Below are positions 1 through 64,000 of a DNA stretch of 64,000 nucleotides, piece after piece. Origin of the DNA: Mobula hypostoma (lineage: Eukaryota); the NCBI RefSeq assembly GCF_963921235.1, contig NC_086097.1:35156001-35220000 (forward strand). Reading direction: 5' to 3'. The notes under the pieces were generated by a model, which saw only the letters and a program-made list of their open reading frames with translations, made no database searches and was not told where the DNA came from. Position 1 is the stretch's first letter. Each line of letters starts with the position of its first letter. The position numbers and the translations under genes are program-made.

Positions 1-1030
1 GAAGGCAGAGGGTCATGGTGGAGGGAGTACATCCGGACTGGAGGGTTGTGACTAATGCTGTCCCACAAGGATCAGTTCTGGGACCTCTATTTTCGTGATT
101 TTTATTAACGACCTGGATGTGGGGGTAGAGGCGTGGGTTGGGAAAATTTGCAGACGACACAAAGGTTGGTGGTGTTGTAGATAGTGTAGAGGATTGTCGA
201 AGATTGCAGAGAGATATTGATAGGTTGCAGAAGTGGGCTGAGAAGTGGCAGATGGAGTTCAATCCGGAGAAGTGTGAGGTGGTACACTTTGGAAGGACAA
301 ACTCCAAGGCAGAGTACAAAGTAAATGACAGGATACTTGGTAGTGTGGAGGAGCAGAGGGATCTGGGGGTACATGTCCACAGATCCCTGAAAGTTGCTTC
401 ACAGGTAGATAGGGTAGTTAAGAAAGCTTATGTGGGGTTAGCTTTCATAAGTCGAGGGATAGAGTTTAAGAGTCATGAGGTAATGATGCAGTTCTATAAA
501 ACTCTGGTTAGGCCACACTTGGAGTACTGTGTCCATTTCTGGTCACCTCACTATAGGAAGGATGTGGAAGCATTGGAAAGGATACAGAGGAGATTTACCA
601 GAATGCACCTGGTTTAGAGAGTATCGATTATGATCAGAGATTAAGGGAGCTAGGGTTTTACTCTTTGGAGAGAAGGAGGATGAGAGGAGACATGATAGAG
701 GTGTACAAGATATTAAGAGGAATAGATAGAGTGGATAGCCAGCGCCTCTTCCCCAGGGCACCACTGCTCAATACAAGACGACATGGCTTTAAGGTAAGGG
801 GTGGGAAGTTCAAGGGGGATATTAGAGGAAGGTTTTTTACTCAGAGAGTGGTTGGTGCATGGAATGCACTGCCTGAGTCAGTAGTGGAGGCAGACACACT
901 AGTGAAATTTAAGAGAGTACTAGACAGGTATATGGAGGAATTTAAGGTGGGGGGTTATTTGGAAGGCAGGGTTTGAGGGTTGGCACAACAATGTGGGCTG
1001 AAGGGCCTGTACTGTGCTGTACTATTCTAT
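1..1030 (+). mobile_element. CR1 LINE, young subfamily: 3' part of ORF2 (RT) and 3' UTR; runs off the window start
   Basis: KFADDTK, LVRPHLEYCV, RFFTQRVVGAWNALP; frameshifted; same subfamily as 17861 and 48215 copies. Confidence 0.95.
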
Positions 1031-2404
1031 TTTATAATTAAACAGAGAGTTTAAATGTGCCACCAAAACTTCTGGTGTGGTTCATATTGGCCACTCAGTC
1101 TGGGGAAGGAAATGCATCGTGCTGCAATACTGGCACATGGCACTCATTGCAGACGACACTTCCATTCTGTGCTTTGCTTAGATAATATAAATGAAATCTT
1201 GTATTCTTCCAAGGATGTGAATAGAAAATCCCACAGCATTTGGTCAAAGACCTACTTTTAGGAAGAGTCCCAGAACATGGATGTTCTTGGTGTTAAGTAT
1301 TGTCACATGAGTGAATTTGTGTATGACATCTTTTTATTGGAACGAACACAGGGCTCATCATTGGCTGTACTTAGTAATAAGTATTATGTAATTTATGAGC
1401 TTAATAATGCACAAGAGTTTGAAGTTTAAGACTAAGAAATAATTTAGTGCACTTCCCAAATGCATGAATAATATACTGTTCTTTAAGAATGATAGAATTA
1501 GAAAAAGGTGTAAGCCTCCTGACTCTCTGAGCTTTGCCATCCATTCATCAGATCATGCCTGATCTTCAACTTCAGTCCTATTTTCGGTACTGTCCTCACA
1601 TCCCTTGATTCCTTTAGTATCTAGGTGTCACACATCTCTATTCTGAATTAATTCTATGACTTAACCTTTCAAACCCAACCACAAAATGGAGAAATTACTC
1701 CTCATTTCTATCCCAAAGTGGCCTACCCCCTACCCAGAAACTGTGACTACTGGATGTCGGAGTCAGGGTAAACATCCTCCATACATCCACCTCGTCACGC
1801 CCTTGTTAGAATTCTGTTAATTTTCCTGACACCATATCTTTCTTTATTCCCTTAACTAAGAACTCCAATGGATGAGTCAAATATGATTTCCTTTTCATAA
1901 GTCCATGCTATTTTCATAATTCTATTATTATATTGGAGGCACAAGAGATGCACTATCATGGTGCATGGTTTTGACCCAAAATAATCAACAATCCCTTTGT
2001 CTCCCCAGATGCCGTTTGACCTGCTGCATAGTTCCAGCAGTTTGCTTTTGCTCTGTTATTATATTCCGCATTATAGAGCCTAGCTTTTCTCTACTACTGA
2101 GATAGGTAACTAATCAGTCATCAATTCCCAGCTTTCCTTCTTCCTCCTTTCTTAAATAGTGAAATCAGCTTTGTTGCCTTCCAGGCTGCAAGAACCATTC
2201 CAGAATCTATAGTATTTAAAAGATGACAACTTTATAGACACTCTTCCCTAAATCCCCCTTTACAACAAAATTATTAATTAGAATTTTCTCACTGCACAGA
2301 AGGAAATACAATAGTGCCTTCTCATCAGTTTGATCTTTATCATTTTGATCTGGAAGACTATCTCACATTCCATTAATTCCTCTTCTATCTTATTATTGCT
2401 GACT

Positions 2405-2708
2405 TGAAGACAGAATATAGTATTAATGGTAAGACTCTTGGCAATGTGGAGGATCTGAGAGACCCTGGGATCCATGTCCATAGGACACTCAAAGCTGGTA
2501 GGTGCATGGGATGCACTGCCAGCAATGGTGGTGGAAGCGGATACAATAATAGGGTCTTTTAAAAGACTCTTGAATAGGTACATGCAGCTTAGAAAAATAG
2601 AGGGCTATGCAACAGGGAAATTCTAGGCAGCTTCTAGTGTAGGTTACATGGCTGACACAACATTATTGGCTGAAGGGCCTATAATGTACTGTAGATTTCT
2701 ATGTTCTT
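2405..2708 (+). mobile_element. Internally deleted CR1 3' fragment
   Basis: RT C-terminal remnant joined directly to the WDALP/3' UTR segment ending ttctatgttct. Confidence 0.7.
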
Positions 2709-2741
2709 TGATTGGATTTGTTCAGTCTGTATGTAGATTGA

Positions 2742-3170
2742 AGAATCAGAATCAGCTTTATTATTTCTGAATATCTCATGAAATTCGTTGCTTTGCAATG
2801 CAGTACATAAAATATACAATAAATTACAATAATCAATATGTATTTTTAAAATTACATAAGCAGTGCAAAAAGATAGCGAAAATAGTGAGGCAGTGTTTAT
2901 GGGTTCATTGTCCATTCAGAAATCTGATGGTGGAGGGGAAGAAACTGTTCCTGTGTGTGTGTCTCTGGGCTCCTGTGTCTCCTCTTTAATGGTAGTAATG
3001 AGAAGAGGGCATGTCCTGGGTAGTGGGAGTTCTTAGTGTTGGATGTCACCTTTTTAAGACATTGCCTTTTGAAGCCTTGATGCTGGTTGGCTGGTGTCTT
3101 AATGGAGCTGGTTGAGCTTACAACTCTCTGAAACCTTCTCCGATCCTGTGCAGTGGCACCTCCACACAAG
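2742..3170 (-). mobile_element. Rex1/Babar-type LINE 3' fragment
   Basis: agaatcagaatcag tail; HYPGHALFSLLP motif on the minus strand. Confidence 0.7.
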
Positions 3171-3299
3171 GCAACACTGTTACCTTCTATGATAACTATA
3201 TACCCCTGCTGTAAGCACCGCTAATTTCCAGATTAATACTGTGGCCAGTAGTGTTTGGTAACCTGTAGCCAACACCCACCAATACATAGCAGACCTCGT

Positions 3300-4770
3300 C
3301 GGCAGTGGATAGGTGAGTATTTTCAAGTTGCTGGATGTCAACATCTCTGAAGATCTATCCTGGCTCCAACATATTGATAGACATAGTCATAGTCATACTC
3401 TATTGATCCCGGGGGAAATTGGTATTCGTTACAGTTGCACCATAAATAATAAATAGTAGTAGAACCATAAATAGTTAAATAGTAATATGTAAATTATGCC
3501 AGTAAATTATGAAATAAGTCCAGGACCAGCCTATCGGCTCAGGGTGTCTGACCCTCCAAGGGAGGAGTTGTAAGGTTTGATGGCCACAGGCAGGAATGAC
3601 TTCCTATGACGCTCTGTGTTGCATCTCGGTGGAATGAGTCTCTGGCTGAATGTACTCCTGTGCCCACCCAGTACATTACGTAGTGGATGGGAGACATTGA
3701 CCAAGATGGCATGCAACTTAGACAGCATCCTCTTTTCAGACACCACCGTGAGCGAGTCCAGTTCCATCCCCACAACATCACTGGCCTTACGAATGAGTTT
3801 GTTGATTCTGTTGGTGTCTGCTACCCTCAGCCTGCTGCCCCAGCACACAACAGCAAACATAGCACTGGCCACCACAGACTCGTTGAACATCCTCAGCATC
3901 GTCTGGCAGATGTTAAAGGACCTCAGTCTCCTCAGGAAATAGAGACGGCTGTGACCCTTCTTGTAGACAGCCTCAGTGTTCTTTGACCAGTCCAGTTTAT
4001 TGTCAATTCGTATCCCCAGGTATTTGTAATCCTCCACCATGTCCACACTGACCCCCTGGATGGAAACAGGGGTCACCGGTACCTTAGCTCTCCTCAGGTC
4101 CACCACCAGCTCCTTAGTCTTTTTCACATTAAGCTGCAGATAATTCTGCTCACACCATGTGACAAAGTTTCCTACCGTAGCCCTGTACTCAACCTCATCC
4201 TCACGATGCAATTACAAACAAGGCACGACAGCGGCTCATTAGAAATTTGAGGACATTTGGTATGTCACCAAAGACTCTCGCAGATTTCTACAGATGTACT
4301 GTGGAGACACTGGTTCTCACTGGTTGCATCACCATCTGGTAGGGAGGAGCCACTGCACAAGATTGGAAAAAGCTGCAGAAAGTCGTAAACTCAGCCAGCT
4401 CCATTATGGGCACTAGCCTCCACAGTACTGAGGACATCTTCAAAAGACAATGCCTCAAGAAGGTGGCATCCATCGTTAAGGGCCCTTATCACCCAGAACA
4501 AACAGCTTTCTCACTGCTACCATCAAGGAGGATGATGATTCAGGAACAGCTTCTTCCCTTCCACCATCAGACTTCTGAAAGGACACTGAATCCATGAACA
4601 TTCAATATTTTTTTGCTCTCTTTTTGCACGACTTACTTTATTGAATATATATTACAGTATTTCTTATTGTAATTTACAGTTTTTTATTATTGTATATTGC
4701 AATGTACTGCTGCCATAAAACAACAAATTTCATGACCTATGCCAATGATATTGACTGTGATTCTGATTGA
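3300..4770 (+). mobile_element. Rex1/Babar-type LINE 3' fragment, interrupted by the insertion at 3379-4204
   Basis: ...gatctatcctggctccaacatattgat resumes as gatgcaattacaaacaaggca; ends in a gattctgattg tail. Confidence 0.75.
3379..4204 (-). mobile_element. Younger 5'-truncated Rex1/Babar-type LINE (RT C-terminus)
   Basis: Open 226-aa frame (LNVKKTKELVVD, YKYLG, RLYFLRRL, SFLPVAI); short repeat tail; flanked by gat/gat. Confidence 0.85.
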
Positions 4771-5365
4771 ATGTTCACTAACTTTAATATGTCACTCAGA
4801 TTTCACTTCTACGTCATAACCTGTTTCTCACAGCTGCTCTCTTCTCATCACTTATCAATGTTTGTCTCTCTTTCATAAATACTTACTGTCTTTGCTCCAA
4901 ATTTGGTCACCCGGTAGCCACGGAATAGCACTAAATTATATACATTTACTGCAAATTGTGCCATTAATTCACCTACCTCATTTTGAATGCTGTGTGCATT
5001 CCGATCTGGTACTCTTAAATTTGTCCTTTTAACATTTGCTCTCAAGATAGTAGTAAGGCTAATCATCCTTGTCATAATTTACATGCAACTGGTACAGCAA
5101 ACTTGGGCGAGGGCAGATAAACGATTAAATAAGAGCATCTGCGAGCTGCCATCTGAATCTGAAATGTGCCTTCAGGTTGTGAAAGCAACGTCTTGCTGTC
5201 TCGATCCCCAGTAAACTACATTGAGCAGACTGGTGTTGCTATACTTGCTACTGTAATTTAGAGCTGAGCTATGTAAAAACCTACTTTCAGAGCCTTAAAT
5301 CTTGAATTCAGCTTGCAAAATCTGTCAGATGTTCTTTTAAAGCTATGCCTATTACTAATTATTGG

Positions 5366-5485
5366 CACTCTTCCTTCAGTTAGTCCTGACGAAGGGTCTC
5401 GGCCTGAAACGTCGACTGCACCTCTTCCTCCAGATGCTGCTTGGCCTGCTGCGTTCACCAGCAACTTTCATGTGTGTGGCCTGAA
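5366..5485 (+). mobile_element. Short 3'-terminal fragment of a Penelope-like element
   Basis: Nearly identical to about 55901-56020 of the longer Penelope copy. Confidence 0.85.
5381..5418 (+). ncRNA. Minimal type I hammerhead ribozyme motif
   Basis: UAGUC-CUGACGA-AGG(GUCUCGG)CCU-GAAA-CG-UC^GACUG: intact core, stems I and II, palindromic ACGU stem III; predicted cut after C5413. Confidence 0.8.
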
Positions 5486-5564
5486 AATTGTGCTTGCTTT
5501 TGAAAATATGAAATTTAAAGCCATACATCTTTTACTGGAAAGTGCAGCCCGTTGCCTCAGATGA

Positions 5565-5742
5565 CTGAGAAGCCAAGTCACTATATTTAAGTCAGAGGTT
5601 CAAAAGTTTTTGATTAGCCAGGGTGTCAAAGGTTACAGGGTGAAGGCGGAAGAATGGAGTTGAGAGGGAAAATAGATCGAATGGTGAAGTGGACTAACAA
5701 TGGGCCAAATGACCTAATTCTGCTCCTATGTCTTCGGGTCTT
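5565..5742 (+). mobile_element. CR1 3' UTR fragment (older subfamily)
   Basis: Ends cctaattctgctcctatgtctt like the copies at 12638, 19350 and 38997. Confidence 0.75.
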
Positions 5743-5924
5743 ATTTATGAAGCAGTCAGGGCACAGTTGCAGGCTTGAGCTCAGACAAGCTAGTCTCAGG
5801 CTGAAATCAGAGAATGAAGTTACGGTGTCACATAGCACGGACCCTTCTATACTGTCAGCCAGTCACCAGGCCTCCATGAATCCATTTTATTCTTTGCACA
5901 TTCCCACTACTCCCCAAAGGTTCT

Positions 5925-6092
5925 ACCACTCACCTGCAAACTTGGGAGAACTTAAGGGGATCCAATTCCTTTCTAACCGTTGTGATTTTGGATTGTGAGA
6001 GAAAATGAAGCATCTAGGGAAACACACATAATTACAGGGACACCCGACAACTCAGTGGTTGGGATTGAGCTGGGGTTACTGGAGCTGTGTAG
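5925..6092 (-). mobile_element. Degraded tRNA-derived SINE
   Basis: Diverged match to the SINE at 60085-60360. Confidence 0.5.
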
Positions 6093-6440
6093 AAGGAGTG
6101 TGATCACCGAGTCAACTATAATGTTCTCCTAAGGGAGTGGCTCTTTGAAGGCTGATCCGGGATCCACACATTCCTGTGTAGTGTGGGTGAGCTGAGTGGA
6201 TCCAGACTTTACAATCCTGCCTCCTTTGCCACTTGCTGATCACCACAGGACTTAGTCCAGTATGCTAGGGCGGATTCCCTTAATGAAGAATGCCTGTGTG
6301 TGACTTTGTTTAACATGGGGAGGTTGATGCGCTTGCAGTCGCCACGTGGTCCTTGAAAGACTGAGTTCAGGGTCCAGTGGCATAGAATGCAAGATAACTG
6401 GGATCCCTTCACTGTTGCAGCCTTTGTGATGTGCCATCTC

Positions 6441-7802
6441 TGAACTAAATGACTACTACCCATTGGCACTGATGCCAATGATCATGAAGTGCTTTGAATA
6501 GCTGGTAATGGCACATATCACAAACTCGATTCCTGCCACACTGGACACTCACCAACGTTTACCAGCAGAACTGCTCTACAACAGATACCATAGCATCTGT
6601 CATGTACCTGGCCCTGACACACCTAGAAAACAAGGACACTTATGCCTGAATGCTGTTTCCGGGCTTCATTTCGGCACTCCTCGGTCTAAATACACCCTGT
6701 GCAACTGGGAGTTGGACCTCCTAACCAACACACCTCAGACAGTCAGGATGCATACTCACTCTGCCCTCCCCATCATCCATAACACCGGTGCTCCCCTGGG
6801 CTGTGTGCTTGAGCCCAGACACCCGAGTGATCACATTGTCAAGTTCGACGATGACGCAACAATAGTGGGGCCCATCACCAACGATGATGAGAAAGCCTCC
6901 AGAGAGGAGGTGGAAGAGCTTGAGGCCTGGTGCCAGGCAAATAACCTCATCCTTAATGTCAACAAAGCAAAGGAGATGGTTATCATCTTCAGGAAAACTC
7001 ACATCACTCACACTCATCTTTCCACCTGTGGCACAGCAGGAGAAACTGCGAGCAGTTACGAACTCCTGGGAGTGCACATCTCACAGAACTTCTCACGGTC
7101 TCAGACCACATCCTCCACCATCAAGAAAGCTCACCGACGCCTCTACTTCCTGAGGAGGCTGAAGGGAGCTGGACTATGCACATCAATACTCACAGACGCA
7201 CAGCAGAGAGCATGCTGATATGCTGCATCACCGCATGCTGTAGAAACTGCACTGTGGCAGAGAGGAAGGCTCGACAAGGGATAGCCGAAACTGCCCAACG
7301 CATCACCTGCTCCAGCTTACCCACCATCAAGGGCATGGATACAGAAGGGAGCCAGAAAAATGCCTGCCGTATCATGAAGGAACCTACCCATCCTGCTCGT
7401 GAACTGTTTGTCCCACTCCTATCAGGGAGGATGCTACATTGCATCCACACCAGGACCACTAGACTTAAAAACAGTTACTTTCCCGAAGCAGTAAGACTGA
7501 TCAATACCTCCACCAATAACAACCCCACCACACCCACCCAGTAACAACCCTACCACCACTACTTCATCATTTCCTGTTAGAATCACCTTATGCACAAACA
7601 CTCCTGTGCCTAGCGTCACTTTACGTACATACAATCAATCAATGAATATAAGCTATCTTACGTACTTACATTTATTGTGTTTTTTTAAAATCATGTTATT
7701 CTGTTTTTTTTTTGTCCTGCATTAGATCAGGAGTAACAATTATTTTGCTCTCCTTTACACTTGTGTACTGGAAATGACATTGAACAACCTGAGATCTTGA
7801 AT
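6441..7802 (+). mobile_element. Rex1/Babar-type LINE (RT half), inserted in an unclassified repeat (about 6200-6440 + 7803-7870)
   Basis: GAPLGCVL, KFDDDAT, RLYFLRRL, RLKNSYFPEAVRL; the host halves are contiguous in the related copy at 21600-21945. Confidence 0.8.
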
Positions 7803-8879
7803 CATCTTCTGGTTGGATCACTCTTTGTCTGGAATCTCCCCCTTGACCTTTCTGCTGTGACACCCTGAGGTAAAATGTAACTACTCAGAGGCACAGAGTA
7901 GAAAGTGAAATTCCATTTACCGACACAGCCGCCTTTTTCACAAATTGTCACAATGGTTTCGAATCTGGAGTCAAGAACAACATATCTAAATTTCTGCATG
8001 ACATCATAATGGAGAGGGCTGGGGAAACAGCCAGTACAGAGGAAGGCTGCAATAAGTTAAAAGATAACTTGTTCTCAGATAATTAGCTGAGAGAATTGCT
8101 GTATAATTAGTAAATGAGATCCAAAGCAGAGCCGATTACACTTTGTGACAAGAAAATGTCACTAAGGACCAACGGAATAAAGGGATCTTGAAGAATCAAT
8201 AATTTACTCCCCACAGGTTGGCATGCAAAATAGGAAACCAAGCACTGGTTTATTTCTAGAGGGAGCAATTTGAAAAAGAGAAAACTTGTGCAAAACATGT
8301 CAAAACTTGGTAGAACTTCACTTGGAGAAATAATAAAAAAGCATATTTAATAATAAACATCACACAAATCAGTTGCCAAGTTTCCTACTTTTCAATACTC
8401 GGTCCATTTTGATAAAACAATTTAATTAGCTATTAAGCACTTTGGGAGATGGTGATGTTGTTAAATGTACTCATTACTACCTCAGTGCAAAGATGAACCA
8501 CTGTCAGCTTTATTCCTGTCAGTACATCTACAAACTGTGGAACAAGAGTCCACGTAGCAAGAAGGATTCTAAAAGGTTTGATTTTTTAGGATCAATCTTG
8601 TATAAAGTTATCACCAAATTACCTGGCAATTAGAGAAAGTTATAATTAGAGATGGTTACAAATCGACAGTAGCTCATGAGCTTTCCTCGAGCAGTACTAG
8701 CCCACATGCTGCTTGTTTAGATTGGATCTGGGGTTGTAGGCTACATTTTATTCATTGGGAAAGAGTTCCTGTTGTGATGATGCTACAGTAAACCATTACA
8801 GTAACCATATGCATTCTGCTGTTGGCTGATCATTAATAAAGGGAAAGTAACTCATGAAGAACTGCTAATATGAGAGTGT

Positions 8880-9715
8880 CTGCCAATGCTGAAAATCCAG
8901 GGCAACACACACACCTAATGCTGGAGGAACTGAGCAGGTCAGGCATTCATCTGTGGAAATGAATAAACAGTCGACATTTCGGGCCACTACCCCTCTTCAG
9001 GACTGAAAAGGAAGGGGGAAGGCGTCAGAGTAAAACGTGGGGGGGAGTGGAAGGAGGCTTGCTGGAAGGTGACAGGTGAAGCCAGGTGGGTGGGAAAGGT
9101 AAAGGGCTGGAGAAGAAGGAATCTGATAGGAGAGGAAGGTGGACCATAGGAGAAAGGGAAGGAGGAGGGGATGCAGTGGGAAGTGACAGGATAAGAAGGG
9201 ATAAAAAAGCCAGAGTGGAGTATAGAAGAAGATGGAAGGGGGAGGGAAACATTTTTTAAATTGGAAGGAGAAATTGATATTCATGCAATCACGTTGGAGG
9301 CTACCAAGACGGAATATAAGGTGTTGCTCCCTATCCTGAGGGTGGCCTCCTCGTGGCAGAAGTAAAGGCTCTGGACCGACATGTCAGAATGGGAATGGGA
9401 ATTGGAATTAAAATGTTTGGCCACTGGGAAGTTCCACTTTTGGCGGATGGAGCAGAGTGCTCGACGAAGCGGTCTCCCCGTCTATGACGGGTCTCACCAA
9501 TGTAGAGGAAGCTGCACTGGGAGCTCTGGACACTATAGTCAACCCTAGCAGATCGGCAGGTGAAGTGTTGCCTCACCGGGGAGGACTGTTTGGGGCCCTG
9601 AATGGTGGTAAGGGAGGTGTACCGGCAGGTGTAGCACATAGGCTGCTTGCAGGGATAAGTGCCAGGAAGGAGATTATTGGAGAGGGATGAATGGACAAGG
9701 GGATCGCCGAGGGAG
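8880..9715 (-). mobile_element. Degraded Penelope-like retroelement (GIY-YIG region and 3' UTR)
   Basis: FLYIGETRHRRGDRFVEH on the minus strand; reverse-complement similarity to 55140-56040. Confidence 0.85.
8968..9005 (-). ncRNA. Minimal hammerhead ribozyme motif
   Basis: CAGUC-CUGAAGA-GGG(GUAGUGG)CCC-GAAA-UG-UC^GACUG; perfect 5-bp stem I; ACGU changed to AUGU (CpG decay). Confidence 0.72.
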
Positions 9716-9874
9716 GTTAAGATATGTCCGCCTAGTTTACCACAGGTAGTTCAGGAAAAGTTTTATTCACTCAGATAGTTCCAGATTACATGTCATAAAA
9801 TATTTTGGATGTTACTAATTTAACCTGGTAGAGTATAAATCAATAATATGTTGGAAACTCTTGTTTGGATTGCT

Positions 9875-10510
9875 TAATTGGTTTCTTATTGTCATGTGTA
9901 CTGAGATACAGCATTGCACACTTTCATTACAGATGAATTCATTACAACAGTGCAGTGAGGTAATGAATCAATAACAGGATGCAGAATAATGTATAACAAT
10001 TACAGTGAAAGTGCAGTGCAGCTCAATCTTAAGGTGCAGGCCATGAAGAGATAGATTGTGAGGTCAAGCATCCAATTTATCTTACCAGGGAATTGTTCAA
10101 TGCTTAGAAAAGTGAAATGGACGCCGTCCCTGAGCCTGGTGGTACGTGTGCTTGGGTTTTTGTACGATGGGAGATGGCAGGGGGGAGAAGAGAGGATGTC
10201 TGGGGTGGGTGGGGTCTCTGATTATTTATTAAAGCAGTGAGAAGTGTAGACAGATTCCGTGGAGGGAAGGCTGGTTTCTGTGATGTGCTGAGCCGTGTCC
10301 ACAACTCTTTGTAGTTTCTTGTGGTCACAGGCAGAGGGTTTGAGACGATGCATTTGGATAGGAAGCTTTCTACGGTGCTTTGATAAAAAAAAATGGTGAG
10401 TTTCAAAGCGTAATTTCAAATTTCAAATTTTTTTTAGCCTTCTGAAGAAGTAATTGGGAGCCTTCTTAGCCGTGGCTTCAAAGTGACGTTCACACCTAGG
10501 AACATGAAGC
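9875..10510 (-). mobile_element. Degraded Rex1/Babar-type LINE 3' fragment
   Basis: KKLQRVVDTAQHIT motif on the minus strand. Confidence 0.65.
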
Positions 10511-10664
10511 TCTTAATAATTATGTTAATGCAAGGGTGCTGCAGAAAATACTTAAATAAATATTAATAGTAGACGATTATCTTAAATGTAGCTAAACAAA
10601 GCATTGAAGAATGGCACAAAGTATTACCCTATCCTGATTTGTAATTCTTTTCTTACATTTATAG

Positions 10665-10788
10665 AAACAAGTTTTTTACTTGGAAATGCTCAGATTGTAG
10701 ACTGGCCAGTAGTCTACAGTAATGATGGATTTTGCAAGTTGTCGGGATACCATCGGGCTGAAGTAATGCAGAAAAGCAGCACTTGCAG
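10665..10788 (+). CDS. KCNH5: KCNH5 (EAG2/Kv10.2) internal coding exon (exon 2 equivalent), PAS domain
   Basis: Translates (E)[40 protein letters not shown](S). Polypyrimidine tract and AG at 10663-10664, GT donor at 10789 (AG|gtaaac). 124 bp, phase 1 to 2. SFLL and WPVV favour KCNH5 over KCNH1 (NFVL, WPIV), from recalled sequences. Confidence 0.93.
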
Positions 10789-12261
10789 GTAAACTAAAGG
10801 TTTCATTCTTATTGTGGTGTGACTGCACAAACGCTCAGTGGTGAGTATGATGCTTAGTGTCACGTGACTCACGTTGCGTTTAATGAAAGAGAATGGCGGG
10901 CTAAAGAATAACTCAGAGTGGCCCAGAATGGATCTGAGTCCGCTCATCTTGTGCCACGAAGGAACTGTTTAATGGCTCTTCTGCTGCTTCCAGCCTCTTG
11001 CTCATCCCTCTTCCCTCCCCATCACTGTATAGTGACTTGGCTATGCCAAATAAGCCAGAATCAGAATTATCATTACTGACACATGATGTGAAATTTGCTG
11101 TTTTGCAGCAACAGTACAGTACAAAATGGAAACATCTGAAAAGGATTGACAGTCATTGAATGGTTTATTGTACATAATTTTATTTTTGAATGAAGTATAT
11201 TTTGTTAAAAACAGTACAGTGCAAAGATATAAAAATCTATAAACTACAAAATAAATAAATAGTGGGAAACAAAAGGAGTAACAAGGTGCTGTTCAAGGAT
11301 TCATGGACCATTTAGAAAGCTGATGGCGGGGGAAGAATCTGAATCACTGAGTTTGCGTCTTCAGGCTCTGGTACCTCCTCCCTGATATCATGGTTGAGTA
11401 AAGATATTATTGTATTTCATTGGTGATCTGGTGTGAAAATTGTCGCCTACATTAAAGGCCTCAGATGATACATTGAACTGTACATATGACACATTATGAT
11501 TTCATTGCAACCACCTGAAAATGAAACAGCAGACCATTATAGTTGTTTATGAGCAAATAAGAGCAGGGAGACTCCTTTGATACATTTTTCGTGGAGTGGA
11601 GATTATAAATTTTGAATTGGTTTATTATTGTCATGTTTATCGAGGTACAGTGGAAAAACTTGTTTTGTGTGCTATCCATCCAGATTTCATTACAGCTGGG
11701 TAATGAGGTAGTATAAGGGAAAACTGTACCAGTGCGGAGAACAAAGTGCTACAGTTACCGAGACAGTGTTGTGCTGGTAGACAGATAACATCCAAGGCTA
11801 TAACAAGGTGGACTGTGAGCTCAAAAGTCCATCTTATACTGTTAGCCGATAACTGAAATTCTGCAGATTTGAAACACTCACTCATGGGAAATAGTTTATT
11901 TAAGGAATTGAATAAGGTAAAGGATACTCCAGTCAAGCTCTGAAAATCTTCTATCCCATTGTTTGGAAATCCTGATGGTTCAGTATCTCATTCACCAGGT
12001 ATTCTCTTTAAGTTCACTGAGGTCTCAGTTCCCAGACCCCTTTAAGCATGCTGGTGCCCAATTTCTCAGACTCTAACCCAGAGGAGTTTTTATCCTGCAC
12101 TCCACTTAAACTTGTAAGACATTTTTCCCTCATACTGTATGCCTTTTAAACTCTCTCAGCCCATTTTTCTCAGGCTTTCTTTAATGGGTGCTGTTTCCCA
12201 CCCATCTTTAAATCCACCCTATTCACTAGAAAATTAATTACACTACCACGGAGCATCCTTA

Positions 12262-12365
<104 letters not shown>

Positions 12366-12637
12366 ATTTGTTGGAGTACTAACAAACCAGAAAATCTGCC
12401 AGCCCAGCACTGCCAAAATCCTGAAGGTGCCAGATAATTAGTCTTATTGAGATAGAAGTAACTATAAAAGTGAATATCGACATGCAAATTTTCGGAGCTG
12501 TCCAGAACTGAGCCAAGTCAGAAATGTTGGATAGCTGTTGTATATTTAATATTTCAGCAATATTTGAATGGTATTATAAAAGTGTTGTAGATTAAGCATT
12601 CTTTATTTGTTTAAATAATTCATTATGGGTTATTTGT

Positions 12638-12828
12638 GAAGCCAGGCCTTTATGCATATTTAAGGCAGAGGCTGATAGATTATTGAGTGGTCAGGACATG
12701 AAGGGATATGGTGGGGGAGGAGGCAGGAGATTGGAGCTGAGAAGAAAAATGGATCAGCCATGATGAAATGGCGGAGCAGATTCGATGGGGCAAATGGCCT
12801 AATTCCGCTCCTCTATCTTATGGTCTTC
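12638..12828 (+). mobile_element. CR1 3' fragment inserted in the Gypsy 5' LTR
   Basis: Absent from the 3' LTR; CR1 tail cctaattccgctcctctatcttatgg. Confidence 0.8.
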
Positions 12829-15212
12829 TGTAAAAATATGTCAACTGCATACCTCATGACGCTACCACATAATATGTGCGCGCACCTCGCTTATAATAAA
12901 AATACAATGTACACAAGTTATCTCCCAGCTCCCTTGTTTTCCTTTCAATTAATTCTTATGTTTTGGAAAATACAAAACATAACAGTGGTGATGAGGTATT
13001 TCTAAAATGAATCCCAGATGACCACTTACCCGTTGGAGTGCAGCAAGATGTTTGAGATGAAAAAGAAGCGCAGAGAAACGGTCAAGTAAAAAAAAAGGAG
13101 AGCAGCACATTTTTTTTCTTCAGAGCAGCAAGTTTTCTTTACAAAAGGAAAAATGATCAAGTCAAAAAAGGCAGGAAATGGAAGAATTCATGGATTCATA
13201 AACAGTGAGTATAATAATCATTAAAAAAAACCAGCTGAAATGGCTGGCTACATGGGAAAGATTGACGTGTTTGATTCCACAACAGGTAACTGGATTTTGT
13301 ATACTGAGTGAATTGAGCAGTATTTTGAAGCAAATGAAATAGCCAGTATGAAAAGTGTAGCAATTTTGCAAAGTGCATTGTGTTTAAAAGCATACCGTTT
13401 GCTTCGAAGTTTAACTGCTCCAGCCAAACCAGACAAAATGAGCTTTGCTGTATTGTAAAAGTAATAGAAGAAAATTTAGAACTAAACCTATAATTGATTC
13501 AAAATACTTGGGTTTCATAAGTGGAATCAGAAAGGAGGGGAGTCCATTTCACCACATGTGGCTGAATTGAAGAGATTGAGCATTGTCAGTTGGGTAATGG
13601 GCTTAATGATGTACTGAGAGATCACTTAGTTTGTGGAATCTTACAAGAAAACATTCAAAACAGCCCCTAGCTGAAGCACAACTTACTTTTAAAAGAGCAG
13701 TTGAAATAGCTGTATCAATGGAAACAGCAGTCAGTGATGCAACTGAGTTGCAGTCAGCAATGGACGTTGCAACAAATTTTCAACATCTAAACAGAAACTG
13801 GCATGGCAGGACAAATTGTGTTACTGTTGTGGCAGGGGCTCACATACACCAGCCCAATGCAGATTTAAGGGTGAAACTTGCAGAAAATGCAACAAAGTAG
13901 GACACATACAAAAAGCTTGTTGGCCAGACTGAAATCAATGGACTGAACAGGGAAGACATAAAGATAAAAAGTCAAGTTACAGTCTCAAAAGGAGCACTGA
14001 TCTGCATGCCATTGATGAAAAATCTGATAATGATGAGTGTGATACAGGACTGCGTATCCTTGAGATTTACAGTGTGAAAACTAAGAGTACGGCTTACATC
14101 AGAATTGAATAGCAAATTAATTAAACTGGAATTGGACAATGGATTGGCTGTTTCAGTCATTCCACTCAAAGAGTCTGAGTTGCATTTTGCAGTAACTGAA
14201 CTAAAGTCTGCAGATATCCAACTAAGAATTTATACTAGAGAAAAGATTGGAGATCCAGCCACCATTTCCATGCCACATCCCCTGCAATAAAATCAACTGC
14301 AAGTGAGATAAGAAAGATACTGGATGATGCCACAGCAGTGTTCAAGGATGGCACTGGCAAACTCAAACATATCCGGGATAAAATAGCATTAAATGAAAAT
14401 GCCACACCTAAATTTTGCAAAGACAGTCTGGTTCCTTATACCATCCGTGATAAAGTAGCCGGAGAGCTAGATGGCATAAAAGCTGAAAGAACTTCTCTCC
14501 AAGGTTAAGTGGAGCCTATTGGAAATGCTGGTCATCCCAGAAGACAAGAAGAATGGGTCTGTCAGGATCTGTGGTGATTTTAAGGTCACCATCAACCCAG
14601 TACTAAAAGTGGATCAATACCCTCTGCCCAGGATAGGGGATATCTTTGTAAGCCTCTCTGGGAGAAAACACTTCAGCAAAGTGGACTTAGCTGAGGACCA
14701 CGTACAGATGGAGACACAAGAAGAGCTCAAAGTGTTTCTCACCATAAATAGTCACAAAGGGCTTTACTGCTTTAATAGGCTTATTTTTGGAGTCGCATCT
14801 GGCAGAAGCTGTAATCAGGTGCTGCGAGCCCGCCCAGGCACTCATTGTTACCTTGGTGACATCATTACGATTGGTAAGGATGACAAGGAACATCGTCAAA
14901 GTCTTAAGGCAGTGTTAAAAAGATTAGAGCACAGTGATGTAACAAGAATGAATTCTTTAAACCAGGCACAAGAATTACACAAGTGTGCTGAGAAAATTCA
15001 AGCAGTGGTGGATGTTCCATGGCCAAAGTACATGCCACACTTGTGGTCCTTTTTAGGATTAGTTAATTACTATGACAGGTTCCTGCCACTAGCTGCTGTC
15101 ATTTGAACTCATTACTACAGATTGGGAAGAAACAGCAATGGACAAAGCAGTGTGAGGAGTCTTCAGAAAGGTAAAGGAAATGGTGATTCAAACACACATT
15201 ATGATGCATATG

Positions 15213-16156
15213 GAGTCAGAGAGTCATGGAGAAGTACAGCTCAGAAGCAGACCCTTCGGCTCATCTAGTCTGTGCCAAACTATTTAAACTGTCTACTTCC
15301 ATTGACCTGCACCGGGACCATAGGCCTGCATATCCCTACAATCCATGTACATATCCAAACCTCCCTTAAACGTTGAAATTAAGCTCGCATGCATCACTGG
15401 CTCTGGTGGCTGGTTCCACACTCTCACCACCCTCTGTGAAGAAGTTTCCTGCCATGTTCCCCTTAAATTTTCACCTTTCACCTTTAACCCATAACCTCTA
15501 GTTGTAGTTCCATCCAACCTCAGTGGGAAAAAGCCTGCGTGCATTTACCCTATCTATAACCCTCATAATTTTGTACACCTCTATCAAATCTCTCAGTCTT
15601 CTATGCTCCATATAAAGTCCTGACCTATTCAATCTTCCCATAGAACTCAGTTCTTCCAGACTGGGCAAGATCCTTGTAAATTTTCTCTGTATTCTTTCAA
15701 CCTTGTTTACATCTTTCCTGTAGGTAGATGACCAAAATTGCACACAATACTCCAAATTAAGCCTCACCAATGTCTTATACAACTTGAGCATAACATCCCA
15801 TCTGTTGTACTCAGTACTTTGATTTATGAAGGCCAATGTGCCAAAAGCTTTCTTTACGAGCCTATCTACCTGTAACATCACTTTCAATGAATTATAGACC
15901 AGTATTCCTAGATTCTTTTGTACTACCACATTCCTCAGTGCCCTACCGTTCACTGTGTAAGATTTACCCTGGCTGGTCCTACTGAAGTGCAAAACCTCGC
16001 GCTTGTTTGCATTGAATTCCATCTGCCATTTTTCAACCCATTTTTCCAGCTGGTCCAAATCACACTGTAGGCCGTGATAGCCTTCCTCGCTACACCCCAA
16101 CTATACCCTCAATCTTAGTGTCATCCGCAAATTTGCTGATCCAGTTAACCACGTCG
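15213..16156 (-). mobile_element. 5'-truncated CR1 LINE inserted in Gypsy pol
   Basis: 200-aa RT C-terminus (WQMEFN, LEYCVQFWS). Confidence 0.9.
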
Positions 16157-16861
16157 TCCAGTGAGGCTGTTTGGGATGGCAACACATCCAGAGGAAAGGT
16201 GTCCAGAGCTGTCAGAACCACTCCCTGCAGTCCCAGAGTCAACTCCTACAACCACCACGGAGGAGGCCCCAGAACCTGAGATTGTTTCACAGCCACAATC
16301 TCACCTGCCAAGCAGAGTGATCACCGTTATCAGGAAACACGTTATGCCACAAAAGTAAGAAAGCCTCCGCAGCAATTAAATCTTTAGGCCTGAGTGGGAC
16401 CATTTTAACTTTACAATGTTTCTAGATGACTATATAGTAGTTGTATTATATTATATAGTATACTGTTTATATAGTTGAGGTGCATTCTATATTGAGTTGG
16501 AGTTTATAGCTAAGTAGGGAGGAGTGTTGTGTATTTAATATTTCCTGTAATATTTGAGAAATATTGTAAATATATTGTTTGACTAAGCATTCCTTAGTTG
16601 CTTAAATAATTCATTACGTTATATGTAAAAATACGTGATTTACGTACGTCATAACACTACCGCATGATACGTAACCATCTCACTTAAAATAAAAATGAAC
16701 ATACACAAGTTATCTCGTGGCTCCCTTGTTTTCCTTTTAATTAGTTTTTATGCTTTAGCAACCAAAAACAGGAAGTTTGTGTGGTGAAGTACATGAGAAA
16801 TGGTAGGACAAGGAAGGTACTTCTCGTTGTCCACGGGAATGGTACCGGAGGATTGGAGGGA

Positions 16862-16954
16862 GGCTTATATGGGAGGCAGGGTTTGAGGGTCGGCACAACA
16901 TTGTGGGCCGAAGGGCCTGTACTGTGCTGTACTATTCTGTGTTCTATGTTCTAT
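16862..16954 (+). mobile_element. Very short 3' end of the young CR1 subfamily
   Basis: Matches 955-1030; (ttctatg)n tail. Confidence 0.85.
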
Positions 16955-17359
16955 GAACACTGTTGATGGCAACAAAGGAGATTGAAAAGAAACGTCCTGC
17001 CACTGGAAGAGAGTGGACAGTCTTTGTTTTGGAAAATCATTTCAATCAATAAGTAAAATGAACGTTGTAAGTCCTGCAGTGGATAAGAAGCCAATTGTGA
17101 GGCAGAACAGTTTCAGATTCAGAATACCGTATGCTGTAGCTGCTGCCATCTTAATTCTCAGGAGGATATCCCAAAGCAAACTATTAATCTTCATAGAGTA
17201 CAGTTAAAATCAAGGGTAATAGCATTTGGCAGATGGAACTAAATAATGTTCATTGTGTCAGCATAATGAAGATTGCTTCAATTCAAAAAGTCACTTCGGT
17301 CACAAATGAATATGGAAATGTCTTTCCAGGAATTAGGGAGCAGATGCCTTTGAGTTATA

Positions 17360-17665
17360 GTCATAGAGACATAGTGTTACAGAGAATGGAAAGATGCCTT
17401 TTGGCCCAACATGTCCATGCTGACCAAATTGTCTACCAAGCTCATTCCTTTTCCCTGTGTATGGCATATATTCCTCTAAACCTTTCCTATCCATGTACCT
17501 GGCGATTGAAATTGAACCCACCTCTGTTGCCTACTCTGGCAACTCATTCCATTTACCCATGACCCACTGTCTGGAAAAACCTGGCCTTCAGGTTCCCTTT
17601 AATTTTCTGTCCTTTCACTGTAAATCTATGCACTCTAGTTTCAGACTCTCCCATCTGGTGTAAAC
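17360..17665 (-). mobile_element. Old CR1 3' fragment
   Basis: Similar to 15213-15540. Confidence 0.65.
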
Positions 17666-17860
17666 AACAGGGACAGCCTCAGAATAGATGTCCCTTTAGA
17701 ACAAAGATGAGGAGGTATTTCTTAGTCAGAAGGTGGTGAATTCATTGCCAGAGATGGCTGTGGAAGCCAAGTCATTGAGTATAATTAAAGCAGAGGTTGA
17801 TAGGTTCTTGATTAGAAAGAACAACAAACATTGTGGGAAGAAGGCAGGAGAATGGGGTTA

Positions 17861-19341
17861 ATAGAACATAGAACATAGATTAGTACAGCACGTTACAGGC
17901 CCTTCAGCCCACAATGTTGTGCCGACCCTCAAACCCTGCCTGCCATATAAGCCCCCATCTTAAATTCCTCCATATACCTGTCTAGTAGTCTCTTAAACTT
18001 CACTAGTGTATCTGCTTCCACCACTGACTCAGGCAGTGCATTCTACGCACCAACCACTCTCTGAGTAAAAAACCTTCCTCTAATATTCCCCTTGAACTTC
18101 CCACCCCTTACCTTAAAGCCATGTCGTCTTGTATTGAGCAGTGGTGCCCTGGGGAAGAGGCGCTGGCTATCCACTCTATCTATTCCTCTTATTATCTTGT
18201 ACACCTCTGTCATGTCTCCTCTCATCCTCCTTCTCTCCAAAGAGTAAAGCCCTAGCTCCCTTAATCTCTGATCATAATCCATACTCTCCAAACCAGGCAG
18301 CATCCTGGTAAATCTTCTCTGTACCCTTTCCAATGCTTCCACGTCCTTCCTATAGTGAGGTGACCAGAACTGGACACAGTACTCCAAGTGTGGCCTAACC
18401 AGAGGTTTACAGAGCTGCATCATTACATCACGACTCTTAAACTCTATCCCTCGACTTATGAGAGCTAACACCCCATAAGCTTTCTTAACTACCCTATCTA
18501 CCTGTGAGGCAACTTTCAGGGATCTGTGGACATGTACCCCCAGATCCCTCTGCTCCTCCACACTACCAAGTATCCTGCCATTTACTTTGTAATCTGCCTT
18601 GGAGTTTGTCCTTCCAAAGTGTACCACCTCACACTTCTCCGGGTTGAACTCCATCTGCCATTTCTCTGCCCACTTCTGTATCCTATCAATGTCTCTCTGC
18701 AATCTTCAACAATCCTCTACACTACCTACAACACCACCAACCTTTGTGTCATCTGCAAATTTGCCAACCCACCCTTCTACCCCCACATCCAGGTCGTTAA
18801 TAAAAATCACGAAAATAGAGGTCCCAGAACTGATCCTTGTGGGACACCACTAGTCACAAACCTCCAATCTGAATGTACTCCCTCCACCACGACCCTCTGC
18901 CTTCTGCAGGCAAGCCAATTCTGAATCCACCTGGCCAAACTTCCCTGGATCCCATGCCTTCTGACTTTCTGAATAAGCCTACTGTGTGGAACCTTGTCAA
19001 ATGCCTTACTAAAATCCATATAGATCACATCCACTGCACTACCCTCATCTATATGCCTGGTCACCTCCTCAAAGAACTCTATCAGGCTTGTTAGACACGA
19101 TCTGCTCTTCACAAAGCCATGCTGACTGTCCCTGATCAGACCATGATTCTCTAAATGCCCAGAGATCGTATCTCTAAGAACCTTTTCCAACAGCTTTCCC
19201 ACCACAGACATAAGGCTCACTGGTCTATAATTACCCGGACTATCCCTACTACCTTTTTTGAACAAGGGGACAACATTTGCCTCCCTCCAATCCTCCGGTA
19301 CCATTCCCGTGGACAACAAGGACATAAAGATCCTAGCCAGA
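17861..19341 (-). mobile_element. Young 5'-truncated CR1 LINE nested in an older + strand CR1 tail (17666-17860 + 19350-19427)
   Basis: RT motifs YMDFSKAFDKVPH, GVPQGSVLGP; (atagaac)n tail. Confidence 0.95.
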
Positions 19342-20316
19342 TATTTTCCTAATAATGGGGAAAATAAATCAACCGTGGAGGAGACTCAATGGCCTGAATA
19401 GCCTAGTTCTGCTCCTATGTCTTATGAACACTAAAACTGATTAGCCTCACCTTTCTAATATCACCTAACTCTGGTGCTGTCTCAGGACACTGCATCTGTT
19501 GCCAAAGTTTCCCATGTCAACGTGACCTGAAGAATTTATTATTCCATTACTAGCAGGAGTAATTTTCTTTTTCAAAGCATGGGCAGAAGACTGGCAGGAT
19601 AGATCACCTAAACTTTAAAGTATGGGCACAATTTTCATCCCATAAAGGGAAAATAAAATTTGAAGCTTCCTTGTACTGCACTTTGTCTGTTTGCCTTTGA
19701 GCTACTGAGAACTAAATTTCACAGTAATGGTAATGTCACTCCAAAGGCCGTTAAATGATGTTCCCAGAAGTTAGTTTCCTTTGATTGCTGAAGGTGTGAG
19801 AAATACACAGCGTTGCATTGCCTGACATAACACCATCTTTACTTTCACTGTTGTTATTTTGTTAAAGCAAAGTTTGATGTGAACTTACTGTCTCATAGAG
19901 ATAAGTTTGTCCTCCGAACAGAAAAATGCACTTAGAAGATTAAAATTACTTTCAGTGTCATATAGAAATAATTTGAACAAAATCTGATTTATTGCATATA
20001 TTACATCATTGGCCATTATTTTATGACAGTAAGGTGAAATGAGGGTTAATGTTTATAAATGGCATATAGTGTTGATTTAAAGATGTGTATGGGGGATGTA
20101 CTGTATAATAATTACATTCTATTTTCTGAGAGGGCCATTTGGATGAAAATCTGTCACTGCATTAATATTAGAGGAGCCTTTTCCTCTTTAATTTCCTCTT
20201 TTGGACCAATCAAACATCTTAGAGCAATTGACAAGACTGAAGTTAGTCTGCCATGTATGGTCGATATGTGGCCACAACGAAAACCACTCAGTGCCTATCA
20301 GTGCCGGACTCCAGAC

Positions 20317-20419
20317 TGAGGTCAACGGTCTGACCTGTTGTCGGATTCTGTGCGATTCGGCGTTCAGAGTCACACTCTTGAGGTCATATGACCGGTCTTG
20401 ACGTACGCTGCTGATGTCA
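20317..20419. promoter_or_regulatory. Candidate intronic enhancer: nuclear-receptor half-site palindromes and CRE-like sites
   Basis: AGGTCA-n6-TGACCT, AGGTCA-n2-TGACCG, TGACGTA, TGATGTCA in a CpG-retaining patch. Confidence 0.3.
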
Positions 20420-21599
20420 GAATTAAAGCTGCATTCATTCCAAAACCCTGCTCTCCTGATGCGATCATCATCTAACCATTTGATTAAAAGATTCATTCTT
20501 ATTTTCAACTATTGCATTATGTGTAAATTATATGACTGGGTTTACAAAATGTATCATTTGAAGTGGGCTTAAGTAAAGTAGATTGGCTTTTGAAGTTTGC
20601 TAGAATATTTCTGGAATGCACTTCTGCTGGGAACAAAAGCTACTCATATAAGCGCTATCTGGATGAGAACTTGATTGATTACTATGGAATGTTATTTGAT
20701 GGTTGGCATCGACACGATGGGCCAAAGGGCTTGTATCTGTGCTGTGGAACTCCTTGACTCTAATGTGGATATGATACCCATTGATTTCAATGCGGTCGTC
20801 AATGTTTGCCCAGAAATCCCCAGTAGTTGGCATTTGACCTTACATTAGGTTTGCAACGTATGCCTTCCATTTACTGATTTAATCTGAATAGTGCAGGCTA
20901 AGTATACAAACCCCAAGAATCGAAGAAACAGCGTTGTAATTAATAGCAACACGAAGATGCACACAGATTGATTCCGCTGCTGATAAGCTGGTGCCACTGT
21001 GGCCAGAGATGGCAGGGCATCCACTGGGTGTCACTGCACAGGGAGGGAGCAAATGAAAAAGGTTATTGTATTTGAGGTTCTACGATTGACAGTTAACAGC
21101 AAGAGATATGGCATGGGAAAGATTGCATCCTGAGATATCAGATACGTGCTTTGCAAGAAAAAATTAATTGGTAAAAAGTTTGCATTTTTCATTTTCCTTG
21201 GTTTCAAAATTTAATTTCAAGTAGTTTTTGAGCTGTTTTCTGTTTATACCATTATAATCTGGGGATAGCTTTGCAATGTTTAGACTGTCAGGTCACCTGA
21301 TTAGATGGTTTACTAAACACAAAACATGCTAATTTTTTTTTGATTTGGTTCATTGTAACACTGATTGGTGTATTTATTCGCTGGATCTTTCAGATGTTTA
21401 GAATATTGTTTTTTTATCCCTCTTATTAAATAGGTAAATTCCTTTATTATTGTCACATGTACTGAGCTACAGCGAAAAACTTGTCCTGCATGCCACTCAC
21501 ACAGATTGATTCATTACAAAAATGCATTGAGGTAGCACAAGGTAAACCAGTAACAGAATGAAGTGATAACAGTACAGAGAAAGTGCGATTACACGAGTC

Positions 21600-21945
21600 G
21601 AGTGTATCGTTCTTCTGAGGCGTTATTCCCTTAATGCCTGTGCGTGACTTTGTTTACCATGGGGAGGCTGATGTATGGGCAGCCACCAAGCGGTCCTTAA
21701 TAGTCCTGGGTCAGGGTCCATGGAATGCAAGATGACTCTGGACCCTTCACTGCTGTTGTGATGTGTCATCATTTTTGCCAGCTCCACTGCTGATGTATTT
21801 GTTGGATTGCTCTTTGTCTGGAACCTCACCCTTAATATTACCACCAGAGGTGACCCTACCAGGAGCTAAGCTCCAGACTATGTCACTCTTCGATCTGAGG
21901 AACGCACAAAGCCTCTCCAAAACAACAAGTTGACGATCCTTGGTG
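21600..21945. mobile_element. Unclassified interspersed repeat (possibly RTE-related), within Rex-type fragments
   Basis: Similar to 6270-6440 + 7803-7870. Confidence 0.5.
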
Positions 21946-22129
21946 CAGATAGACATAAGGTGCAAGGCCCAATGAGGAGACCATGAGGCCAAGTCCATTT
22001 TATCGTAGCAGGGAAATATTCAATAGACATAACAGTGGTATAGAAGCTGAGGTTGAGTCTGGTGGTATGTGTTTTCAGGCTTTTGTATCTAATATCCAGT
22101 GGGAAGTTGGAGAGGACAGAAGAGAGTCA

Positions 22130-23075
22130 CAGGGTGCATTATCCAGTGACCCTGTAATCTCTGTCTCAGAGGACGACATCAGAATGTCTTTCAGGAGGGT
22201 GAACCCTCACAAGGCTTCAGGCTCCAATGTTGTACCTGGTAAGGCTCTGAAAATCTGTGCCAACCCTCTGGCGGGTGTGTTCAAAGACATTGCTACAGTC
22301 GAAAGTTTCCACCTGCTTCAAAAGGGCAACAATCATACCAGTGCCCAAGAAGAGCAGGTTGAGCTGCCTTAACGATTATCATCCAGTAGCACATCTACAA
22401 TGATGAAGTGCTTTGAGAGGTTGGTCATGGCCAGAATCAACTCTTGCCTAAGCAAGGACCTGGACCCACTGCAATTTGCATATTGCCACAACAGGTCTAC
22501 AGAGGATGTGACATCATTGGCTGTTCACACAGTCTTGGATCACATGGACGGTACCTGTACTTACATCAGGCTGCTGTTTATTGACTACATCTCAGCATTT
22601 AACAAAATCGTTCTGACAGTTCTGATTAAAAAGCCCCAAACCTTGGGCCTCTGTACCTCTCTCTGCAACTGAATCCTCGACTTTCTCACTGGAAGACCAC
22701 TCTCTGTGCCATTTCTATCTTCCCCTCTGCCATCAGGTTTCTGAATGGGGATTGAACTCATGAAAACGACCTCACTACATTTTTGTTCTCTTTTTGCACT
22801 ACTTGTTTAATATAACTTTTCTCAAATATACATTTACAGTATGTACTTCTGACTGATATTTACAGTTTTTATTTTGCCTGGAAGAAGGCAATGGCAAACC
22901 ACTTCTGTAGAAAACTTTGCCAAGAACAATCATGGCCATAATCATGATGGCCTATGTCATGTGACACAACACATAATGATGATGATGGTGACGATTATTA
23001 TATATTTCCATGTACTGCTGTCATATAACAACACATTTCATAGCATATGCCAGTGGTTTTAAACCTGATTCTGAA
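22130..23075 (+). mobile_element. Internally deleted Rex1/Babar-type LINE
   Basis: LDPLQFAY, LLFIDYISAFN; joined to a 3' tail. Confidence 0.75.
22875..22993 (+). mobile_element. Short RTE/BovB-like 3' end with (TGA)n tail
   Basis: gaagaaggcaatggcaaaccact motif recalled from RTE-BovB/Sauria-type 3' ends. Confidence 0.55.
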
Positions 23076-23445
23076 TATTCAGAGTGGCTGGGGTCTTTGA
23101 TTATGATGGATATGTCAACGAGACAATGAGGAGTATAGTCAGAGTCCATGGAGTAGAGGTTGGCTCCTGTGATGTGCTGAGCTGTGTCCACAACTCTGCA
23201 GTTTCCTGCAGTCATGTGCAGAGCAGTTGCTGTACCAAGCTGTGGATGCATCTGGATAGGATGCTTTCCGTGCTGCAACATTAAAAATTACGATTAAATT
23301 TACTGCTGTTAAATACAATGGATTCTGGTTAATTGGGATGCATTAGTATATTTTGGCATGATTAAGTAGCTGCACCAATTAGTCTAAATTTCATGGAGAT
23401 AGTTAAAAAAGAGAAACTACCATTTAACTGCTTAACAAATTACTC

Positions 23446-26400
23446 AGGAATGAAAATTACAGTGGAATGCATGTACCTCTACCCAGCATTTTGTTAGCAA
23501 ATGTACAGCTGCTGGAGAGCAAGACTGAGGACTTAAGATTGCTGTACTGGAGGGAAATGAGGAATTGCTGTGTTTTGTGTTTCATGGAGACATGGCTCAC
23601 TCTGGACACACCAGATATGTAGTTAAGACTCAAAGACAGAGGATAGACTGGACTGCTGATTCGGAGAAGGCAATAGGTGAAGGTTTGTGCCTCACAATAA
23701 ACTCTCTTTGGCGCTCGGACACAGCAGTGTTGTCGCACTCTTGCTCCCCCACCTGGAACATCTAATGATTAAGTGCCGACCATCCTACTTACCAAGAAAG
23801 TTCTCATCTGTGACTTAACTGCAGGTTACATTCTGCCAACAGCTGATGTTAATCAAGCACTCGAGGTATTAAATGCTGCATGACCAAACAAGAAACAGTC
23901 CACCCTGATGCCTTTCAAATCATAGTCGGGAACTTCAGTCAGGCTTGTTTGGAGAAATCTCTGCCCAGTTATCATCAGTATACAACCTGAAGCACAAAGG
24001 GTCCCAACCCACTCGACCTCTGCTGTGCTACAATAAGATATGCCTACTGTTTCATGCCTAGACTGCATTTCAGGAAATCTGATCACTTGACTGCCCTTCT
24101 CCTACCTGCCTACAGACAGAGGCTAAAGAGCAAGGCTCCAGAGATAAGGATAACAAAGAGGAGGTTATTGGAGGCAGAGGAGTGACTACAGGATTGGGCT
24201 GTGTTCAAGGACTCACCAGTGGATCTGAATGAATACACCATGGTTGTCACGGAGCTTTTTAAAGCAATCATAGCTATGTGTCTCCCCACAAAATCATTCA
24301 GAGTCTTCCCCAACCAGAAGCTGTGGATGAACCATGAGCTCCACAATCTGCTGAGGGCCAGATCAGTGGTGTTCAGGTCTGGCAACCAAGTAGGATACAA
24401 GAGGGCCAGGTACGGTCTTCAGAAAGCCATCTCACACGCGAAGAGGTGATTCTGGACCAAACTTGAATCTCTGAGGAATGCAGCTGTGACAGGGCTTGAA
24501 TGCTATCACCTCTCACAAAGTGATATCAAGTGACATTGGTAACAAGAAGGCATCGCTCCAAGACTCTTGCTTCTATTCTTGCTTTAACCATCAAAACATG
24601 GAGGAACCTTCATGAACCCCCACAGTCCCTGATGACCCTTTGCTTTCTCTCTCTGAGGCCAACGTGACAGCATCCTTCAGGAGGGTGAACCAGCAGAAAA
24701 CACCCAAATCAGATGTTGTTCCTGGATATGTACTAGAGACCTGCACTGATCAACTGGCTGGAGTATTCACCAACATCCTTAACCTTTTGCTTCGGCAGTC
24801 TGAGGTACCCACCTACTTCAAGCAGGCTTCAATTATATCAGTACCTAAGAAGAACATAGTAACCTGCTACAAAGACTATCATTTATAGTGCTTACATTCA
24901 ATGTGATGACGTGCCTTGAGGTGATGAAACATGGCAACTCCTGGCTGAGATGTGACTTGGATCTGCTCCAATTGGCTACCATCACAACAGGTCCACAGCA
25001 GATGCTATTTTATTGGCTCTCCACTCAACCCTGGAACATCTGGACAGCAACAATGCATACAATGCCTGGAAAAGTATTCAACCCTGACAACTATTTTCAC
25101 AATTTACTGTCTCATTTTCTAAATTTAAAATATATTGAAGTGGGATTTTTGAGGTAATCTACAAGACATTGTGTATTATGTCAAATCAAAAGAAAAATTA
25201 CAAAACCTCTCAACAATTTACTGACGATTAAAAACCAAAATTTTGAGGCTGAAAAAGTATTTAACCCCTTTGTAATTACTGTGCTAACTTTCCTCAAGGT
25301 ACAATACTATATATTACCTTACCAACTCCTCAATTTGTTGATGTAGAAAATTGGAGAATCACCTGAATAAATACCCCCTCTCTCTATAAGGTCCAACAGT
25401 CTGGTAGATTTTCAACAGACCAAACCAAAATGAAGACAAAAGACGAGTCAGAGAAATGCTAATAGAGAAGTGTGCATCGTGTGAAGGGTGCAGGACCATC
25501 TCAAAGGCACTGAACATACCTCGGAGCTCAGTGCAGTCCATCATGAAAAGGTGAAGGTATATGAAATCACAGACACACTGCCTAGATCAGACCACCCCTC
25601 TAAACTTACCCACTGCAGACGAAAGGCACTTGTAAGAGAGGCTACCGTGACTTCAACAATCACTCTGATTGACTTAGGGAAGTCAGTAGCTGCAACCGGA
25701 GATGAAGTTCCTGTCTCCACAATCTCTAAGGTCTTGCACAAAAAGGGTATTGATGGAGGAGAGGCAAGGGAAAACCCTGGTTAAAAAAGCACATCCTTGC
25801 CTGTAAAGTCTTTGCAAAGCGTCACTTAGTAGATACTGTAAAGATGTGAAAGAAGGACTTGTGGTCAGATGAATGTAAAATGGAACTTTTTGGTGTAAAT
25901 CTAATACTGTGCATCAGCCAGGTAACACCATCCCCACTTTAAAGTCTGGTGGAGATAGCGTCGTGCAAAGGGGATGCTTTTCAGCAGCATAGACTGGAAA
26001 TCTGGGCATGATTGATATGAAGATGAATGCTGCTAAATACAGAGAGATCCTGGATAAAAATCTGCCAGAAATCTTAAACTGGAGAGGAAGTTCATCTTTC
26101 AGCAGGACAACATCCCAAAGCACACCGCCAGAGCAACCAAGGAGTGGCTTCAAATGAAGGAAATTGATGTCCTTGAGTGGCCCAGAGTTCTGAGCTTAAC
26201 CCAATGGAATGTCTCTGGCAAGACCTCAACATTGCTGTGCACCTCTACTCTCCAACTAACCTGGCACATCTTGAGGGATTTTGTAAGGAAGATTAAGGAG
26301 AAATCTTGCTCCATCACATTGTGCAATGCTGATATAGACATCCAAAACGGCTGCTGGATGTAATAGCTGCCAGAGGTGGTTCAACTACTGTAAGTGCTGA

Positions 26401-27760
26401 GCAAAGGGGGATGAATACTTTTGAAAAGCTGACATTTCAGAATTTGAATTTTCAGTTTTTCATGTTTTACAATTTTCCCTGTATTGTGGGCTCTACTGCG
26501 AAAAAATATTCTCAGTTAAATTGATCAAAATCCATGGTTGTAATACTCATTTGTGTGAACCAGGGGTTGAGGGCTAAATACTTTTACAAAACACGGTACA
26601 TCAGGATTGTCTTTATCAACTACAGCTCAGCATTCAATACCATCATCCCTCAAAACTAATCAATATGCTTTAAGACCTTTGCCTCAATACAATTGAATCC
26701 CCAATGTCCTCACTTGCAGCCTCCTGTCAGTTCAGATTGGCCACAACATCTCCTCCACAATCTTTCAGCACAGGTGCACCACAAGGCTGTGTGCTTAGCT
26801 CCTGCTCTACTCACTTTGCGCTTGTGACTGTGAGGCTAGGCTCATCTCCAATACCATATTTAAGTTGGCTGACAACACCACAGTCACTAGCCGAATCAAA
26901 GGTGGTGATGAATCCCCGTATTGGAAGGAGACTGAACATCTGGCTCAGTAGTGCCACAACAACAACCTCTTACAGAACGTCGGCAAGACCGAGAAGCTGA
27001 TATCGTATTCAGGAGGAGGAAGCTGGAGGTTCATGAGTCAGTCCTCATTGGGGAATTAGAGGTGGAGAGGGTCAGCAACTTTAAATTCCTCGATGTCCTC
27101 ATTTCAGAGGATCTGTCCTGGGCCCAACACGTAGTGCCGTTTTGAAGAAAGGACAGCTGCTTCTCTAGTTCCTTAGAAGTTTGTGAAGATTCGGCATGAC
27201 ATCTAAAACTTTGACAAACTCTTATAGATGTGTGGTGGAGAGTATATTGGCTTGTTGCATCATGGCCTAGTATGGAAGCAAAAATGCCATTGAACAGAAG
27301 ATCCTACAAAAAGTGGTGGATACAGTGCAGTCCATCATGGGTAAAGCTCTCAACACCATTGAGAACAACTGCCATCCAGGTCACCCACCATCCAGGTCAT
27401 GCTGTCTTCAGGAAGAAGGTACAGGGGCCTCAAGACAGGTTCAAGAACAGTTATTACTCTTCAGCCATCAGGCTTTTAAACCAGAGGGGATAACTTCACT
27501 TGCTCCTTCACTGGACTGTTTGCAAAACCTATGGGCTCCCTTTCAAGACTCTTCACCTCATGTTCTCAATATTTATTATTTTTTTTTTCTTTTTGTCTTT
27601 TGCATGCTGGTTGTGTGATTATCCAGCTAAGTGTGGTGTTTCATGGATTCCACTGTGTTTCTTAGATTTACTGTGTTTGCCCACAAGAAAATAAATCTCA
27701 GAGTTGTATATGGTGGCATATTCATATATACTTTGCGAGTAAATTTACTTTGAACTTTGA
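23446..27760 (+). mobile_element. Decayed Rex1/Babar-type LINE covering most of ORF2 (endonuclease + RT), split by a Tc1 element
   Basis: LPSILLANVQ start, FPNQKLWMN, GAPQGCVLS, RFKNSYYSSAIRLLN, tttgaactttga tail. Confidence 0.85.
25060..26596 (+). mobile_element. Tc1-family DNA transposon (IR/DR type), decayed transposase
   Basis: TA duplication at 25058-59 and 26597-98 (host reads gcaTAcatcagg); terminal and internal aaaagtattcaaccc-like repeats; WSDE..ELFG and [10 protein letters not shown] motifs. Confidence 0.9.
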
Positions 27761-28867
27761 AATAATGCATTTAAATGGAATACAGAACAAATTAGAAAAG
27801 TAACAGTACTACTATAGTGCTATACAACTGTAGTTTTCAATATGGTGCATTTTTCAAACTGTAGTTTAACAGTTATTGATGGAGGTACACTGTTGTGTTC
27901 TTTTGATTGACTGTAATGAATAAAATCAGTGCAGACACCTCATGCAGATAATGGATCGCCTTCTTACAATGCTTTTGATGATTGCATCTCCAAGTTGTCA
28001 TTTTCATTGTAACATTCAAGATGATTGTCGATACTGTCAAATTCTTCGTAGTTCTCAACTTGTTGAAGTAGAGAAATCATTTCATTTTCACTTCTGGCTG
28101 TTTCTGGCTTGAAAGCTCGAAATTGCAGTGAACAAAACAGTTTCAAATCGTCTTGCTGTTGATTTCTCACCAGCTATCAGCGCTTTTTGAACACAAACAC
28201 ACACATAATGGATGTTATTTAAAAACTGTTCACTCTAAGCAAAGTGCAGTGTTTAACAGCCACACAAGTTCACATGACTGTTGCTAGTTAGAAACTTCAG
28301 CAACAGTCTCCCATCCCAATTAAGCAGCATAGTGTCCCAAATAAATGTATGGAAACCCAGCTATTCTCTCAATTAGTTTTTGTTCTTTAAATTTATCCCC
28401 AATAAGCAACTGCCTGATTAACCGATGTCCCAATTAACTGGAGTCCACTGCAATTAGTAATATTGAACTTGATGGTTATTAAATAAAGCATCAGAAATTA
28501 ACATTTAATTTTTCTGAAAGATTGTAAATGGTTCTATTCAAAGGCCCCAACTATTTACATCACCCAGTACCCTTATTGTCCCCTCCTCCCAACCTAACAC
28601 TCTCAACCCACTTTGCTATCACTCTCACCATCCACCAGCTCATTCCATCGATCCACTTCCCAGTAATCCCTCCACTTCCTCCACCAACTCTATTACTAAC
28701 ACCATCCCAGCTAGCAGCGTGCACCTCAACATCTCCACTTTTAAATCCATCCCTCAATCTGTCCATTCCCCATGCTCCTTTTCCTCCCCTTCCCTGAGCC
28801 TCAGACCAAAGCTGTGACTCCATTCCTTCTGTGAGGTCTGTCTCATTCAGAAACTTCACATCATTTA

Positions 28868-28881
28868 GTTGCCATGGTAAC
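28868..28881. promoter_or_regulatory. Candidate RFX X-box
   Basis: GTTGCCATGGTAAC, 13/14 match to the palindrome GTTGCCATGGCAAC, in apparently non-repeat DNA. Confidence 0.35.
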
Positions 28882-29589
28882 TGTGGGGCCAAGGATCAGG
28901 AGCCAATCCCTATGTACTTAAAAGAAAAGTAAGGAGCTAAGTTTATATCTTGAGAGACACCACCAGCATAAATTAAAAGAGCTCAATTTCTCTTGAACCT
29001 CTGCTAAGGATCATTTAGCAATCGCTTTTAGTAGCTGTGTGGATTTATTGATTTTATTTGAGTAGGCTTCTAAAAATAACATGTCAAAAATAAGATAAGT
29101 GATTGGAATCAGCATGGCATTTCTCCTGATGTGAATGTTTTAAAAGGAAAGGCTAAAGTAAACTAGAATGAAAAGGAAGAAAGTAATAACCTTTGGTAAT
29201 TAATTGTATACTTAGTGTACAGTATTCTAGACCTTATTTAATTGCCTCATTAACATTCATTGCTTCTTCTGAAACAATTCAAACATATAGCATATCCCAG
29301 CAATATCTGAGTCCTGGAATTTTTTTCTTTCCCAAGAGAGGATTTAAAAACCTGGGATTTTTTGCTCTAAAGAAATAAATTGGCTTTCTTCATATGACTC
29401 AGTAACTGTGATTCAACAATGCTGTTTTGATGATTTCAGAGTAAGATAATTGATTTTCAAATTAATATGGGGAGTTTAAAAATTGTTATATGCCTAAATG
29501 ATGAAGCCTTAAAGATTTGTTACTGATGGAATGCCTTAGAAGGAGAGAATTAACATTGTCCATGCATTATTATATTTAATTAGCAATTA

Positions 29590-30890
29590 CATCACAGAGT
29601 TGTTCAACATAAAACAGTCCCTTTGGCCTATTATTTCTATGCCAGCCATCATGTCTACTTATACTAATCCCACTTGCCTGCATTAATTCCATATTTCTCT
29701 GTTTTAACAGAATGCCCCGTTTATTTTGCTGATGAAGGCAAGCATGCTATATGCCTCTTTTATTACCCTGTCTACTTGTGCTTTCACTTTCAGGCAGCTA
29801 TGTACCTGTAGTCCAAAGTTTGTCTGTTCAACAACATCCCCTATGTTCGCAGTGTATGTCCTGCCCTAGCTTAACTTCCCAAAGTACATCGTTCCACAAT
29901 CATCAAAGTTAAACTTAATGTATTGTTCCCTTGCCCACTTTCCCAGTTGGTCTACATCCTGTTGTAATCTTAGGCAACCTTCTTCACTGTCCACTATTCC
30001 CCCAGTTTGGCTTAATCTGCAAATTTACTAAGATTGTTATAGCCGGGGGTGGTAACGGGGACAGGCGCCCACTGTCTATTATATGCTCCCAATGGTGTGC
30101 ACCTCAAATTGCCTCCAACAGCCATCCAGCTCCTGGCTTTCACATGTGGCTTAGTTACTAAGCCCGGTGGAACCATTTCTACTGACACCAGAAGGGGCAA
30201 AGGTGGGTTACTGGCCCCTTAAAACCAGTCGCTTTGGGCAGATGGAGTTCATCAGCTGTGGATGACAGCACATCTAGAGGAAGGACAACTCTGATCTCAA
30301 ACCTCCGCTGCCTTGCAGCTATACCCACTCATGGGGAAGGCTTTGGGAATAAAACCCAAGGGAAAAATTCGGAGCTGGAGTCCCTAAGGCAGTCCTACAT
30401 TGAGTTCAATGCTGACTGGCAACTCCTGCAATGCTACTGGTACCAAACTGTATCAGTCTCTGCCATTCCTTTGGCTTCACCAGTTGTGTGGAGAGGGGGA
30501 GCTTGCTACCTACATGGGCAACAGCTTGCTCTCCATATCGTACTGCCCAGGCTTGTGTAGCTAGACAGCTAGGATGCAATATCCATGGTCAACTCTGACC
30601 GATGGAGGCCTCAGCAGCACTAATCACACTACCTATATCCTCACCCAACTTATTATAATATAGATGACAAATAGCAGAAGACTCAGCACTGATCCGTGGA
30701 CACACCATTGGTCACAGGCCTCAAATCTACAAAGCAACCCTCACTAGCACCCACTTCCACCCACCACCATATCAATTGTTTATCCAATATGCTAACTCAC
30801 CCTGGATCCCATGTGTACTAACCTTATGGACCAGCCTACCTTGCTAAAGTCCATGTAGACAAAGTCTAATGCCCTGTCCTTCTAATTCAC
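29590..30890 (-). mobile_element. Old CR1 fragment interrupted by an RTE-like insertion
   Basis: atctgcaaatttactaa resumes as actaatcacactacc; ggacacaccattggtcacagg. Confidence 0.65.
30036..30618 (+). mobile_element. Non-coding RTE 5'-region-like repeat
   Basis: GC-richer insert with tctagaggaaggacaactctg-type motif; flanked by actaa/actaa. Confidence 0.5.
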
Positions 30891-31699
30891 CCACAATACT
30901 ATGTTGGCTACCAAATAGAGTTGCTCATCTACATCATCTATGCATGCGTAAGCTTACCTGTAGCGTCTTTGATAGGATTGCCAAAGTTTGTTTCTCCCAA
31001 ATGCTTACTTTCAACAGTCTTTGAATATTAATCTGTGAAAAGATGCCTTGACGCTGATTCATCGGGTGGTTTGGCTCCATCCCAGGAGCAAGCTGGCAAA
31101 CTGGATGCCCGCATTAGTCACAATGGGCTGTTACAATGCAAAGAGCAATCAAGTGTTTCTTACAGTAATAATCTCAGGTTGCAATGAGAAGAGACACTAG
31201 AACAATGGAGAAAGAATGGTAGATTCAGTCAGACAGAAGTATTAGGTCAGGAAAGAGTAAGAAGGGTCTCCTTCACGTAGGAGTTTGTTATATTAAAGGA
31301 GATTTCTGCTCATGTTGTGATCTGTTATTTGGGATTAGAATCAGAAGAAAAATGTTTACTTACTTTGGCTGACATAGACAAGATTAATGGCATGAACTTG
31401 TAGGATGAAAGTCCTATATATATTTGTTTCCTGGAACAGGGCAAGGACAGGATTTGTTGAGCTTGAAGTGAGTGACTTTCTATGCCATTCTGGATAGAAG
31501 ATAGAAGCATCCACATGGCTCTATGTAGGGGCAAACATATGAAAATGGGAATATCAAAATTGTCTTAGGAAGAATAGTGGTTGAAAGTTTAGTTCTAGGC
31601 TTGCAGGTAGGGTAAGCCAATTGCTGAGAAAGTTGTCTGTGAATGGATTTTTAATCTACTCTGCCTGGTGTGACCATTTAGAAAAAAGGAGCATTCACT

Positions 31700-32490
31700 T
31701 CAGGCCATTCTCTCTTCTTGCTGCTGCCATTGGGAGGGAGGTACAGGAACCTTAGGTCCCACACTACCAGGTTCAGGAACAGTTATTACTCTTCAGCAGA
31801 CAGGCTCCTGAACCAGTGTGAATAACCTCACTCACCTCACCACTGAACTGATTCCATAAACTATGGACTCAGTGTCAAGAATTCTACAATTTGTGTTCTC
31901 TGTATTATTTATTTATGAATTATTATTATTATAAGTAGTATTTACACAGTTTGTTTTCTTTTGCACATTGGTTGTTTGTCAGTCTGTGTGTATAGTTTTT
32001 CATTGATTCTATTGTATTTATTCTACTGTGAGTGCCCGCAAGAAATGTCAGAGCTGGGGAGCAGCCAATACCTGCCAAAAGAACATCTGCAGGCATTCTG
32101 AACTCTGCAAGGGACTGGCAGCTGTTGGTGGACCTCGAACGGCAGCTGAAGTTCCCCAACCATATCGCAGCCACCACCCTGCGACCAGACATTGTCCTAG
32201 TGTCTGAGCCTACTAAGCAAGTGGTGCTGCTGGAGCTGACAGTCCCATGGGAAGATCGCTTGGAAGAGGCCTTTGAAAGGAAGCTCTCCAAGTACACAGG
32301 ACTGGTCAGCAACTGTCAGCAGGCCGGATGGAGAGCGAGGTGTCTCCCAGTGGAGGTTGGATGTAGGGGATTCACAGCCCGTTCCTTAGCCAGAGCATTC
32401 AGCATTTTGGGCATCGAGGGAGAGAGGAAGAGGTATATGGTGACATACAGTATACATACTTTGATAACAAAGTTGCTCCAAGTTTTGAAC
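31700..32490 (+). mobile_element. Rex1/Babar-type 3' tail containing a 388-bp HERO-derived insert (32046-32433)
   Basis: Tail matches 27430-27760 and 52960-53320. Confidence 0.8.
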
Positions 32491-32789
32491 ATTGAGCTTG
32501 CATCTCCATTCTCACCATTACTTTAACCTAATGAAGCACTAGAGGCCAAAGGAAATTTGTCTAAGGATTATACTGAGAGGCTAAGGGAAATCTGATAAAT
32601 TTGTGAAAATCGAAGGGCTTATATACTTGTGCACAAAGTGTGATAGTTATATGTCAAGTCTGGTAACTGGAGATTAAGGCAACACATATTGAGAATGTGG
32701 TTTCAATTTCACCATGGCATTTTGTCAGCTTGCATTCATTTTTGAGTAACTAGGGTGAAACCCCTAGCTTCAGTGGAAAACAGCCGTGC

Positions 32790-35365
32790 TGTGTACATAC
32801 ATCTATTGATGCTCCTGGACACATCTTCAGTGATGTTCCTAGAATCATCGGGTGTTTTGGGTCTTTCAACATCATACAACCGCCTCCAGGTGACCCAGCC
32901 GGGGCTGATCAGACCCCAGCTTGTGTCCAGATGGCTAGCTACTTATGACTCCATGGCTCCCCTCTTTTGAGCCACAGCCATCTTGAGGCCCTCTCTGCCG
33001 CATCAGTGGTACTGTGGTTGGCTCTCCTCTTCCTCTCTCCCTCGTTGCCCAAAATGCTGAATGCTCTGGCTAAGGAATGGGCTGTGAATCCCCTACATCC
33101 AACCTCCACTGGGAGACACCTCGCTCTCCATCCAGCCTGCTGACAGTTGCTGACCAGTCCTGCGTACTTGGAGAGCTTCCTTTCAAAGGCCTCTTCCAAG
33201 CTATCTTCCCATGGGACTGTCAGCTCCAGCAGCACCACTTGCTTAGTAGGCTCAGACACTAGGACAATGTCTGGTCGCAGGGTGGTGGCTGCGATATGGT
33301 TGGGGAACTTCAGCTGCCGTTCGAGGTCCACCAACAGCTGCCAGTTCCTTGCAGAGGTCAGAATGCCTGCAGATGTTCTTTTGGCAGGTATTGGCTGCTC
33401 CCCAGCTCTGACAAAGGCAATGGTCTGCTTAGAGGGTCGGGTCCGCTTCGCCCACTCAACTCCTGCGCTGACGGCTTCAGCGATGGTCTTCAGGACCTGA
33501 TCATGCTTCCATCTGTACCGTCCCTCACCAAGTGCCCTTGCACAGCAGCTGAGGATGTGCTCCAGGGTTCCTCGCTTGGAGCACAGTGGGCACGCAGATG
33601 ACTCTGCCTTGCCCCATGTGTGCAGGTTTGATGGGCTTGGAAGCACATCATACACTGCCTGGATGAGAAATTGGATGCGGTGTGGTTCGGCTTTCCAAAG
33701 ATCAGCCCAGGTCACTTTCCTCTCAACTGCATTCTCCCATCTTGTCCAAGCTCCCTGTTGCTTCATTCCCACCGCCTTGCAGGCTCTCATCTCCTACACT
33801 ACTGCTCTCACCTCCTCCTGAACTAGACGACGCGTTTCCTTCCCTCTGGTGTCCATTTGGGGAGTTGGAAAGGATCCTAGCCCAGCTCGGCCTCGTGTGA
33901 CCATTCCCACCAGCCTCCTGTGACACAGCCTCGCCTCTGCCTCCTGAACAGCTTCCTCTGCCCTCCACTTCCTGCCAGTACTCACTTGGATCCCTGCTCT
34001 AGCCACCTTCGGGTCACTTGAGTCCCTATACTGTAGCACTCCTCAGGCTCTTGTTACCTTGAATTCTTCCCCCAAGGATTTGAAGGGCAGTTGCAGTTTG
34101 TTGTGGTGTCCATAGAGTGCGATGCTGCTCAGGCTCTTTGGCAGCCCCAGCCATCTCCTGAGGTGGTTGCTAACCCTCCTCTCTAAGGTTTCGACTGTCG
34201 AGATTGGAACTGCATAGACGAGGAGGGGCCACAGGATTCTGGGAAGAATGCCATGCTGATACACCCAGGCTTTAAACTTCCCAGGTAGGCCAGACTTGTC
34301 CACAGATTTCAGCCAGCCATCCAACTCGGTTCAGGTCTCCTGAACGGATGTCATGTCCCTTAAAGAGCTGTCAAAAACTTTGCCTAAGCTCTTGACTGGC
34401 TTTTCTGTGATGGTTGGGATGGCTGTGCCTGCGATGCTGAACCGGATCTTGTTCTCCACCTTCCCTTTCCTCAGCACCATCGATCTTGATTTGGCAGGTT
34501 TGAAACGCATCTGGGCCCACTCCACCAGCTTTTCGAGCCCTTGCAGAATCCTCCGGCAGCCTGGGACTGATTCTGTGGTGACTGTGAGGTCGTCCATGAA
34601 TGCCCTGATAGGTGGTTGCTGTTGAGCGGAATTCATTCTGGGCCCTCTGCATTCTGGTTCAGCAGACTTAGTGAGCACGTTCATGGCTAGGGAGAACAGT
34701 GTCACTGAGATAGTGCACCCTGTAATGATGCCAAACTCCACCTTGTGCCAGGTTGATGTAATTGCTCCTGAAGAGACCCTCGTCCTGAAATTGCTGTAAT
34801 AATCAGCGATAAGGTCTCTGATTCTGCGGGGGACGTGATATTTGGTCAGTGTGAGCTGCACCAGCTTGTGCGGAATGGAACCATATGCATTTGCAGGTCG
34901 AGCCACAACACTGACAGGTTGCCCTTGTTCTCTCTGGCCTCCTTGATGAGCTGTGTCACCACACTGGTATGTTCCAGACAGCCCAGCATCCCTGAAATGC
35001 CACCTTCTGGACTGATGTATCAATATAGGTGTTCTGTGCTAGGTAGGTGTACAGCCGGTTGGAAACTGCACTGAAGAAGATCTTCGCCTCGACACACAGC
35101 AAGGAGATGATGCGACACTGATCTATCTGGGTGGCATTTTCCTCCTTTGGGATCCACACCCCTTCAGCCACTCTCCACTGTTCTGGGATCTTCCCCTTTC
35201 TCCAGAAGATTCTCAGGATCTTCCACAGACGCAGCAGGAGTTTGGGGCAGTTCCTGTACACTTTGTACGAGGTGTTGCTTGGTCCTGGAGCCGAGCTTGC
35301 CCTTGCTTTGCGGACGACCTCTCTTACTTCCTTTAGTTGCAGCTCTGAGATGTCGAACTGCACAT
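32790..35365 (-). mobile_element. HERO/NeSL-type (R2 superfamily) non-LTR retrotransposon, 5'-truncated, with several stops and frameshifts
   Basis: RT ANAYGSIPH, GIITGCTIS, AFMDDL; knuckle CPLC..EHILSCC; restriction-like endonuclease RPDIVL..LLELTVPWE..ERKLSKY. Confidence 0.9.
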
Positions 35366-36744
35366 CGCCAATATACACATCGCCAAATCTGGAAGTCCAT
35401 CTTTGTCACCTATATGCTTCTCACAGTAATATTCTCGGGTTGCAATTAGAAGTGAATAGTCCACTGGTGGCTTTCGGGAAAGAGCAGTCATTTGAGTGAG
35501 CATACTCTCTGATGCACCTGAATCAATGAATGAGCATATTATACTCGTCTCCATGCAGACTTGTCATATCATACAGTATGTAAGAGGAAAACTAACCCAT
35601 CGTGGCTGTGCCACATTATGAAACGACTATGTCACCTTGCTTTTTCTCCATCATCCTGCAGTTTTTATGGCTATACAGACTAAATTCAGGAAGGATTTTC
35701 CCAATGGCAGAAGAATTCAGAACCAGGGATGTTAGCCTGAATATACAGGGTAAGCAGCTTTGGTCTGAGTTGAGCAGACATGTATTCATCTACAAATGAG
35801 ACTGTGAAAGCTGAGACCAAATTATTGAACATATTCAAGGAAGTATATATACGTAGCTCTCTTGGCTAAGGATGTCAAGGGCTATGGAGAGCAAGCTGGA
35901 AGAGCAGGCTTGAAGGCACAAGTGGCCCTGTCCTCCTATTTCCTTTATTTCCATGGATGCATTCTGACACCTCCCTGCAAATCCCGCTAAAAATAGAGAT
36001 GTTGAGCATACTGGCATCTTTGGAGTGAAGGTGGAAGGATAAATAGTTCAGTTATGTAAGCCTTGGCCAGGATTTTCTATATTGTTCAGAATTTTCAATT
36101 TTCATTCATCGTTCGGGGGCATTTTGCTCAGAAGTGCTCAAGATGGAAATTAACTTTTTGCTGTAAATAACAAACAAGTCATGTTGCACAGAGCTCAGTT
36201 CAAAGTGAATTTATCATCAAAGTACGTAGATATCACCATATACAACCCTGAGATTCAGTTTCTTGTGGGCATTCACAGTAGAAATACATTAGAATCAATG
36301 AAAATCTACACATAAGCAAAGACAATCAAGAAGACAAACTGTGCAAATACAGAAAAAATGATAGTAATAAATAGATGATAAATAATATTGAGAAAGTGAG
36401 TCCACAGATTGTGGAATCAGTTCAGTGTTGATGTGACTGCATTTATCCATGCTGACGTTTGAGACTGGTGGCGTGGGACTTGAGACTCCTGTACCTCCTT
36501 CTGAATGGCGGCAGCAAGAAGTGAGCTTGGGCTGGATGGTGAGGGTCTTTGATGGTGGAGAAGGTCACAGGACTTGTACAGAAACTTGGCTCGCCAGCTA
36601 GCTCCATTAACAGCCACAGGACTCAGTGGTGAGAAGGCCACCTTTCAAAACAATATGCCTCTAGGGTCTTCATGATTTGGGGTTCAACCAAACAGAAATG
36701 TCATGATGTTCCGATTAAAGAAACCGCAATTTGCGCGAATGCTG

Positions 36745-37360
36745 TGTAAATGCTGCCCAAATGGAACTATTGGTCAGCCAGAAATAAGATTGTACACTGC
36801 ATAAAATTATAAAGAAAGTATATTTACAAACTTTAACTTTATCGAACAGTTAGTAGGGAAAAGAAAAAGAAAATAAAAGGGCCTATTACAGTTAATCCAG
36901 TCCAATGTGGATGAGACCATTGGAGCTCATACTGGAGTCATCTTTTACTCACGTGCTGGACCCGTGGAAGTGCACATCACATTCCGAACTTCCCTCAAAG
37001 TCCAAATCGAACCAACAGGCTCTTTCTCAGGAGTATTGGCCCTTCCTCCTTGGAGCAATTTATCTGCACAAAGCACTTCATGCAGCAGAGACTCTCCTTC
37101 CAATGCCATTCTGTGGCATCTTCCCTTCTGTCCCGCTCCGCAGCTCCTGCCAAAAACCCCCAAACCAGACCATTATCCTTTGGAAAACTCTTCCCCACAA
37201 TCCTGACTGGCTGAATTACATTCCTAAATTGGACAACATTAGTCCTTATCTTAGCTGAAACCAAAACACACTTTCCAGCATGGCACACTGCTTTCACAGA
37301 AATCTGCTAATATAAACTACCTCATCCCATAGCAGTAGAAATCTTAACCAGGGCATTGTA
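36745..37360. mobile_element. Possible solo LTR
   Basis: Imperfect inverted ends tgtaaatgc / gcattgta and LTR-like composition; no TSD identified. Confidence 0.3.
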
Positions 37361-38996
37361 GGCCCTGCTTTCTTGTGGCAGTGTTCAACATGGTTATCTT
37401 AAAAGCAAACACTAGAGAGGATGAAGATTTACCCAAAATATATAGTTATTAATGCAATCAATTGGTGTATACCTTTTCGATGAAGAGAGCTTTTGGAATT
37501 CATCTTAAGAAGAGGACATACTGCCACAGTCAGTGAAATATCACAGCACATAAAAGGAACGAAGAGAGGAAGGGAGAGCTCAGAAGATGCAAACAGGGTA
37601 TTTGTTAAATCTCAGGTTACTGCAGAAGAGCTGACTTTTGAATAAGTGGTTTCAAAACTAGGATCAGATGGATAATCAAATCAACAACTTATAAATAGCA
37701 CCTTTAATACAGCAAAACATCCCAAGCGACTTTACAGTACATATAGCACATAAGATGCGACAACAGGTCACAAAAGGTGGTAATAGGGCTGGGGAGATTG
37801 AAATATGTATCCTACGTATTTGTACGGTCCCTTAACTTGCTTAATAAAGATTGTATCTTATGACATCTGCACATACACATCGTCCTGGTAAATAATACAA
37901 GCATTGTGGGCCTCCTTAAGGTGGAAAGAGAAAAGCAAGGAGAACATTTTGGAATTAAAGGTCAATGCCTCATCCACCATTGAATTGTGGATAGCAACTT
38001 TGGACTTTCAGGGAATGGAAATGACAGGGAGTGGGTGGGTAAGGGGTGCAAATCAGCTGGTCAGAGATGTATCAGGACAGTATATTCAGAAACAGCAGGC
38101 ATGTATGATTTCAAAAGCAAATAAGCTGAGGCAGGGGATGGTGTTGGTTGATGTTATGGTGATGACAATATTTAGTCAACAGTGGGAAAAAAATGGGTTG
38201 AAAAAAATAGGAAGAATTCCATGAGACATTGTTATAATGGCTATTAGCTATGGCTTAATTTGTAGTATTCTTACATCAGTTTAGAGGGTTGGGTGCTCAA
38301 GTCCTGTTCTAGAGACATAAATACAAAAATCTAGGTTGATTTGGGCCGAGTAGTGAAGGAGTACTGCAGCCAGAGCTGTTGAATTTCAAGTGAGGATATA
38401 CGTGTATAAATATTCTCTTTATTTGAAACCTCTTCATTCCAACAATCCCTTCAGCCTACCTATTGTAACAACTCATGAATAAAAATTGGCCATGATGTTG
38501 AAATAATTCCCCTTCTCTTCAAAATTGTGCATGGAATATTACATCACCTGCAAAGACAGACAAAAGCCTAATTTAATATATTCTGGTTATCACTCCTAAA
38601 ACAGATCATCATATTTTTGCTTGCACAAATTGGCAACTCTGTCTCCATAACAACTCAGACCACACTTCAAAATTAATACTTCAGCTGTAAAGAACTTAAG
38701 GTTGTAAAATCTTATCCACATAATTGCAAAACATTTTGGGTTGCTCCAAAGAGCACCACTTTAACATGGAAGAAATAATAGAAAACAAACAGAAAGTCGT
38801 GGGAACAGTTGTACTGCGTGCTGGAAGATGCTATTCTGATAGAGTAAGCTAGGAGGAGTGTTCGGACTTTTCATCTGAAAATTTATGTTTGAAGATCCTA
38901 CAGAAGCCCATCACCATCCAGGATAAAGCATCCTGTTTAATTGGCGCCCTTTGTACTTCCCTAATCATTAATTCTCTCTGCAACACACACAAAACG

Positions 38997-39341
38997 TTGA
39001 AAGGACTAGATAGGGTGGATGTGGAGAGCATGCTTCCTATGGTGCGGGTATCCAGAACCAGAGGCCATAGCCTCAAAATTGAGGGGCGACCTTTGAGAAC
39101 AGAGGTAAGGAGGAATTCTTTTAGCCAGAGAGTAGTGTATCTGTGGAATGCCCTACCGCAGACTGTAGGGTATATTTAAGGTGGAAGTTGATTGTTTCCC
39201 GATTGGTCAGGGCTTCAAGGAATATGGTGAGAAGGCTGGTGTATGGGGTTGAGTGGGATCTGGGATAAGCCATGATGGAATGGCGGAGCAGACTCGATGG
39301 GCTGAATGGCCTAATTCTGCTCCTATGTCTTATGGTCTTAT
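38997..39341 (+). mobile_element. CR1 3' fragment inserted in a minus-strand Penelope tail (38978-38996 + 39342-39455)
   Basis: LKGLDRVD..FSQRVVYLWNALP; flanks aaaacg / aaaatg. Confidence 0.85.
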
Positions 39342-39393
39342 AAAATGTAGGAGAAACTCAGCAGGTCAGGCAGCATCTGTGGAAATGAATAGC

Positions 39394-39431
39394 TAGTCGA
39401 CATTTCGGGCCGAGACCCGTCTTCAGGACTG
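39394..39431 (-). ncRNA. Minimal hammerhead ribozyme motif in a Penelope tail
   Basis: CAGUC-CUGAAGA-CGGGUCUCGGCCC-GAAA-UG-UC^GACUA. Confidence 0.65.
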
Positions 39432-40534
39432 GAAAGGAAGGGGGAAGATACCAGAACAGAAACTTTTGCTCATCTTAGCTAAATTTACAACATCTCAAAA
39501 GGCCATAACATCTTCCACCCTGAAGGAAGTGTATTGCGACAATAACCTCGCAAGGGGGATATATTTTAACAAGAAGTGGGTCCTTTAGCAACTAGTAAGC
39601 TCCTTATTTCTCAGCTACCTTGAAGGTTCTCAGGAGCTGTAAAGTAACATACCTGTTGATGCACATTATACTTCAACCATAAATAAAGTTGTGGAATGGT
39701 AGTTTTTAAACCATTGAATAATATAGCATGCAACTTAGAGAGGAAAATCACTGTCTGCAGGTTCATACCCAAACTGTCCTGACACAGATGCATTGTATTG
39801 TTCTTTCAGCATTACCTGGACTCAATAGTGGAACTCTCTACCAGAGAGCTCTGAGGGAGAATGTTCATCACGTTTCATGTTCATCTTTGTTCAGGCTCCA
39901 TGGGTTAATTAGAAATGGACAGTATAAGTGTTCATGGGTTTATGGACCGTTCAGAAATTTGGTGGCGAAGGGAAGAAGCTGTCTTCAGGCTCCTGTACCT
40001 CCTTCCTGATGGTAGTAAGGAGAAGAGGCCATGCTCTTGGTGGTGGGGTCCTTAATGATCGATGCAAATCGCGTAAAAGTCACTCCTTAACAACAATGCT
40101 GAAAACATTAGTAATAAATGTAAAATTAATCAAAGCCACAGGGATAATGCCAGACTTAATTTGAACCTTATTTCTTTTGTGAAAATTGTAGGTAACATCT
40201 ACAGATGATGTCTTATTTTTGCATTAGTTTGGAAAGACCTGATTAAATTGGGTAGTAAATGAAAGTAAGTAAATCAGATCTGTTTTGCACCAGCATTTCT
40301 TCCGGTTCCATTTCTGAATGAAGCATTGTTAGTCGGATAAAACACAAACATTTCATGCAGAGTGACAGCATGATTTATGAGTAGAGTATATTAAAGCAAG
40401 TTCTCAGCTACAAAAACCCATGCATTGAAATCGTGAGGCTATTGTGTGTATCATTAACAATAAAAATGTTAAAGATTACACCTCCATTTTCTCTTTGGTC
40501 AATATCAATTTAACTGGTTTCAATATGTTGAATA

Positions 40535-41753
40535 CTCTCAGTGGCCACTCTATTAGGTGCACCCGCTTGTGAATACAAATACCTAGTCAGCCAGTCATGT
40601 GGCAGCAGCTAAAAGGCATACAAGTATGCGGATGTGGTTAAGCAGTTCAGTTGCTGTTCAGGCCAAACATCAGAATGGGGAAGAAATGTGATCAAAGTGA
40701 TCTTGACCATGGACAATGTTCTCTCTAAGGTGAGCCCCATGTGTGCACAGATGCATCTTTTGCTGCTAGCACAAAGGGACTTAAACTGCGCACAAGAAGT
40801 TGTCACTCTCCACCTCGTTGGCATGTTAAGTACATTTCATGACTGTACACAATCGCGTTTCCTTTTCCGGTTTCTCATGCAGACGGTGTTGGTAATGTGG
40901 CGTTTGCGATGATTTGTCTGCAGACTTTAGGATGGGCTTATTTATACTGCTCTTATTGAAGACATTATTGGTTAACTATGTTGAATTCTAAAGAAGCAAA
41001 GGGTGTGAAGTGCGAAAGAACTGCTAGTTCATTTAAAGTGGAATGGCTTAATGAAACAGTAGACACTGCTACACCGAAAGCTCATGAGGTCAGGAGAGTG
41101 CAGCTAGGAGAAATATTTATGTGTAATACAGAAACTGGGGTTACCTGTGTGTATTATTGTGATGCAAAAGTTGTTGGAGAATTTGCAAATGGAAGAAGTG
41201 GAGTGATATTTGGAAACTTGACTTTTAAAGTGCCATTTAGCAAACAAATCACATATGGATGGTGTGCAAAAGCTCTTAAGTTCTTATTGACAATGTTTTG
41301 CTAGCTGTTAAAATGAATATATATAAAATTCAGTGTGCACATGTTGCTGTCACTAGGCAAAAAGTTACACAGCACAAGGTTTTTACGCACACTAGGCATT
41401 ACAAGTCAGAGGGAACATGGACCATGGAATGATTGTTGGTGCCAGACAGGGTGACTTGAGAATATCAGAAACAGATGATTTTCTGGGATTTTCACATACA
41501 AGTCTCTCGAGTTTACAGAGAGCAGTAGAAAAAAAAAATCCAGTGAACAGCAGTTCTGTGCACGAAACCTGACAGGAAGGCTATAATAACTCAAATAACA
41601 ATGTATTTCAACAATGGTGTGCAGAAGAGCATCTTTGAAAGCACAACATGTCGTACTTTGAAGTTGGTGGGCTACAGCAGCAGAAGATCATGCACATACG
41701 CTCATTGGCCTCTATTAGGTACAAAGGGTACCTAATAAATTGACCACTGTGTG
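40535..41753. mobile_element. Non-autonomous Tc1/mariner element split by a hAT insertion
   Basis: TIRs ctctcagtggccactctattaggt / acctaataaattgaccactgtgtg. Confidence 0.75.
40714..41420 (+). mobile_element. Non-autonomous hAT DNA transposon
   Basis: Perfect 8-bp TSD accatgga (40706-13 and 41421-28); TIRs caatgttctctctaa / tcagagggaacatgg; residual N-terminal zinc-finger-like ORF 40978-41304. Confidence 0.88.
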
Positions 41754-41764
41754 TTTAATTTAAC

Positions 41765-44700
41765 TAGACCATAAGATATAGTAGAAGCAGAATTAGGCCA
41801 CTTGGCCCATCGAGTTTGTTCTGTCATTTCATCATGACTGATCCATTTCCCCCTCAGCCCCAATCTCATGCCCTGACTAATCAAGAATGTATCAATCTCT
41901 GACTTAAAGAACGGTTCTCTTGACTGGTCTTCCGGTCAAGATGGCATCTGAGTACAACACTGATTTGAATGACATATTCTGAATAGATCACAAAATCAAA
42001 TATTTCATTTCTTTTTTGTCTGTTATGTTTGTGGTTCTGGGACTGTTGGAGTCTATGATATACTGTTTGGAGATCATTTGAGTGCTCCAGTGGCTCTGAG
42101 AGGATTGCAGGAGGCAGAGGCAGCGTGCGTGAACCTCAAGGCATGCAGGCTGTGGGATGGGGCGCGAGCCAACATTCCACTATATTTCGTCGATATAAAG
42201 CTTCCATCGTTTGCTGATTAAAGCAACAAGAGAGACTGAAACACCGAGACAAATGCGAAAGTTTGGGGATCACTTGGGTGCTTCAGCACTCTGCAGTCTC
42301 CGAGAGAATTCTGGGAGACAGAGGCAGTGTGCGCATACCTCATGGTGGGCAAGATGTGGGACTGGGTGCAAGCCAATGTTTGACTCCACTTTACTGATTG
42401 AAGCTTCCATTGTGCAATGAGGGAGACTGACGCATTGAAGTGAGTGTGGAGGGTAAGTGCCTGCTGCCTACCCTTTGACTGCTGAGGACCGTACTGCTAC
42501 AGTACCGGAGAGGGAGAGCCAGCCGGTGTGGCCCGAGAATGTTGCCCAGGTTTTCTGTGTTTTGGATGTGGACTTGGACTATAGACTTTTTTTTTTACCC
42601 AGTCTCAATCTTTTTTTTATATTCTGTGTATTTTGCCCGATCTTTCTCGTTTCTTTTTGTGCAGGTGGAGAGGGGTGGATCTGGGGGTTGATGTGCCTGT
42701 TCTGTTTTGTTTTTTTTTAACTGGAGGAAGGATTTGGGTGTTGATGATCATGCTGCCTTTCTTTTATTTCTTGGTTTCATAGCTGCCCAGAGAAGAAGAA
42801 TTTCAGAATTGTATTTTTCAATAATAAATGAACCTTTGAAACTTTGAATTATACCTAGTGACTTTGTCTCCATAGCTGCCTGTGGCAATGAATTCCACAG
42901 ATTCACCACTTCCTGGCTAAAGAAATGTTTCCTCATCTCCATTATAAATGGACATGCCTCTATCAGTGCCCTCTGGTCCTAGACTCCCCCACCATAGGAA
43001 ACACCCTTTCAAAATTCGATATGTTTTAATGAGATCTCCCTCATCCTTCTGAATTCCAGTGAGTACAGGCCCAGAACCATCAACTGGTCCTCATCTGGTA
43101 ACCTTTTCTTTCCTGTAATCATTCTCATGACCTCCTCTGTACCCTCTCCAATGTCAACACATCTGCTTGTATAGATAAGGGGCCCAAAACTGCTCACAAT
43201 ATTCCAGGTGAGCCCTTACCAGTGCTTTTTAAAGCCTCATTGGCGTATGGCATAAACAGAAGCGGTTCCGACAGACTCCTGGGGAACACTACTAGTCACC
43301 GGCTGCCAATCAGAAAAGGCTCCCTTTATTCCCATTCTTTGCTTTCTGCCAATCAGCTAATGCTCTATCCATGCTACTATTTTCCCTGTAATACTATGGG
43401 CTCTTAACTTGTTCAGCAGCCCCATACGTGACACCTTGTCAAAAGCCTCTGAAAATCCATGTACACAACATCCACTGATTCTCATTTGTCTATTCCGCTT
43501 GTTATTTCTTCAAAGACTTGCAACAGATTTTTCAGGCAAGATTTTCCCTTATGGAAACCATGCTGACTTCAGCCTATTTAATTGTGTGCCCCCAAGCACC
43601 CTAAAACCACATCCTTAATAAACGACTCCAGCATCTTCCCAACCACTGAGGGCAGACTAACTGGCCTATAATCTCCCTTCTTCTGCCTCTCTCGCTTCTT
43701 GAAGTGTGAAGTGACATCTGCAATTTTCCAGTCCTCCAGAACCATGCCATAATCAATAGATTCTTGAAAGATCATTACTAATGCCTCCACAATCTCTTCA
43801 GCCACCTCTTTCAGAACCCTGTGGTGTAGACCATCTGGTCCAGGTGACTTTTCTACCTTCAGACCTTTCAGTTCCTCCCCAGTAATGGCAACTTCACAAA
43901 CTTATGCCCCCTGACCCTCACAAACTTCTGGCATACAGCTGGTGTCTTCCACAGTGAGGACTGATGCAAAATATTCATTTAGTTTATCTGCTATTTCCTT
44001 GTCCACATTATTACCTCTCCAGCATCGTTTTCCAGTGCTCCAATATCTACCCTTTCTTCTCTTTCACTCTTTATACATCTGATGAAACTTTTGGTATCCT
44101 CTTTAATATTATTGGCTAGCTTATTCCATCTTTTCCCTCTTTGACTTTTTAGTTGCCTTTTGTTGGTTTTTAAAAGCTTCCCAAACCTCTAATTTGCCAC
44201 TAATTTTTGCTCTATTATATATGCTTTCTTCAGCTTTTATATTGGCTTCCCTTTTCAGTCCTGGTGGTGTCAACCTGCCTTCAGAATACTTCTTCTTTGA
44301 GGCGTATCTATCCTGCTTCTTCCAAATTGCTCCCAGAACCACCAGCTATTGATGTTCTGCCATCATCCTTCCCAGTGTCCCCTTCCAATCAACCTAGGCC
44401 AGCTCTTCTGTCATTTCTCTGTAATTCCCTTTACTCCACGGTAATGCCGATTTCCCCCCCCCCATCTCAAATTGCAGGGTGAATTCCAATATTTTATGAT
44501 CACTCATCCCCTAAGGATTCCTTTACCTTAAGCTCTCTCATCATTTCTAGTTTATTGCACAACATGCAGTCCAGAATAACTGATCCACTAGTGGGCTCAA
44601 CCATGAGCTGCTCTAAAAAGCCATCTTGTAGGCATCCTACAAACTCCCACTCTTAGGATCCAAAACCAGCCTTATTTTCCCAATCTACCTGTATACTGAA

Positions 44701-45120
44701 ATCTCCCATGACTCTCATGACATCGCCCTTTTGACATGCCTTTTCTTTTCCTGTTGTATTTGGGTACCTCATCTTTGCTACTTTTCAGAGGGGTGTAAAT
44801 GCTTTCATCAGTATCTTTTCACCCTTGTAGGTTCTTAGTTCTACCCACAAGGATTCTACACCTTTCAATCCTGTATCGTCTCTTTCTAAGGATTTGATTT
44901 CATTTTCCACCATCAGTCCCCTCAATCTGCCTGTCCTTTCGATACAATGTGTATCCTTAGACGTTAAGCTCCCAACTATAATCTTTCAACCATGACTTGG
45001 TGAAGCCCACAACATCATACCTGCCAATCTCTAACTTTGCTGCAAGTTCATCTACCTTATTCCATATACTGCGCACATTCAAATATAACACCTTCAATCC
45101 TGTATTCACCACTCTTTCTG
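41765..45120 (-). mobile_element. Older CR1 LINE covering most of ORF2, decayed, interrupted at 41909-42847
   Basis: EDWKIADVT..DYRPVSL..VGKMLES; CR1 3' tail at 41765. Confidence 0.85.
41909..42847 (+). mobile_element. Non-coding LINE-derived element with an internal diverged duplication
   Basis: ccggtcaagatggc head; aataaatgaacctttgaaactttga tail. Confidence 0.55.
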
Positions 45121-45929
45121 ATTGCATATGTTTTCATCAGTTCAATGAATCATTGGAAATAAGAAAATGTAATTATATTTTATTAAAGCTGATCATTTCT
45201 ATGTTAGTGAAGCTTGTTCTTAAATACAGATACTATTGCAAGAGAGGTATATTTTCTGGTTGCAGTACCATTGAAATTTAAGTAAAATGGAATGGCACCA
45301 TGTTCATATTTTGGATCTGATTATGTTCATTGTTTTCTTTAGTGTGGCTCACTTAGATTTAATAGTTTCATATCATTAATCCTGATTTGTACAGACTGCT
45401 TTTGCTCACTGTCTTGTACTGAGCAGTTCATCTATTTCTCTATAACTTCATGATCCAAATATTAGATTTGCATAAACCCAGTAAGACTTAAATGCACCTT
45501 TTTATTGATAAATAATATGAATTTTGCTTGTGAGTTATCTTAAGTGTCCTTGCACTGAATGACTGTAATTGCAAGCTTCATGTAGCTAATGGTCTGTGTA
45601 ATGCAATCAATTGGCATTTTCATCTGCTTGAATATAAGCTGTTTCCTTCATCATATTTTGTAAATATGTCATCCAATGCTGAATTGAAAGGAAATGAGAT
45701 GTGAAATCCCACATAAATTGTTCCACTCACTGGCAGAATTAAAATAAGAAACATTAAGAAAATGCCATTTGATTTTGTTACAGCTTGTCACATCGAATGT
45801 TTATTTTTGTCCCTGCTTTATTAAAATCACAAAAGATGTGTCTTCGACTCCCTATATGGCATCTATAAATTGAGGGTTAGTTGCATTTTATCTACACTAC
45901 CACATATCACCAGAGTAAATAATTTCACT

Positions 45930-46203
45930 GTACTGATTCAACAACCTGTGGACTCACTTTCAAGGTCTCTTCAACTCATGTTCTCAATACTATTTATTGC
46001 TTATTTATCATCATTATTTTGTTTTACTTTTTGTATTTACACTATTTGTCATCTTTTGAACATTGGTTATTTGCTCGTCTCTATGTGCAGGTTTCATTGA
46101 TTATGTTGTGCTTCTTTGTGTCCCCTGTGAATGCCCACAAGAAAGTGAATCTCAGGGTAGTATGTAGTAACATATACATTGACAATAAATTTACTTTGAA
46201 CTT
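45930..46203 (+). mobile_element. Rex1/Babar-type 3' UTR fragment
   Basis: gcccacaagaaagtgaatctcagggt..aataaatttactttgaacttt. Confidence 0.75.
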
Positions 46204-48214
46204 TATTACTTACCACTATAAATATTGAATTGTGGATCCTGTTTATTGATTACCCTACTCCAAAATGATTACCAAAGGAGTAAAATAAACAGAAGAGTTG
46301 GAAGTATTCAGCAGGTCAAGCAGCATCTGAAGAAAGAGAAACAGTGTTAAATAAGTTTCATTTCAAAGACTCTTCTATGAGTTTTCCAGCAGCTGCAGTT
46401 AGTTTTATATTTTCATTATGCCACATTGACTTTTGTATTAAAACTGGGATAATTAGAACAGTGTCATTTGTATTCCTTCATCCGTATTTTATGAACATCA
46501 TAAGCTTTTGCTACACTAAATTCACAATTTATTTTATGTGAGCCATGTTTCTGAAGTTTGATTCTCTGGACGTCAATGTTCAATGATCTGAATATTCAAT
46601 AGCTGATTATTGTTGGACACTTAACCAAGAAGCTTCAGACACTGAGTAGAAATGGAAATCATCAACAAAACATTTTTAGTTTAGTTGAACTATTGCAGTG
46701 TCAGCACCATGAATATTTAAGCACAAAATTTGTTTTCCAGTGTTAGTAGAGAAAAGGACCATGAGTTAGTTTTCCCTGTGTGAAGGTTCAATATACATGA
46801 ATTCAAAATACATCTACCTTGACATTTCCTTTGACATCCTGAACATTTTCCAGCCTTTCTTCCAGATAAGGCAAATATTGGAACCTACATTTGTTTAATC
46901 AGAGGCTATCATCTATGCAGTCTGGAGTTTAATTTTATAAGTAGGTCCTTATTCACTCCGAAACTGTAGTGTCTTCTGAAAACTGGGAATCCTTAACATT
47001 CATTGGTGTTTCTTCTGTCAATGGAAAAATGACTGACAACTTGCCTTGATTGTCGTGCTTTGCCATTGAAGAGCCACTTATTAATATGTTGACTTGCAAC
47101 TAATCAGCCACCAGCTTGTTCTTCTGCCCTGTGGTGGGAGGGTAATCTGATGAAATGGAGATTGGTTTAAAAGATATGACTTCCAAAATTTGTTGGAAGT
47201 GAGCTCTCCAAGTTTTTGGGTGGACGTGGGCTGTGGCACCACAGCCCTGACACTGCCGCACTTGGAAAACTGAGCTGAAGCTTTGTTCCTGAGAGATCTG
47301 GAACCAGAAAATGGTTTGATTTTCAAGCTTTTAAGCAGTTTCCCTCTACCTAAATGAAGCTTCTGTTTTTGTAAAAATGGAAAACAACTTATTTTAGAAA
47401 ATATGTCCATTTATAATATTAAAAGTATCAGAATAATATTTTGTTAACATTGGCACCCTTACCACTCCAAGCCACAAAAAAGTTCCCCCAAGCTTCTACC
47501 ACTTAGCTTCTGAAAACATTTTCAAACTTTACCTTAAGTTCATGATTTTGTTTCTAACTTGCCACGTATCCATGGTAATTTAAAAGATAAATGAAACATA
47601 ATAAGATTGGTATAGCCCCTGCAGAAGAAGCCCAATCCTGTTCTTTGTTTAAAGTGTTCTGCCAAATCATAGGAGCAACACTGCATAACCATTATGGATT
47701 ATGTGTTGTGATCTCTGGAGAAATGGGAGAAATGAATCCTAACTGATCTTAATTTGTAAGCACAGACAAGCAATCTGTAAGGCATTAAACCCTAGCTGCT
47801 GGTATCTAAACATCCTGAAAGGCTTTCCATTGAGGTCTTAGGCTCACCACTTTTTATTGTGAAAGGCACCTGTAAATACTGCCTAGAATTATGTTAGTAT
47901 GCACTCTGAATAAAATATTGATGACTTGCTCTCTGTCCTAGCTCTTTTCAGCTAGATTTCAATGATTTCTCTTTTCCTCTATGCAGCCATTATCTATTTT
48001 ATGTTGGAAGGTCCTATTCATCATTTCCACCAGACCATTTTGTGTGGCCACAGCCAATTAACACCCCACTGTGTTATAATAAGCTACAGCTCCCTCTTAC
48101 AGTTTAATTATGTTTAACCGCCTAAAAGGGCCAACTATAATCAGGTGTTCACCATACTGCATTATGCCATCTTCAAACAAGAAACTGTCCATTTCAAATC
48201 ATAGTCGGAGACTT

Positions 48215-50918
48215 TAGAACATAGAACATAGAATAGTACAGCACAGTACAGGCCCTTCGGTCCACAATGTTGTGCCGACCCTCAAACCCTGCCTCCCATA
48301 TAAGCCCCCACCTTAAATTCCTCCATATACCTCTCTAGTAGTCTCTTAAATCTCACTAGTGTATCTGCCTCCACCACTGACTAAGGCAGTGCATTCCACA
48401 CACCAACCACTCTCTGAGTAAAAAACCTTCCTCTAATATCCCCCGTGAACTTCCCACCCCTTACCTTAAAGCCATGTCCTCTTGTACTGAGCAGTGGTGC
48501 CCTGGGGAAGAGGCGCTGGCTATCCACTCTATCTATTCCTCTTAATGTCTTGTATATCTCTATCATGTCTCCTATCATACTCCTTCTCTCCAAAGAGTAA
48601 AGCCCGAGCTCCCTTAATCTCTGATCATAATGCATACTTTCTAAACCAGGCAGCATCCTGGTAAATCTCCTCTGTACCCTTTCCAATGCTTCCACATCCT
48701 TCCTATAGTGAGGTGACCAGAACTGGACGCAGTATTCCAAGTGTGGCCTAACCAGAGTTTTATAGACTCTTAAACTCTATCCCTCGACTTATGAAAGCTA
48801 ACACTCCATAAGCTTTCTTAACTACTCTATCCACCTGTGAGGCAACTTTCAGGGATCTGTGGACATGTACCCTGAGATCCCTCTGCTCCTCCACACTACC
48901 AAGTATCCTGCCATTTACTTTGTACTCTGCCTTGGAGTTTGTCCCTCCAAAGTGTACCACCTCACACTTCTCCGGGTTGAACTCCATCTGCCACTTCTGA
49001 GCCCACTTCTGCATCCTATCAATGTCTCTCTGCAATCTTTGACAATCCTCTACACTATCTACAACACCACCAACCTTTGTGTCACCTGCAAACTTGCCAA
49101 CCCACCCTTCTACCCCCACATCCAGGTCGTTAATAAAAATCACGAAAATAGAGGTCCCAGAACTGATCCTTGTGGGACACCACTAGTCACAATCCTCCAA
49201 TCTGAATGTACTCCCTCTACCACGACCCTCTGCCTTCTGCAGGCAAGCCAATTCTGAATCCACCTGGCCAAACTTCCCTGGATCCCATGCCTTCTAACTT
49301 TCTGAATAAGCCTACCGTGTGGAGCCTTGTCAAATGCCTTACTAAAATCCATATAGATCACATCCACTGCATTACCCTCATCTATATGCCTGGTCACCTC
49401 CTCAAAGAACTCTATCAGGCTTGTTAGACACGATCTGCCCTTCACAAAGCCATGCTGACTGTCCCTGATCAGACCATGATTCTCTAAATGCCTATAGATC
49501 CTATCTCTAAGAATCTTTTCCAACAGCTTTCCCACCACAGACATAAGGCTCACTGGTCTATAATTACCTGGACTATCCCTACTACCTTGTTTGAACAAGG
49601 GGACAACGTTCGCCTCCCTCCAATCCTCCGGTACCATTCCCGTGGACAATGAGGACATAAAGATCCTAGCCAGAGGCTCAGCAATCTCTTCTCTCGCCTC
49701 GTGGAACAGCCTGGGGAATATTCCGTCAGGCCCCGGGGACTTAGCCATCCTAATGTATTTTAACAACTCCAACACCTCCTCTCCCTTAATATCAACATGC
49801 TCCAGAACATCAACCTCACTCATATTGTCCTCACCATCATCAAGTTCCCTCTCATTGGTGAATACCAAAGAGAAGTATTCATTGAGGACTTCGCTCACTT
49901 CCACAGCCTCCAGGCACATCTTCCCACCTTTATCTCTAATCTGTCCTACCTTCATTCCTGCCATCCTTTTTTTCTTCACATAATTGAAGAATGCCTTGGG
50001 GTTTTCCTTTACCCTACTCGCCAAGGCCTTCTCATGCCCCCTTCTTGCTCTTCTCAGCCCCTTCTTAAGCTCCTTTCTTGCTTCCCTATATTCCTCAATA
50101 GACCCATCTGATCCTTGCTTCCTAAACCTCATGTATGCTGCCTTCTTCCACCTGACTAGATTTTCCACCTCACTTGTCACCCATGGTTCCTTCACCCTAC
50201 CATTCTTTATCTTCCTCACCAGGACAAATTTATCCCTAACATCCCACAAGAGATCTCTAAACATCGACCACATATCCATAGTATATTTCCCTGAAAAAAC
50301 ATCATCCCAATTCACACCCGCAAGTTCTAGCCTTATAGCCTCATAATTTGCCTCTTCCCAATTAAAAATTTTCCTGTCCTCTCTGATTCTATCCTTTTCC
50401 ATGATAATGCTAAAGGCCAGGGAGCGGTGGTCAGTGTCCCCCAGATGCTTACCCATTGAGAGATCTGTGACCTGACCCGGTTCATTACCTAGTACTAGAT
50501 CTAGTATGGCATTCCCCCTTGTTGGCCTGTCCACATGCTGTGACAGGAATCCATCCTGGACACACTTAACAAACTCTGCCCCATCCAAACCCTTGGAACT
50601 AATTAGGTGCCAATCAATATTAGGGAAGTTAAAGTCACCCATGATAACAACCCTGTTATATTTGCACCTTTCCAAAATCTGCCTCCCAATCTGCTCCTTT
50701 GTATCTCTGCTGCTACCAGGGGGCCTATAGAATACCCCCAGAAGAGTAACTGCTCCCTTCCTGTTCCTGACTTCCACCCATACTGACTCAAAAGAGGATC
50801 CTGCTACATTACCCACCCTTTCTGTAGCTGTAGTAGTATCCCTGACCAGTAATGCCTCCCCTCCTCCTCTTTTTCCGCCCTCTCTATCCCTTTTAAAGCA
50901 CTGAAATCCAGGAATATT
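48215..50918 (-). mobile_element. Young CR1 LINE (endonuclease + RT, 5'-truncated) with a 7-bp TSD
   Basis: 558-aa open frame (GVFYRPP, MGDFNFP, ILDLV, DFSKAFD); TSD gagactt at 48208-14 and 50919-25. Confidence 0.96.
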
Positions 50919-53320
50919 GAGACTTCAGTTAGGCTTGTTTGAGAAAATCCTGCCTGATTGCCATCAGCATGTAACCCGTAGCACCAGAGTTCCCGATGTA
51001 CTAGACCACAGTTATATTATGATAAGGAAAGCCTACCGTTCCATGCAGATTGGCTGCCCTTCTACCTGCATTCAGTCAGGGTCTGAAGAGCAATGCTCCA
51101 CAGCTTAGGACAACAAAGAGGTGGTTGTGACAGGCAGCGGAACGGCTATGGGGTTGTTTCCAGCTGCTGGACTGGGCTATGTTCAAGGACGCATCTGTGG
51201 ATCTGCATGAATACACTGTGGTTGTCACAGACTTTATTAAAACAGTTGTAGATGAGTGTGTCCCACAAAATCATTCAGAGTCTTCCCCAATCAGGAGCCC
51301 TGTATGAACCACGAGATACGCAATCTGCTGAAGGCCGGATCAGAGGCATTCAAGACTGGCAACCAAGAAAGTTATAAGAGGTCCGCGTGCTACCTCTGGA
51401 AAGCCACCTCATGTGCAAAGTTCCAGTTCCAAACCATACTTGAATCAATGAAGGATGCTTGACAGTTGTGTCAGGGTTTGAATACTATCACCTCTTTAAA
51501 GTAAAATCAAGCAATATGGGAGACAGCAGGGCTTTGCTTCCGAATGTGCTCAATTCCTTCTATGCTTGCTTTGACCATTGGAAACTGGGAGGATCCATCA
51601 CAAACTTCCACTTTCCTCGATGATCCTATGGCTTCAGTCTCTGAAACTGACGTGCTGGTAGCCTTCAGGAGGGTGAACCCACGAAAAGCCTTCAGCTCAT
51701 TTGGGGCATCTGCTCAGTTACTAAAGACCTGGGCTGATCGGCTGGCTATTGTGTTTAGTGAGGTCTTTAACCTCTCGGCAGTGTGTGGTACTTGCCTGCT
51801 TCAAGCAGGCTTCAATTATACCCGTGCCCAAGAGCAGTGTGGAGACGTGCCTCAATGACTATCACACAATAGCACTTAATTTCACAGTGATGAAGCGTTT
51901 TGGGAAGATGGTGATGAAATATATCAGCTCCTCTGAGAAGCAACTTGGATCTGCTCCATTTTGCCTACTGGAGGAGCAGGTCCACAGCAGATGCCATCTC
52001 ATAGGCTCTTTACTCAACCCAGGAACATCTGGACAGCAAAGATGCATAGATCACGATACTCTTTATCAACTACAGCTGAGCATTCAGTACCATCATCGCC
52101 TCAGAACTACTCAGTAAAGCTCCAAATCCTTGGCCTCAGTACCTCCTTGTAGAATTGGATTCTGGGTTTTCTCACTTGTAGACTCCAGTCTGTTTGGATT
52201 GGCAACAACATTTCCTCCCTGATCTCCATCAGCACAGCCACAGCACAAGGCTGTGTGCTTCGTCACTCACTACTCTCCTGCTCTGCTCACTTTCCACTCG
52301 GGGCTGTGTGGCTAAACACAGCTCCAAAGCTATATTGAAGTTTGCTGATGACACCACTGTCATTGACTGAATCAGCATATAGGAGAGAGACTGAAGATCT
52401 GGCTGAGTGATGCCCCAACAACAACCTCTCATTCAATATCAGCAAGACAGAGGAGCTGATTATAGACTTAAAGAAGGAAATCGGAGGTCCATGAGCCAGT
52501 TCTCATTGGAGAATTAGAGGTGAAGAGGGTTAGCAAATTTAAATTCCTTGACGTTATTATTCTGGAGGACCTGTTCTGGGCCTGGCATGTAAGTGCAATT
52601 ACAAAGAAAGCATGGCGGTGCCTCTGCTTCCTTAGGAGTTTACGGTATTGGCATGATATCTAAAACTTTGACAAGCTTCTACAGATGTGTTGTGGGGAGT
52701 GTATTGATTGGCTGCATCACAGCCTGGTATGGAAACACCAATGCCATTGAATGCAAAATCCTACTAAAAGCAGTGGATATGGCCCAGTCCATTACGGGTA
52801 AAGCCCTCCCCACCTACCATTGATCGCATCTACATGAAATGCTGCCGCAGGAAAGCAGCGTCCATCATCAGGGTCACCTACCACCCCACTGTCCACCTCC
52901 CCACCATCCAGGATATGCTCTCCTCTCACTGCTGTCATCAGGGTGTAGGTACCAGAGCTTCAGGACTCACACCACCAGGTTCAGGAACAGTTACTACCCC
53001 TCAACCATCAGGCTGTTGAACCAAATAGGATAACTTCACTCAACTTCACTTACCCAATTATCGAAATGTTTCCATTGTCAATAACTGATTATCATGGACT
53101 TTTCATCTCATGTTTTTGATATTTATTATTATTATTATTATTATTTCTTGCTTTCTTATATTTGCACAGATTTTTGTCTTCTGCACTCTTTGGTGGTCTT
53201 TCATTGATTCCATTATGATTATTTTATAGCTTGATTGAGTATGCTCACAAGAAAATGAACCTCGGTGTTGTATATGGTGATCTATACAGTATGTACTTGA
53301 TAAAAATTGACCTTGAACTT
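50919..53320 (+). mobile_element. Decayed Rex1/Babar-type LINE (host of the CR1; its 5' stub is at about 48170-48214)
   Basis: Collinear with 23900-27760; KFADDTTV, TTRFRNSYYPSTIRLLN. Confidence 0.85.
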
Positions 53321-53808
53321 CGATAGGGGTGGTTGGGTGGGTCTAAGTAGAATGGTTGATCAGATTAACTGCACAGGGAAGAAACTTTAAGATGGTGTGA
53401 AGTTTTTCTTTTAATAGCCTAGTGTGCTGTCCAGTAGGGAGCTTTTGGAAAAGGTAGTTTGCAGACATATATGTATTTTGGTAATAAAATTTACTTTGAG
53501 TTTTGAACTTTCGATCCTCTCCAACTGGTAGTAGTAAAGACACTTTGGAAGGGTAACAGCATATTGTTCCTTGCTTCTGGGCACACATAATTGAAGTTCA
53601 GAAGTATTTTGAGGTAATCATCTTTATTGACTGAATCATGGAAATATTTATATAGTAATTTAGCTGTTCCCAATAGTAAATATTATTTTTCCTGCACTCT
53701 CAATGCAATACAATTCTAATTAAGATGAGGGGTACAATGCCAGCAAAAGAACGCACAGGTGATTTTCTAACATCGTAATTCTTCTCTCTCTCTTTTTGTA
53801 TTGCCTAG

Positions 53809-53915
53809 TTTCATGTACGGAGACCTAACAGATAAGAAGACCATAGACAAAGTCAGGCAAACATTTGACAACTATGAATCAAATTGCTTTGAAGTTCTTC
53901 TGTATCATAAAAACA
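53809..53915 (+). CDS. KCNH5: KCNH5 internal coding exon (exon 3 equivalent), PAS domain
   Basis: Acceptor ttgcctag, donor A|gtaagt. Translates (S)[35 protein letters not shown]. 107 bp. Joins the previous exon in frame (AG+T = Ser). TDKKT and [13 protein letters not shown] are KCNH5-type. Not in the ORF track. Confidence 0.95.
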
Positions 53916-54726
53916 GTAAGTAATGATAATTCTATTATAAATCCATTAATTTATAACTGTTCTTGGGATGATTATAAGGGCTGATAAAATAGTTCCACTA
54001 ATTATTGAGCTGTCATTTTTCTAAAATGTAACGTCCTCTTAAATGCTTTTGACTGCACAAGATCTCCTCTATGACGGGAGATCTCCTTTAATCCACGAAG
54101 ATGTGTCCATTCCTTACTGTGATTTAATTCTGTACTCATTAACCCAGATGGAAGGAACATTTGTTAATTGAGCAGAGATATTCCGCTTTATCAATACCTT
54201 CAGCACCATCGTCAATGAACATTTATTACCTATTTAGTCAATGCTCATTTGAGTGCCCTGGCACATCAACTCTGTCTATCAAGGAGCCCTGTGCTCACTT
54301 AGATTTTCTGCAATTTTAATTTGTGATAGAATCTCAGAGATCCCAAGCTCTACCCGGAGTAGAGTATAATCAAATAAAGTGGGACAACTCATGTATTAGA
54401 TTTTTCTTGAAGGGGGTTTGCATTCACAAGCTGGATCAAATTACAGAGTCTGAATTATTTTGTATCTGTATGCTGGAAATTTTGATTTACTGATCAACTT
54501 GTTCTAAGTATACTGTGGAATGATACTGTAGAACTGTTTACATATGAGTGGGTTTGGAAAGAGAATGATAGTTTTGAAATAGTTTTAATTGTAATATGCT
54601 CATTTTGTTAAAATAAAAACAACAAAGGAAAAAAAGTCAAAAATTAATTGGCTAAGATACCTTAATTTTGACTTTTATGAAGCAAACTTTTTAGAATACT
54701 GAAAGAAATGACATATTGTTCATTCA

Positions 54727-56042
54727 CCCTGTCTCTTGCACTGACTCTCACAGCTATCTGGACTATTCCTCTTCTCACCCTGTCTCTTGCAAAAACGCCA
54801 TCCCCTTCTCGCAATTCCTCCGTCTCCGCCGCATCTGCTCTCAGGATGAGGCTTTTCATTCTAGGACGAGGGAGATGTCTTCCTTTTTTAAAGAAAGGGG
54901 CTTCCCTTCCTCCACTATCAACTCTGCTCTTAAACGCATCTCCCCCATTTCACGTACATCTGCTTTCACTCCATCCTCCCGTCACCCCACTAGGAATAGG
55001 GTTCCCCTGGTCCTCACCTACCACCCCACCAGCCTCCGGGTCCAACATATTATTCTCCGTAACTTCCGCCACCTCCAACGGGATCCCACCACTAAGTACA
55101 TCTTTCCCTCCCCCCCCACCCTGATTTCCGCAGGGATCGCTCCCTATGCAACTCCCTTGTCCATTCGTCCCCCCCATCCCTCCCCACTGATCTCCCTCCT
55201 GGCACTTATCCGTGTAAGCAGAACAAGTGCTATACATGCCCTTACACTTCCTCCCTTACCACCATTCAGGGCCCCAAACAGTCCTTCCAGGTAAGGCAAC
55301 ACTTCACCTGTGAGTTGACTGGGGTGATATACTGCGTCCGGTGCTCCCGATGTGGCCTTTTATATATTGGCGAGACCCGACGCAGATTGGGAGACCGCTT
55401 TGCTGAACATCTACGCTCTGTCTGCCAGAGAAAGCAGGATCTCCCAGTGGCCACACATTTTAATTCCACATCCCATTCCCATTCTGACATGTCTATCCAC
55501 GGCCTCCTCTACTGTAAAGATGAAGCCACACTCAGGCTGGAGGAACAACACCTTATATTCCGTCTGGGTAGCCTCCAACCTGATGGCATGAACATCGACT
55601 TCTCTAACTTCCGCTAAGGCCCCACCTCCCCCTCGTACCCCATCTGTTACTTATTTTTATACACACATTCTTTCTCTCACTCTACTTTTTCTCCCTCTGT
55701 CCCTCTGAATATACCTCTTGCCCATCCTCTGGGTCCTCCCCCCCCCCACCTGTCTTTCTTCCCGGACCTCCTGTCCCATGATCCTCTCGTATCCCCTTTT
55801 GCCTATCACCTGTCCAGCTCTTGGCTCCATCCCTCCCCCTCCTGTCTTCTCCTATCAGTTTGGATCTCCCCCTCCCCCTCCAACTTGCAAATCCCTTACT
55901 CACTCTTCCTTCAGTTAGTCCTGATGAAGGGTCTCGGCCTGAAACGTCGACTGCACCTCTTCCTAGAGATGCTGCCTGGCCTGCTGCGTTCACCAGCAAC
56001 TTTGATGTGTGTTGCTTGAATTTCCAGCATCTGCAGAATTCC
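54727..56042 (+). mobile_element. Penelope-like retroelement, 5'-truncated (RT thumb, GIY-YIG endonuclease, 3' UTR)
   Basis: YLDYSSSHP..SQFLRLRRICS; VIYCVRC..LYIGET..HFN..EQHLI..GMN; frameshift in a C run near 55110-55121; 10-bp TSD tgttcattca (54717-26 and 56043-52). Confidence 0.93.
55916..55953 (+). ncRNA. Minimal type I hammerhead ribozyme motif
   Basis: UAGUC-CUGAUGA-AGG(GUCUCGG)CCU-GAAA-CG-UC^GACUG; predicted cut after C55948. Confidence 0.82.
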
Positions 56043-56689
56043 TGTTCATTCAGCTGACTTTCTGGAATCTTAAATATTAAGACATAAAAACTGAAAATCC
56101 AATTGTTTTGGATGGGGAGAGACATTAGTTAGTGATAATACATGATTTATTTTAGCCTGCCCAATGGATTTTTACTTGGAACACAGAGATGAAACTAAGC
56201 TCCTTAGCACATGGTTTTGGTATGCTATGAGAGAAATAGAAATTTTTTAGAATGAAATTGTAAAGTCAATGGATTAAGGTCTTTATAGGTAAAATAATCT
56301 GGGCTATTGATTGCCGGATGTCTTTCATTTTCTTCCTGCATTTAAACCCAGCTAACAGCGGAAAATACATTTCAGCTAAAATGTTTTTTAATTTTTTTTA
56401 AATTTCTAGCAATGACATCTTTTTAAAATTATTTGAATTTATTCAAACTCATCATGATAAAGAAGGTGATGAGTGCAAATTTCCGTGATGGTATGTCCTT
56501 GTTATCACTGATCTATTTCTCCCCCTGCATTGCCAGAGTGCATTGAAATTCTTGACGATCCAAAGTGATAAATGAAATTGGGTAAAGTTACGCTTTGGTG
56601 GCGTGAGGTGTCTGGGGGGAGTTTGGGCTGGCAAGAGCATGAGAGGAGCATGTTTATATCATCTGCAGCTCTGTAACACTAATGTTTCT

Positions 56690-57230
56690 GTTGACATTAA
56701 TGGTGTTGAAGTTTGGAGGGTTGAGAGTTTTGAGTGCCTAGGTGTGAACATCACCAACGTCCGTCCTGCTCCAACCACATTGATGTCACTGGTAGAAAAC
56801 CTCACAAACACCCCTACTTCCTCAGGAGGCTAAAGAAATACAGCATGCCCCCATTTACTCTTACCGATTTGTGTGAATGTGCCATGGACAGTATTCTGTC
56901 CAGATGCATAACAGCAAGTGCACTACACATAGCAGCAAGAAACTGCAGAGTTGTGGACTTAGCTTAGCACGTCACGGGAACTAGACTGTCCTCTAAGGAC
57001 TATATCTTGCTGCCTCAGTAAAGCAGCCAGCATAATCAAAGACACCACCTACTGCAGACACTCTCTCTTCTCCCTTTCCCACTGGGCAGAAGATACGACA
57101 GCCTGGAAGCACGTAGCACCAGGATCAAGGATAGTTTCTATCCCTCTGTCAATCGTCTCTTGAATGGACCGCTTGTATGATAAGATGGGCTCGTGGCCTC
57201 ATAATCTACCTCATTATGATCTTGCACTTT
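56690..57230 (+). mobile_element. Degraded Rex1/Babar-type fragment
   Basis: FECLGVNIT, YFLRRLKK. Confidence 0.65.
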
Positions 57231-57231
57231 A

Positions 57232-58530
57232 TCATAGAACATAAAATGTAGAACAGTACAGCACAGGAACTGGCCCTTTGGCTTACAGTGTTGTGCCAAG
57301 CCAAGTAAATTAGTAATCAAATAGCCAACTAAACTAATCTCTTCTGACTACACGATGTCCATATATTTCCATTTTCCTCACATCTATACGCCTATCTAAA
57401 CATCTCGTAAAAGTCCCTAATGTTTCTGTCTCTACCGCCACCCCAGGCACCCACCACCACCACACTGTGTGTGTGTGAGTGTGTGTGTGTGGTGTGTGTG
57501 TGTGTGTGTGTGTGAGTGTGTGTGTGTGGTGTGTGTGTGTGTGAGTGTGTGTGTGTGTGTGTGTGTAAAAAAAAAAAAAAAAACTCCTTTGAAATTACCC
57601 CCTCCCACCTTACATATATTCCTTCTGGTATTAGATATTTTGACCCTGGGAAAAAGATACTTTCTGTCTACTATGTTTGCCTCTCATAATTTATCAGATC
57701 TCCTCTCAGTCTCTGCTGCTCCAGAGAAAACAGCCCAAGCTTGTCCAAACCCTCGTTTTAGCATTTATCCTCTAATCCAGACAGGGGTGCAATGCTAGCC
57801 AGAGCACACCGGAGCTAAAAAAACATCCAGTGAGAGGATTTAACACGATGTTTTCACTCACAGAACAGCCACTCGCCGGATTTTGTTTTTGTTTTTGGCA
57901 TCATTCTTTGTAAACTCCAGAGTCTGATGTGCGTTTATATAAAAAAAAATCCCAGGAGAACAGCACTTTCTGAGATACTCAAATCACCCTGGGCAACACC
58001 TAATTAATTAGCTTGTTTATTTTGGCTTTTTTCTTAAAGATGAGCTCCGGTTAGCACTGCGCCCCTGAATCCAGGCAGCATCCTGGTAAACTTGTTTTGA
58101 TCCCCCTCCAAAGCCTGTACATCGTTCCTATAATGGAACCAACCAGAAATGTATGCAATACTCAATCCAGACTGAATCCAAACAGACAATTCCCCAGCAA
58201 TCTCTTCTCTTGCCTCTCTCAATAACCTGGGGTATATCCAATCAGATTCTAGGGACTTATCCACATGAATGCTCTTTTAACAGACCTAACATTACCTTGT
58301 CCTTTATCTCGAAATGCCCTATCATATCAATATGCTCAGCACTGATCTCCCAGTCCTCCACGTCCTTCTCCTTGGAAAATACTGGTGTAAAGTACTCATT
58401 AAGTACTTGTAAGCTACCCACATCCTCCACGTTCAAGCAAATGTTCGCCCTTTACCCTTGGGTGGTCCTACCTTCTGCCTAATACAGTAATCCTCTTGTT
58501 CCTGCTGTATGTAGAGAATGTTGTTTTCCT
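57232..58530 (-). mobile_element. Patchwork of old CR1 fragments containing a (TG)n tract and a Tc1-MITE-like piece
   Basis: atagaacata..cagcacaggaac tail; FTRMLPG; IYPRLLREAREEIAG. Confidence 0.6.
57466..57566. repeat. Imperfect (TG)n microsatellite followed by an A run
   Basis: Directly visible. Confidence 0.97.
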
Positions 58531-58827
58531 ACACTGTACTTCTTTGGTGGCTTTATTCTGCATTGTTATAATTTTATCTTGCTCCAGCTGAATGCACTGT
58601 ATAATTATTTGATGTTTATAAATAGTATGCAAGGAACACATAGAAGGTGCTGGAAAAACTCAGCAGGCCAGGCAGCATCCATGGAAAGGAATAAGCAGAC
58701 CGACCTCTCATCAGCACTGTACAGTATGCAAGACAAGCTTTTCACTGTATTTTGGTGCATGTGACAAAAATACACCAATACCAATTTCAAGCAAGAGGTC
58801 AGATCTATGAAGGAGGATTAGAGATGA

Positions 58828-58838
58828 CATACATACAT

Positions 58839-58887
<49 letters not shown>
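58828..58887. repeat. (TACA)n/(CA)n microsatellite
   Basis: Directly visible. Confidence 0.95.
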
Positions 58888-58891
<4 letters not shown>

Positions 58892-59085
58892 CAGCAGGCC
58901 AGACAGCATCTATGCAAAAGAGTAAATATTCAACATTTCTGGTTGTGGCTGTGACCCCTAATGAAGGGCCTTGTCCTGAAACGTTGACTGTACTCTTTTC
59001 TATAGATGCTGCCTGGCCTGTTGAGTTCCTCCAGCATCTTGGGTGTGTTGCTTTGGATTTCCCGCATCTGCAGGTTTTCTCTTGT
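58888..59085. mobile_element. Head-to-head pair of Penelope 3'-end fragments with a decayed hammerhead
   Basis: 58888-58939 is the reverse complement of about 58978-59028. Confidence 0.75.
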
Positions 59086-60084
59086 TGGAGATGATGGTCT
59101 GCAATTGTGATTACACCAATTTCGAGTTTTGGCTAGCCTTGGCTTCAAGAAAGAGTCAAGTGGGTTAGTCAGTTCCTTGTGGGTAATGTGACTCGTCTAG
59201 CATGCATAAACAACTAACAGCATATGTAATCTGTGTGGTGTAAAATAATATTTTAGCTTGACTGTATTAATGCATAGTATCTGGAAACTGTGTAGAGTCA
59301 CCGTCACCTTATTGTAAAGATTCCCAGAAATACAGGAGGCATTTTATTTTTTGTGCTGTATGCTTGGAGAAGCACATTGAACAACCATCATCATGACATT
59401 TTAATCAGTGATACAAAGGTTTGTTACATCACTGAGTCAGTATTAATAAGGAAGTTCCAATCCCATTCAAATTCACATTTGCTTTGAAATTTCCTCCAAT
59501 AATTGCAAACGAAGGGCGATTAAAACAATGAAAGGACAGAGGCTTGCGGACAGTTTGCAAGGACAATTAACAGTCCTTGAGTGCAAAGGGAAAGCTGTAC
59601 TTAAAAGAAAACAGACGATTTAGTTAGCAATGTTTTATTTGACCAGTTTCTATGAAAGGAAAATTGTGATATTGCACATAAGAGTCCTCCAAGGGCACAA
59701 CCAGCAGAATATATTGTGTGACGGGTCTGTGGCTTGTGAGATTGGGGATTAAGTATGAGCATGGATTGTGGTTTGGTTATTGAGCAGAAAATAGAGCATA
59801 TAAATAAAGATATCATTTTCAAGGCAGCAATATAGCTGAGTGTCGCTTGGGACATACATATTTATTATCAACATGAAAATAATGTTTTCAAGCTTGTTGA
59901 CAATATAAAGCTAGCGGGCAAAGCATCCCATGGGCATGGAAGGATAGACTCCAGTTGAGTAACTGAGCCAAAAGATGTCACATACAACACAATGTGGAGA
60001 AATCTGAAATGACCTTCTCAGTCTGGAACGATGGAAATGTAGTAAATATTAAGATCGAGAGGCATTCTTATACAGCACATTTTA

Positions 60085-60360
60085 TTTATTTAGAGACACA
60101 GTGCAGAATTGGTCCTTTGAGCCATACTGCCCAGCAATCGCTGATTTAACTCCTGCCCAATCATGGGACAATTTACAATGACCAATTAACCCGCTAAACG
60201 GTGTGCTCTTGGACTGTGAGAGGAAACCGAAGGACCCAGAGACGGCCCATGCATTGCACGGAGAGGAAGTACAGACTCCTTACAGTTGATGTCGGAAAGG
60301 AGCTCCGATGTCCCAAGCTATAATAGCGTTATGCTAATCACTATGCTTTTGTGGCACCCA
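60085..60360 (-). mobile_element. tRNA-derived SINE inserted in a degraded CR1
   Basis: Reverse complement of the ggtttcctcYcacagtcc core typical of fish/shark SINEs. Confidence 0.7.
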
Positions 60361-61689
60361 ACATGATTGCTGAAAGTTGATGGGAAAAATAGCAAGCAAG
60401 TATATCGTTCGCCCGTATTGTAAGAGACTGAGTACATGAGTGCAAAGTCTCGCTCTGATCCTGTCGGGTATCAAATCTGGACTATTGAGGACAACCTTGA
60501 TCATCTAACCTCAGGATAAACACAGCAGAGGTTTATTTGATATTTCTTAGGATGGGACAGCTGTCTTATGAGTAGGATGGTGTAGCATAGGGTCCCTGAA
60601 GTTTATTGAAACAAGATTTTGTCAGATTCAAATATACAAACTCTTCAGGAGTGTGACAGAGTAACTTGCTGGGTGGCTGCACCCATTGGCAGGAGAGTCT
60701 CGGACGAGGCGCCGTGAGGGGATATGGTGCAAACTTTCAAAGTAACCTATTGTTCATTCAGAATGAGATGAAGAGATTTTATTTAAAGAGATTAAGGGTG
60801 TGAATATTTGGAATCAGATCCAAATGAATTTGGACTTTTCCTCTCTGATTAACCCCACCCCTATCTCTGGCTTGATGCCTTCACTGTACATGCAAACTAA
60901 GTGTTTTGGTTGGGAATGCTGGTGGGTTTAAGGATGTAGGCAGATGAACTTTGTCATATTTCAAACAATAGTTTCAACATGTTTTTGCTGTTATTTTGAT
61001 TCCGTTAATCTCTGGATGCCACTGACAATGTGCAGGAGAAAAGTGCTGGGGAGTAACAAACCACTCTTGGAGAATAGCTTCTTCGTATTTTATTACTGAG
61101 GAGCCAGACAGTGTTCTTATCACACTGAGTGAATTTCATTATATCCAGCTGCAGATCATGGAATATTGCAGTTTATAGCATTCTGTCTTCTGCTGACTCA
61201 GATGCTTCTAAGATATAGAATTGGGGAATTTCATCTTGAGACTCCTGGAATTTGTTATGGTACAGCTGATTAAAAAATAATGGGAGTTAAATTCTGTTTA
61301 AAAAAACATGATAGTAACACTGTCAGTACTGAAGCTGAGGCAATACCTGTGACACTCTTCAAATGCTTGGGAAACTTGATAGAGGTAAAGATTTCCTCAG
61401 ATCTTTTTTTTAAAAAAAAGGACACTGCACTTGCCTTTCATGGCCTATTGGTACTCAAACCTATCCACAGAGTTTTGAAGTATTTGCCCCTGTGGTATCA
61501 TATGATACAGTATATCCCCAAGAAGCTCACATACTTGAGTATGTTGAGGATAAGTCTCTGTTTTTACTTTGTGATTTAGTCTTTGCAATCTCAGTAGGGT
61601 ATGTACAGCTCACTCTCTTTATTGTTTACGGTGGTGATCAGAATCAAGCATCCCTGTAATGTTAGATTCTTGGAAACTACTGAATCATA

Positions 61690-62120
61690 CTCAGGATCAC
61701 TGACATATACCATGAAATTTGTGTTTGTGGCAGTGGTACAGTGCAATACATAATAATAGGGAAAGATACCATGAATTTCAGTAAATATATAATAGTTAAA
61801 TTAAATAAATCGTACAAAAAATGGAAATAAAAAAAGTAGTGTGGTAGTTTTCATGGGTCAATGTCCATTCAGAAATTGGATGGCAGAGGGGAAGAAGCTG
61901 TTCTTGAATTGTTGAGTGTGTGCCTTCATACCAGACAATGATGCAGCCAGCTTGAATGTGGTACTTTTGTAGAAATACGTGAGTGTCTTTGGTGACATAC
62001 GAAATGTCCTCAAACTCCTCATGAAGTATAGCTGCTGTCATGCTTCTTTGTAGCTGCATCATTATGTTGGGTCCAGGATAGGTCCACAGATATTTGTGGT
62101 GTCTCTGCACAACTACATGT
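61690..62120 (-). mobile_element. Rex1/Babar-type 3' fragment
   Basis: Similar to 2742-3170. Confidence 0.65.
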
Positions 62121-62149
62121 GAAAGCATGCATGCAGGAGATGGCTTTTA

Positions 62150-62174
62150 CTGGTGTGTTCACATTGGGGGGGGG

Positions 62175-62205
<31 letters not shown>

Positions 62206-64000
62206 AAGTGCATATGTAGACAACAGTGCGTGCGCAGTCAACAGATCAATATGTAGTGCTAAGGGTCATTGCTCTAAAAGAAATAGATCCATATATTATA
62301 CTGCTTCCCCCTTTAGATTAATTCACCATAAAACTGTATATGTGCAAAACATTCAATTTCCCTTTCATAAATCCATATCCCAAATAAACATGCTTTCACA
62401 TTAACAGTCATAACTAACTTCATACTTCTAAGGGTTCAGTCTTTTGGGTGGCATTCTGTTTCTTTCAGGATAGAGCCTCTGGACCTGTGGAGTGACATCA
62501 GATTTGGTAGGGGTCTTGTCTAAGACAACTTTCTTGCTTTCCAGTGTCATGTTGCTGTCAGTGACATCATCACTGAGAGGTAATTCTGGTGACTGCAATG
62601 TGTCCATCTTGTTGGATGCAATTGACTCAGGTGTGTTCTGTGGTTGAACACCCAGTATCTGGTCCACATGACGTCTCCGTGTCTGATCTCCAACATCCAC
62701 TGTGTACATCAGTGGTCCAGTTCTTGTAGCTGTCCTACCGGGTGTCCACTTGTCTTCTCGGTAATCGTGCAGTAGGTCTTCCTGTCCAATCTTGAAGCTC
62801 CTTGCTGCTTCAGTTGGTAACTGACTGAACTGTTTATTCTGTACTTCCCTCCGGAGGTCTTGTTTCAGAAGGTGTCTATGCGAGATCTCAGATCCCTGTT
62901 CATGAGCAACATTGCGGGTGTTTGATTTGTCATCATAAGTACAGTGTTTTGATACACAAAAAGGAAGTTGTCTACCTTGTGCTGTAGAGAAATGTCCTCC
63001 TTGTCCATCATTTTAATGGACTTCTTGAAGGTTTGGATAAACCTTTCAGCTCACCCATTCATTGCTGGGTGGTGAGGGGTTGATTTGAAATCTCTGATGC
63101 CATTTTTCTTCATGAACAGTCTGAATTCTTCTGACGTGTATTGTGGTCTGTTGTCACTCACAATTTGTTCTGGCAAGCCATTTCTGGCAAAGATAGCCCT
63201 CAGAGCAGAGACAGTCTTTGTGGAGGTGGTTGATTTCATTGGTATGACCTCCGGTCACTTTGAATGAGCATCCACAGCAATCAGAAACATGGAGTCCATG
63301 AATGGCCCAACAAAGTCCATATATACTCTTTGCCATGGTGATGAAAGCCACTCCCATGTGTGTAACAGTGCCTGTGGGGGAGCATTTGGAACTTTTTGGC
63401 ATCCTGACCAGCTTTTGGGCAAGTCTTCCGTCTGCTTATCCATTCTCTTCTCAAACACCTTCTGACTAGCATTAAGCCACTGTGACAGTTGGTACAACAA
63501 TGTGGGCTGCAGTTGCCTGTTGATGGCACACTGAGAGCTTTGACTGAGTGCTAGTCTAGTAGGATTTTTCTCAGCCGTTCACATCCGAAAAGTGATGGTC
63601 CTCTACTTTGCTGTGTCTGGCCTCCATATGTCACATTTACCTTCAGTTTGCCTTTGGGAGACACTTCTTTGCCTGTGCAGGTCTTTAGCATCACTGAGGT
63701 CTTCTTTAGAAAACAGTCTGTTGTAATCAGCCTCTGGCATTATGGACAAGGTTGACCCTGAATCAAGCTCCATTTTCAGTTTTACACCGGACACATCTAT
63801 TGTGATTCATATTATATTGTGATCTGCTTCAGTAATACTGTGCACTTCTAGGCATGACAGTTCACCTTTGTCAGGCTCCATTGTCCTGATTCTGTTTTAC
63901 ATTCAGTCACTTTATACAGTTCCTTAATTTTGTGTTTGAGATTTTTCACTTGGTTGTGCTTTTTGTCTGCTTTGCACACTCTCTCGACGTGACCTTGTCT
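62150..64000 (-). mobile_element. Decayed Gypsy LTR retrotransposon (gag end, protease, integrase; RT deleted); runs off the window end
   Basis: MELDSGS protease; PWQRVYMDFVGP..VDAHSK..IVSDN..HPAMNG integrase; PPT-like aaagggggaag near 62304-62314. Confidence 0.85.
62165..62201. repeat. G run + (GA)n
   Basis: Directly visible. Confidence 0.9.

What the first reader, a model, noticed from the sequence alone, without database searches (positions are those of the whole stretch)
55916..55953. Intact sense-strand hammerhead ribozyme in a Penelope 3' UTR, 2 kb downstream of KCNH5 exon 3
Seen: full core CUGAUGA...GAAA...UC, stem I (UAGUC/GACUG), stem II (AGG/CCU) and a stem III reduced to the palindrome ACGU, inside a young TSD-flanked element. 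Established: Penelope-like elements carry minimal type I hammerheads that are proposed to cleave as dimers, so the class itself is known. Inference: it is transcribed within the KCNH5 pre-mRNA and could cut it after C55948.
Basis: partly seen in the sequence, partly recalled or inferred. Interest (0 to 1): 0.75.

Follow-up and report, generated by a model that had tools for sequence, protein, structure and literature searches.

The report
Penelope hammerhead passenger in KCNH5 intron
The miniature self-cutting RNA motif is really there in an intron of the KCNH5 gene, but it is one of about 85,000 near-identical copies spread through this genome by a known kind of jumping gene, and this lone copy is predicted to be unable to cut the host RNA to any useful extent, so it is ordinary.

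Summary
Observation confirmed, with one correction. 55916-55953 holds a full minimal type I hammerhead core with a predicted cut after C55948. It lies in the 3' pLTR of a 1.3-kb, 5'-truncated Penelope-like element (Neptune-type linker plus GIY-YIG) with a 10-nt target-site duplication, sense to KCNH5, 2.0 kb into the 19-kb intron 3. Stem II is more likely GGGU/GCCU with a bulged A than AGG/CCU. The claim that it cuts the pre-mRNA is not supported. The genome holds 84,856 copies differing only at CpGs (2,008 identical). KCNH5 alone carries 9 intact sense copies. In seven KCNH-family genes, intact motifs are not depleted on the sense strand (12 sense, 14 antisense; low power). One contig from another organism shows the site empty. 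Published minimal hammerheads of this class cut only as dimers and slowly; the nearest sense neighbour (3 kb) has a broken core and the nearest intact one is 37 kb away. No usable raw RNA reads were found, so cutting in vivo is untested. The scan noted this motif class 21 times before in other genomes. Verdict: new member of a known kind, low interest.

The parts
55916..55953 (+). Minimal type I hammerhead motif (all core bases present)
   Evidence: Sequence; descriptor 2 in the window, 0 in 200 shuffles; 2,008 identical copies in the genome
55916..55920 (+). Stem I, 5' strand (pairs with 55949-55953)
   Evidence: Sequence; paired in the minimum-energy fold of the 38-mer
55921..55927 (+). Core C3-A9 (CUGAUGA); U7 where the dominant family form has C7
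55928..55940 (+). Unpaired A, then stem II (55929-55932 with 55937-55940, 4-nt loop); closing pair 10.1-11.1 is G-U
   Evidence: layout as in PMC4209133
55941..55948 (+). G12-A15.1, the palindrome ACGU that replaces helix III, and U16.1-C17; predicted cut between 55948 and 55949
   Evidence: Sequence; the cut site is inferred from hammerhead numbering, not observed
54727..56042 (+). 5'-truncated Penelope-like element (Neptune-type), 1,316 nt
   Evidence: relatives 88-96% identical over most of its length
54717..54726 (+). Target-site duplication, left copy (10 nt)
   Evidence: single copy at the empty site in run X20
56043..56052 (+). Target-site duplication, right copy
54740..55617 (+). ORF remnant: end of the reverse transcriptase region, Cys linker (CPC-x4-C-x2-C), GIY-YIG endonuclease, stop at 55615-55617; one frameshift near 55110
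   Evidence: Translation; Pfam GIY-YIG E 1.8e-4, just under the curated cut-off; a longer sister copy (L102) adds RVT_1, E 1.6e-5, also under cut-off
55618..56042 (+). pLTR (3' non-coding repeat) holding the hammerhead and ending in the roughly 30-nt tail that many sister copies lack
   Evidence: Two classes of 3' end among L001-L040, near element positions 1281-1299 and 1314-1316; tail as described in PMC11167929 and PMC8557442
53809..53915 (+). KCNH5 exon 3 (host gene); intron 3 runs to G000:C1:35229054, 19.1 kb in all
58953..58990 (+). Nearest same-strand relative, 3,037 nt downstream: A at core position 5, unmatched stem I 5' strand, U at position 17
5381..5418 (+). Second intact sense copy in the window (KCNH5 intron 1), identical to the dominant family form

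Best explanation
This is the hammerhead motif in the 3' repeat (pLTR) of a 5'-truncated Penelope-like retrotransposon that inserted into KCNH5 intron 3, and as a lone copy it is likely a passenger that does not cut the KCNH5 pre-mRNA to any extent that matters. Shown: the motif, the element, its boundaries, its copy number, and an empty site in another organism. Inferred from the literature: in active, tandem elements two such motifs would pair through their ACGU palindromes to build the missing helix III, and each would cut the other, slowly, to process the element's RNA. Inferred here: this copy has no competent partner on the nascent RNA while intron 3 exists, folds otherwise, and the host is likely a ray.
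For: At least 84,856 copies with only CpG differences, 29,805 of one exact form, 2,008 identical to this one. KCNH5 holds 22 sense copies (9 intact) and 23 antisense (6 intact); over 7 gene spans (1.32 Mb) 57 sense and 55 antisense, intact 12 and 14, Fisher p 0.66. Nearest intact sense copies lie 37.2 kb downstream and 50.5 kb upstream; the 3-kb neighbour has A at position 5. The double-hammerhead pairing scores -11.5 kcal/mol against -18.4 for two misfolded monomers and -26.7 for the best alternative duplex, and stems I and II have pairing probability 0.000 in a 238-nt context. A contig of run X20 runs from the left flank straight into the right flank (35 of 35, then 29 of 30 letters). Literature: a single minimal motif gave no detectable cleavage and dimers low activity (PMC4209133); no RNA-seq reads ended at the cut site of the anole element (PMC11167929); introns cut by a slower hammerhead were still spliced (as reported in PMC2995048).
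Against: Nothing here measures cleavage. The core is complete and the ACGU palindrome intact. Folding energies ignore tertiary contacts and proteins, and a single anole pLTR RNA did cleave in vitro at 500 nM (PMC11167929). Among copies within 4 mismatches, sense is lower than antisense (17 against 29, p 0.10), a weak hint of selection, though intact copies alone are 10 and 12. The orientation test is small, and head-to-head pairs are not independent. Family sequence is abundant in three runs guessed to be RNA, so partners in trans may exist. Xenopus retrozymes are reported as under-represented in introns (bioRxiv 10.64898/2026.07.22.740005). The empty site rests on one contig.
Confidence: 0.88

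Rival explanations
1. The motif is cut at a low rate in vivo, by pairing in trans with another element RNA or in cis with another intronic copy, but the cut is harmless because splicing goes on across a slowly cut intron.
For: Intact core and palindrome; 29,805 copies of a compatible form; family sequence abundant in runs guessed to be RNA; PLE hammerheads cleave as dimers (PMC4209133; PMC6765202); splicing survives slow intron cleavage (PMC2995048).
Against: Dimer pairing is short (5+4+5 bp) and less stable than alternative folds; rates are very low even for tandem dimers (PMC6765202); 1 of 9 Xenopus dimer elements cleaved in vitro; the runs are contigs and cannot show ends or strand.
Confidence: 0.08
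2. One reading: the motif cuts the KCNH5 pre-mRNA after C55948 often enough to change KCNH5 output, as a regulatory or deleterious intronic ribozyme.
For: Sense orientation, 2 kb after exon 3, complete core; conserved intronic hammerheads exist in amniotes (PMC6155905) and the RECK one silences a reporter from a 3' UTR (PMC10761166); a fast ribozyme in an intron can block splicing (as reported in PMC2995048).
Against: Not conserved at this site; no helix III and G-U at 10.1-11.1; eight more intact sense copies in the same gene and no sense depletion; no partner within 37 kb.
Confidence: 0.03
3. The motif no longer works as a ribozyme even in the active elements of this subfamily and is carried along as part of the pLTR, for example as a protein-binding or structural signal.
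For: The dominant exact form has U at 11.1 (29,805 against 4,395 with C); hammerhead mutants did not impair insertion by the anole element in vitro (PMC11167929); Naiad elements spread without canonical hammerheads (PMC8557442).
Against: The majority base at every core position across 128 copies of several subfamilies is the canonical one, while position 7 varies between U, C and A, which points to selection on the core in source elements. This rival concerns the family and is compatible with the best explanation for this copy.
Confidence: 0.15

Closest known systems
Minimal hammerheads (min-HHR) in pLTRs of metazoan Penelope-like elements, including fish Xena, Poseidon and Neptune (Cervera and De la Pena 2014, PMC4209133)
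   Same: Type I topology, 5-bp helix I, unpaired base between 9 and 10.1, no helix III, palindromic 15.2-16.2, mostly single dispersed copies from truncated elements
   Different: Helix II is 4 bp (7-8 bp in the Schistosoma families); 10.1-11.1 is G-U in the dominant form, not G-C; copy number (at least 84,856) is about ten times the roughly 9,000 reported for Xenopus tropicalis; cartilaginous fishes are not named in the parts read
Neptune-type EN+ Penelope-like elements (clades as set out in PMC8557442)
   Same: [quoted passage not shown]
   Different: This copy has no inverted or tandem partner and lacks the RT core; clade placement rests on the linker motif, no tree against named references was built, and Nematis shares the linker
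PAc (Poseidon of Anolis carolinensis) hammerhead (PMC11167929)
   Same: pLTR hammerhead with stems I and II; two classes of 3' end in genomic copies
   Different: PAc was shown to cleave in vitro; its ORF starts within the ribozyme; other clade
Conserved intronic hammerheads of amniotes (RECK, C10orf118; PMC6155905, PMC10761166)
   Same: Type I hammerhead in an intron of a vertebrate gene
   Different: Those are conserved across species, have tertiary contacts and, for RECK, silence a reporter in cells; this one is part of a high-copy repeat, is absent from the orthologous site of another organism, and lacks helix III
Non-LTR retrozymes of animals (bioRxiv 10.64898/2026.07.22.740005)
   Same: Type I hammerhead related to PLE pLTRs
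   Different: Retrozymes are non-coding tandem units; this motif is single and follows 880 nt of the element's ORF

Membership tests
min-HHR of metazoan PLEs | Core C3-U4-G5-A6-N7-G8-A9, G12-A13-A14-A15.1, U16.1-H17 | tested here: met
min-HHR of metazoan PLEs | Type I topology with 4-5 bp helix I closing the motif | tested here: met
   5 bp including one U-G
min-HHR of metazoan PLEs | No helix III; palindromic 15.2-16.2 | tested here: met
   ACGU at 55944-55947
min-HHR of metazoan PLEs | Unpaired base between positions 9 and 10.1 | tested here: met
   A55928; register favoured by energy and by the C/U variation at 55940
min-HHR of metazoan PLEs | G10.1-C11.1 pair (described as highly conserved, not as required) | tested here: inconclusive
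   G-U in this copy and in the dominant form; G-C in 4,395 exact copies of a sister form and C in 49 of 128 local copies
min-HHR of metazoan PLEs | Located in the pLTR of a PLE | tested here: met
   299 nt after the GIY-YIG stop, 89 nt before the element's end
min-HHR of metazoan PLEs | Self-cleavage as a dimer | not testable with these tools
   Needs an assay; folding energies disfavour it for this copy
EN+ Penelope-like element, Neptune/Nematis type | Single ORF with RT then C-terminal GIY-YIG | tested here: met
   GIY-YIG E 1.8e-4 here; RVT_1 plus GIY-YIG in the 576-aa open stretch of sister copy L102, 96% identical in DNA over the shared part; both Pfam scores are below the curated cut-offs; relatives carry PF00078, PF26215, PF28514
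EN+ Penelope-like element, Neptune/Nematis type | CX2-5CxxC Zn-finger-like linker between RT and EN | tested here: met
   C-x4-C-x2-C in the translation; motif as given in PMC8557442
EN+ Penelope-like element, Neptune/Nematis type | pLTR, inverted 5'-truncated partners, optional 30-40 nt tail | tested here: met
   Inverted pieces and two classes of 3' end among L001-L040
EN+ Penelope-like element, Neptune/Nematis type | RT phylogeny placing it in Neptune | not tested
   No named reference RTs were in hand
Conserved intronic hammerheads (RECK type) | Conserved at the orthologous intron position across species | tested here: not met
   Empty site in run X20, one contig
Conserved intronic hammerheads (RECK type) | Canonical fold recognised by Rfam hammerhead models | tested here: not met
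   No hammerhead hit
Non-LTR retrozyme | Tandem non-coding units, at least two with complete hammerheads | tested here: not met
   Single motif behind an ORF remnant; nearest intact sense copy 37 kb away

The most novel reading that the evidence does not exclude
A ray-like genome carries some 85,000 minimal hammerheads, about half of the intronic ones on the sense strand, so nascent pre-mRNAs (nine intact sites in KCNH5 alone) could be cut in trans by abundant Penelope RNAs through the shared ACGU palindrome: a genome-wide, repeat-guided intron-cutting load. The most successful subfamily carries G-U in place of G-C at 10.1-11.1, which could be an attenuation that let it spread into genes.
Probability: 0.06. 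Interest if true: 0.6.

Novelty: new member of a known kind. Interest (0 to 1): 0.1.

Why it matters
As it stands, little: it adds a cartilaginous-fish example, at unusually high copy number, to a class described in 2014. If lone intronic copies were cut in vivo, it would show that Penelope hammerheads act on host transcripts and would give a handle on their still unclear function; this genome, with tens of thousands of identical intact and dead copies, would be a good place to test that.

Tried and rejected
Rfam scans of 54000-58000 and 55850-56020 found no hammerhead family; the other weak hits are far below their gathering scores. My first idea, that U at 11.1 is CpG decay of this copy, was rejected: it is the state of the dominant form (29,805 against 4,395). 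A CpG-asymmetry test for selection was inconclusive: on the dominant background C7-to-U has 2,008 copies and G8-to-A 1,271, and over all backgrounds 12,185 and 5,080; dead copies are not enriched, but U7 sister subfamilies confound the ratio. RNA evidence: no RNA holder listed; the runs laid are contigs whose cover falls on the repeat and comes from the whole family, so they show neither ends nor strand; X2, X3 and X13 gave no cover of exon 3 and its flank, which proves nothing. Monomer folds are no more stable than shuffles (z -0.3 to -0.8). No full-length element was found in about 1.45 Mb scanned; the longest open stretch was 576 aa. Lunse, Weinberg and Breaker (PMC5785218) is not held, so its rate data could not be compared.

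Full report
Observation. The motif is at 55916-55953 on the + strand as described: a 5-bp stem I, the core CUGAUGA, a short stem II, GAAA, the palindrome ACGU in place of helix III, and U-C at 55947-55948, which puts the predicted cut between 55948 and 55949. It is not chance: my minimal descriptor matches twice in the window (this copy and 5381-5418) and never in 200 shuffles. One correction: stem II is better read as 55929-55932 with 55937-55940, leaving A55928 unpaired. That hairpin is more stable (-2.3 against -1.1 kcal/mol), is the one in the minimum-energy fold, accommodates the C seen at 55940 in 49 of 128 relatives, and matches the unpaired base between positions 9 and 10.1 that PMC4209133 lists as a family trait. 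The closing pair is then G-U where that paper reports a highly conserved G-C. Rfam has no hammerhead match here.

The element. The motif lies in a 1,316-nt insertion, 54727-56042, between two copies of a 10-nt target site. It carries the 3' part of one ORF with a single frameshift near 55110: the end of the reverse transcriptase region, a Cys linker and a GIY-YIG domain (Pfam E 1.8e-4, 22.2 bits against a cut-off of 22.6). A sister copy (L102; 96% identical over 1,278 nt) has a 576-aa open stretch with RVT_1 and GIY-YIG, both under their cut-offs. Its closest database relatives are proteins of the rays Mobula and Hypanus (77-94% identity over parts), so the host is likely a ray. Among the 40 loci fetched, copies share the 3' end, are variably 5'-truncated, often have an inverted partner, and end at one of two places about 30 nt apart. 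These are the traits of EN+ Penelope-like elements, and the CX2-5CxxC linker points to Neptune or Nematis (PMC8557442). I built no tree.

The host gene. The exon at 53809-53915 matches human KCNH5 best. With a shark KCNH5 protein (P0040) as query, exon 1 maps 40 kb upstream of the window, exon 2 at about 10662-10786, exon 4 at G000:C1:35229055 and the last exon at C1:35594786. Intron 3 is 19.1 kb and the motif starts 2,001 nt into it, sense to the gene. That it is transcribed with the pre-mRNA follows from this position; it was not observed.

Copy number. Exact genome counts: this 38-mer 2,008; the dominant form, with C at position 7, 29,805; a form with C at both 7 and 11.1, 4,395; all forms of a 34-nt core that differ only at CpG sites, 84,856, split evenly between strands. 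That is 24 per Mb, not counting older subfamilies.

Is there a sign that sense copies harm genes? I fetched seven KCNH-family gene spans of known strand (1,317,358 nt; for genes other than KCNH5 the span runs from the first to the last exon hit) and collected ungapped matches within 10 mismatches of the 38-mer: 128 in all, of which 16 outside the spans were dropped. Of the 112 left, 57 are sense and 55 antisense. By my own criterion for intact (full core, C17, Watson-Crick palindrome, at least 4 of 5 and 3 of 4 pairs in stems I and II) 12 are sense and 14 antisense (Fisher p 0.66). KCNH5 has 9 intact sense copies of 22 and 6 intact antisense of 23. Against my reading: within 4 mismatches, sense is 17 and antisense 29 (p 0.10), though intact copies there are 10 and 12. 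The test is small and head-to-head pairs are counted as two. A CpG test was inconclusive.

Is the site conserved? In run X20, from another organism whose flanking intron differs at 34 of about 608 letters plus 5 gaps, one contig matches 54692-54726 exactly and goes on with 30 shown letters that match 56053 onward at 29. The site is empty there, with one copy of the target sequence. This is a single contig, but it confirms the boundary and shows the insertion is lineage-specific or polymorphic, unlike the conserved intronic hammerheads of amniotes (PMC6155905).

Mechanism. From PMC4209133 and PMC6765202: these motifs lack helix III and are thought to work when two copies pair through the palindrome; a single motif showed no cleavage and dimers low activity. 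By the geometry of that dimer (my inference), the site at C55948 must be cut by a partner's core and stem I strand. The only same-strand relative in intron 3, 3,037 nt downstream, has A at position 5 (the usual inactivating change, recalled) and a stem I strand that does not match. The nearest intact sense copies are 37.2 kb downstream and 50.5 kb upstream, in other introns. The dimer fold scores -11.5 kcal/mol against -18.4 for two misfolded monomers and -26.7 for the best alternative duplex, and in 238 nt of context neither stem is predicted; these figures omit tertiary contacts and proteins. For the anole element, the ribozyme cut in vitro but was not needed for insertion and no RNA-seq reads ended at its site (PMC11167929). 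Even a cut need not matter: introns cut by a slower hammerhead were still spliced, while a fast HDV ribozyme blocked splicing (as reported in PMC2995048). Best reading: a passenger (0.88). Rare harmless cutting 0.08; a real effect on KCNH5 0.03.

Novelty. The class is known since 2014, including fish Neptune elements and thousands of lone copies per genome. One search for 'hammerhead', 'Penelope' and 'elasmobranch' together found no paper. The library lacks most subscription journals, so this is weak evidence that the cartilaginous-fish case is unreported. A preprint reports retrozymes in one chondrichthyan genome. Earlier notes of this scan describe the same motif class in 21 findings from at least 15 genomes; I did not check their loci, and my reading was set before seeing them.

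What I read. PMC4209133: parts 1-2 of 4 of the text (abstract, results, discussion, part of methods). PMC11167929: part 1 of 4 and passages. PMC6765202, PMC8557442, PMC2995048, PMC6155905, PMC10761166 and bioRxiv 10.64898/2026.07.22.740005: passages only. Lunse, Weinberg and Breaker: title in a reference list only (not held). No supplements were read; the alignments in those of PMC4209133, and the Lunse paper, may already include shark or ray motifs and rates for G-U variants. Hammerhead numbering and the effects of G5A and G8A are recalled.

Verdict. Real feature, new member of a known kind, interest 0.10.

Noticed in passing
G000 genome-wide: The dominant exact form (29,805 copies) has G-U at 10.1-11.1, outnumbering the canonical G-C form (4,395) about 7 to 1 on an otherwise identical background; possibly an attenuated ribozyme in the most successful subfamily.
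   Followed up: partly
window 58953-58990: The neighbour with the broken core keeps ACGU and the stem I 3' strand, so in principle the 55916 copy could act as enzyme on it (site after U58985, a GUU triplet, recalled as a poor substrate).
   Followed up: partly
window 54727-54739: The first 13 nt of the insertion repeat 54778-54790, with a 3-nt match to the end of the target site; looks like a short template switch at the 5' junction.
   Followed up: no
window 8963-9715 (- strand), 39389-39436 (- strand): Older, antisense relatives of the same element type; both keep the core bases but have lost the palindrome.
   Followed up: partly
L030/L031, L035/L036, L014, L040; G000:C1:35249070-35249162: Many insertions are head-to-head pairs with one hammerhead on each strand, so such insertions put a sense copy in an intron whichever way they land.
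   Followed up: partly
proteins P0122, P0124: Annotated isoforms of ray host genes (a divergent protein kinase domain 1C, a chitinase domain-containing protein 1) include long stretches 77-87% identical to this element's ORF: exonisation or annotation artefacts.
   Followed up: no
window 32046-33413: 388-nt inverted repeat, 98% complementary, 592 nt apart, in KCNH5 intron 2; may be a young DNA transposon or fold-back element.
   Followed up: no
window 1-1036, 17857-18904, 48215-49237: Three copies of another roughly 1-kb repeat at 93-95% identity, in both orientations.
   Followed up: no
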